From an uncultured Nitrososphaeraceae archaeon (lineage in GTDB: Archaea > Thermoproteota > Nitrososphaeria > Nitrososphaerales > Nitrososphaeraceae): a stretch of DNA of 64,000 bases. The first letter of the stretch is position 1. Each line of letters opens with the position of its first letter. Shown here one piece after another: positions 1 through 64,000 of this stretch. Location: assembly GCA_963779615.1 (NCBI GenBank), contig CAVZZA010000003.1, forward strand, positions 608,001-672,000. Reading direction: 5' to 3'. The notes beneath the pieces were generated by a model that was given only the letters and a program-made list of their open reading frames with translations, did no database searches and was not told the origin of the DNA. The translations under genes were made by a program, and so were the position numbers.

Positions 1-364
1 CATTACGACTTTATTGTCCGGATTCATTTCATTTCTTGCCCCCACACCTCAATTTCCCCATCTCCTAACCTTTTCCTTTACTCTCAATTTCCAAAGGCAA
101 GCATATCATGTCTTGTTAATCTAATCAACAACAGGGTTTGCTCTGTCAAAGCTGTTGGCAAAAAGGGGGCTTAGATCCAAAAAGAGATCACCAAGGAGTC
201 ATGGCATCCAACCCAGAAGATCATCATTGTTGCTTAATGAAGAGCATGGCTGCAACCAGTTCACTTAACACATTCCTATTTTTTTAGCAACAGCCGTATC
301 ATTTTGTGACCATACCGCCCTAGTTTTAATTTACCTAAAGACATAAAACGTTCAAGTCCATGCA

Positions 365-568
365 CTAGGGCAGAAACAGGGACTTCAGGGCATTTATCGT
401 TTCGGGGTTTCTGTCAGTCAGCGTGTATTTGATACCCACAGGCTTGTTGTTGTCACTGATGTCAATAAATACTGAGCCTCCAAGGGAAATGGTGCTTACT
501 ATTTTCTGGTCCGTCAGTTTGACATACAGGATGTTATCCTCAGGGTCGTATTCAACTATTGAATCCAA
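365..568 (-). CDS. DUF2283-like small protein
   Basis: 67 aa with the typical YDPExNILYVKL...xDxxxxxKPVGI pattern of DUF2283. Confidence 0.7.
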   Translation of the reverse strand: MDSIVEYDPEDNILYVKLTDQKIVSTISLGGSVFIDISDNNKPVGIKYTLTDRNPETINALKSLFLP

Positions 569-771
569 GTCCGTGCCCCCTCTTGTCTGTTCTTGTTACT
601 GTTGCTGTTTTCATGGCGTTAATGCAATTATTAAACAGCATAAGCAGGTATTTAGGTTCTTTATCAACAACTTTTAGTCCATACGAAAGGGAGAACTAGT
701 AGGCATTTGCAGCATCTTTTAAGTTTTTTTTAAAAAAATTGGGGGAACTGCCACCCCCTATAATGGTTTGC

Positions 772-2268
772 TCAAGCTGCGGCAGCAGTATGCGTTGTTT
801 TTCTTTTTAGCACCAATGCAAATCCAAGGGACACTGCCGAAAGCAATCCAGCGGTAAGAAACACCATATCGTATGATTGTGCTGATGGATATGATCCCTG
901 GGTTCCAACATTCTGATGATCAGCCATGTACACTCCTGCCAGTGCCGGACCTATCGCCATGCCTACAAACAGCAACAGTGCACCAACTCCCACCGATATG
1001 CCGGTAAACTCTTTTGGTGAGGATGACACTATCATGTTCCAGATTGTGGTCATTGTGAGCGACAGGCCCGTGGCGATTATGGCCAAGTTTACAGAGACTG
1101 TGGACTCCGTTGCATGGAACATCAACAACCCAAATGTTCCAAACAGGCTAATGACTCCACCAATGATCGCAGGTTTTATGCTGCCTATTTTGTTTATGAT
1201 AAATGGGGTAATGCTTGCGAACACCAGGAAACTTATCATAAATGGCAGCTGGACATTTGCGGCATCCACTGAATTACCCCCAAATCCCAATGGAGTTGGA
1301 CTCCTGACGAGCTGGACTATTGTTGGATAGATCATGAACATCGCAATTCCGGTGGCAATCAGCAGGATGTAGGATGGCAGTAGGATCTTGTCTCGCAACA
1401 GTCTCAAGTCAACGAACGGAGGCACAGCCTTTCTTTCTATCGCAACAAACACAGTTAACGAAATTGCGGATATTGTGAATGCTCCGGCAATTTGCGATAT
1501 GTTTTCAGTGCTTGCGCCGATTTGAACAAGCGTAAGGGCAACGAGAAATGAGGTTATTGTGGCAGAAAGGGCAAGTATACCCTTGATGTCTATAGAAAAC
1601 GGCTCCCTCTTCTTGCCTGACACACCTCCCCGAGCCTTGGAATCACTGGATCGGTTTGGTACTTTGTGCTCCTTCACGAACCTTGCAATCAATAATGTTA
1701 CCAATATAGAGAAAGGCACTATGGCAAGGAAGGTTGCGTGCCAGCCAAAGGCTTGGATGATGCTGGCTCCAACCAACAGGCCGACCACTGAGCCAGCAGA
1801 ATACGCCGAGCCAAATACCCCCACAGCTATGGAAAGTTTGGAGGGTGGAAATGTGTCCCTAAGAAGGCTAAACGCAGCCGGGACCGCCGCCAGGCCAACA
1901 CCCTGAACAACCCTTGAAATGAGCAGGAAAGTTATGTTGTCTGCAAATCCGCCAGCAGTCAGCCCCGCTATGTATATCACAAGCAACGATAGTAACACTT
2001 TCTTTTTCCCAAACAGGTCAGAAAGCCTGCCGGCAATTGGGGTCATCACCGCAGCCACAATCAAGTAGGCACTGAATATCCATGCAGCCGTTCCGTAGGA
2101 TATGCTAAATTCGCCTATAATCTCAGGTAGCGCGGGCAAGAGCATGGTTTCTGAGAAAAAAACTGTCAATAGGGTACCGCTGAGTATTGCCAGAGTGAGC
2201 CACGCATGGCGACTGACAACCGCTGTTTCGCTGATCACATTGTTTCCTTCACGCCGATTTTTGTTCAT
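772..2268 (-). CDS. MFS transporter (DHA2-like drug:H+ antiporter)
   Basis: 498 aa, many hydrophobic helices, motif A GRLSDLFGKKK, motif B SRVVQGVG. Confidence 0.92.
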   Translation of the reverse strand: MNKNRREGNNVISETAVVSRHAWLTLAILSGTLLTVFFSETMLLPALPEIIGEFSISYGTAAWIFSAYLIVAAVMTPIAGRLSDLFGKKKVLLSLLVIYIAGLTAGGFADNITFLLISRVVQGVGLAAVPAAFSLLRDTFPPSKLSIAVGVFGSAYSAGSVVGLLVGASIIQAFGWHATFLAIVPFSILVTLLIARFVKEHKVPNRSSDSKARGGVSGKKREPFSIDIKGILALSATITSFLVALTLVQIGASTENISQIAGAFTISAISLTVFVAIERKAVPPFVDLRLLRDKILLPSYILLIATGIAMFMIYPTIVQLVRSPTPLGFGGNSVDAANVQLPFMISFLVFASITPFIINKIGSIKPAIIGGVISLFGTFGLLMFHATESTVSVNLAIIATGLSLTMTTIWNMIVSSSPKEFTGISVGVGALLLFVGMAIGPALAGVYMADHQNVGTQGSYPSAQSYDMVFLTAGLLSAVSLGFALVLKRKTTHTAAAA

Positions 2269-2591
2269 ATTTACTTACCTTATCTCATTTAGTATAATAA
2301 TGTTAGTATATAAGTTAGCAAGTGGCAATGTGGTAAGTGCGTAAATGAAAGTTAACTGTTCTCCATAAAGACATCGAGAAAGACAACAGCCACAGAAAGG
2401 TGTTCTGTTGACATCCTTGTTCGCAAAAACCCTTTGGAGTTTTTTATGAAGACACTGATTGCCGCAAAATTCTGTTGCGGGTGGTCAAATCCAGGTGTTG
2501 AAGGTTAATTGGATAATGACAGCATCGGTTAACAATAATAAAAACCAAAATGAAAAATAATCATCAATCCGGTTGCCAAAACATTCCCATA

Positions 2592-3050
2592 CTACATGTA
2601 TTTTTTAATGGATTTGGCAGTTATTCTGTCAATTTTGGCCGGATCGGGGTTGTCAAATACTTGGTCTCCGCAATACTTGACGGAAAACAACGCCATTTGC
2701 TCCAAAATCGGCTGTAACTCTTTGCCCTTTTGGGTAAGGTAATACTCTATCCTGACTGGAGTCTCGTTGTACACCTGACGCCTTATGATTCCGTCATTCT
2801 CCATTTCCTTCAGCCGTATTGACAGGGTTTTGGGGTTTATCTCCTCTATGGAATTCAAGAACTCGTTAAACCGCTTCTGCTTAACGTAAATCATATTGCG
2901 CAATATCAAAAGGGAAAACTTTTTGCCAATTATGTTAAAGGTGTTAAAAACTGGGCAGCATTTGCACAGCATCCCCTCTATCACATGTTGCTGCTGTTTG
3001 GAATTTTCCCTTTTTTCCTGATGCTGCTCATATGACTCGTGTTCCATCAA
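2592..3050 (-). CDS. HxlR-family winged-helix transcriptional regulator
   Basis: CPVxxTFNIIGKKFSLLILR...RFNEF...INPKTLSIRLKEME...PVRIEYYLTQKG; N-terminal CKCC. Confidence 0.9.
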   Translation of the reverse strand: MMEHESYEQHQEKRENSKQQQHVIEGMLCKCCPVFNTFNIIGKKFSLLILRNMIYVKQKRFNEFLNSIEEINPKTLSIRLKEMENDGIIRRQVYNETPVRIEYYLTQKGKELQPILEQMALFSVKYCGDQVFDNPDPAKIDRITAKSIKKYM

Positions 3051-3138
3051 CTTAACATCTCTCCATCTACTTACAGATTAATCACTTACCAATTTATATA
3101 CTTACCTTATTATATTTAATAACACAAAGTGATTTAAA

Positions 3139-3546
3139 ATGGTAGAAAACCAATGTGACTCAACCTGTGCGGCTCCCAATCGCATAGGGGAACCTGCAAC
3201 CCACAATCAGAGTTGCTCAAACACATGCGGATGTGGATGCCAAAAAACAACATCTGGTGATTGCGATGGCTGCTCTTCTTGTTGTGAAGCAGATCCGATT
3301 GAAAAAGCAAAACAGCTATTGGAAAGCTCATTCTTTGCGGCGCTGAAGGAGGTTCACGTCGAAAAAATTAAGAAAATAATTGAAAGGGATTGGGGAGACA
3401 CCATAGACAAGACAGCTGAACTGGCTGTCAAAACAATTGAAAAGCAATGGCAGGCATCTGTATCAGCATCAAATACAAAGAAAGAGTTCTATGATGAACT
3501 GGGGAGGATTATGGCATCTAAGGGTAACAATGGAAAGCAGGCATAG
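3139..3546 (+). CDS. hypothetical protein with Cys-rich N-terminus and helical C-terminus
   Basis: 135 aa ATG ORF divergent from HxlR, 10 Cys in the first ~50 aa, followed by a T-tract. Confidence 0.75.
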   Translation: MVENQCDSTCAAPNRIGEPATHNQSCSNTCGCGCQKTTSGDCDGCSSCCEADPIEKAKQLLESSFFAALKEVHVEKIKKIIERDWGDTIDKTAELAVKTIEKQWQASVSASNTKKEFYDELGRIMASKGNNGKQA

Positions 3547-3577
3547 AATATTATTTCAACCCCTTTTTTTATGCCGT

Positions 3578-4234
3578 TCACCTTGTTTCTGAAGGTTGTT
3601 TTTGTGTTTTCATGCATTCTTCCGTCTGCAGTATTATTATTATGGGTGTTGTCAGCAGGGAGGAACTTGGGGCACGTACAATGTTGCCATCTTTCATCAA
3701 AAGATCACAGTTTAGCAACCCTATGTCATGGACTTTACCGGTGTTCCCAAAGACAGTGATCATGTCCCCTATCTTGAATGGCCTGGTTAACGCTATGTAC
3801 ATTCCCGCCACCATGTTTCCCAGCAGGTTCTGTGAAGCAAAACCAATGACCAAAGCGGACATGGCGCCAATTGATGCCGCCACGGCGGCATTTTGACTAA
3901 GGTAGGACACCACAACAACAGCAACCACAATGGCTCCTGTGATCCTGGTAATGCTCCTTATGGATTTGGCGGTCCGATCAGAGTGTTGCGTGGCTAATGC
4001 TATCCTGAAGGCTGTTTTGGCCGTTATTTCAGCAACCAAATAACCCACAACACATACCTGAATGATTTGAGAATAAACCAGATATTGGGCGGGAACCAGC
4101 CAAGCACTGATACCCAGGGTCATTGCAAGCACCATTCCCAAAAAAAATATTTTACTAACAACCGATCGTTTGGTGAGTTTTATGGTTTGGTTGTTTTCGA
4201 CTTTGTCAGATTCAAGCATCTTGTTTCCTTCCAA
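3578..4234 (-). CDS. mscS: small-conductance mechanosensitive channel (MscS family)
   Basis: IGFASQNLLGNMVAG...RPFKIGDMI...GKVHDIGL signature; lacks the C-terminal alpha/beta domain. Confidence 0.85.
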   Translation of the reverse strand: MEGNKMLESDKVENNQTIKLTKRSVVSKIFFLGMVLAMTLGISAWLVPAQYLVYSQIIQVCVVGYLVAEITAKTAFRIALATQHSDRTAKSIRSITRITGAIVVAVVVVSYLSQNAAVAASIGAMSALVIGFASQNLLGNMVAGMYIALTRPFKIGDMITVFGNTGKVHDIGLLNCDLLMKDGNIVRAPSSSLLTTPIIIILQTEECMKTQKQPSETR

Positions 4235-4734
4235 GTTTATTGTTATTCATTTATACAGAGATAACTGTATACCCTAATTCCAGATACCGAAATGCATGTG
4301 CATACCACAGTGAAGATGACAATCTAGGCCCATTTTTGGACTGGTTTGGTTTGGTTTGATTTTAACCCAACCGGCAGAGATTTTGAAGCCAGTTTTTACT
4401 TTAGTTTGCATCCCTCCAACAACAAAAAAGCCCGCGAAAATGATTTTGCATTAGCATTTCACCCTGTTTTTAACATGTAAGGTTCTTTTGGCAGCCAGAC
4501 TGGAAACAGTTGCCTCTGTTTTTGAGCTAGTGTGTTTCAGCCAAACTTTCAAAGCCGGAACAGGTGATGCACACGTTTAGGAAGCATCAAAGGAAATTTA
4601 TACATGCTTTAATCACGGTCATGCTACTTATTTTCGCAAATATTTCCAACATAAAATATGCCAAGACCCGCTCAGTCCGTAGAACGGCATTTGGTAACAA
4701 TACCCCCGCGCGTTTTTGTGCCTATTTTGATAAA

Positions 4735-4803
4735 ATGGTTGACCATCAAACCCATAAAATTTGGATTGGAAATGGCATAAAAGTTGACTATATGGTTGAC
4801 CAT
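4735..4803. promoter_or_regulatory. duplicated inverted-repeat operator ATGGTTGACCAT
   Basis: identical 12-mers (ATGGT-N2-ACCAT) at 4735-4746 and 4792-4803 upstream of the ATG at 4846. Confidence 0.5.
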
Positions 4804-4845
4804 AAAAGCAACAGAATGAAAACAATACACACAGAAAGGCACCAT

Positions 4846-5355
4846 ATGGAAAAATCGCTTAAATATAACCCCATCAACCCAAAGACAGTGAACAGAAAAT
4901 TATTTCTTTTACCAGCATTAGCAGCAGCAATTGTGTTTTTTTCATTTGGAGCAGCAGGCAGCGGCAGCGGCAGTCTGCCAAAATCAGACATAGCATCAGT
5001 TTACGCGCAAGCAGACAGCAGCAACAACAATAGCACCAATAAACAGGCAACGAACCTGGATCAACTGGCATCAAACTTAACCCAGGCAAGGGAGGCAATA
5101 TCCGCAGGCAACTCCACTGAAGCGACTGCTCAACTGACAAGCGTCATAGGCGAACTTTCGGACACGATAGCAAGGATCACATCCGATCAGAACGGGCAAT
5201 ATCAGGACGAACATACTCACGTCTTTACCCATAAAGACCACACCCATACTGTCACTCACAAGCATCCACACAACAGCAATGACCACCATCAAGACTGGAC
5301 CGACCGCCACCACATATTCAATCCAAGCCACTGCCCACCGGGAAGAATGTGTTAG
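4846..5355 (+). CDS. secreted or membrane-anchored protein with His-rich C-terminus
   Basis: in the 4564 ORF frame; likely start ATG 4846; hydrophobic segment then VYAQ; C-terminal HTH/HxH repeats and CPPGRMC. Confidence 0.7.
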   Translation: MEKSLKYNPINPKTVNRKLFLLPALAAAIVFFSFGAAGSGSGSLPKSDIASVYAQADSSNNNSTNKQATNLDQLASNLTQAREAISAGNSTEATAQLTSVIGELSDTIARITSDQNGQYQDEHTHVFTHKDHTHTVTHKHPHNSNDHHQDWTDRHHIFNPSHCPPGRMC

Positions 5356-5923
5356 CATGGAAAGTAACTAAGCAAAAAAAAAACAACTCTTCTTTTTATT
5401 TAATAGTCCTTTTTTAGGATACCATTATAATAACATGATCCTAAACCAATGTTCAACTGTTAACCAGAGAAACAGTTGATAATTATTTGCTGAGACGGTT
5501 TCGCATTAGATTTAGTTACCGTAAAAATATTTGATTAGTGGCCTCGAGTTTTCATAACTATTGTAAATAATACGATATGAAGTTTAACTATAACAAAGAT
5601 TGAATGAAAAAGAAATAATCGCTAAATGTCTTCAATTTATAGCAATGTAAGTTATTGTATTGAGTTACCAATATCTTAATAAGGCGTGACGATAAGGATA
5701 TCATGATAAAACTTATCGATAAAAACCATAATTACAAAGGGCAACTTTACAAGGTATCAAAAACAACCCCCTTAAGGAAAATCACACATGATGTTGTTTG
5801 CATTGCGCCAACAAATGCAGCTATAACAAGCAGGAATTTAACCACACCTTTGTCAAGGGTAATTAATTCACATACACAAAATATAACGCATTAGGGAGAG
5901 GAGAGCAGAGGAGGTATTACGAT

Positions 5924-7471
5924 TTGAACATATCAAACACATCATCTATTAAAAACGATGACCAAACCCAAAGAGCACTAATTTTTCAGGGTGGTGGGGC
6001 CCTTGGAGCCTACGAGGCTGGCGTGTTTAGGGCTCTGTATGACAAGTTGTATGACAGATCCAAAAGAGAAGACAAACAGCTGTTTGACATAGTTGCAGGA
6101 ACGTCTGCAGGAGCAATAAACGCCACCCTATTGGTAAACTATGTTAAGCAAAACGGAACTTGGGAAGGCTCGCCGAATGCACTATACCGATTTTGGAATG
6201 ATGTCTCCACACCCACATGGCATCTAGAAAATCCATTCATACAATTTTGGCAAGATGCTGCTTCCTTTTTTAGAGAACAAGCCAATAACATGTGGAAACC
6301 ATTTTTCAGGGAATTTGACAAGAATACTGACAACATAAGGGAAAAATGGCCCCTAAGGCCTGGCTATTATTTATGGCCGGACAAGTATGGCAATTTGGCT
6401 ACTGGTGAATCCGCCAGAAGGTATTGGTCATGGTATCAATTTGCGTACCTGCCATGGGGAACCAAAAACGTGTTGGCCCCTGTAATGGTCCAGCCGGACC
6501 TCACATTCTACAATCCATTAAATTTTTTGCTTAAGTATGATAACACACCAATAACCCAAACAATAGGCAAACACTGGCGGGACGAAAATGGCAAAATAAA
6601 CCCGATAAAGACAGAGGAAGGGCAACCAAGACTAATTTTAGTTGCTGTGGATGTGCAGGATGCCACTACTGTTGCATTTGACAGTTACCCCAAAGACAAA
6701 GACAAAAAGGTACGGATGTCAACCTATGGTGATGATGACAAAGCAGAACACAAGATATACTATAACGAAGGCATAACAATGGAGCATTTACTTACTACAA
6801 TGTCCTCCCATGCAAGGCACAAGTTTCCAGAACTTGCGGTCACAACAATTGAAAAAACAACTGACAGTAAACAGGCAAAGGAAGAAGAACACAGTCGCCC
6901 CTTCATGGATGGGTTTTATCTTAGCAACACCCCAATGAGGGAGGTGTTGCAGGCACATAGGGACTATTGGATGGATGTTCAGGGGCTAGACGATGATGTT
7001 CCTCCTATTGAAATATTTATAGGCGATGTATACCCTACTACAGAAAAGGGAACTCCCGAAGATCCGGATTCTATCAACAACAGAGTGCAAAATGTGTTGT
7101 TTCACGACAAATCCAAATATGACGAAAAAGCTGCAGGCATGGTATCTGACTATATCCACATAATCAACGCTTTAATGAGGATGGCTAATGGTAAAGGTAT
7201 TTCCGATACTGAAATTTATGACAAATTAAATAATGAGTTAAAGGATAAAATAATAAGTAAAAACCGCAAAGGGGAAACTCGGAAAATTGAAAACCTAGTC
7301 AAAGGAAGAACAACAATTAAGCGAGTGCAAAGGTTTGAGTTGGGTGATGGCCAGCAGATAAACAAAAGCAATGACATTAATGGTAAAGCATTTGAGTTTT
7401 CGTCAAAGACAATAAACAATTTAATGGACCAAGGCTACAATGACACCTATTCTAAATGCAAGGTTGACTAA
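5924..7471 (+). CDS. patatin-like phospholipase/esterase
   Basis: QGGGALGAY oxyanion loop, GTSAG nucleophile, MDGFYLSN catalytic Asp. Confidence 0.9.
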   Translation: MNISNTSSIKNDDQTQRALIFQGGGALGAYEAGVFRALYDKLYDRSKREDKQLFDIVAGTSAGAINATLLVNYVKQNGTWEGSPNALYRFWNDVSTPTWHLENPFIQFWQDAASFFREQANNMWKPFFREFDKNTDNIREKWPLRPGYYLWPDKYGNLATGESARRYWSWYQFAYLPWGTKNVLAPVMVQPDLTFYNPLNFLLKYDNTPITQTIGKHWRDENGKINPIKTEEGQPRLILVAVDVQDATTVAFDSYPKDKDKKVRMSTYGDDDKAEHKIYYNEGITMEHLLTTMSSHARHKFPELAVTTIEKTTDSKQAKEEEHSRPFMDGFYLSNTPMREVLQAHRDYWMDVQGLDDDVPPIEIFIGDVYPTTEKGTPEDPDSINNRVQNVLFHDKSKYDEKAAGMVSDYIHIINALMRMANGKGISDTEIYDKLNNELKDKIISKNRKGETRKIENLVKGRTTIKRVQRFELGDGQQINKSNDINGKAFEFSSKTINNLMDQGYNDTYSKCKVD

Positions 7472-8582
7472 CCATGAGTGATAGGCATTCTGTTATTTTA
7501 AATAGGGGCTCAACAGACCCATTTCCACTGTGGCGTCACAAAGAACACTTTCATGTTAGGCCCACCCAATGCCATCCTTTAGGTAACACATTTGAGGGGT
7601 TACGGTTTTTTGTCCCATTTTCGAGGTTTTCATGCGGTTGATGCAAATTAGTTGATTTGTTCTTAGGATAAACAAATAAATCAAAAGCAGCAGGCGGGAA
7701 AAGCATGCTTTTTGCAATTTTGGAAATAAACTAGGAAACATACCTTCTGTAAATAGGACGCAAAAAAATAAAAAATCGGCAAGTTTGCAGACACACCACC
7801 AAACTATTTGTCGGTGTGTGTACGTTCAATGCCAACATTTCAAACAGAGCCTTTCATTGTATGAAAAGGAAGTAGAATTTCGTTTACTCAATTGTCACAA
7901 CATTCTAATCAACATGGACTGGAAGCATACAAAACCAAGAACCAAAACTAAAAGATATAGTTTTGGTTGTTGCATGCTGTACTGGAATTGTAGCATGTTG
8001 ATTTGTAATTCATAATAGGGTTAAACCAAACCAGCAAAGACAACTGAACAGCACTATTTTGTAATTTGATTTAACTATAACAGCCAAAGGTTTGCTCCAC
8101 CTGCAGGCGAAATGGTCACTTTGTCAGCAGCAGGCTGGCGTGAACAAGCCAAACAAAAAAATTTTTCGTTAAACAGTTGGCAAGTCACCAATGGCCCATC
8201 TTTTCAGGATGTTATCCACATTACAGAAACAAAGATCATGTAGTAGCCACAAGCAAAATGGAAATCAATGCAGTGTGTTTCGAGTCCAGGCCGACAAAAG
8301 GGGGATGTAGAAAACCTAACCGATTGATTCCGATAATTCAGATTGATACCATCAGACACAGCATCAAAAGTTGTTGTCTTTATCTATTCGGACTAAATCC
8401 ATAATTTGCCATGTCCATAAAACACAGATTTAACCAATCGTTATTTCGTTAACAGCATGAATCAATGCATTTTCTTGTTTCACCAAATCATTCAATGCTC
8501 AGCTGTCTTATTCTGTGCAGGATAGGAGACATTTTATCTTTATTGGTAATATTTAAACATATTACACAATAGCGCATGATCC

Positions 8583-9076
8583 ATGAAAAAGACTGTCTTA
8601 ACCTTAACCTTAATAGCATTCTTTTGAATATTTGCAATACCGGTGTACCAAATAGAACATGTATCCGGGCAGACAGAGGAACAGGCTATCCTTATGTGGT
8701 TCAGAATACAACAAATTCCATGCAGGATCCGTTGCCAGGACATGAATCGCATCAAGTTGTAGTTGCAGCTCCACCCAGGGATGAAGGAAGGATTTATTCA
8801 GGCATAGCTTCCTTTACGGCAAGTCAACCCATCGAGGTAGTTTTACTGCACGAGTACAAGCCAGTATTCAATTCAACTTTTACAGAGGAGCCATTGGATG
8901 CATCGTTTGATAATGGTAATTTTGCAGCATCCCCAATAAAACAATTTACAGACACCCCATTTAATGCAGGATCATTTGTTTTTTCTGGTAACGCCTTGGC
9001 TTTCCACAATTTGGAAGGCAAGCCATTTGTTGTAACATATACCATAAGCGGAGAAATTGCGCCATTAACTCAGTAA
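8583..9076 (+). pseudogene. secreted hypothetical protein, N-terminus disrupted
   Basis: ATG 8583 gives the signal-peptide-like MKKTVLTLTLIAFF*IFAIPVYQ with TGA at 8625; the body (DPLPGHESHQVVVAAPPR...) lies in another frame. Confidence 0.55.
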
Positions 9077-9608
9077 CAGGTCATGACCTCAACTTTTTAT
9101 CAACCATACAAGGGGACGCTATCCTTTGTCCGATATATTTATCATATCTTCACATCTTGTTTGATAATTGTTACTATAAATAATATTTTACAATGCTGGA
9201 GTTGGCTTTCACTTTTTTTCTTATTGCTAGAATATTACTGATAATAGCTTGCATAGCCATCAAACCTTCGGATTTGCAAATGATTATTTACTCGAAAACC
9301 AAAGTCATGGAAACATTTGTGTCATGTATGGAGAATCAACATAAATCCGCATGTTGTTTTCCGGCATGTCTAATGTAATCCTCCAGAAAGAAAATCATAT
9401 TTAACAGGAAAAATTGACAGATATCTTTTAAGGATCAGGTTTGATATTGCATTTTCGGTGTTCATTAGTTATACCCCAAAAATGTCTTTGAAAAAACTTG
9501 CCAAATAAAACACGGAGTACCTTATATTTTAAAAAATGCCTTTCGCATGCCAATCTGCTTAAAAAAATGAAAGATAGGGACTCATGCTGCTTGGCAGAGG
9601 ATTTTTCC

Positions 9609-10142
9609 CTATTTTGTCTGCTGCTTGCCCATAACCTGGGACCTAATGGAGGCCAGAGACTGGTCAATCTGATACACTGCCAACTTGTCTCTGCCAAGCA
9701 GGTCAAACTTTTGGAGAATTGTCTGAAACAGTGTTTCCTCCTCTATTTGCTCGGTTATAAACCACTGCAGGAATGAGTATGTGGACCGGTCCTTTTCCCT
9801 TTCAGTCAAGTCGGCCAGATCATAAATTTCCTTGGTTACAGTCTGCTCGCTCTTTAGGCCAAACTGGAAGGCGGATTCCAGGGATTCGAAATTGCCAGGG
9901 GGTTTTTCAATTGGGGGGATTACCGCCTCTGCTCCAGCGCCATTAAGGTAATGCAGGAACTTTAGCATATGCCCATTTTCCTCTGCAGCCTGTTCAAAGA
10001 AGAAGGAGGCGCTTCCGTCATATCCGGTTCTCTCACACCACGATCCGATTGCAATGTATGCATTCGCAGATGATGCCTCAAAAGAAATTTGATCGTTAAT
10101 TGCTTTTGTCATTTCCGTTGAAATTCGCATTGTATCACTCAT
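9609..10142 (-). CDS. ftnA: non-heme ferritin
   Basis: AINDQISFE..Y, EENGH, SEQxVT, FLQWFITEQIEEE ferroxidase motifs. Confidence 0.92.
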   Translation of the reverse strand: MSDTMRISTEMTKAINDQISFEASSANAYIAIGSWCERTGYDGSASFFFEQAAEENGHMLKFLHYLNGAGAEAVIPPIEKPPGNFESLESAFQFGLKSEQTVTKEIYDLADLTEREKDRSTYSFLQWFITEQIEEETLFQTILQKFDLLGRDKLAVYQIDQSLASIRSQVMGKQQTK

Positions 10143-10551
10143 GTTTTTTTAGTATCTATATCTTTTGCTTTCTGGGGCAATTGACCACACATATCTGTCT
10201 GTGCATTTAACAAGCCCAAACTCTACAGAATGAAAAACCAAAAAAATTTATAAAAAAACAATGTCACCCTCCATTTTCAAAAGAAATTACCGGACAACAC
10301 ACACATTTATCCGATTTCAATATCACAAGGATGTTTTTAAAGCGGATAATCAACAAACGTACATAAAAAAACCTTTGCTGATGCTTTTCAACATCCACAG
10401 CAGTTTTCACGAACAAAGAAATAATATCACAATCACGTTATAATCTAATAGTTAAGAACATGTAAAAAATTTATCCGTATGTATTCACATCTTGCATGAT
10501 TCAATCAAGTCACCCATTAAAACATTTTATTGTGAAATTACCCGCACTGTT

Positions 10552-10684
10552 CATTGGCAAAATCAGAAAAGGGTTGGTCAAGTTAAGTTTGGAAAGTCAA
10601 TTGTTAACAAATAACAGAATTTAAAAAGAAAAATAGAATCAAACAGTTAGCAAATTTGAGCGCAAAGTAAACCCATGATAAGAA
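10552..10684. repeat. dispersed intergenic repeat, copy 1 (empty MITE site)
   Basis: GTCAAGTTAAGTTTGGAAAGTCAA...TTTAAAAAGAAAAATAGAATCAAACAG matches 15458-15742. Confidence 0.75.
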
Positions 10685-10880
10685 CAGACGCTGTGCCTAA
10701 AGTGCGCTTTTTCTAAAGGTTTCTGTGAGCCTTTGTAATGCAGGAGATTTATCATATGGATCCAGGTGAAATATACAAAATGCAGAAAGTTTCAGTGTTC
10801 CTTTCGGCATATAGCAAAGCCTCCTCAAATTGCGCCTCTGTTTCTAAAACAAATCCTAGTTCGGGGGTCGCAACAAAATA

Positions 10881-11657
10881 TTAGTCTCCACGGCTCATTA
10901 TCAGCACCTTGTTCACTCCACGGCGAAATTCATACCTTGCCTTTTCAACCCTAAACGAAACCTTTTCTTGCATATGGCCGCTTATGCTTTCCATCAATCT
11001 GTCAAAATATTCCGGAAGATTGGAATCGGGCTTTTGAACAGGAAATATTCTCAATTCCTTGGATGTGACTCGCAGCAGCTCCAAAATCGAATCAAGGTGA
11101 AAAGAATAGTCAAGCATGTTGTGGTAATAAAAAAGAAAATTGGAACTTAACACCAAATCAAAGCTTTTGTCATCAAATGGCATTTTTGGAAGTTCTGCGT
11201 GTATGTATCCATCATTCTTTTTGTTCCCATTAACAAAATCCTGTTTTGATTCATAGTCTGAAATGAATCTTCTCAGTGAGGCGCTCCTGGCTCTACGAAG
11301 GTCTTCAACACTTGTGTAAAGGGCCCAATCATAAAAATCCGGAACCTGGGACAGCCTTTCAAGCATATATTCAAGGTCTTCTTTCCCGCGCTTTTCTAAA
11401 GCTTTTGGATTGTTGTTTCCATACAGTAAATCGCATCCAACAACTTTCCTGACTTGATGTCCGCCAGAAGCCTCTGCGACAAACGAGGAGGCACCAGAGG
11501 GGCAGTCCAATATTCTGAGATCTCTTAACTGTGATGGGTCCAGGTTGAACATCCACATGTATTCTGAAAGTGTTCTCCCTATAAAGACAACCCTATCCAG
11601 GTTAAGAACAGTGCGCTCATCCGAAATGCTTTTGTTGTTTGGTTGCCGATCTGTCAT
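10881..11657 (-). CDS. class I SAM-dependent methyltransferase-like protein
   Basis: ILDCPSGASSF motif I; MPFDDKSFDLVLSSNFLF. Confidence 0.85.
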   Translation of the reverse strand: MTDRQPNNKSISDERTVLNLDRVVFIGRTLSEYMWMFNLDPSQLRDLRILDCPSGASSFVAEASGGHQVRKVVGCDLLYGNNNPKALEKRGKEDLEYMLERLSQVPDFYDWALYTSVEDLRRARSASLRRFISDYESKQDFVNGNKKNDGYIHAELPKMPFDDKSFDLVLSSNFLFYYHNMLDYSFHLDSILELLRVTSKELRIFPVQKPDSNLPEYFDRLMESISGHMQEKVSFRVEKARYEFRRGVNKVLIMSRGD

Positions 11658-12105
11658 GCTCTATTGCTTTATATGCATGGATTTATGCAATAAATGACTT
11701 TTGATGTAATTTAGCAGAGTGAGCAAAAAAGGCTTTTGAACTAATTCATGTCATGCATTACAGGCATGTTGGCATAAAACATCATCAAAACCAATGAGTC
11801 AAAATGGTTGTTTTATTCATGGTTTATTCACGCCCACTCCCTTTTTGACCGTATTTTATGCACAAAACAATTGATTGTGAGAGTATCCGGCAGTCCATAA
11901 ACGAGACAGATGGCAGTTCCCTGTTGTTTTTCAGCACTTTGGTCAAAACAGTTGACCCGAAAAATATCCATAAATAACATCACAATACTAATAATCTAGT
12001 TTTACTAACATAAAGTATGTACTACAATTTAATTTGTTTAAATCTCTACTATGAACACACCCTAATTAAAAATAACTCTCATCAAATGGAGGTGATATCA
12101 AACTA

Positions 12106-12357
12106 ATGAATATTGCTGAAAGTGAAAATCCGTTTGTAATTGAGGCTAAAACATGCGGCTGCAAGGATAAAAGAAGTATAACATACGCATTTATAGAATC
12201 ATCCCACAGTCTATGTATTGACAGAAGGGATATAATTTTAGCACAAATACAAGCATGCGAAAGACTATCAAAATACGTAAAGGATAAGACCGAATTGGCG
12301 GCTGTGGAAAAAGAGATAGCATCTTTAAAACTAACTCAGGATTTGATATCCTATTAG
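12106..12357 (+). CDS. small hypothetical protein
   Basis: 83 aa ATG ORF preceded by GGAGGTGA, an SD-like sequence; CGC motif and a coiled C-terminus. Confidence 0.75.
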   Translation: MNIAESENPFVIEAKTCGCKDKRSITYAFIESSHSLCIDRRDIILAQIQACERLSKYVKDKTELAAVEKEIASLKLTQDLISY

Positions 12358-13162
12358 TGTCCTTTTGAGAAGAAGACAGGGCATTTTCCATCAAATAAAA
12401 ACTCCCCGTCATTTCAACACAATTTAAAAAAAGTAATGCACAATGCCTTTTTTGAAATTCTTTTTCGTACCAATATTGATCAATAAAGCATGTTGTTGAT
12501 TTGATGATGAATGTCCTCATAAATTTTATCATAACTTATCAAATGAAAGGTACACCATTGGATTAGTGGTAAACATACACAGTATTTTTTCCTTAAATAA
12601 ATTAATGATTTCCCACCCTATCATCGTCTATTCATTGAACACGTTCAACACTTTTTTAATCATAATATAAAATATATTTAGTTTAGAGATTTTTAAAATA
12701 GATCTAAAGTTACCAAAGATATATACAACTAATTTCAAGTATTTTAGAACTAGTGTAAAAATGAAATCTCTAAACGATAAAAAAAATATTGCTAAAGATG
12801 ATTCCCAGGTCGGACATCTGGGAAATAGCGATTATGCTATCAAGTGGTAATTCTAAAAGTATCGTGTATATTCTAACGTTAACAAGTAAGGCTTGTGACT
12901 TGAATTGAAAGACTAATAAAGGCGGATATTCTGAATCCAACCGTGTATGTGGTAGACCCGTCTACCAAATTGCTGATTTGACAAAGGGTGTGGAACTTCT
13001 TATTTTAAGATTGTAAAGAAATTGGCATATTGATCTTCGTATTTATATTTACAAAAGAAAGTGATTTGTATCTTCTCGGTCATATTTTCACATGACAATT
13101 TTTTTAGCATTTTTATATTCCAATGTAGCATACTGCTTTTAATTATTTTTATCTGTAGTTTC

Positions 13163-14392
13163 ATGGTAATGCGCACAAGTACTAAAACTGCATTGGCTGT
13201 TATGTTTATAATCACATCATCGGTATCACTCTTGCAATCAGGTGTTTTTTCTTCTTTTTCTCAATATTCTTCAACACCCCCTATTACTGATGATGCTTAC
13301 GCTTCTAAAAAAAAGACCACAAATACTGATACTTCACCATCATCCATCCCTGACAAGAAAGGGGTAATGATGTATGATTATGGGGGCAAGACGGGCAAAG
13401 TTTACAACCCATTAATCGTTTCACAGGGGGGGCAAAAGTATTACCAAAATTACATGAATGATAACACTGATGAAAAATCAAAAGAATATTTCATAAACAC
13501 CGCCAACTGGCTTGTCAAGCATGCTAAAGAAAAAGAAACCAATGACGTTGATTATTCACTTTGGACATATAATTTCCCGTGGCCATTCTATGAAGGGCTA
13601 AATCCACCATACTCATCTGCATTGGCACAATCTGCAGGAATTGATATTTTGATTTTGGCACACAATTTGACTGGAGATGAAAAGTACATAGACGCAGCAG
13701 GCAAGGCATTTGGTTCTTTTTTAGTCGATTATGACAATGGAGGAGTAACAACAATGGAAGGGAACAAGGAGGATGACAGCGGGGAGAGCGGCAGCAGTAA
13801 CAATGGTGACGATTCAATGTTTTTGCAGGAAATTGCAAAGCCCGGATATCCAAAAACATACATTCTCAATGGTCACATATTTTCACTTATTGACTTGTGG
13901 AATTACTATCAATACACACATGATGGCAACGCAGAAACAGTATTTAACAAAGGTCTGAATTATCTGAAGGACAACCTATGGAAATACGATAAAGACATAT
14001 GGTCTTACTATGATCAGGTTGGGAATCTAGCGTCCAATGGCTATCAAAAAATACACACAGAACAATTGGCCAAGCTTTATGAGATAACAGGTGAACCAAT
14101 ACTAAAGAGTTACAGCGACAAGTTTGCCGGAAATTTAGCTGTTGCCGAAGACATAAGAGCAGGGGTATCTTTTGCCGTAATAGGGGAGTACGACGAATCC
14201 ATTGCGTATTTTGACAAGGCTCTAGAGATAGATCCTGACAATACTGCTGCATTAAATAACAAAGGGTTGGCTCTTGCCAAACTAGGGGAGTACGACGAAT
14301 CCATTGCGTATTTTGACAAGGCTCTAGAGATAGATCCTAGCGATGCCTACTCATTGAACAATAAAAAGTCAACCCTTGAGGAGTTAAAATAA
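13163..14392 (+). CDS. secreted D-glucuronyl C5-epimerase-like protein with C-terminal TPRs
   Basis: signal/TM segment; YNP...SALAQ...ILNGHIFSLIDL...YD...YQKIH motifs of the C5-epimerase C-domain; TPRs YDESIAYFDKALEIDP x2; start estimated. Confidence 0.8.
   Translation: MVMRTSTKTALAVMFIITSSVSLLQSGVFSSFSQYSSTPPITDDAYASKKKTTNTDTSPSSIPDKKGVMMYDYGGKTGKVYNPLIVSQGGQKYYQNYMNDNTDEKSKEYFINTANWLVKHAKEKETNDVDYSLWTYNFPWPFYEGLNPPYSSALAQSAGIDILILAHNLTGDEKYIDAAGKAFGSFLVDYDNGGVTTMEGNKEDDSGESGSSNNGDDSMFLQEIAKPGYPKTYILNGHIFSLIDLWNYYQYTHDGNAETVFNKGLNYLKDNLWKYDKDIWSYYDQVGNLASNGYQKIHTEQLAKLYEITGEPILKSYSDKFAGNLAVAEDIRAGVSFAVIGEYDESIAYFDKALEIDPDNTAALNNKGLALAKLGEYDESIAYFDKALEIDPSDAYSLNNKKSTLEELK
14181..14338 (+). 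repeat. intragenic TPR duplication
   Basis: 56-bp identical segments at 14181-14236 and 14283-14338 (102-bp period = 34 aa). Confidence 0.9.
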
Positions 14393-14479
14393 CACATTTT
14401 TACTTTATTGTGACATGCCACTTGCACCTAAAGCAAAGAAACAAAGCAAACATTATCCCTCTACAAGCATCCCATTTGA

Positions 14480-15319
14480 TTACATTTGGTTTAGGAAATT
14501 ATGAAAGTCCTCATCTGACATTTTGTTTTTGATACCCATTAATTGCTCGACATCTTTGCCTGCCAGGTACCTTATCTGTGGGTTTTTGTCCATAATGGCA
14601 TCAACCACCACTTTTGCCACATATTCCGGCTTCGCTGCGTTTTCAATCAATTTAGCCATCCCACTCTCCATGCCTTTCATTATTTGAATGTATGGTGATT
14701 TGGGATCCCGGGATTTTTTTGCCAAAACTGCGGATTTGATAAAGTTTGTTTTGATTACCCCAGGTTCTATGATTATTGTTCTGATTCCAAAAGGCTCTAG
14801 TTCGTAAGACATGGATTCACTCAAACCCTCTACTGCAAATTTTGAGCTCACATACGCAGAACTTGCGGCAATGCCAAACCTGCCAAGACCTGAGCTTATG
14901 TTGACAATTGTTCCGGAGTTTTGTTTTCTCATTATTGGAAGCACAGATTGTGTGGTTCTGACCAACCCAAACACATTTGTTTCATACTGGGATTTTATCT
15001 CGTCGATGTTCAGGTCCTCTAGCGCTCCTGTCAACCCATATCCGGCATTGTTTACTAGTACATCTATTCTCTTGCTTTCATCAAATATTGTTTTGGTTGT
15101 ATCCTTAACTGAACGGTCATCTGTGACATCAAGTTGTGCAATTTTTAAAGGGAGTCCCTCTTTGTCTGCAATATCCTTTAACTCTGAACCTTTTGTCAAG
15201 TTTCTCATTGTTGCGTATGTTGCAAACCCATTTCTCGCAAGCATAAGTGAAATCTCACGACCTATTCCACTTGAGCTCCCTGTCACGACGGCAACCTTGT
15301 TGTTATTTCCTTCTTCCAC
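14480..15319 (-). CDS. short-chain dehydrogenase/reductase
   Basis: TGSSSGIG, NNAG, YVSSK; start probably GTG 15319 rather than 15490. Confidence 0.9.
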   Translation of the reverse strand: MEEGNNNKVAVVTGSSSGIGREISLMLARNGFATYATMRNLTKGSELKDIADKEGLPLKIAQLDVTDDRSVKDTTKTIFDESKRIDVLVNNAGYGLTGALEDLNIDEIKSQYETNVFGLVRTTQSVLPIMRKQNSGTIVNISSGLGRFGIAASSAYVSSKFAVEGLSESMSYELEPFGIRTIIIEPGVIKTNFIKSAVLAKKSRDPKSPYIQIMKGMESGMAKLIENAAKPEYVAKVVVDAIMDKNPQIRYLAGKDVEQLMGIKNKMSDEDFHNFLNQM

Positions 15320-15534
15320 ATCCTTTGTTAAAATTATAAAACAAAGTAAACATATAATTTGAACTGATTTGCTAGGTCCACAAATTAATCCGATATCATC
15401 ACAATTTAAAAGAATGAGAGGCCCCTTGCCACAAGGGATTTGAATCCCGCCAAGTCCATCGGCAAAAAAAAATAGAAAAGGATTAGTCAAGTTAACTTTG
15501 GAAAGTCAAATGTAAAAAAAAATAGGATTTAAAA

Positions 15535-15674
15535 ATGCTTTGTTGCATGACTATTGAAATCGTTTTTTGTTAGCGCTTTGGTTGTTGTCCAAAGGGTAAC
15601 CAGTCATGATTTAATATGAATTACAATGAAAGTGGCATAGTTTTAGCTGTATTTTGAATCATGCAACAAAGCAG
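15535..15674. mobile_element. MITE (~140 bp) with 15-bp TIRs
   Basis: TGCTTTGTTGCATGA ... TCATGCAACAAAGCA perfect inverted repeats, flanked by duplicated TTTAAAA(A). Confidence 0.8.
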
Positions 15675-15808
15675 TTTAAAAAGAAAAATAGAATCAAACA
15701 GCTAACAAATTTGCCAACACAACATAAACTGCGAATAAGAAAAGCGGGAAATTTCCCAAATATCTGTGAAGAACATAAGGAGCTTTAACCATCAGGGTAA
15801 CTGCAAAT

Positions 15809-16353
15809 ATGGATTTTGACGAGTTGTATGAAAGAGAAAGACGATAAGAGAGTATGATTTTGACACGCAGATTCCAAATGAGATAATCTTAAAGCTGATT
15901 AAAAATGCCCATACAGCCCCTAGTGCAGGTTACACAGGTTCAGGAATTTAAAATAGTTAAAGACGATTCAAAAAAAAGAAATTAAGAAAAGCGGCTGTAA
16001 ACCAAAAATATGTAGAAAAAGATCCCGTGCTGATTGTAGTATGTTCCAACACCTCTCGCTCAGTAGGGCGGCATGGCAACCGTGGAAAGGAATTCTACAG
16101 CATAACAGATGGTGCTTTTGCCTCAATGCTCATTTTGCTTACTGTGGTAAATGAGGGAGTTGGCGCTTGCTTTGTGGGAGCATTTGAAGACAACAAAGTA
16201 TCAGATATACTTGAATTACCAAAAGATGTCAAACCAATAGGGATTATTTGCATAGGCCATCCTGCAGATAGACCCGAAAAGTTTGAAAGAATTGATATCG
16301 ATGTGCTAGCCCATTATGAAAAATATGGGTGCAATAATGGTGCTGCACAGTAG
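15809..16353 (+). pseudogene. nitroreductase family, frameshifted
   Basis: MDFDE../RKTIREY...AHTAPSAG.. upstream in other frames; DGAFASMLILLTVVNEGVGACFVGAF...PIGIICIGHP in ORF 16027-16353. Confidence 0.8.
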
Positions 16354-16531
16354 TAGTATTACTTAACATGTTAAAACAATATTTTCATTAAATGCTCTAA
16401 CTGCCATTGCAAAATCACATCTCCATTTACTCAAATTCACCGTTCTTTGAAGTTATTTTGGCACCTCTAGTATTGGCGATTTATCTTTAATTAGGCAAAT
16501 TTTATAAAATTTGTATTGTAACATATTCAGG

Positions 16532-16780
16532 CTAGAGATTCACCTGCTTATCGATCTTAAATTCTGAGCCTTCACCACACATTACCAAACAAACTTTACA
16601 ATTTGCATCCAAACCATCCATGCCATTTATCCAAGTGTTATTTTGCCATAGCAGTTTGAACCGGACCCCGGGATGTTTTTTTCTTAATTTTTTCAAACCT
16701 GCCATCATTTTTTTTGTTTGGGTATATTTCTTCCCAAAAAATGCTCCTTGTGTTGTTTGTAGCGGCCACTCCAAATTCAA
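16532..16780 (-). CDS. hypothetical protein or fragment
   Basis: 82-aa ORF with protein-like composition, start uncertain. Confidence 0.3.
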   Translation of the reverse strand: MNLEWPLQTTQGAFFGKKYTQTKKMMAGLKKLRKKHPGVRFKLLWQNNTWINGMDGLDANCKVCLVMCGEGSEFKIDKQVNL

Positions 16781-16883
16781 TGATCCGTTACAGTAGAGAA
16801 CCGAATTTGTAACACGGCCAGATACTATTGTGAAACAAGGCCATAAAAAATGCTGGTTCTTATGGATATGTCTGCTGCTGCTG

Positions 16884-18398
16884 CTACGGTGTTATCTCTT
16901 GCAAAAATATGTTGCTATCCAGGTTTGAGAAAACAGATAGATCTATCTTTGCTCCAGGTTTCATTATTTCCCTAAGGTCTTTTCCCGCTTCCTTTTCTTT
17001 CCACCATTTGTCCCCATGCTTGTTTCCAATGTAAATATCAAGTTCTGCCGCTCTCACTGCGGCAAGCAGATAGCTTGGAACATACATTATGGATTCAGGC
17101 AAAATATGGTGCAACAGCCAATATTCCCCCGGTATCTCAAACCCGGTGTATTCTTTTATTAGCCGTTCATAGAGTTCAGATGCCTCACCTGTTGACAGGT
17201 TTTCTTTCCAGTATTCCAGCTTCATCAATGAATTTGCCGCATAAAACGTGACAAAAAACAATTCCATAAAGCGGTTTCTTGACGCTAATTTGTCGAGTGT
17301 GTTCTGGTCTTTTATCGAATCAGATAGTGATGATGACATATATCCGGTGTTTTTTGTCAGCCTTTCCAGAAAGATAGAAAAGGTCTCTGCCACACCCATT
17401 GGAATCCTGTATTTGTCCCAATACTCATTTGTTGCACCTATGGAACTTGCATGCATGGCATGTCCGGTTTCATGGAAACACGCCTGAAGATCAAAATACG
17501 GGCTTTCTTTCTTGTATAGCACCCTTATGTCACCGGGTATTTTTACAAAAAAGCATATGGGTGATGGATATTTGCCTTTCCTATCTTCGGTATCAAAATA
17601 GACTTTGGATAAATCAAACTCCATACTTGTCAATATCTTTTTAACCTCGCCAAGTGGTTCTATTTTTAGGAAATTGCTGTCCATATCAGAATAGGATCTG
17701 TTTCTAAAATAGTAAAAATCATCATAATACTCCGGCTCCTTACCAAGAATCTCCTTCCCAACATCATCTATTGCATCTTTGAACGGTTTCTTTGCCCTCT
17801 GGCCCATCGATTTGACAAATTCAGCCAGCTTTTCATATGATATGTTTTCATTTTCCAGGTAGGCTGAAACTGGGTCCAGTTTATCATTTAGCCCTTTTCC
17901 GTCTTCCTTGTTACCATGTGCATTTTCATGGTAAACTTGTTTTATTGCTGAAAACCTGTTTTCTATAATTGGTGTTATGTGTTTGGTTTTTTCAACAAAC
18001 TCATCAAATACCTCTTTTCTGTTTTTGGGTTCTTTTTCAAGGCTGTTGAACTGCCTCCAGGTGCTCCAGTTTACGGGTAAGTCTCTGAACACGTGTCTTG
18101 AGGAAGTAATCTTTGTGTTCCTTGCATTGTGTAATTCTAGCTCAAGTTTCTTTGTTTTAGAGTAGGCAATATCCTCTATTGCTCCAAGAAAAAGGGGTCT
18201 TGGATGAGAATAAAAATCGATAAGGATATCGGAGTTTCTTATTTTCATTTGTGCAAGCTGTTCTATCAGTTTTTCATTATGCTCAAGTCCTGCATATTGC
18301 TTGTACTCTTCGTCTGTTTGTGAAACATAGATAAGCTCATCTAATTCACACCAATGATTCAGGTTCATTATAACAGTATAACATATTGATCTGGGCAT
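16884..18398 (-). CDS. zinc metallopeptidase, M3/M32-like gluzincin
   Basis: FHETGHAMH (HExxH) followed by AETFS as third ligand; 504 aa. Confidence 0.8.
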   Translation of the reverse strand: MPRSICYTVIMNLNHWCELDELIYVSQTDEEYKQYAGLEHNEKLIEQLAQMKIRNSDILIDFYSHPRPLFLGAIEDIAYSKTKKLELELHNARNTKITSSRHVFRDLPVNWSTWRQFNSLEKEPKNRKEVFDEFVEKTKHITPIIENRFSAIKQVYHENAHGNKEDGKGLNDKLDPVSAYLENENISYEKLAEFVKSMGQRAKKPFKDAIDDVGKEILGKEPEYYDDFYYFRNRSYSDMDSNFLKIEPLGEVKKILTSMEFDLSKVYFDTEDRKGKYPSPICFFVKIPGDIRVLYKKESPYFDLQACFHETGHAMHASSIGATNEYWDKYRIPMGVAETFSIFLERLTKNTGYMSSSLSDSIKDQNTLDKLASRNRFMELFFVTFYAANSLMKLEYWKENLSTGEASELYERLIKEYTGFEIPGEYWLLHHILPESIMYVPSYLLAAVRAAELDIYIGNKHGDKWWKEKEAGKDLREIMKPGAKIDLSVFSNLDSNIFLQEITP

Positions 18399-18560
18399 TT
18401 TATCTTATCAGTGTTGACTCAATCCCCCTGTCTCGGGGTTGAGAATCAGAGAGACATTTGGCAATACATGGTGGGAAGCTCTGTCGCCCTTCCATTCCTT
18501 GGTGCATCAATAACACATATTTTAGTAACTGTAAATATTATATACATTAAGCATCCACTA

Positions 18561-19244
18561 ATGCAAATGAGATATCTTGACAATGTAACGGCTCCCCCTA
18601 TAGCATACATAACCATCTTTGCCGTAGTTGCAATGTTTTTGTGGTTTTTGGCTGTAGCGGATAATCCTCAAAGCGTTACTATTGACAATGATATCAAAAA
18701 CAAGGCAAAGTACCTTATCCAAAACGAGCCAAAATCACATCTACAGAAGTTGTCCAAATCACCACCACCACCACCAATACAAATAGCAGCAGCAGCAGCA
18801 GCAGCACCAACAGCAGAACAGCCAACCGAACCCTTGAGTATCAAAATCCAAAACGTAACAGCAGGTAATCCTACAAGCAATAACATATCTACCATTTCTA
18901 TTGCTTTTGATATCAGAAATCACAACCAAAACACCATACTGTTAGAGGGGTTAAACTATAACCTGTATTATGGCAATCACCGCATAGTTGCAGGTAGTAT
19001 TGGAAGCCAGCTAATTAGCGACATATTTCAGTCACAGTCAGAATATCCAATCATAGGAAAGGGTTTTCTGGTGTTAAAAGACAAACAAACATTCGAGGAA
19101 GGCAGCGAAGATGACAAAGAATATTTCAGCGATATCCTAAAGGGAAATGCCCATTATATGGTTAATGGAACAGTATACTACAAACAAATAAGCAATATCC
19201 AGGCCTATGGCGGAACACAACAATTTGAGGCCACTTTCCCATAA
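18561..19244 (+). CDS. membrane-anchored LEA_2/WHy-like protein
   Basis: N-terminal TM, Pro/Ala linker, beta-rich domain IAFDIRNHNQNTILLEGLNYNLY...VNGTVYY; start estimated. Confidence 0.6.
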   Translation: MQMRYLDNVTAPPIAYITIFAVVAMFLWFLAVADNPQSVTIDNDIKNKAKYLIQNEPKSHLQKLSKSPPPPPIQIAAAAAAAPTAEQPTEPLSIKIQNVTAGNPTSNNISTISIAFDIRNHNQNTILLEGLNYNLYYGNHRIVAGSIGSQLISDIFQSQSEYPIIGKGFLVLKDKQTFEEGSEDDKEYFSDILKGNAHYMVNGTVYYKQISNIQAYGGTQQFEATFP

Positions 19245-19887
19245 ATTAAATGTGGCGAAACAAAAAGACCAGGATAAGCGGGCATTATAAAATACAAATA
19301 TCTATTAAATTTAGCTTTTTTGAGTAAATATCTCTATTACAATACAAATAACATATAATTTACAATTTTAGTCTATCTTTATTGTAAAAATTGTAATGGC
19401 ATCTTAAACACCGATCCAACCTTTCCCTTTGGCAAGCCACGCTCAATAACTAAAAGCATTATAGAATGATGCCGTATCTTTTGATAACCCAAATTTAATT
19501 TGTTTCCATCTTTGTGCTCCATGCTTAAGCATTTCATTAATTGTTTGATATGGACATTCCAATAAAAAATCTGCTGCAATAAAATATTAGGAGAAACCAA
19601 GGTTATTGCTTATTTCAAAAAAATAAAAAAAGAAACATCATAAAATATTGTTTAGAATATGCAAATTCTTTGAAAGCATATTGAGCCAATACTTTTATCG
19701 ACGCATCCTTTACAAATGACAGCGGACAATATCATCTTGGTTGGTGTTATAATATTCTAAAGTTTATGGCATTCATACCACATTCGTCAAATTATTTGGT
19801 TTACTTCCGGCCTATGATAAGTTTATTTTAAAAATATTTATAATATAGGAATTTATATTATTTGTAGAAAGAGGGCAAAACCGCTAA

Positions 19888-21654
19888 ATGTATTCCAATG
19901 ATAAAATTAAGGTTATTGCATCTTTGCTATCTGTCTTTATATTGGTGGTCGGCATAATAGTCATTTCAAGTTCAAATGTAGCAAATGATATACTTAAAGG
20001 GAGAATAGAAAACCAGTTCTTGAGTGAATCCACTGGTAGGGGAGAGTCAATTCGCTCGTTACTTGAGATATACTCAAATCAAATCAATCATCTGGCTTTT
20101 CGCCTTTCTAATGATAGTGAGATAAGGGATATTCTATTGGCAAACGAACTAGAAAGGCGCCGTCTCTCTTATGACGAATACAAGGGTTTACCTATTTTAG
20201 AACAAAAGGTTAGCGAATATGGTGTAACATTTGACAATTCCACCTATATCAGAAATATCAAGATTATGGATAGGAATGGAGATGTGTTATTATCGTCGAA
20301 TCCATCAGAGACAGGACAGAGGGTACCCTATCTTAACAATATAAAGACATACTCAAACACCACTAATTATGGGATTACCAATATTGAACTAAATAAGGTC
20401 AAGGATGAGAGTAGGCAATTAGTCATATTTACTATGCCCTTTTATAAGGGACAACAGCACGCCTTGGATAAAAAAGTGAATTCAAATAACGACTTTTTCA
20501 TTTCTACAAACCTTGATACAAACTCCTTCAACAAGATATTGCTAAACAGGAAAGGTCTTGGAGAATCAGGGGAAGTATATCTAGTAAACAGCAGCAGAAT
20601 GATGGTGTCTGAATCCAGGTTTTTTAACAATACAAATCCAATAACTGTAGATACCTTACCAGTTAGACAATGCCTTGAAAGTGTCAATGGTAATGATGCC
20701 GGCAATGTTTACAACGACTATCGCAACATTCCAATTATTGGCTTTTCCTTTTGTGCTAAAGACTTGGGATTTGTGTTACTTGCAGAAATCGACAAATCTG
20801 AGGTATTGCAACCGATAGACAATTTAAGAAATACTATGGTAATAATGTCTGTAATAAGCGGTTTTATCCTTATTGCCATATCGATAGTGGTTATCCATAC
20901 GCTTTTATCCTGGAATAAAAAATTGGAATCAGCCAATAAACAACTACAAAGGCAGGATACAATGCAAAGAGAATTCATTAATGTTGCAGCTCATGAACTT
21001 AGAACGCCAATTCAACCAATACTTGCCTTGACAGAACACCTTAGAGAAAAAATTAAAAATAAAGATCAGGCTCAATTACTCGATGTAGTCATTAGAAATG
21101 CACAGAGGCTAAAAAAATTATCTAATGATATTTTAGAGATAACTAAAATTGAAAGCAACACACTAGACATATACAAAGAGTGGTTTATCCTCGATAGGTT
21201 GATATCAGAAACTGTCAAAGATTTTGAAAATAGCCTGAAGGATAAGGATATAGGATTTGAATGTCATAACCTAAGTAGTTCATGTAATTTATTTGCAGAT
21301 CAAAGTAGAATAAGACAGGTCATCTCAAATTTAATCGGCAATTCTGTCAAGTTTATCGGTAAGGAGGGAACGGTATCAATAACTCTTGAAAAGAAAAAAA
21401 ATAAAGACAGTATTGGAAATAAAAAAGAAGTGGTTGAAGTTAGTATAAAAGATAATGGCATCGGAATTGATAAAGAGATATTGCCGAATCTATTTACAAA
21501 ATTTGCATCTAAATCCTTTCAGGGGACTGGGTTAGGATTGTATATTTCAAGGAAAATTGTAGAGGCACATGGCGGAAGGATAGAGGCAGAAAACAACAAT
21601 AATGGAAAAGGTGCCACATTTTCCTTTACTTTGCCCTTAGAGAATACAGACTAG
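19888..21654 (+). CDS. membrane sensor histidine kinase with Cache-type domain
   Basis: two TMs; H-box AAHELRTP, N-box NLIGNSVKF, G1 DNGIG, G2 GTGLGL. Confidence 0.95.
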   Translation: MYSNDKIKVIASLLSVFILVVGIIVISSSNVANDILKGRIENQFLSESTGRGESIRSLLEIYSNQINHLAFRLSNDSEIRDILLANELERRRLSYDEYKGLPILEQKVSEYGVTFDNSTYIRNIKIMDRNGDVLLSSNPSETGQRVPYLNNIKTYSNTTNYGITNIELNKVKDESRQLVIFTMPFYKGQQHALDKKVNSNNDFFISTNLDTNSFNKILLNRKGLGESGEVYLVNSSRMMVSESRFFNNTNPITVDTLPVRQCLESVNGNDAGNVYNDYRNIPIIGFSFCAKDLGFVLLAEIDKSEVLQPIDNLRNTMVIMSVISGFILIAISIVVIHTLLSWNKKLESANKQLQRQDTMQREFINVAAHELRTPIQPILALTEHLREKIKNKDQAQLLDVVIRNAQRLKKLSNDILEITKIESNTLDIYKEWFILDRLISETVKDFENSLKDKDIGFECHNLSSSCNLFADQSRIRQVISNLIGNSVKFIGKEGTVSITLEKKKNKDSIGNKKEVVEVSIKDNGIGIDKEILPNLFTKFASKSFQGTGLGLYISRKIVEAHGGRIEAENNNNGKGATFSFTLPLENTD

Positions 21655-22113
21655 TCTAAAACCGTTCATAATTTGAATACAATAAATCGATAAATCAAAA
21701 CCCATACACAGAGCAACACATAGTCATTCAATTTAATCAGTTATGGAGAAAAAAGGAATTAAATCGAATTATTCATTATTTGTTACAATAGTTTCTATAG
21801 ACGCGTATAATATAACATGACAAAAAAGCGAGTGAGTTTTAGCAACATTAATCAAACAGGTTTAGTTAAAAAATGATTTAATAAACAGAAGCAACAAAAT
21901 AAAAACAACCTTAACTTACTAAAGGTTTCTTTTTAGTTGGTCTATTTGTTTTTTTCCATTTTCTTCTACGCAGCACCAAGAGAATAACAGATATCGAATT
22001 AGCCAATCTTACTTTAATATCCAAGCAGGCAGAGACAAAATAACAATGTTATTTTAAGTTATATGATGCTGTTTTATAGATTGTTACCTTAATACAAACC
22101 CAAAAAAAATATT

Positions 22114-23310
22114 TCATGGTGTTGACAGCAACCAATCACTTATCCTGTTTTTCTCAAAATCAATTTTCTTTCGGTATGACTCCTCACTGGGGGGCTCAAG
22201 CCTTGTGATGGGCCCAACCTCATTATAAAAATCAGTGTCTATGTATCCAGCTTTGTTATCCCCTATCTCCATAAAGCAAAACCCCTTTCCATCAAACATT
22301 GGGTTGCTTGGTTGGCTTTTTTTGATATTGTCCAGTATTTGCTGGCAAACAACCCTTGCCTGGCCCTCGGCAAATATCCCCGCCTTTGGGATCGACACCC
22401 TCTGGTCAACCTTTATTTCCGTCACATCCCCTACCGCATAAACATTCTCATATTTGGTTTTAAGGGTAAATTTGTCAACACCAACCCAGTTCTGGCCACC
22501 CTCGGCAAAACCAGAACCTTTTATTACAGAGGGCATTATGTGAGGCGGAATGGCCATCAACAGGCTATAATCCACATTTTCTTTTTTTTCTTCCCCACCA
22601 TCACACTCAAAACACAACTCTGTGGATGATACTGACTTTAGGTTATGCGATGGGTGAAAACGGATGCGGTTTTTGTCAAGCAGGCCAACAATGTCCTGGC
22701 TTACCTTTGGCCCTGCCACAGGCAATGCGATTGGTGATGGTGTGTACACATCAACATCAACATTTTCCCTTGTCTTGTTTTTTATCAAAATATCGTTAAC
22801 AAGCAAAGACGCCTCATATGGCGCCGGTGGGCATTTGTATGGAAAGCCGGTTATGCAAATTGCTATTCTTCCCTGCCTTAATGCAAGGATTTCCTTTCGT
22901 AGTTTTGGAATTCGCTCCGCATCATATAGGTTGAACCCCTTATTCTCTGCAAATCCGGCAATTTTCTCTGGCGCATATTCAGCACCCAACGCCATTATCA
23001 GGTAATCATACTCATGTTTGCGGCCCTGTGCTCCTGTGGTGATGCTCTTTTCAATTGGGTTTATTGCCGTTACCTCATCCTGCAAGAAGGATATTCCTTT
23101 GTTTTTCAGGTTGCTTAACGCAGTTTTGGATTCTTCTAACTTCCTGCTTCCATACAAAATCCACAGGTTTACAAAGCCCATTATAAAGTGGTCTTTCCTA
23201 TCGATAACTGTAATTTGGTGCTCCTCCGAAAGACTCTTTCGCAACAGGTTGGCAGAGGCCAGCCCCCCAAACCCCGCGCCAAGAATCACTATGCGCTTTC
23301 CCTCTGGCAA
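22114..23310 (-). CDS. FAD-dependent oxidoreductase, sulfide:quinone reductase/FCSD-like
   Basis: GAGFGG, YKCPPAPYE, VYAVGD, PKAG, GFCFMEIG motifs with both redox Cys. Confidence 0.85.
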   Translation of the reverse strand: MPEGKRIVILGAGFGGLASANLLRKSLSEEHQITVIDRKDHFIMGFVNLWILYGSRKLEESKTALSNLKNKGISFLQDEVTAINPIEKSITTGAQGRKHEYDYLIMALGAEYAPEKIAGFAENKGFNLYDAERIPKLRKEILALRQGRIAICITGFPYKCPPAPYEASLLVNDILIKNKTRENVDVDVYTPSPIALPVAGPKVSQDIVGLLDKNRIRFHPSHNLKSVSSTELCFECDGGEEKKENVDYSLLMAIPPHIMPSVIKGSGFAEGGQNWVGVDKFTLKTKYENVYAVGDVTEIKVDQRVSIPKAGIFAEGQARVVCQQILDNIKKSQPSNPMFDGKGFCFMEIGDNKAGYIDTDFYNEVGPITRLEPPSEESYRKKIDFEKNRISDWLLSTP

Positions 23311-23722
23311 TATCTTTTTTCAACATATATAATTGCGTTTGAGGTAAAATAACTTATCTTTCGGACTTCATCTGATATGGCGCATATCTGGACATTGCGG
23401 TCTTAATTTTTTCTCAAAAAAATATTGTTTATAGCACACTGTTAAAGCCTGCATATCCCTTAGGATAAAATGCCCTGACTTTGAAAACATAGCATGATGG
23501 TTATTATCCCTTTGGGAGGGTTTCTGGGGAGGTTGTTTTCTACGGGTTTAAACTTAATGGATAAAGGGCATCTGGTTTATCAATAAGCAATGCACATCAT
23601 TCCTAAATACAATATTGTAGGCACATAAACCATATTTTTCATATAGGGGTTATAACAATTACATCAAGGTACGCTCTTGTTCAAATGCTTATGATTTATA
23701 TCCCCATTCATGGAATCATGAC

Positions 23723-24649
23723 ATGAATAAAAATATGCAAATATCAAAGTTGTTGATACCAAAATTTGTTATCGAGAACAACTGCAATATTCAAAGCGTA
23801 TTTGATTTACTGCAGCATTGTGATGAAAAAAAACATGATCAAACTGCGGTCATGGCAAATGACAATTATGTATCAGTGCAACAGTTAAACTATCACATAG
23901 GTTGCGATAATGATGGTGATGGCGATGACTCATACCCTTTATCCACTAATGATCTCCGCAATAACGACAAGAAAATTCTATCGATATTGAATGAGGAAAT
24001 GTGGTCAGCCTATTCCTTCAAGGCTCTTGAGAGAAAACTCGATATCCACCAACAGAGCCTTGCAAGAGCATTAAAAAGACTTGTAGATCTGGATTTGATT
24101 GAAAAGACACCCGCAGGATACAAACTAATTAAAAAAAACATATTTTTATCAAATACAATACTGCAAAATCGCCAATTGACGGAAGAAGAGGCAGAAGAGG
24201 CCGGACCTGAGCTATTTGAAACAGGAAAAACAAGAAAAAGATTTAATCAATTAATTCAGGTGCGTATTCCCATCAGGAACAACACAGAATTAGTAGTAAA
24301 TCAATTGGTTGGAAAATGGTTTGGCAGCTTAAGATGGTTTGGATTGATTAAAAAGGAAACTGGTGTAACACTTCAATGGGTAGCAATTAACAAATACAGC
24401 AGCAACAAGTTATTTCAAATCAATGTAAATATCGTATCAGAATATATCGTTATAGAGTCCAATGCCGTTTCCGATAAAGAAAAGATTGAGGCAATGTCAT
24501 GTTCAAACAGAATAGTCGGCGAGATCACAAAAATTCTTCAAGGTAACCTACAACAAGAATGCGAAATACCAGACGAGTTTACGACACCAAAGAACCATGT
24601 GCCAACTTATACCAGCAAGGTTAAACGCAATTTCAAGGGAAATAACTAA
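23723..24649 (+). CDS. winged-helix domain protein
   Basis: YSFKALERKLDIHQQSLARALKRLVDLDLIEKTPAGY is a wHTH; C-terminal domain unknown. Confidence 0.7.
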   Translation: MNKNMQISKLLIPKFVIENNCNIQSVFDLLQHCDEKKHDQTAVMANDNYVSVQQLNYHIGCDNDGDGDDSYPLSTNDLRNNDKKILSILNEEMWSAYSFKALERKLDIHQQSLARALKRLVDLDLIEKTPAGYKLIKKNIFLSNTILQNRQLTEEEAEEAGPELFETGKTRKRFNQLIQVRIPIRNNTELVVNQLVGKWFGSLRWFGLIKKETGVTLQWVAINKYSSNKLFQINVNIVSEYIVIESNAVSDKEKIEAMSCSNRIVGEITKILQGNLQQECEIPDEFTTPKNHVPTYTSKVKRNFKGNN

Positions 24650-24833
24650 ACCTCATGGATATTTGATTACGAACGTGAATCAAACATAAAGATACCACTT
24701 TATTGCATCTGCAGAGTAAAGGTGTAATTGCCCTGTGGTTTTTGCGATGAAACCACAGGCTACAAAGCAGGCTAAAAAAATTATGGCATTTAATATTTTT
24801 GCACAGAGGAGCCAGTAACGATAAAAATAATGC

Positions 24834-25520
24834 TTATTGAATGCTCTTTGAAAATCCTCCCAATGTAACCATCCCTAACTCTACAACAGGTTTTTCACCG
24901 ATTGCCTTTTCTATTGCGCTGTTGGCTAGTTCCAAGGCCTCTTTGGGGGTCATATTTTTTCCATATCCCTTTAGGATTACATCCATGGCAATATCCGATG
25001 AATAACCTATGGCAAATCCAGAACCCCTTAGATAGGTTCCACCAGGGTCGACCTGATACAGATGAATTCCGTTTTCGTCTACACCCGCGATTATTATTGA
25101 AGCAGCTTGCGGCCTAACCGCATATATGGTATAGTTATGCAGGTAGGAGCTGAGGTGTTTTGCTATAGATTTTATGTCTATGGGACTCTCATATGAAAGT
25201 CTGTGTTTCTGTGATTGTAACCTGATTTCTTCAATCAATTGCTCAATATCTGCTATATAGCCGGACCCTGTCGCTCCTATATGTTTGTCAATAGTGAATA
25301 TCTTTTCATTGGGATCAACCAAAGGCAAGGTGGGTTTGATGTGACTTGAAATCAACGCAAATTCCGTGGTTTTTATTCCAATGGTCGTTGATCCCCTATT
25401 TACTGCCTCCAACGCGCTATCTACTAATACAAGTCTGCCTCCCTGCCCATAGTAATATGGGTACCTGTTGCCATTCCCAAAACTATTCTGGGACCCTATT
25501 GAATTGCCATCTTCTGACAT
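24834..25520 (-). CDS. psmA: divergent 20S proteasome alpha subunit
   Basis: GRLxxVxxAxEAVxRGSTTIGIK, EKIFTIDKHIG, SGYIAD, VRP, IAGVD, LYQVDPGG; start ATG 25520 or GTG 25538. Confidence 0.88.
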   Translation of the reverse strand: MSEDGNSIGSQNSFGNGNRYPYYYGQGGRLVLVDSALEAVNRGSTTIGIKTTEFALISSHIKPTLPLVDPNEKIFTIDKHIGATGSGYIADIEQLIEEIRLQSQKHRLSYESPIDIKSIAKHLSSYLHNYTIYAVRPQAASIIIAGVDENGIHLYQVDPGGTYLRGSGFAIGYSSDIAMDVILKGYGKNMTPKEALELANSAIEKAIGEKPVVELGMVTLGGFSKSIQ

Positions 25521-25543
25521 GTTACCTGACAACCCCACTCACA

Positions 25544-26122
25544 TCATATGACTTGGCTTATTGCCAACGCATTTGGAATAACCAAGACGTCAAATCCATT
25601 TCCAGAGCCGGGGTCTCGCTCCATTGCGGCTAAAACGGCTTTTTTTGCAACCTCTTTTGCATCCTCATTTGTCATTTTACCATCATACAGACTTTCAAGA
25701 ACACCATATGCTATGGGGGCACCAGAACCAGATGCCGCATAGTCTTCATTAGTTATTGCGCCACTCATGTCAGCAACATTGACATGGGCGCCTTGGGAAT
25801 CAACCCCCGCAACCAGCAGCTCCACATAATATGGCTGGTAGTTCTTAAGGCCAGAATACGCCAAATTTGCAATCAGCCTTGAAGACTCCCTTACACTCAA
25901 AGGAAACCCTCGTCGCAGTTCTATTAACTTTCTTTCGGCAGTTGCAACCTTAATCAGATGTTCAGCGTCGGAAAGTTGCCCAGCAATTGCAATTGCCAGT
26001 GTGTCGTCTATTTTGGATATTTTTTGCACTATTTTAGATCCAATAAAGAAACCCTTGCTTGCCCTTTTGTCCGATGCGAGCACAACTCCTTCCTTTGTTT
26101 TTATACCCACTATTGTTGTCAT
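25544..26122 (-). CDS. psmB: 20S proteasome beta subunit without propeptide
   Basis: M-TTIVG start; Thr1, Asp17 and Lys33 at canonical spacing; SGSG and RDPGSG motifs. Confidence 0.92.
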   Translation of the reverse strand: MTTIVGIKTKEGVVLASDKRASKGFFIGSKIVQKISKIDDTLAIAIAGQLSDAEHLIKVATAERKLIELRRGFPLSVRESSRLIANLAYSGLKNYQPYYVELLVAGVDSQGAHVNVADMSGAITNEDYAASGSGAPIAYGVLESLYDGKMTNEDAKEVAKKAVLAAMERDPGSGNGFDVLVIPNALAISQVI

Positions 26123-26461
26123 CTTTTATTTCACTATACTATAGGATTACTCAAATTAATTGACCAAGACTTTTGCAAACAGGTCACACTTTAATAACAA
26201 TTGTTTTCAATCCAGAAGGCTAGAGCATCACATACAGCAATTTTTTGATGTTTGATATCCATCAGTAACACATTAATCAACAGAACAGGCTTTATGCCAA
26301 CGCCCTTTTCATAACAAAGATAGAGAGAAGGTATCTTTTTTAAAGGTTATAGGAACCCTTTTTATTCTCAAGAGCTGTTTTTTAAACCATAAAGATCATT
26401 TAAAAGAAATCAAAATTGATAGACAAGCCATAATGTCATTTGTTGTGACAACATATTCATA

Positions 26462-27181
26462 TCACCAAGGTTCAGGCTTGCCATCATAAAAAAATCCTCC
26501 GCTTGGGCCACCATCTGGCAGTGTGGCGGCCCACACAATACCTTTTGCACCCTCTTCCACCGGGCGTCCACCACGACCACCCATGTCGGTGGCAACCCAT
26601 CCGGGGTCAACCGAATTAACCAAGATGCCGGTTCCGCTTAATTCCGATGCCAACTTTCTTGTCAATGCGTTAAGTGCCACTTTCGAAATGCCATAGGCAG
26701 GGGTTCCACCCTCCATATAATGCAGCGAACCCGCACCGCTCGATACATTCACAATGCGACCATACCCATTTTTTCTCATGAGTGGAACAAAGGCTTGGCA
26801 AAGGAGCCAAGGACCATACAGGTTGGTTGCTAGCGCTTTGCATACCACTTCCAGGTCTGCGTTGACAGCAGACTGAAACGTATCATATAAAATTGCAGCA
26901 TTATTAACCAGCACATCAAGTCGTCCTAACTGTTGCTTTATTCTGCCAAATACATACTCTATGTCGTTTTTCGCAGAAACATCCAGTCGATAAAATACAA
27001 CATCCAGTCCTTTGTCTGTCAATTGCGTGGTGGCAACCTCACCCTTTGCAGTATCTCTGGAAGTCAATACAACAGTCAAACCCGATTGCGAAAGTTGTTT
27101 GCAGGTCTCAAACCCAATGCCCCTGTTTGCCCCCGTTACCAATGCAACTTTTTTATCCATTGTTTGTTTATCCATAAACAA
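26462..27181 (-). CDS. short-chain dehydrogenase/reductase (carbonyl reductase-like)
   Basis: TGANRGIG, NNAA, YGISK, PGWVATDMGG. Confidence 0.92.
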   Translation of the reverse strand: MFMDKQTMDKKVALVTGANRGIGFETCKQLSQSGLTVVLTSRDTAKGEVATTQLTDKGLDVVFYRLDVSAKNDIEYVFGRIKQQLGRLDVLVNNAAILYDTFQSAVNADLEVVCKALATNLYGPWLLCQAFVPLMRKNGYGRIVNVSSGAGSLHYMEGGTPAYGISKVALNALTRKLASELSGTGILVNSVDPGWVATDMGGRGGRPVEEGAKGIVWAATLPDGGPSGGFFYDGKPEPW

Positions 27182-27681
27182 TAAACCTAATGCCCATTTT
27201 ATTTAATGTTGGAACCTGATGGTTTAGGGGGTTTGTTTTAATGACATAATTTCCAAGTGGAAGAGAGACAGGCAAACTCATGGTTTTCATAACAAAGGTT
27301 GTAATCATACAGCAAACTGCATTTTGATGATGGAATCCTTTCTTTTGATTTGGTACGTCATATCAGTAAAATCCAGTATCAGGTTGGCTGTTCACAAGGG
27401 ACAAACAAGTAGATGAGAAATATTTTCCAGGGTAGGCTTACGAGTTTTATGCTCATTCATGCTTATTTTCTCATTTAGTTCAAGGCCAAAAAAATAAATG
27501 ATTGCACAGACTTGCTCAGTTAGCGTCCGTCATCGAGAAGAAAAGAATCCCCTCTGGAATTTCAGACCGAGTTTGACATTCAATCAACGCTTCTGCTAAC
27601 CAGAGCAAAAAAAACGGCGGTAGATTGGTGTCCCTTCATTCTTATCTGGTTATTTATATATTTTGTTTTACACATGTTGAT

Positions 27682-27918
27682 ATGGATTCAGGTATTGAAT
27701 GGAACTCCACCGTGAAAAAAGAAGCAAGAGGAAATGACGATGATGATCTTGGTGAGATCCAAGGAATAACAGAAACAGATGTGATAACAAAAGTTGGCAG
27801 GGTAGACAGAGAGACTTTTTCCATTCCAAAGAGTCTTGCCGATAAATTTGATGGTCGCAAAGTAAGGTTTAGAATAACAAGAGAAGAAGCAGAAAGCCAA
27901 TACAAAATAGAAGAATAA
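27682..27918 (+). CDS. small PRC-barrel-like hypothetical protein
   Basis: KKEARGxDDDDLGEIQ...FSIPKSLADKFDG; start probably ATG 27682. Confidence 0.65.
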   Translation: MDSGIEWNSTVKKEARGNDDDDLGEIQGITETDVITKVGRVDRETFSIPKSLADKFDGRKVRFRITREEAESQYKIEE

Positions 27919-28228
27919 GGCTTAATTCAGAGACAGGGAAAGTTTGTTGATTTTATTATTTTTTTAACATCTGTTTTCTCGTTAATCATTTTCCCTTTTC
28001 TTTATTTATGCTATATAAATTAGGGATAATTCACACACACTCTTGCCAGACAAAGTAGAAGCAAAATCCGGGCTTTAGTCAAAAAAGGCAATCAAGTATA
28101 AATGCAGGCATTGCTATCATAATTTAAAACATTGGGGTTTGAACTAAATGAACATTCCAAGGTGAAGATGGATAGCATTTTTTGAGATTGATTTTAAATA
28201 CATAGTATTAATGGCATAATCATCATTT

Positions 28229-30082
28229 ATGGATATATCTAACATGGCAAAAACGATGGATAATGACAACAGCGCGTCATCTTTTTTTTCCACTTTTGTT
28301 GACACATGCGAATTAATACGATTGACGCCGAGCAAAAACAAAAAGGTCGATTTAATCTCACAGTACATCTCACGTTTACAGGAACATTCACTGTCCACCG
28401 CAGTCTTGTTTTTGTCTGGAAAAACCTTTCCAAGGGGATCGCCATATAACCTGAACATAGGGTTTAGAACGATATTGCAGTCTCTGCTGGAAATTTCCAG
28501 TATAAACGATGCTGACGTCAGGAGAATCCATTTAGAGCATGGTGACATGGGGGCCATAGCAGAATACGCGGTATCCAAAAAGCAAGTGGTAACCATTCTT
28601 GACCAACTGGAGGGCAAAGGAGGGAGAGAGCAATTAACATTAAGCGATATGTCTACCCAATTCAAAAAAATAGCGAGCCTTAAAGGACAGCATTCCAACA
28701 ATGACAAGAAAAACATTTTGAAGGGACTGCTTATCCGGTGCTCTCCATTAGAATCAAAATATCTCGTCAAAATAATATCAAACGAAATGCGAATGGGATC
28801 GTACGAAGGTCTTGTTGAACTGGCCATTGCAAAAGCTTTTGACAGGGATGCCATGGATGTCAGGGAAGCAATGCTTGTCTCGGGGGATGTTGCAAATGTG
28901 GCTTTACTATCTAAGAGAAATTCATTGAACACAGCAACAATTGAGCCGTTTGTGCCAATGAGTTTTATGCTGGCAGATGTCATGTTTACTGCAGAAGAGA
29001 TAATTGAATATTTTGAAAAACCACTCGTATGCGAGTACAAATATGATGGTATTAGGGTACAAATGCACAAATTCGGACACAACTGTAAGATTTATTCCAG
29101 AAATCTTGCGGACATATCATATGCTTTTCCCGAGTTGGTTGACAACGCATTGCAGACCAGAATAAAAATGGAAGAAAGGCATCAAACAAAGGAAATTAAA
29201 AACACCAGTGAAAATGATGAAGTCGATGTTGACTTTATTTTGGATGGAGAATTGATAGCATTCAAAAACAACAAGCCCCTGCACTTTCAAGAGTTACAAA
29301 AACGACTAAGAAGGAAAAGCATGACAAAAGGCACTCTAACTGAAATACCGATACGTTACGTGGTATACGATACAATGTTCTTTGAAAAAAAACAGATGAT
29401 AAAGGAAACACTTGAAAACAGGAAAAAATCATTATCAAAACTTCTGTTTAAAGACTCAATCATGATCAATGCGCAGAGCGACACCATAACAACTGCAGGC
29501 GAAATGGTCTCTAAATTTAAAACGAGTAAGGAAAGTGGCCACGAGGGGCTGGTGATTAAGGATCCGGCCTCACAGTATCATCCTGGAAAAAGAGGAAGAC
29601 ACTGGATAAAACTAAAGGAAGAGCTGGACACGATTGACACCGTAATAGTGATGGCAGAATATGGCAATGGAAAGCGGGCTGGAACGCTTTCAGACTATAC
29701 TCTTGCGGTAAGGGGTATTTCCACTGAACCTGGGATGGACATAACAGGAGCAGGAGACGAAGGCCCTCTTTTTAACAATTTAAAAATTATCGGCAAGGCA
29801 TATTCGGGTCTTTCAGATAAAGAAATTAACTATGTGACGAACAAGTTGAGGTCGCTTATTATTCGTGACGAAGGTAACAGAATTATTGTAAAACCTGAAA
29901 CAATTTTAGAGGTTTCTTTTGATACAATCCAAAAAAGTAACCGGCATGATGGAGGATATGCACTTCGTTTTCCAAGAATAAAAAACATTCGATATGACAA
30001 AGAACTCAAAGATATTGACACGTTAGAAAAAATAAAGGTTATTTACGAGAATCAGTTTCACATTAAAAACAAACACGGATAA
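28229..30082 (+). CDS. lig: ATP-dependent DNA ligase (archaeal type with N-terminal DBD)
   Basis: motif I EYKYDGIR, III LDGEL, IIIa YD, IV EGLVIK, V WIKLK, VI ALRFPRI..IR. Confidence 0.95.
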   Translation: MDISNMAKTMDNDNSASSFFSTFVDTCELIRLTPSKNKKVDLISQYISRLQEHSLSTAVLFLSGKTFPRGSPYNLNIGFRTILQSLLEISSINDADVRRIHLEHGDMGAIAEYAVSKKQVVTILDQLEGKGGREQLTLSDMSTQFKKIASLKGQHSNNDKKNILKGLLIRCSPLESKYLVKIISNEMRMGSYEGLVELAIAKAFDRDAMDVREAMLVSGDVANVALLSKRNSLNTATIEPFVPMSFMLADVMFTAEEIIEYFEKPLVCEYKYDGIRVQMHKFGHNCKIYSRNLADISYAFPELVDNALQTRIKMEERHQTKEIKNTSENDEVDVDFILDGELIAFKNNKPLHFQELQKRLRRKSMTKGTLTEIPIRYVVYDTMFFEKKQMIKETLENRKKSLSKLLFKDSIMINAQSDTITTAGEMVSKFKTSKESGHEGLVIKDPASQYHPGKRGRHWIKLKEELDTIDTVIVMAEYGNGKRAGTLSDYTLAVRGISTEPGMDITGAGDEGPLFNNLKIIGKAYSGLSDKEINYVTNKLRSLIIRDEGNRIIVKPETILEVSFDTIQKSNRHDGGYALRFPRIKNIRYDKELKDIDTLEKIKVIYENQFHIKNKHG

Positions 30083-30182
30083 AAAAGAATGTAGATTTAA
30101 AAAACACATAAGCAAAGGCAAATGAACCGCATACAGCGAAATCAAAAATATACGGTATCAAAAAAAATGGTTACCAACAATT

Positions 30183-31094
30183 TTAGGTTTCAGTGGGTTG
30201 ACAAGTGGGACACCAATACGTGGATCGAGAAGTTAACTTTTTTTCAGACACAATTTTTGCGCCACATACCCAGCATTGTTTTCCGGACCTTCTAAAGACC
30301 CAATGAGTGGTGTCCCACAACGCTTTTTCGTTGTTCAATAGCGGCCGGGTTCTTCCTTTATCTCTATAGCCATAACCCAAAATTTTGGGAATGCCAAGAA
30401 GAAGGCTACTCAACTCGTTTTCGGAAAATGAAACCACTTTTTTGAAAGGATAAATTTTATGTAGAAACAATATTTCGGATTTATACTTATTCCCAATTCC
30501 ACTTATTATCTGTTGATCCAGCAAGGCATTTGCGATTAACATGTTTGTGTTTTTAGATTTGGATTTGAAGCCGGCTTGAACCTTATCCGTATCATAACCA
30601 TCACTCAATCCATCTGGTCCCAGTGATTTAATGGGCTCTTTACCTGCTGGATCGTCCAAAGAAAATTGTAATATAGGCCCGTTGAATTGGAGTAAGACCT
30701 TATCAGCAGTAATCAAGGTCAGCCTAACCCTAGCATCATTCCTCACATCCATTACGGCATTTTTTTTTAACTGCAATTCACCTGTTTTTCTATTCCTATT
30801 TTTTCCGTATGCGTAACGAGGTGGCGATTTAGCTGAACCGCCATCATACTCCCCTCTATCATATACTCTCCACTTGCCCCACATCATCATATGGTTTCTC
30901 AAATAAACGCCTGATGAAAATTTTACAACAATGTTCTTTCCAAAGGTTTTGACATACTCCATTGAGGATCCAATTATTTTGCTTTTTGTTTCTTCGTCAA
31001 TATTCTTATGCAATATGTTTTGAATTGTTCTTTTACCAGATAACGCGTCATGCATATTATCCGCCATTATCCTAACCTCAGGGCCTTCAGACAT
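30183..31094 (-). CDS. Fpg/Nei-family DNA glycosylase/AP lyase
   Basis: MSEGPEV, GKN, HMMMWG, LGPD, LLDQQIISGIGNKYKSEILF (H2TH), C-terminal CxxC...CxxC zinc finger. Confidence 0.88.
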   Translation of the reverse strand: MSEGPEVRIMADNMHDALSGKRTIQNILHKNIDEETKSKIIGSSMEYVKTFGKNIVVKFSSGVYLRNHMMMWGKWRVYDRGEYDGGSAKSPPRYAYGKNRNRKTGELQLKKNAVMDVRNDARVRLTLITADKVLLQFNGPILQFSLDDPAGKEPIKSLGPDGLSDGYDTDKVQAGFKSKSKNTNMLIANALLDQQIISGIGNKYKSEILFLHKIYPFKKVVSFSENELSSLLLGIPKILGYGYRDKGRTRPLLNNEKALWDTTHWVFRRSGKQCWVCGAKIVSEKKLTSRSTYWCPTCQPTET

Positions 31095-31609
31095 TTCTTA
31101 TTATGAATGAATATACACAAGATGCTTTTTAGTTAGCGCCATTTTTCATTGGAATAACATGCTGACACAAGACAACAAACGTCATTTGGAAACACTCCGG
31201 TCACCTTTCCCTAAAAGCTACCTCCATCATCATAATTTACATCATACGTAAAGCCCAACACTGAGAAAGTCACCTTCCAGAAAATCAGAAGACGGCAGAC
31301 CTAAAACAACATGCTCAAGGTTCCGAACGACACAAACATCTCCAAATTTACATGCATCAGAGATGGCAATATTTTCTCCTATGTGTATATCGTGTACCAA
31401 GGGCCACATTCACCAAAATGCCATCATGGAGAGTCCGAAAAATCCACAGATGAAAACTTTATCATAGAATAAAAAGTATTGGCATATAACCGCAGCGTAA
31501 ATTAGTTATTTAGGAGAAAAATAACACACAACTGTTATATTGTTATTGTTATTTTTATTTTTTGTTAATGATAAGAAAGGCATCTATAACACAATACCAT
31601 ATCTAAATT

Positions 31610-32668
31610 ATGAACTTTGTAGGATACTGGGCCTCCCAGGAGCAATACTCAATGCATGACTTGATTAAATTTGTAGTCGAAGCAGAGAAGGGGGGGTTTA
31701 CAGCAACAATGACAAGTGACCATTTTCACCCTTGGTGGCATGACAATGGGTATGGCAATTTCACATGGGTTTGGATAGCAGCAGCATCCGAAAGGACAAA
31801 AAATATGAGGTTTATAACTGGAGTCACTGCGCCGGTATACAGATACAACCCCTCAATAATTGCCCAAGCTTTTGCGTCACTTGACGTACTGTATCCGGGG
31901 CGAATTGCCCTTGGGCTGGGCACGGGGGAAGCAATGAATGAGGTTTCTGTGGGTTTTGATTGGCCATCTGCAGCGGTCAGGTTGAAAAGAACCACAGAGG
32001 CAATACAAATTATAAGGCAATTATGGGAACAAAAAGAAGAGAATAGGCAGCAGTCAGAGTATAATGCATATGGTTATGGTAATGAAAACAATAATGGAGG
32101 CTTTGTGAACTTTGAGGGGGATTACTTCAAAACAAAAAACGCTAGACTCTATACTCCCCCCTCTACAGATATTCCTCTGTACATGGCAGCATCCGGTCCA
32201 GCCGCAATACAAACTGCTGCAAAATATACCGATGGCCTGATTACAATTTCAAAGCCCGACAAGTCAAGGGACATGTTTGAGACATTTGATAAAGCAGCTC
32301 TTGAAGAAGGCAAAGAACCCAGTCTCCTTCAAAAAATAGGCAAGCCCAAAATATCTTATTCGGAAGACTACGATAAGGCGTTTAAATCGTCAGAATTTTG
32401 GAGGGCAGGCGAGATAGAAGACGTATTTAATACCGCTATTAATGACCCACGGGATTTGCAAAGAAAGGCAAAACAAGAGGTTTCGGACGACAAGGTAAAG
32501 AAGTCAACATTAATAGCAACATCTATTGATGATCTATTCAAACCAATTGAAGAATACTTCAAAGCTGGATTTACCCAGGTCTATTTGCACAGTACAAGCC
32601 CAAACGAATTGGAGTTTGTACAGAAATTTTGCAGCAAGGTATTGCCTTACTTTAGTGATAGCAAGTAG
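31610..32668 (+). CDS. F420-dependent LLM oxidoreductase (G6PDH-like family)
   Basis: ASQEQ, SDHFHPW, GVTAP, AQAFASL...GRIALGLGTGEAMNE. Confidence 0.92.
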   Translation: MNFVGYWASQEQYSMHDLIKFVVEAEKGGFTATMTSDHFHPWWHDNGYGNFTWVWIAAASERTKNMRFITGVTAPVYRYNPSIIAQAFASLDVLYPGRIALGLGTGEAMNEVSVGFDWPSAAVRLKRTTEAIQIIRQLWEQKEENRQQSEYNAYGYGNENNNGGFVNFEGDYFKTKNARLYTPPSTDIPLYMAASGPAAIQTAAKYTDGLITISKPDKSRDMFETFDKAALEEGKEPSLLQKIGKPKISYSEDYDKAFKSSEFWRAGEIEDVFNTAINDPRDLQRKAKQEVSDDKVKKSTLIATSIDDLFKPIEEYFKAGFTQVYLHSTSPNELEFVQKFCSKVLPYFSDSK

Positions 32669-32971
32669 CAAAAGGATAAATATTTTTTTATAGGGCATCC
32701 GTCATAAAATTAACCACAGTTGTGCCAAATAGCAACGCGAAACCAAATGCTTGCCAAAACATATTATTGATCCCTGTAAACAAACCCAAAGTATATCGGC
32801 ATTGTCAAAAAAAATACTAAAATCAGTAATATTCAAGATGCTTGCATAAAACAAAAAGATTAGATGCCATACACGCTATAAAATAAATTCGTTTGATGCC
32901 TTCTGGTCATCAAAAGTGGTTGAAGCGGTTTCCCAGCAGTAATCTCTTTTGGTTCACTCATTAATTCCATG

Positions 32972-33337
32972 TCAAAAGTATTTGTCCAAAATTTCGTTTA
33001 ATTTGGTCTTCTGATTTTCGTAGATAATTTTATACTCATCGCTATCGGTACTTTCTTTTCCCAGCCCTTCAAACTCCTCCATAGAATTTTCAAATTCAGA
33101 TAGCCCAACCATTGATTTTGCCAACCTATTTAGGAGAAAGAAAACGGTCGACATCATATAGTTCGCCTTGTCGCTTTCAAACTCGGTCATTTTAGAAGGC
33201 GGAAAAACCATATCAATGCATTCCCTTAATTCTTCCGCGCATCCTTCCATGCAGTGTGTGTCACCCTTGTTGCATTCTTGCACTTTCTTTGCATAACTGG
33301 CCAAACATTTGGAGATATTCAGTAGATGTTGAGTCAA
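32972..33337 (-). CDS. hypothetical helical protein with Cys-rich N-terminus
   Basis: 121 aa ORF with regularly spaced Cys and protein-like composition. Confidence 0.55.
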   Translation of the reverse strand: MTQHLLNISKCLASYAKKVQECNKGDTHCMEGCAEELRECIDMVFPPSKMTEFESDKANYMMSTVFFLLNRLAKSMVGLSEFENSMEEFEGLGKESTDSDEYKIIYENQKTKLNEILDKYF

Positions 33338-33435
33338 ATTAATAATCCACCAACAATGTTCTTTAATTTAATTTTAGTATAACTATTACCATATTGTTAT
33401 TATGTGAAGCAATATAGCAATACATCAAATTGAAA

Positions 33436-33561
33436 TTATTTTTCTGGATTCTCTTGCTGTAGCTGCAACTCTACCTTCCCTTTTGGGATAAATGTTAAGC
33501 CGCATATGCGACATTCAAAATCAGTGTTGGATACATTTATTATTTCATTGCAATATTGCAT
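33436..33561 (-). CDS. tiny zinc-ribbon-like ORF (possibly frameshifted)
   Basis: hand translation MQYCNEIINVSNTDFECRICGLTFIPKGKVELQLQQENPEK; below the ORF-track cutoff. Confidence 0.4.
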   Translation of the reverse strand: MQYCNEIINVSNTDFECRICGLTFIPKGKVELQLQQENPEK

Positions 33562-33903
33562 TGATAAGAGTATAGATTACTGCTGCGGTTATCGCACAAC
33601 ACACTTTTTTATTGATAAAACAATAAACCCAGCACAATAATTTTTAAGTTTATCTTTATAGGATTAACTTTAATATTGAGATCCCATTCTCATTGCTCAA
33701 TGTTTCAAATATCGGTTGGTGACAGTAATGAGAACAATTTGTTTACAATACCAAGCAGATAGTTTAGTTTCAAACCACCATCTTTAAAATTAAATGATTT
33801 AAAAAACGAACCTATAGATGTTAAACTGATGTTTTAGTATTGCAACTGATGACCTTATTGTGCGTCATGCTAAAATGCATTTTTATTTTTTTTATAACGG
33901 GGA

Positions 33904-34122
33904 TTATTGAAGTATTTTCAGGGATTTCTTCCCAGTTTCTCTACACATTGGGCATTTCATATTTTTATTATCTAAATATATGCTCTCTGTTGGTTCGTAA
34001 AATGATATTTTCCACAAGCAAGATTCACACTTTAAAATGTATTTTAGTATTTGATTTTGTGCGTTTTTGTTTGAATCCACAGCATAAACTCGCTCATTTA
34101 TTTGCTCAAGTAGAAGACTCAT
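33904..34122 (-). CDS. small zinc-ribbon protein
   Basis: 72 aa with CESC and CPMC. Confidence 0.6.
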   Translation of the reverse strand: MSLLLEQINERVYAVDSNKNAQNQILKYILKCESCLWKISFYEPTESIYLDNKNMKCPMCRETGKKSLKILQ

Positions 34123-34210
34123 TTACATTTTATATAATGTGTTACGAGTATATAACAAATTTTGTATGAACATACTCTAACATAAATGTGACAATTTCTC
34201 ATATAAAATA

Positions 34211-34759
34211 ATGAGTTCTCCTAATGCCACCAACATTAACCCTAAAGATTGTGTTTATGGTTGCAATACCAGGATATACTGGAATACCTCAACCAGTGAG
34301 TATTGGGAAGAATTCACAAAGAAGAAACACAATTGTCCTAACAGGTCAAGAAATAATAGCAAAAAATCTGTAGCGTCTGCGGCAGCAACGGCACCAACTA
34401 TCAATAATGACAACTCTACACCAAAGCCAACAACACGGTACAATAACAATTACAAGAATAATTATAGCAGCAATTACAACCACAAGAAATCATGGGCCAT
34501 GTTTAACAACAACAAACAGCCGATGGACAATTCTTTGGAAATACTGGAAGCCCCATCACCTGAGGCAATAAGAAAACAATATGAGGTATTGACTGATTTG
34601 ATAAAAGAGTACAACGGCAAAATTCATGGCTCTCAGTCCCATATTCTCGCAAATGACTCTATACAGTTAATTGTCTATTATGAAGTTCCTGAAGGAACGA
34701 GAGATGAGGTAAAAGGAATGTTTGAGAGGTTTACCAAAGATGAGATAAAAATGCGTTGA
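34211..34759 (+). CDS. hypothetical protein with putative N-terminal zinc site and Asn-rich linker
   Basis: CVYGC...HNC, low-complexity linker, compact C-terminal domain. Confidence 0.7.
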   Translation: MSSPNATNINPKDCVYGCNTRIYWNTSTSEYWEEFTKKKHNCPNRSRNNSKKSVASAAATAPTINNDNSTPKPTTRYNNNYKNNYSSNYNHKKSWAMFNNNKQPMDNSLEILEAPSPEAIRKQYEVLTDLIKEYNGKIHGSQSHILANDSIQLIVYYEVPEGTRDEVKGMFERFTKDEIKMR

Positions 34760-34817
34760 TCATCACCAACAATAGAGAAAGCCAATCAATTGGTAAGAAG
34801 AATATGTTAGTTAGAAC

Positions 34818-35484
34818 TCAATGGTTACGGCCTCCTCTATAAAACTCCACACATTGTGCATTTCTGCTCAAGCTAGCTTTGGTTATCATGTCCAGAATCT
34901 TTTGGATAGCACCTTCAGGCTTTTGCATCTCATTCCCCTTACAACACAAGTTGTAACCTAAATTGATGGCATCGCTTATCATCTGCGTGTCAATCTCACC
35001 TTGGCATATTGTCATAATCCTTACGCCATAATCATCAACCCCTGCGGCCACACCCTCACTTAGACCCATAACCCCAAACTTGCTCAATATGCAAACATCT
35101 TGGGGAAACCCATTTTGCCTCCACCAGAACTAACATTGATTATAACCCCAGAGTTGCTTTTCACCATGTGCGGAATAACTGCTTTACAGAATAGAAAATC
35201 GCCTCCAAGGTTTATGTTGATTGTATTTGCCCATCCTTCCTAAGACATATCCACCAAATTTTTGTATTGCAGAATGCCCAATTTGTTAATCAACATGCCT
35301 ATTTTTCCAAATCTTTCCATAGTCGCATCAACAACAGAATTAACATCCAAGTGTTGCATGCATTGCATTTCAACCCTATTACCTGAGTTGCGGGTTTAAT
35401 TGTTGAAGCGTTCTCTGGTCCTGCTGCTGATTTAATTCCTTCAACTGTTTTATCGATGTCACCTACCTGTTTCACACGTAACAA
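34818..35484 (-). pseudogene. degraded SDR oxidoreductase
   Basis: fragments in different frames: SKFGVMGLSEGVA, IINVSSGGG and INLGG-like pieces. Confidence 0.7.
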
Positions 35485-35554
35485 AAAAAGAAGAATTAGA
35501 AATGAAATTGAAAGTTAAGATCTTTTAAAAGTGTGATGGAGCACATCACAATAA

Positions 35555-36820
35555 ATGACGATCACTCCTTTATTAGGCCCTAATGGCAAAACTCCTATTT
35601 TAGTTAGAGATGATGACATTAATTTTTTTACAAATAGCAACATGCTTGAGTCAATTTACTCCGATGCGTGGAAAAATCAGTTTAAAGTAAGCCTGTCCGT
35701 AATTCCTTATCAAAAGGCAATCAACGATGTTTGCATACCCCCTAGTGTTAGAAATTCTCAAGGATACTACTCGGTTGAAAACAATAAGGAACTATGCTCA
35801 TTTTTAAAAGACAAAATCAATCACAATCATGTTGAAATAATTCAGCATGGCGTGTCTCATGCCTTGATTGATGGCAGAGGAGAATTTAGTGTGAATATTG
35901 ACGGTAACAGTGATGTAAACGCAATCATCAGTGACACACATACCCAATATCATAATGCTTATGATAATAATGATGATAACGATAATTATATTGGAAGATA
36001 CAATAATGATAACAATAAGACAGACTTTAAATCCTATGTGAATATCGGAAGAAACATAATAAAAAAATCTTTTGGTGTTGCACCTGTTTTTTTCGCCCCA
36101 CCGTTTGACGACTTTTCCACAAAGAATTTAAATTTACTTTTAGATCTTGATATGATCCCCATCTATGGACAATCAAACTATCACAGGTTTTTCAGGTCAC
36201 CTTACATTCCCAATTATGTTAAAAGGTATTTGGCAAACAAAATAATAAAAAAATTTGCCAATGTAGGATTCATTGTTCCCTTCATCATACCTAATGTTAA
36301 TTGTCACAATAACCAAAATAATCATGGAGTAATGCTGCATATTCCCAAAAGGCCAAAAATTAATCCTATTTCAAGCAATAAAGAAGAAGGATCACAAACG
36401 TTTGTAAAATGGGTATCCAATGCCATCTCTTATTGTACAACTCAAAGATCACCATTATGCATTCTCAATCACTATCACCATTATTTTTATGATTGGAATT
36501 ATGACTCGGTTACCAGAAAAAACTTGTTTGGACAATGGCAGCAGATTCTGCAGATTCTCAATAAAATACCCTTTTCCTGGAAGGCATCTTTCCTGGATTT
36601 GTATCAAAGGATAAGAAGGATAAAAAAAGTCAACATCTCAAAAACAGGCCTGAAAATAACAATAGGGTCAAATGAATTGATTGAAGATATTTCTTTTAAG
36701 GTTGACAATGGGCGGAATTTAGAAAAAAAGGGAAATTTAGTGTTTGATGAGGAAGATAAAGCAATAGTTACCATCCATCAATTACAGCCTGACTCCAAAA
36801 CTGTTTTCCATCTAAAATAA
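35555..36820 (+). CDS. polysaccharide deacetylase-like protein (DUF2334/CE4 fold)
   Basis: VRDDD, VIP, IQHGVSH, GEF, FAPPFD motifs. Confidence 0.8.
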   Translation: MTITPLLGPNGKTPILVRDDDINFFTNSNMLESIYSDAWKNQFKVSLSVIPYQKAINDVCIPPSVRNSQGYYSVENNKELCSFLKDKINHNHVEIIQHGVSHALIDGRGEFSVNIDGNSDVNAIISDTHTQYHNAYDNNDDNDNYIGRYNNDNNKTDFKSYVNIGRNIIKKSFGVAPVFFAPPFDDFSTKNLNLLLDLDMIPIYGQSNYHRFFRSPYIPNYVKRYLANKIIKKFANVGFIVPFIIPNVNCHNNQNNHGVMLHIPKRPKINPISSNKEEGSQTFVKWVSNAISYCTTQRSPLCILNHYHHYFYDWNYDSVTRKNLFGQWQQILQILNKIPFSWKASFLDLYQRIRRIKKVNISKTGLKITIGSNELIEDISFKVDNGRNLEKKGNLVFDEEDKAIVTIHQLQPDSKTVFHLK

Positions 36821-37095
36821 ATAAACAAATTAATGAATAAACACGTTACTCAATTTATTCGTCTTTTTTTAGTATGAGGCTGATTTGAGTTCAATTCGCA
36901 CACATTTTTTTTCAGTGTGTTTCAACTATCATAAACTAAAACAGAATCTGTCTTTATGAATATTAAATACATCTTCTATGCTTTGATTGTTGGTTAGATC
37001 TTAATTAAAATAGGTATCCATCAGATATTAATATCATTGTCATATTGGCTTTATTAGCCATATACATACTCTATTGCATTTGAATCATCAGTCTT

Positions 37096-37347
37096 TTATC
37101 TCCAGTCTTTTACCAAGTTCTCAACTTCAATGTCTTTACCCAAAAAGCTCTTGTCCTTAATTGCAACAAATTGATTCTTATGATTTTTATCAAGCCAATC
37201 CAAGTTATCCTTTAACCTTACCAACCTTACCAACCTTACCAGCCTTTCCACACCTGTTTCATTAACCATCTGTAAAGGAATGGTAAGTCTACATCTCGTC
37301 ATCATTGCTAACATACTTTTCAACATTCTCTTTATAGTCATCAGCAT
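37096..37347 (-). pseudogene. DUF5678-like fragment with 9-bp tandem repeat
   Basis: NLDWLDKN..NQFVAIKD pattern; (AACCTTACC)3 at 37214-37240. Confidence 0.4.
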
Positions 37348-37383
37348 ACCATGTTCTTTTCATTAATGGGTTTTCAACAATAC

Positions 37384-38004
37384 CTAGTTCTGATTCCATC
37401 TGCCTCCAGAGCTTTCTTGCCACCGGTGGTATAACTCCTTGTCGTTGCCAACCATAAACACCTCAAGCCTGCCATCGGCATTGACCACAACAACAGGATC
37501 ACTGGCCTCTGGCCACTTGCCCCCAAGCGATTCCCACTTTCCGTTCCATGACCCGCCGGGTCGCTCTTGCCACCTGTGGTATAGCTCCTTGTCGTTGCCA
37601 ACCATAAACACCTCAAGCCTGCCATCGGCATTCATTATAACTAGAAAGTCTTTGCCGTCGCCCCTGCGCCATTTGCCCCCAAGCGATTCCCACTTTCCGT
37701 TCCATGACCCGCCGGGTCGCTCTTGCCACCTGTGGTATAGCTCCTTGTCGTTGCCAACCATAAACACCTCAAGCCTGCCATCGGCATTGACCACAACAAC
37801 AGGATCACTGGCCTCTGGCCACTTGCCCCCAAGCGATTCCCACTTTCCGTTCCATGACCCGCCGGGTCGCTCTTGCCACCTGTGATAGAGAGTGTCGTCA
37901 TTGCCTACAATAAATATCTCTAGTCGCATATCATGGGTATGCATAACAACTAGATCTTTACCATCACCGTTTGGCCATTGGCCGCCAAAAGAATTCCAAC
38001 CCAA
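37384..38004 (-). CDS. PLL-like beta-propeller lectin repeat protein (4 blades)
   Basis: repeats of WESLGG...NADGRLEVFMVGNDKELYHRWQ, 50/52-aa period. Confidence 0.8.
   Translation of the reverse strand: MGWNSFGGQWPNGDGKDLVVMHTHDMRLEIFIVGNDDTLYHRWQERPGGSWNGKWESLGGKWPEASDPVVVVNADGRLEVFMVGNDKELYHRWQERPGGSWNGKWESLGGKWRRGDGKDFLVIMNADGRLEVFMVGNDKELYHRWQERPGGSWNGKWESLGGKWPEASDPVVVVNADGRLEVFMVGNDKELYHRWQESSGGRWNQN
37435..37884. repeat. tandem 150/156-bp coding repeats
   Basis: 37435-37578 is identical to 37741-37884; the middle unit shares both flanks. Confidence 0.9.
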
Positions 38005-38735
38005 GATTTACGTTATATCTTGTGAACAATATTTATTTTCATTGATTTAAATGGCAGTACATAATATTCTTTATTCTTTTTTTATCTGTCCTGCCAAATC
38101 ATTGATTTTTCTCTATGTAAATGGAAAAATATACTTTTACTTTTACTTTTATAAGAATGCACATCATAGTTTGCATCAAAACACATCATAAAACTATCAA
38201 AAAGATCAATAGTTAAATCGAATTTGCAGTCATTAGTCTGTGAACAACAACAAATCGTTGCAAAAATGGGCAGTGATGTCATTTTTTGATCCGGATTATA
38301 AAAATCTCAGCACTCAAAGCACAGCAGAATAATAATCGTTTTCAAGATCCCCCCTCAACAATGAGGAAGATTAATCGATACACCAATAGAATACCTGCTA
38401 TAAATAGCGAATCATAATCACGACTATTAATAGAATCTTGTAATCCTGATCTAGTTTTTTCCTCGTATTTTTTGGACAGCTGTTATTTAATCAATGATTG
38501 TTGTTCACGCCATGTCTGAGAAGAATAGGCTTTCGAGCCACCACATTATAGGAATCAAAGAAAGAACACACAGTTAAGAAATTAAAGGCAATAAAGAAGC
38601 TGTTTTTAGCGCAACTACACAAAAGCCCTAATGAAATTAAATTTGTTATCAAGGTTTAGGCCCATGGAAGGTCCTTTAATACCCGAGCAGTAGGCTGGAG
38701 ACACTTTTAAATGATTATTTTAACCCAGTCTTTCT

Positions 38736-39146
38736 GTGATTTCAATAGGAAAAAAACTTTTTGAAGAAGTTGACATGTCAAAAAAAAGCGAAATAGTTAA
38801 TGAAAACATGGAAAAGGGAATCATAGAAAGGGAAAGCAGTTGGACAGGGCAAATCAAAGGTCTTGATTTGTTTCCCAGTGGAAGAGTAGAAGGAAATGGA
38901 AATTCAATACTGTACAGTAACGGCGTTTCAATTTCAAACTGGCAAGGAACACTCACTACAGAAGAAGGAAAAGAAATATCATTTATCTGAAAGGACGCAA
39001 ATAAACACGGCAAATACTTTGTATTGAGAACATATTTTACAGATACGCAGCCACATCCATGGATAAATGGATTGGTTTGCCTTTTGGATGGTTCTTTTGA
39101 TCAGGAAAACAAAACCTTTCGGTGTACTGGATATGAATTAATGTGA
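38736..39146 (+). pseudogene. beta-rich hypothetical protein split by an in-frame TGA
   Basis: the frame stays open past TGA 38988-38990 (KDANKHGKYFVLRTYF...GYELM*) to 39146. Confidence 0.6.
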
Positions 39147-39473
39147 CACAATTTTACTCTCACAATACAAAGTACCAACATGCAGGTTTTCAAGTTTCAA
39201 TGATGTTTTATAATACCCAAAAACAACAACAGAAAAGGCAATGATGAAAATGAGTCCCTAAATGATAAACGAGTTTAGAGAGAAAAGACTGAGAATAAAC
39301 CTATGGAATTATAACAACACACATATATATGCAGCATCACTTTCTAGCCTAATTCCATTCTAGATTATACTATATCCACACCTTTCCTCCCTCAGACGCT
39401 TTTATACCACATACAATACATTATTGGCAATGACAAGTCCAAACTTAACAGAAAAGGAGAAATTCTTCTAGTC

Positions 39474-39848
39474 ATGCCAACCATACAACATTTTGAAATG
39501 CCAGCAGATGATGTAGATAGAGCCCAAAAGTTCTACAAAGACGTTTTTGGATGGGAAATGCAAAGGTGGAGCAATCCCGAAAATCCTGGAAAGGACTATT
39601 GGTACTTTGAAACCAAAGACGATAAAGGAAACACCGGTATTGGTGGGGGAATGATGAAACGCCAGTCACCGGAACACACAGTTACAAATTACATAACAGT
39701 GTCATCTATTGACAAGTATGCTTCCAAATTAGAACAAGCAGGTGGCAAAGTGATTATCCCTAAAACAAAAATTCCAGACATGGGATTTTATGCAGTGTTT
39801 TTGGATAGTGAAAATAACATGTTTGGGCGATACGAATCAAATAGATAG
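39474..39848 (+). CDS. VOC/glyoxalase family protein
   Basis: HFEMPADDVDRAQKFYKDVFGW...GGGMMK...GGKVIIPK...DSENNMFG. Confidence 0.92.
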   Translation: MPTIQHFEMPADDVDRAQKFYKDVFGWEMQRWSNPENPGKDYWYFETKDDKGNTGIGGGMMKRQSPEHTVTNYITVSSIDKYASKLEQAGGKVIIPKTKIPDMGFYAVFLDSENNMFGRYESNR

Positions 39849-40963
39849 GCAAGTACAACAGAATCACATTCTTTTGCCTTTTTTTGTGTTCTCTTTACCT
39901 ATTATTTTATAGCCATTATGCAAGGAATCTACGGCAGATAACAACCATGAAGATTACAAACACAACAAAATCCACATACCCAAAAGAGCAAAACTAATCA
40001 GACAGCAAAGAAATAGAGAAAGGTAACCTTTAAGTCCAAACTGCAAAAATCCGTTACTTGGAAAACATTCCTAACTTCGGTTAGGCTTTAACAGCAACAT
40101 AACAATATCAACTAGTTTTCACAATCACCTTTGCTTGCCTAACAAATACACCAATCTGCTATAATAAAATAAGTGAGGTTCTTTAATAAATGCCAAACAA
40201 ATTATAAGGAATTTATAAAAAGTATTAGAGAGCCCTTTGCCATAAAATCACATAAAACCCATAAAAAAAACTAGGCAAATAGATATCACAACCACAATAT
40301 AGCAAGATTACATGCAAGATATCATAACATGAATCGATAAAAATTACAGTATAATGCACTTTTCCTACATAATCACTCTGTGTCACACAGCATATATGGA
40401 TTAATCATAGCCACTAAATCACATAGTAAAATAGCCCAGATCATTCACTCATTGCTGAAATAAATACTCTTTACCAAAAAAAAGTAAATGAAGCCATTTA
40501 ACCAGGACAATCGATCTCTGAAACAATAATGGCCAACCGTTTTACTCAAGTCTCCAGTCATAATATATTATTGAATCTCAAAGGTGAGAGTACCCGAACA
40601 GAATCAGGTTTGGGGCCGACCAAAGTGCAGGCCTGTAGCATATCCCATAGTTATTCTCTTAAAAGATGGGAAGTTCAAGGCATTTGACAAGCAATGCTCC
40701 AAGTCAAGAAGTCATTGGGATACTCTTACGCAATTTTAATCCATCAGGTATTACACCTTTTGATTTCTTTATTTTCTTATTCCTTTGGGCGACTAATGAT
40801 TACTGTCCCGTTCTTTTTCAAACTTTATCCTTCCATCAGGATAAAGTTTGCATGATAAGAAGTTCCTCCACAGCCCTTTTGTCACCGTGATGTCCCGGCC
40901 TCTAAGATGCATCGCCAACATATAAGTTGTTTTATATTTTGTTTATATCCACCATATATCAGG

Positions 40964-41752
40964 ATGGAGAAGGACATACACAACACTATTGCATCCCACA
41001 ATGATTCTGTAATATCTCAATTTACAAAACAGGCAATTCCGTTTGCGCAAATGTCACAGCACTCAAACCAATATGGGTTGGAGCTGATGCTAAAATTATG
41101 CAGCCCAAAACAAAATGACACGGTTTTGGATGTTGCCTGTGGCTCGGGGATTGTATCGTGTGAGTTTGCAAAAACAGTGTCCCATGTCACAGGAATTGAC
41201 ATAACCCCTGCAATGATTGAACAAGCAAGACTACTTCAAAAAGAAAAACAAATAGAGAACATCGAGTGGAAAATTGGAGATGTTTCAGATATACCATTTG
41301 GTGACAGCGTGTTTTCAATAGTAGCAACAAGATATAGTTTTCACCATATGATTGATCCAAAAAAAGTGTTGGAAGAAATGAAACGTGTATGTGCCCCAGG
41401 TGGAAAAATAATAGTTATTGATGTTACGCCTGATGAGGACAAGGCAGACGCGTACAATCATGTAGAGAAATTGCGCGATTCTTCCCACACAAAAGCATTA
41501 ACATTTCCACAATTAGAAAACATGATGAAAGAAGTCGGCCTAGTCAATCTTGAATCCAAACATCATGATCTAGAAATGCAACTTGAAAAAATACTGCAAT
41601 CGTCCTTTCCTGATTCTGAAGGTGTAGACAAGATAAAACAACTTTTTCAACAAGATTTAACAAAGAACAATTTGGGAATGAAGAGCCATTTAAAAGATGA
41701 TGGGATATATTTTTATTTCCCCATATCCATGATTACCGGAAACAAGACATAA
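40964..41752 (+). CDS. class I SAM-dependent methyltransferase (UbiE-like)
   Basis: VLDVACGSG, GIDIT, GDVSDIPF, SFHH, EMKRVCAPGG; start probably ATG 40964. Confidence 0.9.
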   Translation: MEKDIHNTIASHNDSVISQFTKQAIPFAQMSQHSNQYGLELMLKLCSPKQNDTVLDVACGSGIVSCEFAKTVSHVTGIDITPAMIEQARLLQKEKQIENIEWKIGDVSDIPFGDSVFSIVATRYSFHHMIDPKKVLEEMKRVCAPGGKIIVIDVTPDEDKADAYNHVEKLRDSSHTKALTFPQLENMMKEVGLVNLESKHHDLEMQLEKILQSSFPDSEGVDKIKQLFQQDLTKNNLGMKSHLKDDGIYFYFPISMITGNKT

Positions 41753-42059
41753 CCTGAATTATATTGATTGTGATCTATTCTGGGATACAAATCAATCAAT
41801 AGAAACGTTATATCGGGTTTACCATAACCTATAAGTATCAAATCCTGTTACCATCAGAAAATTAACTAATCCAACCAAATAGAACATTTTGCTATTTTTG
41901 CAATGTCTATAATGCTTTCAAACCCAAGTTCAAATTCCAATAGGTTAACAACAACATCGCACCTTAAAAAAATCACATAATGATTAAACAGTGTTTGGAG
42001 TAAATCCAGGTGGAAAAATTTCCCCCCCCCTTACTGACACCCACTTTAATCAAAACCAG

Positions 42060-42600
42060 CGGTTTGATCCGATCTGAACATAACCATAGGATATCCAAGT
42101 AATTTTTTCATCTTTGCCTACATGGCATTCATTAACACTATGCGGATTACTGTTTTTACAACCTTTTTTAATGCTCCACCCCGCCTAATCTGTGTAATCA
42201 CATACAGGTTTATCGCCCCACCGATTAGTGGCCTCTTCATTCAGCCAGATTTCCATTTTCCCATTATCATTTTTATCACTATAGAAAATCCCTTTCACAC
42301 CAATCCATCTTATCATCAAATTATTGGTCACATTGTTTCTCTTTACCATCATCAAAATATCCCTTTGTATAAATTGATTCTTTTTCAAATTTAACCCTGC
42401 CAACCAGGATATAGGTTGGCATGTAAAGTTGTTCCCTCATATGGATTCATCATCATGCTTGGGTCCAGGCCAGGACTACTATTCAAAATGCGGGCATCCA
42501 TTAAGACTACTAATTTCCTTCATCATTTAACCTTGCGTAAAAAGGCATTTCCGCATCTTTCCATTCTTTTTTTGTAACCATATATTTTCTGCTTCGAAGT
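42060..42600 (-). pseudogene. remnant of a Trp-rich beta-domain protein
   Basis: RWIGVKGIFY...KMEIWL...NRW..D*AGW...ITW pieces with stops and frameshifts; limits approximate. Confidence 0.35.
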
Positions 42601-43015
42601 TTTCTTTGACCTCTTTCAGTTAGAGCCCTGGTTTGGTATTGCGTGTATGCTAAACCTTGTTTGCGAAAAGTCATCATCATCAGGTGTTGTGACTTTTAAT
42701 TGTGAATATCCCTAATCGTTTGTTGATTGATTACCATTCCAGTTTGGAACACGACTTTTCCAGTCTTGCATTCCTAAAATTTTGGTTTTGCAAAATCAGG
42801 CCAAATATGGGTATCATAAATTTTTAATTCCAAAATCATCGGTTTCTTTTTCTAATTCTGGCATAGTGTTGACTATCACCATCATCATCATCCTTAACAC
42901 ACAAGTAAATAAAATATTGTCAATTAATAACAAAAACAATAATAATATCTTTTGCGTTAAAATGATATGCCCACAAACAACATCAAACCCTCCAAAACCA
43001 TAACGAATAGGAACA

Positions 43016-43795
43016 GTGTTTATAATGTTTAATGTGTCTGATAACTTAAAGAGGCTAATGAACAGAAAAACCGGCTCGGTGTTCATTGAGGAGCCATCAC
43101 GATCTAAAACTATCCCCGAGCAATCAAAAGAGTTTTTTTCAAAGATCTATGGGCTGAACTTGTTGAAAGAAAACATATACAGGGTACTCCTTGCAACGGA
43201 GCAGGTTAATGTATTGTTAATTGGACCTCCTGCCACTTCAAAGACTTTATTCATGGAGCAAATACAGGAAAAATGCAATGATGTCTGCTACTTTGACGCC
43301 TCAAATACTACCGGCGCCGGGTTTTTGGAATGCCTAAACCTACACCAAAGAGCAAAGGTATTGATAATCGATGAAGTTGACAAGCTTAGAAAAAATGATT
43401 TAAACTCATTGCTGGGACTGTTGAACAATGGCAGAATTAACAAAAACCTAAAAGAACTGACTTACAATTTTTCTATGCAATGTAAAATATTCGCAACATC
43501 AAACAGCAATACAAAGCTTACAAAACCCATGCGCTCACGCTTCCAGGAGTACCACTTGCCAGAGTATTCTGATGATGAGTACATAGAGGTAGTAAAGTTC
43601 TGCCTTGCCGAAAAGATAACGGATGTGACTGCAGAAATCATAGCAAAAATTCTGCTTGTGCATGAAAGAAAAGATGCAAGAGCAGCAATATCCATTAGCA
43701 ATCTGCTTCAAAGGGGCGACACGATGGATGATATAGCCCGTGTGGTAGAAACATGGTTAAACCACAAGAGCCAGGACACAATAGACTATAATTAA
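43016..43795 (+). CDS. stand-alone AAA+ ATPase
   Basis: Walker A variant IGPPATSKT, Walker B LIIDEVDK, sensor-1 ATSN, Arg finger RSRF, sensor-2 DARAA. Confidence 0.85.
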   Translation: MFIMFNVSDNLKRLMNRKTGSVFIEEPSRSKTIPEQSKEFFSKIYGLNLLKENIYRVLLATEQVNVLLIGPPATSKTLFMEQIQEKCNDVCYFDASNTTGAGFLECLNLHQRAKVLIIDEVDKLRKNDLNSLLGLLNNGRINKNLKELTYNFSMQCKIFATSNSNTKLTKPMRSRFQEYHLPEYSDDEYIEVVKFCLAEKITDVTAEIIAKILLVHERKDARAAISISNLLQRGDTMDDIARVVETWLNHKSQDTIDYN

Positions 43796-43818
43796 TTAAA
43801 AAAGGTAAAAGAGACTCA

Positions 43819-44754
43819 GAGCCTATACCAAAAATCGATAGAATTATAGCTTATTATCCTTTTCATCCACTTGTGACATCGGCCCATCATAAGAACAAGA
43901 ATAAACACACCATCAGAGATTCCAGATGAATCATGGGATGAAATAAGTACCATTTTACCCAAGGAAAAACATGATAACGCGATTGGTCGTCCAATTGTTC
44001 CCTACAGAAAAGTGATGGACGGCATTGTTTATGTTCTTGGAACCGGAGGCCAGTGGAAAATGCTACCCAAAGAATACGGTTCTGGCTCCACATGCCACAG
44101 AAGATTCCAGGAATGGATCCATCAGATATTTTCAAAAAGATGTGGATTAGGTTGTTGGAATCATATGACCGCAAAAAAGGAATCAAGTGGACATGACAAT
44201 CGATTCACAGCATATCGGCATGTCGCCCTTGGGGGGGGCAATGACCGGTAACAATCCCACTGACAGAGGCAAACTGGGCACAAAAAGGCACATTTTGACA
44301 GTCAAGAAATGTATCCCGCTCTCAGTTGTCATATAATCAGCCAACTCTCATGACATAAAGTTGGTAGATAATGTTATTGACAATACGGTTGTTAAGCGAC
44401 CTTCTTCTTTTTCATCACAAAGCTATGATGAAAAGAGAAACAAACACCATCATTTATGCCTTGATAAAGCGTACATCTTCAAATCCGCAAAACAAGAAAT
44501 TATCAAAAGAGGGCATATGCTTCAAATTATTTGCAAATGGAAAAGAGGAGAAAAAGCCAAGATGAAAACAGATGACACATGCCTCCGAAAACGATATCCT
44601 GCAAGAAGGTGTGTAGTAAAGAGAACCAATTCATGGCACAACAGGCTCAGGAAACTGTTCACAAGATATTTAAAGAATGCAGAGAACTACCTTGGCTTAG
44701 TGCATCTATCATGCAGTATCATAATCTACAGAAAGATAATTTTGGCACGGGCTC
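43819..44754 (+). mobile_element. IS5-family element (IS1031-like), degenerate transposase
   Basis: DGIVYVLGTGGQWKMLPKEYGSGSTCHRRFQEW, LCLDKAY, RxxVxRTNSW in broken frames; imperfect TIRs GAGCCTATACCAAAA / TTTTGGCACGGGCTC; flanks TCA/TAA. Confidence 0.85.
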
Positions 44755-44798
44755 TAAGTTCAAAAAATATATTTATTAAAAAAATAGACTATATTCGT

Positions 44799-44960
44799 CT
44801 AATCAGAATTGGTTTCATTTTTTGGATTTTGTTTCTTCTTTATACTTTCTGATACGGTTTGATCTTCTATTTCTTCTTCGTTATATTCTTCAGATTTTCC
44901 TACAAGATTGGATTCTTCGTCCGCAAATTCATTCTCTCCCCTATTGTCGATAGATGACAT
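44799..44960 (-). CDS. small acidic hydrophilic protein (53 aa)
   Basis: hand translation MSSIDNRGENEFADEESNLVGKSEEYNEEEIEDQTVSESIKKKQNPKNETNSD. Confidence 0.5.
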   Translation of the reverse strand: MSSIDNRGENEFADEESNLVGKSEEYNEEEIEDQTVSESIKKKQNPKNETNSD

Positions 44961-45217
44961 AACAATTCTTGTTTTAAAAGGGTATTATACTTTTCATGGA
45001 TTAAATCGATATAAAAAAAACAGATTTATTTTACACCAATGTCAGAGGACACTAAAACCTTAACATAATTTTTCTTAACTTTCCATGTTATCTCAAGTAT
45101 ACATCTAACTAAAAAAACTTTGGTGATGATTGTCCGACATCACCCTATAAACGATGCAAAGTTATTTTATCATCATAGTTACTGATATAGATATTAATAT
45201 TAATTTGAAAAAATAAA

Positions 45218-45736
45218 TCATGATTTTAGTTGGACCTTTGATTTTAAAAGCATTCCACCTGCCACCAAGAAAGCCAAACCACCTAGAATTAAAAACGCCA
45301 AATCAAATGCAAATGGATCTGCAACATCTATAACATGATGCATTTCCAATATATGATGATTAACTACTCCTTCAACAGTGTTAAAACCACCAAGACCAAT
45401 AAAGATTAATCCCAGAAATAGCCATTTATTTGAAAGTATAGAATTTTTACCATTGGAACTGGAGGCATACCAAAGAATGACAATCCCAGAAATTGTTATT
45501 ATCAAAGAGAATGCAAGAAACACTCCATCATATGCAATATTCATTTGCAATGACTCCATTGTGTTGGGGATGATTTTATGAGACGCGGTGTGATGCCATT
45601 GCAGTATCTCGTGGAATATAATGATGTCTATCAATCCCGCAAGGCCTATTCCAATTAGAATGGCAGAGACAGCAGATTTTCTCTTGCTTGCAATTTCTCC
45701 ATATCTATAATTATTCTCTTTAGCATTATTGGCCAT
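45218..45736 (-). CDS. DUF2243-like membrane protein
   Basis: DIIIFHEILQWHH, DG, GGFNTVEGVVNHHILEMHHV; four TMs. Confidence 0.85.
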   Translation of the reverse strand: MANNAKENNYRYGEIASKRKSAVSAILIGIGLAGLIDIIIFHEILQWHHTASHKIIPNTMESLQMNIAYDGVFLAFSLIITISGIVILWYASSSNGKNSILSNKWLFLGLIFIGLGGFNTVEGVVNHHILEMHHVIDVADPFAFDLAFLILGGLAFLVAGGMLLKSKVQLKS

Positions 45737-45898
45737 TGGTTAATGACACATAAGTAACATGCTATTTATAAGTAAAGTAAAAATGGCAAGTTTCAGCATC
45801 AATACACAAAATTGCAGTATGCATATACACGGAAGTTATCGAGTCAAATGACGACCTTACCAAATAATGATTAAATACATCTGAAACAAAATTTTAAT

Positions 45899-46657
45899 GT
45901 GAAATTTCTTCTTTTTGCTATTTTATTGATCGCATCTCCAATTCTTATTAATATGAACATTAATCTTCAGCATTCTGATTCAAGGTGTTCAAATGGCACA
46001 CACAAAAGCCCTAGCGGCGATTGTGAAAAAATAACACAAAGCAAAGAAAAACCCAAGTGTCCAAATGGTTATCACATAAGCCCTGACGGTGATTGCGAAG
46101 AGGCAAAGAGAGGTAATGATGGTCTTAAAGATACAACATATGACAAAACAAATAAAAAAAGCAATTACAATAACGGATACGATAAAAATTACAACCCCAT
46201 TATCAAAGAAGGAAGTGGTGCAGGATCAATCAATACAAATGCACCCCCTCTGATAAATACTAAATATGGTAATGTCTCAGACGATTGTCTAGGAAAGGCA
46301 GATTGTTTTACAGGAGTGGTTACAAAGGTAGTGGATGGGGATACTGTTGATGTCAATGACGTCAGGGTAAGGTTGGCATTAGTAAACACTGCTGAGAGAG
46401 GAGAACCCAAATACACAGAAGCAACAGAATTTGTTAAGAGTGTTTGCGGCATTGGGGCCAAAGCTTTGGTTGATGAAGATGACGGGCAACCAAACGGAAG
46501 TTATAACCGAATGGTTGGTCTTGTTTATTGCGGGCAGGACAAAACATCATTAAATCAGCAATTACTTCAAAATGGCTATGCAAAAATACTCGAACAATAT
46601 TGCAGCACTAGTGAATTTTCTAAACAAACATGGGCATTTACATATGGGTGTAGGTGA
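45899..46657 (+). CDS. secreted thermonuclease (SNase) family protein with Cys repeats
   Basis: signal peptide; KVVDGDT, VRLALVNTAE, YNRMVGLVY, LNQQLLQNGYA. Confidence 0.85.
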   Translation: MKFLLFAILLIASPILINMNINLQHSDSRCSNGTHKSPSGDCEKITQSKEKPKCPNGYHISPDGDCEEAKRGNDGLKDTTYDKTNKKSNYNNGYDKNYNPIIKEGSGAGSINTNAPPLINTKYGNVSDDCLGKADCFTGVVTKVVDGDTVDVNDVRVRLALVNTAERGEPKYTEATEFVKSVCGIGAKALVDEDDGQPNGSYNRMVGLVYCGQDKTSLNQQLLQNGYAKILEQYCSTSEFSKQTWAFTYGCR

Positions 46658-47019
46658 CTAAGGTAAATGCAGAAATCCGGGCAGCAGCATGATAAAATAA
46701 GCAAATAGTAAAAGAGATACTAACATCACACAATCGAAAAACATGATAACTCAATGCAAGCAATTTAATACCCCATTCATTTTGAGGTATCACGTTACTG
46801 AATTTTCCAAATTCAAGAATAGATGCTTTGGATTTTTAAAAAAAAATTAAATATAAAAGAATAACATTTTGTCATACAACTGTATTATATTTACGATAAT
46901 TCAAAATACGGGTATAGAAATAAAAAATAACACGTAATTGCGGAATTCTTATATATTTTGTCTGATATCTAAATCTATCGAACAATATACTTTTTGTATT
47001 TTGTTTAACCCCAACAATA

Positions 47020-47583
47020 ATGATTGCATCACCCATGTTATCAGTTTATGGAGCTAGCAGGGATTCCCCTGACATAGAAAAAGCCACAGTCTCAACAGAT
47101 CCCCATGAAATGGAAGCCATACTCAAAACACATGGTCATATATCAACAAACGGTGATGATGGTGCATTTGGATACGGTGTACTAACTAAAGAAGGATTAG
47201 ATGCAGCAAATGTTAGCACAACACACAAAGGTGTGAAAGACAGCGAGGAACAAAAGAATAAAGACGATCCTGTTTGGCATAATCATTTTGTCACATTATC
47301 AGATGATTCTAGCAAATGTGGCAAGGATCTTCAAGTCGAAAAAATAACCTTTGAATCACCAGGTGACGTCAATGTTAACGGAAAGACTGCAGAACTAACA
47401 AACACCCCATCCAAATTCACAGGAAAGGATGCATTGAGTAGTGACAAATTGACATTGAAGCCAGGAACCGATGCCAGGGATGTTGTCTCATTCAAATTAG
47501 ATCCGAAATTTAAAAATGACGGCGAATTAGAGGCAGTATGTGTTACCGATGTCCAACCAGCTGATAAAGTAGTAGTCCAATAA
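47020..47583 (+). CDS. hypothetical, probably secreted protein
   Basis: 187 aa; AFGYG, THxGVxDSE and WHNH motifs; signal region may be truncated. Confidence 0.65.
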   Translation: MIASPMLSVYGASRDSPDIEKATVSTDPHEMEAILKTHGHISTNGDDGAFGYGVLTKEGLDAANVSTTHKGVKDSEEQKNKDDPVWHNHFVTLSDDSSKCGKDLQVEKITFESPGDVNVNGKTAELTNTPSKFTGKDALSSDKLTLKPGTDARDVVSFKLDPKFKNDGELEAVCVTDVQPADKVVVQ

Positions 47584-48000
47584 AAACTTCATTTTCGCTC
47601 TCTTTATTTTATCCTTAATATTTTATTTCCAGTAAAAAAACTATGTGGTTTGGTTAATGAAACACAATATAGGGATCATTATGTGTATTTTACAATTATT
47701 ACATTATGATATCTTATAAAGAAACAAACAAGTTAAAATTTTTCACATTCGGCACATGTTTACCCAAAAATACCATCTTAGCGGCTGTTAAGGCAATACA
47801 ATAACATTGTTTTGATTTATTAGACTAATGCTGCTAACATTCAACAAATAAAGAGATGGGCAGAAACTTTTGATTTACAAAAAAGCAGAGCACGGGATCG
47901 TGTATTCTTAAAGCGTTACCATAACCTTGACGAAGGTTAAATCGTATTTGTGAGGATTTCATAAAATAATGGAACATGGGTTTAGTCTTGAATGTCCTTG

Positions 48001-48177
48001 TTATTCAAAATTTGAATGAATTATCCTAAAGTCTATACCTTGCTCATACAATCCTTTGCTAATGATTTTTACAATCCCTTCTTTCACATTATCGTACCGG
48101 CTTTTATCTTTGATTATATCCTCTGGTATGTCTACCTCTAATTCCAATGTTAATTTAACTTTACTGGCATTTACCAT
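48001..48177 (-). CDS. small hypothetical protein (58 aa)
   Basis: hand translation MVNASKVKLTLELEVDIPEDIIKDKSRYDNVKEGIVKIISKGLYEQGIDFRIIHSNFE. Confidence 0.55.
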   Translation of the reverse strand: MVNASKVKLTLELEVDIPEDIIKDKSRYDNVKEGIVKIISKGLYEQGIDFRIIHSNFE

Positions 48178-48786
48178 AATGATTATCTATGAATATAAAG
48201 TATTTAAAACAACATCAAACTTCATTGTTGCAGAAAACAGTGAATGGGCATAGGCATATTTTTTATTTAATTTACATCAAGAATGAAACAGACATACAGG
48301 TACAGAAATTTTTATTTGTTAACAGTTTTATAAAATAATTATAAAAAAAATAAAATATTGAAATACCTCAATCATTTTCAACCATCATGTATTTTATTAT
48401 TAGTTGTTACGGGGCTTCTTTGCGCTACAGTAAAAGCGGTTCTTTCCAAATAGCCGGAAGGTTTTGCACCCATCCGTTGTGCACTATTGGAAATTTCAAA
48501 GGATTCAACTTGATTGATAAAAGCATTAGATATGGAGCATTGACCCCTCTTGCCTTAAAAGATATTTAAATGATCAATGCATCATATGTAAATGGAAAGA
48601 ATGTCCCCAGTTTATCATACTAATAATTAGAGAAGATTACCATAGAAATATCGCAAATATATAAAAAACAAAAAAAATGACTGTTTTCTTTACATTTAGG
48701 CGGATTGAAGACCAAAGTTATCCTCACCTTTTCGCATTATTTTTTACATGGTTTGCAAATATTGCCCCGATAAATTTATCCTGGTC

Positions 48787-49429
48787 CTATGGTCCGCCTG
48801 GTGTAAGCCCAGAGGTTATACCTATTGTGTTGATAATTGTGCATATTTGGGACTCTTCACTAGCTATTGTGCCTGTTGCGTTTTGGAAAGTATCCAGATC
48901 GGTAAATTTTGCAGTGACAATGTCCTTCAGCAGTTGTTGAAATTGTTCCAGTGGTTGCCTCACCAAGCTGATTTTCAAGGTTCGAGGTGTCGAAAGGAGT
49001 TTCAGATACCGAATAGGCCCCTGGATACAGTGTAACTTTAGTTCCATTGGTTGAGCCCTGGAAACTAATGGACGAGTTATCTCCGGCTACGGTTAATGTG
49101 AATTGACTTGGATATACACTACCCAAAACAAATTGGCAAACTGCATTGTTCGAGGGCAAACCTAAATCAGAATTACACCGAACAACTGTGTTTACTAAAA
49201 GTGTAGCCGAATCCCTTGGTGTTGTTGTTGGCGTAGTTGAAATTAATTCACCTGATTCATAAGTTGAATTTGATTCTTGTTTTTTTAAAAAGGTATTGTT
49301 TTCGTTTTGTGCATTGACAGAATTTATTTTAGCATCCTCAAAATTGGGAGGGCTAGAGGCCATCATTACCAATGTTGCCCCAATTGCAACAAAACACATC
49401 AATATTTTATACATTAATATACTAACCAT
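48787..49429 (-). pseudogene. secreted Thr/Ser-rich beta protein with a +1 frameshift near 48915
   Basis: ORF 48860-49429 reads well to AEGHC; the natural continuation TAKFTDLDTFQNATGTI...ICTIIN lies in the 48787 frame. Confidence 0.65.
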
Positions 49430-49882
49430 AAAAAATAATGTTTTTATACTTTTAATAGTGGTTATGGTTTTGTTTTATGTTTACTTCACCAATAACAAAT
49501 TGAAAGGATTGATAATAATGAAGATAACCCCACCATAAAGATAACCTCCATTCATTATGGAGATTTCATAAATTGATGGCAATAACTACTAAAATCTACA
49601 ATAATTAAACACACCAACATTAAAGTAAGCAGACAGACACAAAGGAAAGTTTCAAGAGAAAAGAGAAGAAATACAAACATTTGAATTCACATGCAGTGAG
49701 ATCCAATCAAGGCAGAAGACCACCTATATGTTTGTTTGAAAAATAAGGGATCCATTAAAGAAGGGTCATGTCATTCATAATTGCTCATTATTATCATCAT
49801 TTCAATTTGGTTTTGAATTTATTGTTAGAGTGGATACAAGGCATAAAAATTATTATATCAATTCACTAGGTTTTTAAAATAT

Positions 49883-50917
49883 ATGGATGTTACACCAAAC
49901 TCGCAAGGAATTATCAAGTTAGCATTCATAGTTTTAGTGTCTTTTTTTGTCATGAATATCCTAGCAGGCAATGTTATAGGACAGGCGGCAGCAGCAACAG
50001 CAACATCTCAAATGCAAGTACAACAACCGCCACAACAAACAACCATTCAAAACAAGGAAAACATTGCAAAACTATTGGCTGACATGACAAAGCAAAGGCT
50101 TGATGACGCGAAAACCATTCTTGAAATCACCAGTAAAGACCCTACAGTAAAAAATGTACCTTACGCAAATAACATAAGCAAAACATACATGGGTATTCCT
50201 GAAAACCTCGATACAGCAAAGAGAAATGTGGCTAAAGAGATTCTTCATGACAACAAGGATTTCGGAAGCATATATTTTACCATGCCAAATGGGGATGTTT
50301 ACGTTGGCGAGCCTTACTCGGACCAAAAGCAGCTTCCAAGGCTTAACTTTGCGGATAGGGAATGGTATAAGGGAGTAACATCTGCAAGCAATGACAATAA
50401 AGCATATACAAGTTCTGTATTTATTTCCGCCTCCATTAATTTGCCCGCAACAGCTATTGCGGTACCGGTGTATGCTACTGGCGACAAAGATGACAAAAAC
50501 CCCCCGAACACAAGCGACCGGTTATTAGGGTATTGGGTAGGGATAGTTGATTTAAACAGCGTGAGCGAAAGCATCAAGAATATTGATTTTGGCAACAATG
50601 AACAAATAATCATTGTTGATCACAATGGCAATGCGTTAGTTGATTCCAATTCCAGCAATTATGAAAAAAACAATACCAACATCAATTCTCCTTCTTCATC
50701 TTCATCTTCTTTGCTAGTCCCTAACTCAACGGGTAATGGCCATGATCAACAACAACAATTAGCATCATATTCCAATCTTGAAAGCGTTAAAAAAGCACTG
50801 AGTGGAAAAAATGGTACAAATGTCGAATCTATAAATGGCATAAAGTTACTTACAGCATACCAACCGATACAGGTAGGCAATCACAATTGGGGAGTCGTGC
50901 TAATCACCAAAATATAA
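49883..50917 (+). CDS. stand-alone dCache domain protein
   Basis: signal/TM, NFADREWYK, IAVPV, IIVDHNG, WGVV; ends with no second TM or output domain. Confidence 0.8.
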   Translation: MDVTPNSQGIIKLAFIVLVSFFVMNILAGNVIGQAAAATATSQMQVQQPPQQTTIQNKENIAKLLADMTKQRLDDAKTILEITSKDPTVKNVPYANNISKTYMGIPENLDTAKRNVAKEILHDNKDFGSIYFTMPNGDVYVGEPYSDQKQLPRLNFADREWYKGVTSASNDNKAYTSSVFISASINLPATAIAVPVYATGDKDDKNPPNTSDRLLGYWVGIVDLNSVSESIKNIDFGNNEQIIIVDHNGNALVDSNSSNYEKNNTNINSPSSSSSSLLVPNSTGNGHDQQQQLASYSNLESVKKALSGKNGTNVESINGIKLLTAYQPIQVGNHNWGVVLITKI

Positions 50918-51323
50918 TACGACTTTTTTTGACCAATTTTATCAAACCCCCCAAAATCTTTGGTTTTATGTACGCAAGCTGCCATAGCAATACAAAAGTC
51001 TTAATGGCCTACATCTTCACCGCCTCCATTTTTATGTTTTCGATTACCCCGGACTACGAGTAACCGCCAGTTGCATTGCATTATGTATCAATGGCATCAT
51101 GATACTTGTTGACGACATCATTTGAGAGACAGACAATATTGAAAGAACTATTTTGACATCGCAACGACTTTGTTAAAATATAACTCTTCAAATAAAGGCA
51201 AAAAGGCAGTCTGGAGCAAAATATTACAACAGCATATATCCAAATGAAAAATCATTGTAATGCTGCTGAACTCCATGCATATTTATTAATTCAATCTATA
51301 AAATGTTTATTAGGTAAATACAC

Positions 51324-51346
51324 TTTGCCTAGGCTAACATTTATAA
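51324..51346 (+). promoter_or_regulatory. DtxR/MntR-type operator plus TATA box
   Basis: near-palindrome TTTGCCTAGGCTAA (51324-51337) directly upstream of TTTATAA (51340-51346), which lies about 25-30 bp before the MCO start. Confidence 0.65.
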
Positions 51347-51370
51347 TCTCGTTTAACTAAAATGATTTAG

Positions 51371-52573
51371 TTGTCAAAATCACGAATAATACTGATGTCC
51401 ATTTTTGCATTATCTATTCTAAGTACAGTAATGGTTGTTCTTTTTTCAATTAATCAATCTAAATTCATTGCAGGAAAAGACTCGGATGCGGAACAAGGGG
51501 AAAAGAATGTAAAAATTGTTACTGGCGGACATGGAAGTGGACACAACTCCATCAAAACATCTGGAGATATCTTGAATTCAGTAAATGGGGATAATATGTC
51601 CAATAAAGACATAAACCCAATGAAATATTTAAGGGACTTTAATTATGGGCATGTTTCTAAAACAGAAAATGGAACAACCTTAAGAGAATTTACCATAATT
51701 GCACAGGATAAAAAACTGGAGATATCTCCGGGCGCATTTATGGACGCATGGACTTTCAATGGAACAATTCCCGGCCCAACTATTAGAGCAACAGAAGGGG
51801 ACTTGATAAAAATCAATTTTATAAACAACGGTTCAAAACCCCACACAATGCATTTCCATGGAATACACAAGTCAGAAATGGATGGCGTTTTGGATAATGT
51901 GGCACCGGGCGGTAAGTTTGTATATGAATTTACTGCAGAGCCTTTTGGAGTATTTCTCTATCATTGCCACGTACAGCCTTTAGAAGAACACCTTAACCGA
52001 GGTCTTTATGGAGCATATATTGTTGATCCCAAGACACCTCGTCCACCTGCCGACGAAATGGTTATGGTTATGAATGGATATGACACAGATTTTGATACTG
52101 AAAATAATTTTTACACCGTAAATGGTCTTCCCTTTTATTACATGAACAATCCAATTGATATTGAAAAGAACAAACTAATACGAATATATCTCATTAACAT
52201 GCTCGAGTTTGACCAAATAAATAATTTTCATTTGCATGCAAATCTTTTTAACTTTTATAGCACAGGAACCAGCTTAACCCCTAATGAATATACGGATATT
52301 GTAACAATGTCACAGGGTGATAGGGGCATAATGGAATTTACATACAAATATCCAGGTCCGTACATGTTTCACGCTCACAAGACAGAGTTTTCAGAAAAAG
52401 GTTGGGTAGGGAACTTTTTAGTAAAAGATGACTTGAGAGAACCAGATTTAACTACATTCAGCAAGGGTGAAAAAGCTGGCCTCATGATGGAACAGGAAAA
52501 AAACAATCGCAGTTCTGAAAACATTACAAATAAACCAAACAATCAAACAAATGGGGTGAATCTGAACCTATGA
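51371..52573 (+). CDS. two-domain multicopper oxidase
   Basis: HTMHFHG, YHCHV..H...GL, FHLH, FHAH copper motifs; N-terminal TM. Confidence 0.92.
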   Translation: MSKSRIILMSIFALSILSTVMVVLFSINQSKFIAGKDSDAEQGEKNVKIVTGGHGSGHNSIKTSGDILNSVNGDNMSNKDINPMKYLRDFNYGHVSKTENGTTLREFTIIAQDKKLEISPGAFMDAWTFNGTIPGPTIRATEGDLIKINFINNGSKPHTMHFHGIHKSEMDGVLDNVAPGGKFVYEFTAEPFGVFLYHCHVQPLEEHLNRGLYGAYIVDPKTPRPPADEMVMVMNGYDTDFDTENNFYTVNGLPFYYMNNPIDIEKNKLIRIYLINMLEFDQINNFHLHANLFNFYSTGTSLTPNEYTDIVTMSQGDRGIMEFTYKYPGPYMFHAHKTEFSEKGWVGNFLVKDDLREPDLTTFSKGEKAGLMMEQEKNNRSSENITNKPNNQTNGVNLNL

Positions 52574-53961
52574 GCACAAAAAAAAACCCAAACCAGGAAA
52601 AGACAGTAAAAAAATCATCACCCCCCAGCAGGAAAAAAACAATCGTTATTGCAATAATTCCATTGTTGGCACTGTCTGGAATGATTGCATTTCTCTTTGG
52701 CCCGGGGCAGACACTCCTTAACACAGGAACTTCGCTTCCCAGTGTCACTATTGAAAGGATAGAATTTCATGAAGGTGAAATTATATCATTAATTAGAAAC
52801 ACAGGTCCAGAAACAATTGAAATTGCGCAAGCCGACGTAAATGATCGGATAACAGCAGCAGCAATAGAACCAGGCAAATCCCTGGCAAGATTTGCAGAGG
52901 CCAAAATCACAATACCTTTTCCTTGGGAGCCCGGTGTTCCCTATGAGGTTGGAATTACAACATCAGATGGAACAAGGTTTAGCAAGGGCATAGATGCAGC
53001 GGCTTTGGCCCCTACACCTGACATACAACAAGCATCATTTTTTGCCGTTATAGGAACCTATGTAGGGGTTATTCCGGTGTTAATAGGTCTTTTATGGTAC
53101 CCATTTATAAAAAGGCTGAGCGCAAACAAGTACAATTTTTTCCTCAGTTTGACTGCGGGCTTGTTGGTGTTTTTGGGCATAGACGCCCTTGTAGAGGCAA
53201 ACGAGATTGCCGGTGAAAACGTCGCCAAAGCGTTCAACGGCCAGGTCCTGATTGCAATGATCACCATTGTATCGTTCCTTGCGCTGCTATACATATCTGA
53301 AAAGCTTGTTGAACGCGCTTCGATTAGAAAACACTTTCGCCCTGCCAATCAATCAACAACAATAACAACAACAGCACCAAGCCCAACGTCAACGCTGTTA
53401 CCCGCTGCCGTGCCTCAACCAGTGTCTGAAAAAGAAATGATGGCAAAACCTATGGCAATATCATTAATGATATCAATAGGCATAGGTTTGCATAACCTCG
53501 GGGAAGGTTTGGCGATAGGCGCTGCAGTCCTACTGGGGCAGGTTGCATTCAGCACTTTTCTAATAGTGGGATTTACCCTGCACAACACAACAGAAGGCTT
53601 GGCGATAGTAGCCCCAATGGCCAAGGCAGGCAAAGTCAAGATACGAAAACTATTGCTGATGGGGCTAATAGCGGGAGCCCCTGCGATAGCAGGAACGTGG
53701 ATAGGCGGGTTCATGTATTCCCCCTTTGCGGCAATTATATTTTTGGCAGTAGGTGCAGGTGCAATATTTCAGGTGGTATTTTCCATTGCCTCCATGATGG
53801 CAAAAAATAACAGCAATAAAGGCAATAAAGGCAACATTGAGAACGGTATTGAGAACAATGAGAACAGTAGAAAACCACCTTTCCTAAGCACTTCTGTTAT
53901 TGCCGGATTTATAATAGGAATGGTTATAATGTATGTTACATCATTGCTGATACCATCTTGA
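52570..53961 (+). CDS. ZIP-family metal transporter with N-terminal extracellular domain
   Basis: GLHNLGEGLAIG and LHNTTEG motifs; 4-bp ATGA overlap with the MCO gene. Confidence 0.9.
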   Translation: MSTKKNPNQEKTVKKSSPPSRKKTIVIAIIPLLALSGMIAFLFGPGQTLLNTGTSLPSVTIERIEFHEGEIISLIRNTGPETIEIAQADVNDRITAAAIEPGKSLARFAEAKITIPFPWEPGVPYEVGITTSDGTRFSKGIDAAALAPTPDIQQASFFAVIGTYVGVIPVLIGLLWYPFIKRLSANKYNFFLSLTAGLLVFLGIDALVEANEIAGENVAKAFNGQVLIAMITIVSFLALLYISEKLVERASIRKHFRPANQSTTITTTAPSPTSTLLPAAVPQPVSEKEMMAKPMAISLMISIGIGLHNLGEGLAIGAAVLLGQVAFSTFLIVGFTLHNTTEGLAIVAPMAKAGKVKIRKLLLMGLIAGAPAIAGTWIGGFMYSPFAAIIFLAVGAGAIFQVVFSIASMMAKNNSNKGNKGNIENGIENNENSRKPPFLSTSVIAGFIIGMVIMYVTSLLIPS

Positions 53962-54035
53962 TGGTGCGTGTGATGAATATATGCGTATGACAAATCAACT
54001 AGAGAGTATAAAAAATAAGTGGAGGGCGAATATCA

Positions 54036-54539
54036 TTGTTTAGGGAATTAGATGACAAATTAATAGTCAAAAGCAATAACAATCGTCTTGAATCCATTCG
54101 GGATGCCCATAATAATGAAAGAAGAGAAGGGAAAGAAGAGCACCGCATAGACACTACAGATGCAATGGAGGATTACCTTGAGGTAATCTATGAATTAATA
54201 CAAAAAAAAGGATATGCAACAACCGTGGACATAGCAAACTATCTTCATGTAAGTTCACCTAGTGTTACCAAAATGGTCAAAAGACTGGACAAAATGGGTT
54301 ACCTAGTTTATGAAAAATACCGAGGGCTTCAACTAACCTCAGATGGAATTTCCGTTGCCAAGAACATCCATAAAAGGCATGACCTTTTAGTAGAGTTTCT
54401 AAAAATGATTGGAATAGATGAAGACATTGCAAACAGGGATGCAGAAGGTATTGAGCACCATTTGCATTCTCAAACAATTGAGAAACTAGAGGAGTTTATA
54501 AGGAACGCAAAAAAAAGAAACGTCAGGAGCACTAGCTAA
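54036..54539 (+). CDS. mntR: DtxR/MntR-family metal-dependent repressor
   Basis: MEDYLEVIY, SPSVTKMVKRL, RHDLL, DAEGIEHH. Confidence 0.9.
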   Translation: MFRELDDKLIVKSNNNRLESIRDAHNNERREGKEEHRIDTTDAMEDYLEVIYELIQKKGYATTVDIANYLHVSSPSVTKMVKRLDKMGYLVYEKYRGLQLTSDGISVAKNIHKRHDLLVEFLKMIGIDEDIANRDAEGIEHHLHSQTIEKLEEFIRNAKKRNVRSTS

Positions 54540-55046
54540 TGGTGCTTTATTTTCGCCACTCTTATTGATTATACGACAACAACACATCGCAGAACAGAAA
54601 CACATACTACCGTTACCATCCCCTCTTTTAACAAAATATCAATTTTTTAAAAACAGTGTAAGAAAATCCATCAAGCCTGCAATAAGATAAAATGCCATTT
54701 GACAGGACTTTGATGCACTAGTAAATTACCAAAGCATCAAGGTTTCCCTTTCTATGAATAATGGTTTACTCCTCAACCAACTATGGCAACCAATGCAATG
54801 CGCCTTAGGTAAAATACAGATAAGAAAATAAAACAATTAAACCCCCTCTGCCAGAATGTGTTACTCCCCCCCTCGGCCTCCGGCAATAGCGTCTTTTGAA
54901 AGACTGGCGATAATATGAGTCTCAGTTCCGTTCTGTTCAGCCAATGTCTTGACAAAAAACCATGTTTAAAAAGAACAAACATGGTAAAGTGCGGGGAATA
55001 TGGAGACCCGCCTTATAATTCAGAATACAATCTTTTAAAATCACAC

Positions 55047-55769
55047 TTATTGAACTTTTGCCTGGCTCTTCTTTTTTTGTACGTTATTCAATTCTTGACT
55101 ATAGGAACAGGTGACATCATCTACACAGGTATCTGAAAATGATAAAACAAAACTGTACTTTTTACCCCAATTTTTTTCATAGTGATAAGGGTTGTTGAAT
55201 GAAATTGGATAATCCAGAGTTGAATCCACATGTACCCATTTTCCACCGATTAGTGATTCATTCCAACAGTGATCAAGAAAATCATGGACAATTTTTGTTT
55301 CAATTGACAGTGAATTCAGTATTGCCCCAAATAACATAGACCATTCACTGCATCTGCCTATCCTATAATCTGCAATCTCCTCTATTACACCATATCTTGG
55401 AAATACCGTCATGGATTTGCAGGTAGGGCATGAATAATGTTCGATTGCCCTTAACATCCAAGAGGTTCCCTTGATGTATTTAAAACTCATGGGTTTTTTG
55501 CATGTTTCACAACTTATGCTTTTACCCATCCATTTCATATAATCATTTTTAAACCACTGCAAAAGTGGTTTTAGGTGAGGCATTTTACCCGTTTGGCTGT
55601 TGCTAGTCTGTAACTCTTTTATTATTTTTTCAGGGATACATTGCTTGACATAATTTAGAATTTCATCTTCTTTGTATTGCCTTGTCACCTGTTTATACAA
55701 AGTGAAAGCATCTTTTGTGAAAGGAAAAGAAAAAGAGGCGCTATTATCAAGTTTAGGCAAATAAAACAA
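55047..55769 (-). CDS. peptide:N-glycanase (Png1/NGLY1)-like transglutaminase-fold protein
   Basis: LLQWFKxxYMKW, CETC/CPTC, FPRY, GRCSEW, DHCW, WVHVD, YEKNWGKKYSFV, DVT. Confidence 0.85.
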   Translation of the reverse strand: MFYLPKLDNSASFSFPFTKDAFTLYKQVTRQYKEDEILNYVKQCIPEKIIKELQTSNSQTGKMPHLKPLLQWFKNDYMKWMGKSISCETCKKPMSFKYIKGTSWMLRAIEHYSCPTCKSMTVFPRYGVIEEIADYRIGRCSEWSMLFGAILNSLSIETKIVHDFLDHCWNESLIGGKWVHVDSTLDYPISFNNPYHYEKNWGKKYSFVLSFSDTCVDDVTCSYSQELNNVQKKKSQAKVQ

Positions 55770-55881
55770 CGATGTACATGGTTAATGAAGTAACAGAGAT
55801 AATAAATATCCAACAGAACAATCAAAATTATGAAATTCAGTAAAGAAATTCAGACAAATGCCAAAATGATGAAGGTGTAAT

Positions 55882-56920
55882 AGATCTCTTGCATAATCAG
55901 AGACAGTAATCTTTATTAGCATGGCAATGACCGATGTTGCCCATCTAAAAAGATGATGACAATGTCCTGTAGTTTGCCATCCCTGCTAACACATCAGACA
56001 CTTTGTCAAACTTTTTGAGACCGTTTCTGAAGACATTGCTCATTGTCCTGTACTTTTTCATCCTGCAAATGGTGTGCTCCATCACTATCCTTTTTCTGGA
56101 GTGGTTCTGGTTGTACCTTTTTCCTCTTGAGACAGGTCTTTTTGTTGTCTCTTTTTGTTTGGCAAGGACGATATTTGGTCAGGAAAGTCTTCCCAACCCC
56201 GATATCCAAGGTCAAACACGCTGACAACCTGCTTTGGAGTGGCGGGATGACTCTTTTTGCAGATGTCATAGTCATACCTTCTTCCTCTCTTATGGCTTGA
56301 TTTGTGAATGATGAGGCCCTGGTTGGTGACCATAAGTTGTCTTTACGGTTTGCCTTTTCTTCTTTCAGAATAGTACATTTTCTTCTTTTTTTGTTCTTAG
56401 GCCTTGGTATCTGCTGTTCTGTGCAGATTTGTGAAAGACAGAAAGCCGGGAAAGTAATTTTCAACCTCTTCTGGTGTGCGCAGCCTTGTTGACAATCTGT
56501 GCATCTTTTGCGGAATTGGCACACACTTTCTTACCAGCGGATCAATCTTCTGCTATTCCCTGCAAATGTTGCTGTGGTCCAAGTCAAACAAAAAGCCAGC
56601 CAACGTGCAGGTTATATAAAAACGGAATTAGACCAAAAGCATCAAAAACCTGTTCTTTACATCCAGTATGAAACGTCGCCCAGCATCTATGGATCGTTTC
56701 CTACTCTCCTTTCTATTGGGTAAACGGCCCAGATCTCATGCCTGCCGTGTCTTTTTGATACCCCCTTATCATGAATGTCATCAAACTCCTTTGCTGTCAG
56801 GCAGGTGAATGACGAAAAGCAATTTTTTTGGATAGCCTGTCATACGAGAGCAAAGAAAGGACACGAGATTGATAGAAAGATGACCATAAATCTGTTTAGT
56901 GGCATTTATGCACGAGATCT
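55882..56920 (-). mobile_element. IS5-family element (ISL2-like, DDE_Tnp_4), degenerate transposase
   Basis: TIRs AGATCTCTTGCATAA / TTATGCACGAGATCT (14/15), AAT duplicated on both sides; fragments TEQQIPRPK, GRRYDY, DLGYRG in broken frames. Confidence 0.88.
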
Positions 56921-57008
56921 AATTTTCAAGAAATCCATCAATATAATCGTATGAGTTTAGAATAATACTATTGAAAAAAATAAAGAAACTAATAATTTTT
57001 TTCTAAAA

Positions 57009-58421
57009 TCAATCATGCGACATTATTTGACTTAATGTATCATTATAGCCTTGTTCCATTAGTGTATTTATCGTAACTGATGAAAAATCAGCAATTTTGC
57101 CCCATATGCTATCGGGATCATCGGATCGCTGTATCCTTGTAACTTTTGTAATCTTAAATCGGCCCTCAAGGAGGTCTTTGTACTGCCTTTGTCTTCCCGT
57201 CCTAGAATTACTTGATGCAGCCTCATTCAAGATTTCTTTAATTTCGTCTAAAGTAGCACCTTTTGCCTTGGCCAGTCCAATCAATTTTTGGGACAAATTC
57301 ACATAGTCTGTAACGATTTTTGCAACCTTCTCATCATAAGAGGTCTTGTTGCTGTATTGTATTGTATCCTGCAAATCCTTGATTCCGTTTCTATCGAAAG
57401 GCGGTGATTGGGATTTGTCAGATGGCCACAAGTCTACAATATAAATTTCAAGGTCCGGAACATGAGCTTTTTTCGCATCTTTCCAATAGTCCCGGTGGCT
57501 TTGTATCAATTCCCGCAGTGGTGTGTTACTCAATATTGCCCCATCCCAGAAATAATTTATATGGGTCTCTTTTCCCTCCCCGGGCTCATTGTTGCCATTG
57601 TTGATTGTTGTTTTGTTTTTTATACGACCATTTGATTTTTGTACTTGTATTGTTGTATAATCATAGAACTCGGGCACTGACGCACTTGCCATTACATAAT
57701 CAATCAGGACACCTGCATCGTATTCTATGATAAACTTCTGATCTCGTTTTTTTTCGTTGTAATTCTTATATTTTGATTCTCTCCTACCATCGGGTTTTTC
57801 ATAGCTATCAAATGTCACTGTTGCAGCATCTAACACATCAACACTGATAACAAGCAACCTTGGCTGTTTTTTATCTGAACTGGTGGCTATTGGAAAATCT
57901 GCGTATTTTCCAATGCTTTCCTTTAATGGATCGTATTTTGACCTATACCATTTGTTAAAGAAATTATCATAAAACCTGTCATCATCTATTGCAGTTGGCT
58001 TTGTAAATACATTGGTAGCACCGGTCATAAAAAAAGACTGTACTGAATAGTATCTTCTTGCAGCCTCTTCTGTGGCAGCAGTCGGATTATCCTTATTCAC
58101 ATACCAAGAAGACCATAAAGACTCATAATCAGGACTTGAGGAAAGTTGATCTGTCCAGAATTCCTCGAGTTTTTCTATTGATTTTTTCCAATCCCCGCCG
58201 TTTTTCAACACCTGACTGGTAAGGACTGCACCATTTATTGCACCTATAGAAGTGCCGGCTATAATATCAAATAATGGTTTACCATTGTAACCATGTTCAT
58301 TATCCTCTTCTGTCAGTTTTTCCCATAGCGCCTTGATGACTCCAACCTCGTATGCACCAAGTGCCCCTCCTCCCTGCAGGACAAGAGCTCTTTGTGTTTT
58401 TGGCACTTCTTTTGCAGCCAT
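57009..58421 (-). CDS. patatin-like phospholipase/esterase (paralogue of 5924-7471)
   Basis: QGGGALGAY, GTSIG, ASASVP, WDGAILSNTP. Confidence 0.92.
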   Translation of the reverse strand: MAAKEVPKTQRALVLQGGGALGAYEVGVIKALWEKLTEEDNEHGYNGKPLFDIIAGTSIGAINGAVLTSQVLKNGGDWKKSIEKLEEFWTDQLSSSPDYESLWSSWYVNKDNPTAATEEAARRYYSVQSFFMTGATNVFTKPTAIDDDRFYDNFFNKWYRSKYDPLKESIGKYADFPIATSSDKKQPRLLVISVDVLDAATVTFDSYEKPDGRRESKYKNYNEKKRDQKFIIEYDAGVLIDYVMASASVPEFYDYTTIQVQKSNGRIKNKTTINNGNNEPGEGKETHINYFWDGAILSNTPLRELIQSHRDYWKDAKKAHVPDLEIYIVDLWPSDKSQSPPFDRNGIKDLQDTIQYSNKTSYDEKVAKIVTDYVNLSQKLIGLAKAKGATLDEIKEILNEAASSNSRTGRQRQYKDLLEGRFKITKVTRIQRSDDPDSIWGKIADFSSVTINTLMEQGYNDTLSQIMSHD

Positions 58422-58521
58422 GCTATTTTACTCTTAGGCCATTATTTTTTATTGTTTATTTTTATACGTTATTGATTGATATTCTAATTCAATTGGTCAT
58501 GCAAAGCCAAACCAATTGTCA

Positions 58522-58566
<45 letters not shown>

Positions 58567-59066
58567 GTAACAATATTATTTATTTTTAATAGTTTCACTT
58601 TATAAAATAATTGGGTTCTATATTTTTGAATCCAATCCCTATCCGACATATAGCCACTTTTGATGGTTGAATGCAAATGATTTTATTTGAAAGTTATCCC
58701 TGCTAAAGCATCACCCCCTCCACTGCTAAATTAAAGACGTAAAGTATGCGCCATATCTTAGGTTGGATCCGTTTCTTCCTGGAATACCACAAATAAGAAT
58801 CAATAAGGAAATCCACAGTTTTTTCCTTATCTTAGATCATCACATGCGACTTTAAAAAAAACTAAAATAAAATGAAATAAAAGAGCAATCAACCATACCC
58901 AAGCATTAAAATAGCAATATCATAACACATAAAAAAACCAAACCCACAATTATTCTTCCTGGCCTTGACTATCCCTATTGATTATCTAAAGTAAAGTTTA
59001 ATTGAAAAACTATTGGTTCGTTATTACCAAGCTGAAGTATATAAAAGGTATACACAGTCACAGCAG

Positions 59067-59528
59067 TCACCGCTCCAGTAAAACTGTGTCATTTGAAAAT
59101 TCTATTTTATAGTTTTTTAATACATCTATGCCTAAAACGCTGGGAATTTCCATCACTAACCTATATTCATCTTCATTCTCTATCAGGGGTTTGGCCACAT
59201 AAATTGCTTCAAAATATTCGGCAAAACAGCATCGACTATCAAAATAAAATGTAAGAATGACATCTTCCAATTTTAGTAAATCCATAGAGCCAATTGAGGT
59301 ATGGGTTTTTTCTATATCGAGATTATGGTTATTTATTAATCCAAAACTAGTTTCTTCTTTGATGGATAATAACTTTAGTTTTATCGCATCCCTTACACTC
59401 AATATAGTCAGTGTGGATCCCGTATCTACTACAAAATTGATTATCGTTTTATCTATATTCTTATTTTGGACAAGAGCTCCTATGTAATATAAACTGCTGT
59501 ATTTTTCTTTGGATCCCTTAAAACGCAA
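59067..59528 (-). CDS. retropepsin-like (clan AA) aspartic protease
   Basis: FVVDTGSTLT and SVLGIDVL motifs. Confidence 0.8.
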   Translation of the reverse strand: MRFKGSKEKYSSLYYIGALVQNKNIDKTIINFVVDTGSTLTILSVRDAIKLKLLSIKEETSFGLINNHNLDIEKTHTSIGSMDLLKLEDVILTFYFDSRCCFAEYFEAIYVAKPLIENEDEYRLVMEIPSVLGIDVLKNYKIEFSNDTVLLER

Positions 59529-59839
59529 TTTATAATGTACAATTAGTATAATTTTCCAGATATTAATTTTATTAAAACAAATGGCGTATCTTTATTATTT
59601 CAAAAGTTCATCAACTAGTTTGTCAACTACTCGCTTGAGTCAATTTTGTTACAGCAAACATAAAAGTTTTTTTATATTGGTGGATTTGTTTCAACACATT
59701 ATAAACAGTATCAAAGTCCATATTAACACATATGAAAAATTCATTTCGGAGATCGGAAAACGAAAATGAAACCCTATAATACCATAGTAGGCCAAAATAT
59801 TATTATAATTATTTTGTTACTGCTTATTTATGATAATGG

Positions 59840-61276
59840 ATGAAATTGTATGTCATTTATGGAGTAATAATGATAAATTATAACAAAAAGTCAGTAATAA
59901 TCTCATTCACTCTTATCATCTCCTATACTTTATGTTGTTGCGCATCCACTACTTTAAAGGAAACAACAGCATTACCCAATACTACAGCACTAGAGAAGAT
60001 AAAGGCAAATCCAACACAAAATAACGCCCATTATCAAAATTTATTGGCATTGTATAATGCAAGTCTTATAGATGGCAATAATGACAAGATAAGGCCAGAC
60101 ACAACAGTAATTATTAACGAAAGCAGGATTGTCGACATTATTGATGAAAACGACACAAACATTATTGCCAAATACCGTTTCCATAAAAACGATATAAACG
60201 CCACTTTAATAGATCTTTCAGGTAAATTCATAGTCCCAGGCTTATTTGACACTCATGCTCATGTAGCGGGAGTGCTTAAAAATTCCTTCAATCATACATC
60301 TTCTGAAGAAATGCTCAGGAAGCTTTTAGCCTACGGCGTTACAACAATTAGGAATCCTGGCGGGCCAACTGAGCAATCTGTGGATTTAAAAGAAAAAGCA
60401 TCATCTGGAAAAATCGTTGGACCACAAGTATTTACCGCTGGAAGACTGTTGAACTCTCCATTTGTCCCAATACCTTTTGTAGAAAAGAAAGTCAATTCAA
60501 TAAAAGATCTTGGAGAGGAGATAGACAATCAAGCAAAAGCAGGGGTCGACTTTGTCAAGATATATGTTGGCATTACACCGGACTTGGTAGAGGAGGCAAT
60601 AAATAAAGCCCATTCTCACGGAATTAAAGTAATTGGACACCTCTACTTGACAAGTTGGACTGATGCGGCCAATATGGGAATTGATTACTTAACTCATGGT
60701 GTTCCCGTCAATCCTCATCTACTGTCAAATAGTAACAGGGAAATTTTTGAGAGAAATGGGGGTGGGGGCCCTTTCGATCATTTTCTTTGGCTAAAACTAG
60801 TAGATATTGACAGCATAGAAATAGATGAAATGATAGATGCGCTTGTAAAAAACAATGTCTATGTAGATCCCACCTTAAGCATATACGAGGCCATGGTAAG
60901 GGATAATCCCAAAGATCAAAATGTTTGGCCAAAGATACTACAATTGACAAAAAAAATGCATGATGCTGGCGTAAAGATTACGTCCGGAACAGATATACCA
61001 AACTTTGGTCTTGCCGCTGGAAAAAGCCTTCACCGTGAACTTGAATTGCTTGAAGACTCGGGCATTTCAGCATCGGAGGTAATCCGAATTGCCACAAGAA
61101 ACGGTGCAGAGTCGCTTGGAATATTAAACAATACAGGCACAATTGAAAAAGGAAAGCAGGCAGACATGATAGTTCTACCATCAAACCCCCTAGAGGACAT
61201 CAGCAATACCAAAAACATTGAGATGGTGATTAGCAATGGTAAAATTGTTGACAGAAATAAGGCATTATCAAATTAA
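59840..61276 (+). CDS. secreted metal-dependent amidohydrolase
   Basis: PGLFDTHAH, GVTTIR, GVDFVKIY, GH, THG, GTD, GTIEKGKQAD. Confidence 0.92.
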   Translation: MKLYVIYGVIMINYNKKSVIISFTLIISYTLCCCASTTLKETTALPNTTALEKIKANPTQNNAHYQNLLALYNASLIDGNNDKIRPDTTVIINESRIVDIIDENDTNIIAKYRFHKNDINATLIDLSGKFIVPGLFDTHAHVAGVLKNSFNHTSSEEMLRKLLAYGVTTIRNPGGPTEQSVDLKEKASSGKIVGPQVFTAGRLLNSPFVPIPFVEKKVNSIKDLGEEIDNQAKAGVDFVKIYVGITPDLVEEAINKAHSHGIKVIGHLYLTSWTDAANMGIDYLTHGVPVNPHLLSNSNREIFERNGGGGPFDHFLWLKLVDIDSIEIDEMIDALVKNNVYVDPTLSIYEAMVRDNPKDQNVWPKILQLTKKMHDAGVKITSGTDIPNFGLAAGKSLHRELELLEDSGISASEVIRIATRNGAESLGILNNTGTIEKGKQADMIVLPSNPLEDISNTKNIEMVISNGKIVDRNKALSN

Positions 61277-61409
61277 CACATATTTTTATTATATTATCAC
61301 CTCATAAAGGAACAAAATAGAGAAAAACAATTGTGCATTATATGTCATAAGATCCTCTAAATAGTCACCTATAGTCACAAACAATACCTTAAGTTGAGAT
61401 CACCAGGTT

Positions 61410-61902
61410 TTAATAGTTATAGCTATTCGCTTTAAATGGAGTTTTAACAGTCAATTTATAAATTGATGTCCTGCAAAAGAATATACAATCTATAAGAAAC
61501 CTCTTTTGTTCCATTTTAATTAAGAGTTGAAAAAGTTTTTGCTCATCCACTACAAAATCTGAAAAATAAACAGGCCGTGGCGTTGGAAGGGATGACTGGC
61601 CAACAAAATAAGTTGTTTGCAATTATTTTTTGCAATCGCCATCTCCATTCCAGTCCCATAGGTAGGACTAACTGCTATAACAACTAAAACATCAGCCATG
61701 CTTACATGTTTTAAATCATGCTCTACAACATCTTTAGAAAGTTCCGGTTTATCCCTAAAGTCATTTATGTGGGAATTATCCATGTTTTTTTCCAAAAGGT
61801 GATTCATAGTGTCAAATCCGTTTCTCTTTTAGCACATGCATATAGTTTTTTTATTTTTTCAATTCCTCCATAGCCAATAGAACCGCAAATCATTATTTTC
61901 AA
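61410..61902 (-). pseudogene. nucleoside 2-deoxyribosyltransferase-like, frameshifted
   Basis: KIMICGSIGYGG / DLKHVSMADVLVV..PTYGTGMEM / PTPRPVYFSD in successive frames. Confidence 0.65.
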
Positions 61903-62391
61903 TAAGAAAACTCCTTTTTGTATTTTGCAATATTTAAGAAATGTTTTTCTGCATCCATAAATCTATAATGAAATGCAGTTGACAAACACATGGCAAAATA
62001 GACACATCTTGCCAATAGTTTTTCTATTTATAAAACAATACCAAAACCAAAACCAAAAATATAATTCTATATTCAATATAAAATTTTTATTGAATAATAT
62101 ATCTATAATTATTTACGTTCATTCACAGTGCGCTCATCAATTATAAAGAAAACGTAGGTATTAGATTATAGGTGTAAACATCTGCCAAGTCAATCAGCAC
62201 CAGCACCACCACAATTTATCTAAAGGGTTCGGCAAATGTTATGGTCAAACACTAATTTGTTATTAAATAAATCAATTTGATATGTTATTGGGTAACATCC
62301 AAGAAAAACTACTAATCCTCTGTAATGAAATCAAGAACTATGGTAAAGGCTTGCAAATTGAGACTTTTTTTATTTCTTTAACAAACAGATA

Positions 62392-62844
62392 TTAATGGAT
62401 GTCCTCCTCATCCTCTTCCCCTATTATTTCATTAACATATTTAGAACTGATATCACCATCATCGAACACTTGGCCTACTTTCAAATAATTTGAATCATTA
62501 CCATTTAATTGCTGCGTCAGCTGCTGCTGTAATCTGGCCATAATATCCATACGGATGGGTGAAATAGTCGGCAACAGTTGGGTTACGGATAATGGAATAT
62601 CATCGTTCTCAGAGTCCTCACTATAATATAGACTCAGGCTAAAGGATCTAGAGCCAATGTTTCCTAATTCAATTATTTTTGGTTCTGCTTTTACCTTATT
62701 ATTTTCCTCATCTTTTATAATAGATATTATAGCGTCATATTTTGATTCGATGTTTGCTGCTAATTTTTGCTTTTCAGCTTCTGAAAAATTTGCGTTTAAT
62801 TGTGATAGAGTATCAACAAATGATTGTTCTAATCTTATGAGCAT
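62392..62844 (-). CDS. hypothetical protein
   Basis: 150-aa ATG ORF with acidic C-terminus. Confidence 0.55.
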   Translation of the reverse strand: MLIRLEQSFVDTLSQLNANFSEAEKQKLAANIESKYDAIISIIKDEENNKVKAEPKIIELGNIGSRSFSLSLYYSEDSENDDIPLSVTQLLPTISPIRMDIMARLQQQLTQQLNGNDSNYLKVGQVFDDGDISSKYVNEIIGEEDEEDIH

Positions 62845-63389
62845 AACTTTAGATATATGGTATTATGAAAAAATATAAATGCTTAAGAATAGGAATCTTA
62901 TTTTCTACTCACAATTACATAAAGAAAAATAAAAATGTTGATCAATCCCCATATTTATTTTTCTTAATCATTACAAATTATTGATCCCACAATACAATAT
63001 AATTTTAAAAAATAGCAAGTTCTAGCTAAAACAATTTTGCCGATAATAATTGGAGTTATAATCCAGGTACTAAAAGAATGTGTTTACATCTGTTCCCATT
63101 TACAATGATCTCCAAGATTTATTTCTTCTTTCTATTTATCAATTATCCACCTTTTTTCCTCTAGTCATTCTTTTAATTGTTTAAATGGTTCGATCGTTTT
63201 AAAATGCAGTTAATGAATTTCTTTAATCTGTAGGTTTATTTACTATTTTAATTCATCAATCTAATCATCATTTATCATGTCCCTATTTTTTATATTACAA
63301 TTAATTTTTTATGTTAACTAATATCTCCATAACTTTAAGTTGCAATACTGAGAACACCCATGCGACTTTTTTTCATTTACTTATTTCAT

Positions 63390-64000
63390 TCATTTTATGT
63401 TTATGAGGTATTTTACATGGGTCAATCGTTTGTCTACAGGTATTCCGTTGGAAAATTGAATAGCACTTTCCTTAAATACTATTTCATGTTCCACTCCTGC
63501 ACCTAAAGGCTGGATAAAGAGGTAACAACCGGCCACCATTCCAGGATAAGTCCCTGCTTTATAATGATAATAGCTATCCTCAACGTAGGTTAAAGTGGTT
63601 TTAAAAGGATTTACGAAACACTTTTCGCGGTCGGATGGGTTTTTATGGGTATTAATCACTTCAACGCCATCAACACTTGCAGAAAAGCTTGCTTGGGGGA
63701 GCACCCATACAGCACAATCTAAAAGTGCCTTTTCAGTTTTGTAACCTTCAATTTCACTACAGCCACTTCCAACAATTTGAACCATCAAAGACTTGCCCTG
63801 ATGGACAGTACACTTTCTAATTTCCGGTTCAGTTATATCGGCCCGATCTTTTCCATCTGGCAGAAACCAAACAGGACCGCCATCCTGGTTCCAAGAACAC
63901 TTTTCAGGAGAATAACTATCCCTGGGGTGGGATAAGCTAGGATTATTCTTAATATCTTTGATACCCAAATGATAGTCCCACCAATCATTAGCCCATTTGG
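63390..64000 (-). CDS. hypothetical protein, 5'-truncated by the window edge
   Basis: the frame stays open to the edge (KWANDWWDYHLGIK...HP.D...C..NQ.GPVWFL). Confidence 0.7.
   Translation of the reverse strand, partial: KWANDWWDYHLGIKDIKNNPSLSHPRDSYSPEKCSWNQDGGPVWFLPDGKDRADITEPEIRKCTVHQGKSLMVQIVGSGCSEIEGYKTEKALLDCAVWVLPQASFSASVDGVEVINTHKNPSDREKCFVNPFKTTLTYVEDSYYHYKAGTYPGMVAGCYLFIQPLGAGVEHEIVFKESAIQFSNGIPVDKRLTHVKYLINIK

Follow-up and report, generated by a model that had tools for sequence, protein, structure and literature searches.

The locus described here raises the question of whether an archaeon that holds a housekeeping proteasome also encodes a second one. The window, by which we mean the whole stretch of 64,000 nucleotides analysed, comes from a contig of an uncultured, soil ammonia-oxidising Nitrososphaeraceae archaeon and contains a psmB-psmA pair that a sequence-only reading had taken for an accessory, self-contained 20S-like particle. 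When we annotated the region, the two open reading frames were found, as that reading had placed them, co-oriented and 5 or 23 bases apart depending on the alpha start, and the following features were retained:

23723..24649, plus strand: gene for a winged-helix (MarR-like) regulator whose C-terminal alpha/beta domain is conserved, from alignment, model and fold search.
24834..25520 (ATG, 228 aa) or 24834..25538 (GTG, 234 aa), minus strand: accessory proteasome alpha gene, from its ORF and PF00227.
25521..25543, minus strand: beta-alpha spacer of 23 bases, or 5 if the GTG start is used, with AGGT 5-8 bases before the alpha ATG.
25544..26122, minus strand: accessory proteasome beta gene, 192 aa, starting ATG-ACA-ACA (Met-Thr-Thr), without propeptide.
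26159..26188, minus strand: conserved non-coding motif 5′ of beta (TGTGAC, 17 bases, GGTCAAT), a candidate operator or promoter element.

For alpha, the ATG at 25520 is favoured because most called homologues have 227-230 aa and because 12 of 13 same-genus loci show an M[ST]E start. In 11 other loci, according to the ORF calls, alpha overlaps beta, adjoins it directly or is separated from it by no more than 3 bases.

Both products belong to the same fold family as the canonical archaeal 20S subunits PsmA and PsmB (Archaeoglobus 1j2q, Methanocaldococcus 3h4p, Thermoplasma 1pma). Indeed, PF00227 was matched by beta at 163 bits (cut-off 22.4, 8e-48), which indicates the proteasome (Ntn-hydrolase) fold, and by alpha at 148.7 bits (2e-43), while the best PDB relatives were 1j2q_H for beta (1.5e-36) and 3h4p_A for alpha (5e-31). 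The NCBIfam equivalog cut-offs were reached by neither, beta scoring 205 bits with TIGR03634 (cut-off 224) and alpha 149.6 bits with TIGR03633 (cut-off 287.35). A genome-wide search recovered five PF00227 genes, namely the pair and three canonical ones, one YDR alpha and two propeptide-bearing betas. With these three present, all of them unlinked, the pair is accessory, as had been supposed. The same pattern of three plus two was seen in all the other genomes inspected (5/5), with an additional, weak sixth match in one; of the two housekeeping betas in these genomes, one has Thr1 and the other Ala at that position.

The phylogeny also separated the pair from the canonical subunits found in those genomes, as the sequence-only reading required: the accessory alphas formed one clade (13 rows, support 100/99) and the accessory betas another (12 rows, support 97/99), with broadly similar lineage groupings inside the two, and the accessory beta grouped, though weakly (88/82), as sister of the catalytic canonical beta. 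Lineage-specific indels separate accessory from canonical subunits as well, alpha lacking two residues before EKI and one before VRP, and beta having two additional residues. Both accessory genes are under strong purifying selection (dN/dS 0.04-0.09). The estimates were 0.041-0.077 for beta (3/3 close comparisons), 0.056-0.094 for alpha (4/13 comparisons, those with unsaturated dS) and 0.13 for the regulator (one comparison); they were taken from close pairs only because dS was saturated against more distant orthologues (12/13 comparisons of one set and 9/13 of the alpha set).

The most peculiar feature of beta is its amino terminus. The product begins with MTTIVG from an ATG start that has an in-frame stop one codon upstream, and its second residue falls opposite the first of 1j2q_H, a mature beta chain; both observations bear out the proposal that it is made without a propeptide. 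Alignment with canonical betas and with 1j2q_H showed equivalents of Thr1, Asp17, Lys33, Ser129, Asp166 and Ser169, together with the GSG stretch and RDPGSG, so that the catalytic set is kept, as the sequence-only reading had it; these catalytic residues were invariant in 13/13 accessory betas. The codon preceding Thr-Thr was a start codon in 23/23 distinct loci (ATG in 20, GTG in 2 and TTG in 1), and thus no precursor with a propeptide to be autolysed before Thr1 was found among them. All 23 loci also have an in-frame stop 1-49 codons 5′ of the beta start, with no alternative start in between in 11. In the other 12, an in-frame alternative start lies 3-36 codons upstream, and a short leader is therefore possible in those lineages. 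The upstream extensions in some database calls showed no conservation at the protein level and coincide with the conserved DNA motif. We consequently rejected a propeptide supplied by an upstream start, the window having a stop one codon upstream and the extensions elsewhere not being conserved as protein. A metagenome protein, P0121, that is 96% identical to the window beta carries Ile at the Thr1 position.

The alpha subunit keeps the part of the canonical machinery that concerns docking and appears to have lost much of the part that concerns opening. Tyr8, Pro17, Tyr26 and Lys66 are given here in Thermoplasma numbering, which we take to apply to the accessory alphas through the alignment. 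The N-terminal signature of the window alpha is replaced by RYPYYYGQGGRL, and over the same stretch the accessory alpha reads NRYPYYYGQGGRL where the genome's own canonical alpha reads YDRAITVFSPDGRL. No match to the PF10584 alpha signature (YDR...FSPxGRL) was found in the window alpha, whereas the genome's canonical alpha scored 52.9 bits; among four other accessory alphas, two gave no match, one reached 15.9 bits (cut-off 27.7) and one, of the Methanomethylicia type, 31.6 bits. Because the Methanomethylicia-type alphas thus keep a YDR-like signature, the rewritten gate does not extend to the accessory clade as a whole. The sequence-only reading had alpha losing both the YDR signature and Pro17, and only the first of these losses stood as a wider feature. 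Indeed, Pro17 is replaced by Gln in the window alpha and in 13/13 further same-genus loci, but is retained in the other 11 accessory alphas of an alignment of 12 that included the window; in these alignments the Pro17 loss is specific to the window's genus rather than a trait of the system, while the Tyr-Asp of YDR, the I-T positions and Tyr26 are generally lost outside the Methanomethylicia type.

The EKI lysine was invariant in 19/19 aligned alphas, and helix H0 was predicted at residues 31-42, ahead of the first strand, in a model with pLDDT 86. The retention of the EK (Lys66-equivalent) pocket and the absence of the last C-terminal helix, both asserted earlier, were upheld, the window alpha stopping directly after the last strand in the alignment and in the model. 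Gate opening in the Thermoplasma 20S is controlled, according to one study, by the YDR motif, the IT switch and the Pro17 loop together with Lys66 and Val24 (PMC12352868). The accessory alpha keeps helix H0 and the activator pocket (Gly19, Arg20, Leu21, Val24 and Lys66 equivalents), while the elements that set open and closed gates in canonical alphas (the Tyr-Asp of YDR, I-T, Tyr26 and, in the window's genus, Pro17) are replaced, and its entrance would therefore be controlled differently. Candidate states are a constitutively open entrance, one closed by the aromatic YPYYY stretch, or one opened by another partner. Gate opening by PAN, invoked in the sequence-only reading, did not hold up: no PAN above the family cut-off was found in this genome, which has Cdc48-like ATPases only, and gating by PAN therefore does not apply. 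Two of these ATPases end in Tyr-X, and the genome also encodes two PAC2/Pba-like proteins. PAN was accordingly rejected as partner of the accessory proteasome in this genome.

If the two subunits work together, they should be inherited together. Among 301 genomes of the order, accessory alpha was found in 75 and accessory beta in 73; both occurred in 73, alpha only in 2 and beta only in 0. Of those with alpha alone, one carries the gene at the start of a contig and the second has a completeness of 84%. These counts take in genomes flagged as unpublished (G072, G111, G228 and G346). Within three genera, alpha, beta and regulator were present or missing together: in g1 each of the three genes was found in 10/15 genomes, the same five lacking all three; in g20 each was found in 2/14; and in g30 the counts for the three genes were 22, 21 and 22 of 23 genomes. 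The two subunit genes always adjoin or overlap each other and are gained or lost as a pair, which gives indirect support to the proposed self-contained particle. The spread is patchy, the unit occurring in many Nitrososphaeraceae and Nitrosotalea-type genomes and being recorded, for two other families, as "not found in 0 of 74 and 66 of 73" genomes. It was also found in Caldarchaeales-type and Methanomethylicia-type genomes, and the open frames were intact across three archaeal lineages. The two further lineages and the regulator gene are additions to the sequence-only reading.

The regulator gene is convergent with alpha in the window and lies upstream of the pair, co-oriented with it, in most other lineages. 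A family match was found in 75/75 alpha-holding genomes, at most 3 kb from alpha in 56 of these, 3.6-29 kb away in 4 and on another contig in 15, and on this distribution the winged-helix gene appears to belong to a conserved three-gene unit with beta and alpha. The family also occurs in 68 pair-less genomes of the order (143 minus 75) and is therefore not exclusive to the operon. Its match to MarR_2 was weak (24.5 bits, cut-off 27). An alignment of 12 regulator sequences showed an invariant wHTH and invariant W/RW/W residues, and a fold search with the regulator model returned MarR chains at probability 1.00, but with E-values of at least 0.01; in this search against the PDB there was no match at E ≤0.001, and the C-terminal domain was unmatched. 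An Atlas search gave 'hypothetical protein' clusters only, with a MarR-type HTH in a minority of members. In lineages without the pair, relatives of the regulator adjoin HtrA-like proteases.

Upstream of beta, TGTGAC-N17-GGTCAAT was conserved at 80% or more in 15 aligned regions from four lineages. Exact matches in the 3.17-Mb genome numbered two (a control pattern gave none), and since the only other one lies inside an ORF, no regulon was inferred. Contigs from RNA libraries covered the regulator gene in four studies and pieces of beta in two of these, which is weak evidence given that such libraries can hold DNA. The alpha body (about 24877-25547) and most of beta were left uncovered by any RNA-library contig; the contigs sampled only small parts of the stretch, and on their own they are uninformative on expression.

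Taken together, we somewhat favour the prediction, made from the genes, that the pair forms a self-contained 20S-type particle under its own regulation, with a beta that matures through removal of Met. The three-gene unit (winged-helix regulator, beta, alpha) would thus encode a second 20S-type proteasome beside the housekeeping one. One transcript would yield beta and alpha in near-equal amounts, which would assemble with each other, and a methionine aminopeptidase would take the initiator Met off the Met-Thr1 beta, leaving a free catalytic Thr1 amine as in HslV, and hence no autocatalytic cleavage of a propeptide would be needed. With a single accessory beta, which bears Thr1, each of its rings is expected to have seven active sites. 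The adjacent regulator most likely controls the operon via the TGTGAC-N17-GGTCAAT candidate site, and the product would therefore be a conditionally expressed protease, probably serving protein quality control. Propeptides are thought to guard Thr1 against N-terminal acetylation; against the favoured reading, an exposed Thr1 would be inactive if it were N-terminally acetylated. A complex prediction for accessory alpha and beta scored 0.02, the mark being 0.32, and is evidence neither way. A further proposal, which we put forward tentatively and hold to be rather unlikely, is that of an old TACK paralogous proteasome that arose before Nitrososphaeria and Methanomethylicia diverged. It would be a 20S with neither propeptide nor YDR/I-T/Pro17 gate, with seven active sites per ring and an entrance permanently open or held by an aromatic Y/F cluster, and a dedicated winged-helix regulator family would turn it on for protein quality control.

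Compared with the canonical 20S, the pair shares the six catalytic positions listed above, the alpha helix H0 and the Lys66-type pocket. It differs in lacking a propeptide, in genes that, judged by their arrangement, would be co-transcribed beta then alpha, in an alpha without the PF10584 signature and the C-terminal helix and with Tyr-Asp of YDR, I-T and Tyr26 replaced, and in the dedicated regulator gene adjoining it. In HslV the catalytic Thr directly follows the initiator Met, and maturation consists of Met removal only. The accessory beta resembles HslV (and also Anbu and BPH) in this position of its Thr, and MTTIV resembles the start of the HslV models, which matched it weakly over residues 1-59 (24.7 bits for a cut-off of 137, 21.7 bits for one of 157.75). 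However, HslV functions with HslU and without any alpha partner, whereas an alpha-type subunit always accompanies the accessory beta. The actinobacterial prcB-prcA operon is likewise accessory and non-universal, with beta then alpha co-transcribed, and its betas have long propeptides. The accessory pair has the same gene order and is also non-universal, but its beta reaches only 72 bits against a bacterial family cut-off of 192, and no pup, mpa or paf was found beside the pair in the window and the other loci inspected.

The accessory subunits could instead replace canonical ones, or mix with them, within the 20S and give rise to condition-specific subtypes. Paralogous subunits do enter the same particle in Haloferax (alpha1/alpha2), Pyrococcus (beta1/beta2) and the eukaryotic immunoproteasome, and the pair resembles such paralogues (Haloferax alpha2, the Pyrococcus beta paralogues, immunoproteasome subunits) in consisting of extra genes that are probably condition-specific; the weak sister relationship of the accessory beta to the catalytic canonical beta points the same way, as do the general fold and the interface-forming secondary structure that the pair has kept. 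However, those paralogues are single replacement subunits, and such a subunit needs no matching partner from the other ring, while here a matched alpha-beta pair and its own regulator are inherited as one unit, alpha and beta being gained or lost only together and their genes being translationally coupled or adjacent in 12/12 loci. Each subunit moreover forms its own long-branched clade with matching internal groupings, and the indels mentioned above separate it from canonical subunits. We thus consider mixing or replacement unlikely.

A different architecture or chemistry seems improbable, whether a single alpha7-beta7 stack, an alpha-capped, beta-only HslV-like ring, or a specific processing enzyme or ligase. 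It would fit the propeptide-less Thr1, which is typical of HslV and other bacterial homologues, and an alpha that lacks the C-terminal helix and the canonical gate motifs. A ligase has a precedent among proteasome homologues in Connectase, as described in the part of the source covered (PMC7980362). However, the archaeal alpha and beta models fit both proteins far better than HslV does (for beta, 205 as against 24.7 bits), no residue of the catalytic set for hydrolysis is missing, and the best solved relatives are 20S subunits. Inactive or decaying duplicates without present function, a view already disfavoured, might explain the scores under the equivalog cut-offs, the many relatives without the unit and the Ile of P0121, but are very improbable in the face of the intact frames, the low dN/dS, the invariant catalytic residues and the conserved DNA motifs upstream.

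No description of the pair was found in the literature searched, in which supplements were outside the scope and the N. viennensis proteome tables may list the proteins. It is not described in Fuchs et al. 2021 (PMC8665760; Results part 1 and taxon-name look-ups), nor in the consulted portions of PMC3082918 and PMC7980362. Should the pair form its own particle, it would be a natural 20S without two features held central to proteasome biology. What the propeptide contributes to assembly and to the protection of Thr1 would become directly testable, and the loss of the YDR/I-T/Pro17 gate logic with retention of the activator pocket would amount to a natural experiment in which gating is uncoupled from docking. 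The patchy spread may bear on how soil ammonia oxidisers handle damaged proteins, and the regulator family is a candidate archaeal proteostasis regulator. The cultured ammonia oxidiser Nitrososphaera viennensis carries the unit, by the names that public sources give to identical proteins, and the system is therefore open to bench study.

The accessory beta and alpha genes and the gene of a winged-helix regulator, together termed the unit, occupy the following positions, and both subunit frames lie on the minus strand at exactly the coordinates that the sequence-only reading had given them.

26159-26188, minus strand: TGTGAC-N17-GGTCAAT, the first two conserved boxes upstream of beta
25544-26122, minus strand: accessory beta gene, 192 aa, ATG start, beginning MTTIVG
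24834-25538, minus strand: accessory alpha gene, 234 aa from a GTG, or 228 aa if from the ATG at 25520
23723-24649, plus strand: regulator ORF, convergent with alpha, with a weak MarR-type match

The gap between beta and alpha is 5 or 23 bases, depending on the alpha start; the ATG seems likelier than the GTG, since called homologues are mostly 227-230 aa long and an M[ST]E start is common to 12 of the 13 other loci of the genus. Both proteins match PF00227 (beta 8e-48, alpha 2e-43) and fall below the cut-offs of their nearest NCBIfam models, the archaeal beta equivalog (205 bits, cut-off 224) and the archaeal alpha equivalog (149.6 bits, cut-off 287). In public records the pair's genes go under proteasome subunit, 'Ntn hydrolase family protein' or hypothetical. 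The best-supported reading is that a regulated operon here encodes a second, self-contained 20S-type protease. Near the pair lie a short-chain dehydrogenase gene (adh_short, 1e-49; 26462-27181, minus strand) and an ORF at 28229-30082 (plus strand) that by eye resembles an ATP-dependent DNA ligase; neither was found again beside the pair in other lineages.

The window's genome (3.17 Mb in 5 contigs, 92.5% complete) holds five PF00227 genes, and the three outside the pair are on other contigs or far apart: a canonical alpha carrying YDRAITVFSPDGRL, a canonical beta with a propeptide whose last residue before TTT is Gly, and a second canonical beta in which Ala, behind a short leader, replaces Thr1. 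The same three-plus-two pattern recurs in all five other pair-bearing genomes checked, one of which has an additional, weak sixth match. In a maximum-likelihood tree of 53 rows (support as ultrafast bootstrap / SH-aLRT), the 13 accessory alphas form a single clade (100/99), as do the 12 accessory betas (97/99); both clades are separate from the canonical subunits of their own genomes, and their internal lineage groupings are broadly alike. The catalytic canonical beta is, with weak support (88/82), the sister of the accessory beta. The pair had been called accessory, and the unlinked canonical alpha and two betas, along with the separation of the clades, support this.

Beta had also been described as lacking a propeptide. 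In all 23 distinct accessory-beta loci surveyed, the codon preceding Thr-Thr is a start codon (ATG in 20, GTG in 2, TTG in 1) and an in-frame stop lies 1-49 codons upstream, with no alternative start in between in 11 of them; in the window the stop is one codon 5′ of the ATG, and the description stands. As judged from these sequences, the conserved feature before Thr-Thr is the start codon, not the methionine residue. In an alignment with the mature Archaeoglobus beta chain 1j2q_H, the first residue of that chain pairs with residue 2 of the window beta. Some database entries are longer (207-209 aa), with mutually dissimilar extensions. Some of these look alike at 'LVNKF'; this stretch coincides with a conserved DNA motif, which in the window cannot be read as part of a beta protein, and we rejected it as a propeptide. 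The window beta has Thr1, Asp17, Lys33, a GSG stretch and RDPGSG, and these are invariant in 13 of 13 accessory betas; the previously listed set (Thr1/Asp17/Lys33, SGSG, RDxxSG) is confirmed for the catalytic residues, GSG and RDxxSG. Methionine aminopeptidase cleaves off a Met that precedes Thr, and beta would be activated through such Met removal. P0121, a metagenomic protein with 96% identity to the window beta, starts M-I-T-I-V-G, with Ile replacing the catalytic Thr1, and is altered in other conserved stretches (e.g. ERDPGSG to EQDPCSG); these changes may be sequencing error or mark an inactive variant.

For alpha, we aligned the window protein, the canonical alpha of the same genome and 17 others (19 rows), with Thermoplasma residue numbers transferred through the alignment. 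The window alpha retains Arg10, Gly19, Arg20, Leu21, Val24 and the Lys of the EKI motif, and this Lys is invariant in all 19 rows, in agreement with the claim that the EK (Lys66-equivalent) pocket was kept. Tyr8 and Asp9 of YDR, the Ile12-Thr13 positions (Pro-Tyr here) and Tyr26 (Ser here) are replaced in the accessory alphas except the Methanomethylicia type. Loss of both YDR and Pro17 had been claimed: Tyr-Asp is indeed replaced, and Gln takes the place of Pro17 in the window alpha and at all 13 additional same-genus loci, but the remaining 11 accessory alphas in the alignment retain Pro17. Against PF10584, the Pfam alpha N-terminal signature (cut-off 27.7 bits), the canonical alpha of the window's genome scores 52.9 bits, the Methanomethylicia-type alpha 31.6 bits and the accessory alpha of locus L019 15.9 bits, below the cut-off; the window alpha and two further accessory alphas give no match. 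This spread, from no match to 31.6 bits, indicates that the N-terminal rewriting is graded over the accessory clade. In the AlphaFold model (15-row alignment, pLDDT 86, pTM 0.81), residues 1-21 are a disordered tail, helix H0 at 31-42 is followed by the usual strands and helices, and the chain stops right after the last strand; model and alignment both confirm the missing C-terminal helix. According to the passages of PMC12352868 on the Thermoplasma 20S particle, the open gate owes its stability to the YDR motif, the IT switch determines open and closed states, activation displaces Pro17, Lys66 binds activator C-termini, and the gate opens on filling of the pocket at Val24. Set against these roles, the kept and replaced residues indicate a retained docking pocket and altered gate-setting elements. 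In this genus the first 18 alpha residues form a long Ser/Asn/Gly-rich tail preceding RYPYYY (MSEDGNSIGSQNSFGNGN), about twice the length of that in other lineages and disordered in the model.

Gate opening by PAN, as invoked earlier, finds no counterpart in the window's genome, where nothing passes the TIGR01242 cut-off of 500 bits (the top score, 318.8 bits, comes from the AAA domain alone; in a control, 4 of 14 genomes pass). The hits are four double-AAA, Cdc48-like ORFs (L057-L060), one ending ...KIFYG, a hydrophobic-Tyr-X type end, and another ...LSQYR; two PAC2/Pba-like genes (L066-L067) are also present.

We searched for the accessory alpha with the window protein as query and E-value limits chosen above canonical-alpha scores; the counts take in the unpublished genomes G072, G111, G228 and G346, whose sequences were unused. 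It occurs in 16 of 24 other genomes of the genus, 70 of 121 of the family (12 of 18 genera), 75 of 301 of the order and 39 of 401 of the phylum. By family within the order, leaving out the window's genome, the counts are f1 43/73, f3 1/1, f4 6/9, f7 11/13, f13 7/73, f15 5/15 and f18 1/2, and it was not found in f10 (0/74), f9 (0/11) or f12 (0/10) of this sample; f29 (11/17) and f27 (21/32) are the sole additional families matching in the phylum sample. The names under which public sources list proteins identical in sequence to the locus proteins make f29 Caldarchaeum/Caldiarchaeum, f27 Methanomethylicia (Methanosuratincola, Methanomethylicus), f4 'Nitrosomirales', one f13 genus Nitrosotalea and genus g30 Nitrososphaera viennensis; homologues of the window proteins bear the name Nitrosocosmicus. 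Only 17 proteins among 1.84 billion representatives match the window alpha at E of 1e-30 or better, and the clade is narrow.

The regulator family profile matches 143 of the 301 genomes of the order, including all 75 with accessory alpha; the distance between regulator and alpha is up to 3 kb in 56 of these and 3.6-29 kb in 4, and in 15 the two are on different contigs. Alpha and beta are inherited together and the regulator mostly so: in genus g1 the same five genomes have none of the three genes and ten have all three, in g20 each gene is in 2 of 14 genomes, and in g30 alpha, beta and regulator are in 22, 21 and 22 of 23. The main rival explanation is that the accessory subunits go into the housekeeping particle, and the strict alpha-beta pairing makes it less likely. 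In the preferred reading, a second 20S-type protease, accessory alpha and beta would assemble together. Both subunits of L028, a locus of the Nitrosotalea-named f13 genus, nest among f1 and f4 (99/92, 99/98), and its own family has the unit in only 7 of 73 genomes; either transfer between soil lineages or many losses would account for this.

Regulator homologues adjoin the pair in 12 of 12 loci examined in full, upstream and co-oriented in loci of f3, f4, f15, f27 and f29 and the Nitrososphaera-type locus, convergent in the window genus and the Nitrosotalea-type locus. In all 12 proteins the winged-helix core is invariant, as are Trp/Arg-Trp/Trp in the C-terminal domain. The predicted structure has a pLDDT of 68 over its full length and high values within each of the two domains, and it looks like a two-domain winged-helix regulator; a fold search against the PDB returned nothing at E of 0.001 or better and gave no assignment for the C-terminal domain. 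The family also occurs apart from the pair, in 68 pair-less genomes, chiefly of f10 (54/74) and genus g28 (8/8). At both f10 loci examined (L063:3078-4902, L064:3370-4976) the homologue is directly upstream of a protease gene (305 aa, Trypsin_2 + PDZ, HtrA-like); at the one g28 locus examined no protease adjoins it. These two f10 loci, few as they are, suggest a tie to proteases in general. In the preferred reading the protease of the unit would probably serve protein quality control.

An alignment of the 93 bases before beta, with 15 loci from four lineages, shows three boxes of at least 80% conservation: TGTGAC, GGTCAAT.AAT and TC.ATA.TAT. The GTGAC and GGTCA halves are partly inverted repeats. 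The exact two-box pattern with a 14-24 base spacer has two sites in the genome, the second within an ORF, and a control pattern none. We infer a candidate promoter plus operator, through which the regulator would control the operon.

Comparisons with close relatives gave dN/dS of 0.041-0.077 for beta and 0.056-0.094 for alpha, that is, purifying selection, and 0.13 for the regulator (a single comparison). Four studies yielded RNA-library contigs, 90-99% alike, that cover the regulator gene, and two RNA runs contain pieces of beta (25614-25815 and 25757-25907); such libraries can contain DNA, and these contigs are a weak hint of expression.

The encoded protease would work like an archaeal 20S, but the pair departs from the canonical archaeal families in three of their defining features: propeptide autolysis, alpha N-terminal signature and equivalog scores. 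It has the propeptide-less Thr1 in common with HslV-type proteases, and its gene order with the actinobacterial proteasome operon, in which beta precedes alpha. Literature searches, with supplements outside their scope, found no description of the unit, including in the first part of the Results of PMC8665760, where a look-up of six taxon names also gave none, and in the passages of PMC7980362 matching our terms; the unit is relevant to proteasome and archaeal biologists.

The weak sixth PF00227 match, L056 (G027:C57:2656-3132; 40 bits, open frame of 274 aa), may be a distant proteasome homologue. The Ala-for-Thr1 canonical beta was present in 6 of 6 genomes examined (L003:1462-2061, L036, L039, L040, L042, L044), the first being that of the window's genome, on a different contig from the window. 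These proteins carry the motif G-A-T-T/A/V-V/L-G and Glu at position 17, and form their own clade (98/90); presumably they are non-catalytic and structural, giving mixed rings in the housekeeping particle.
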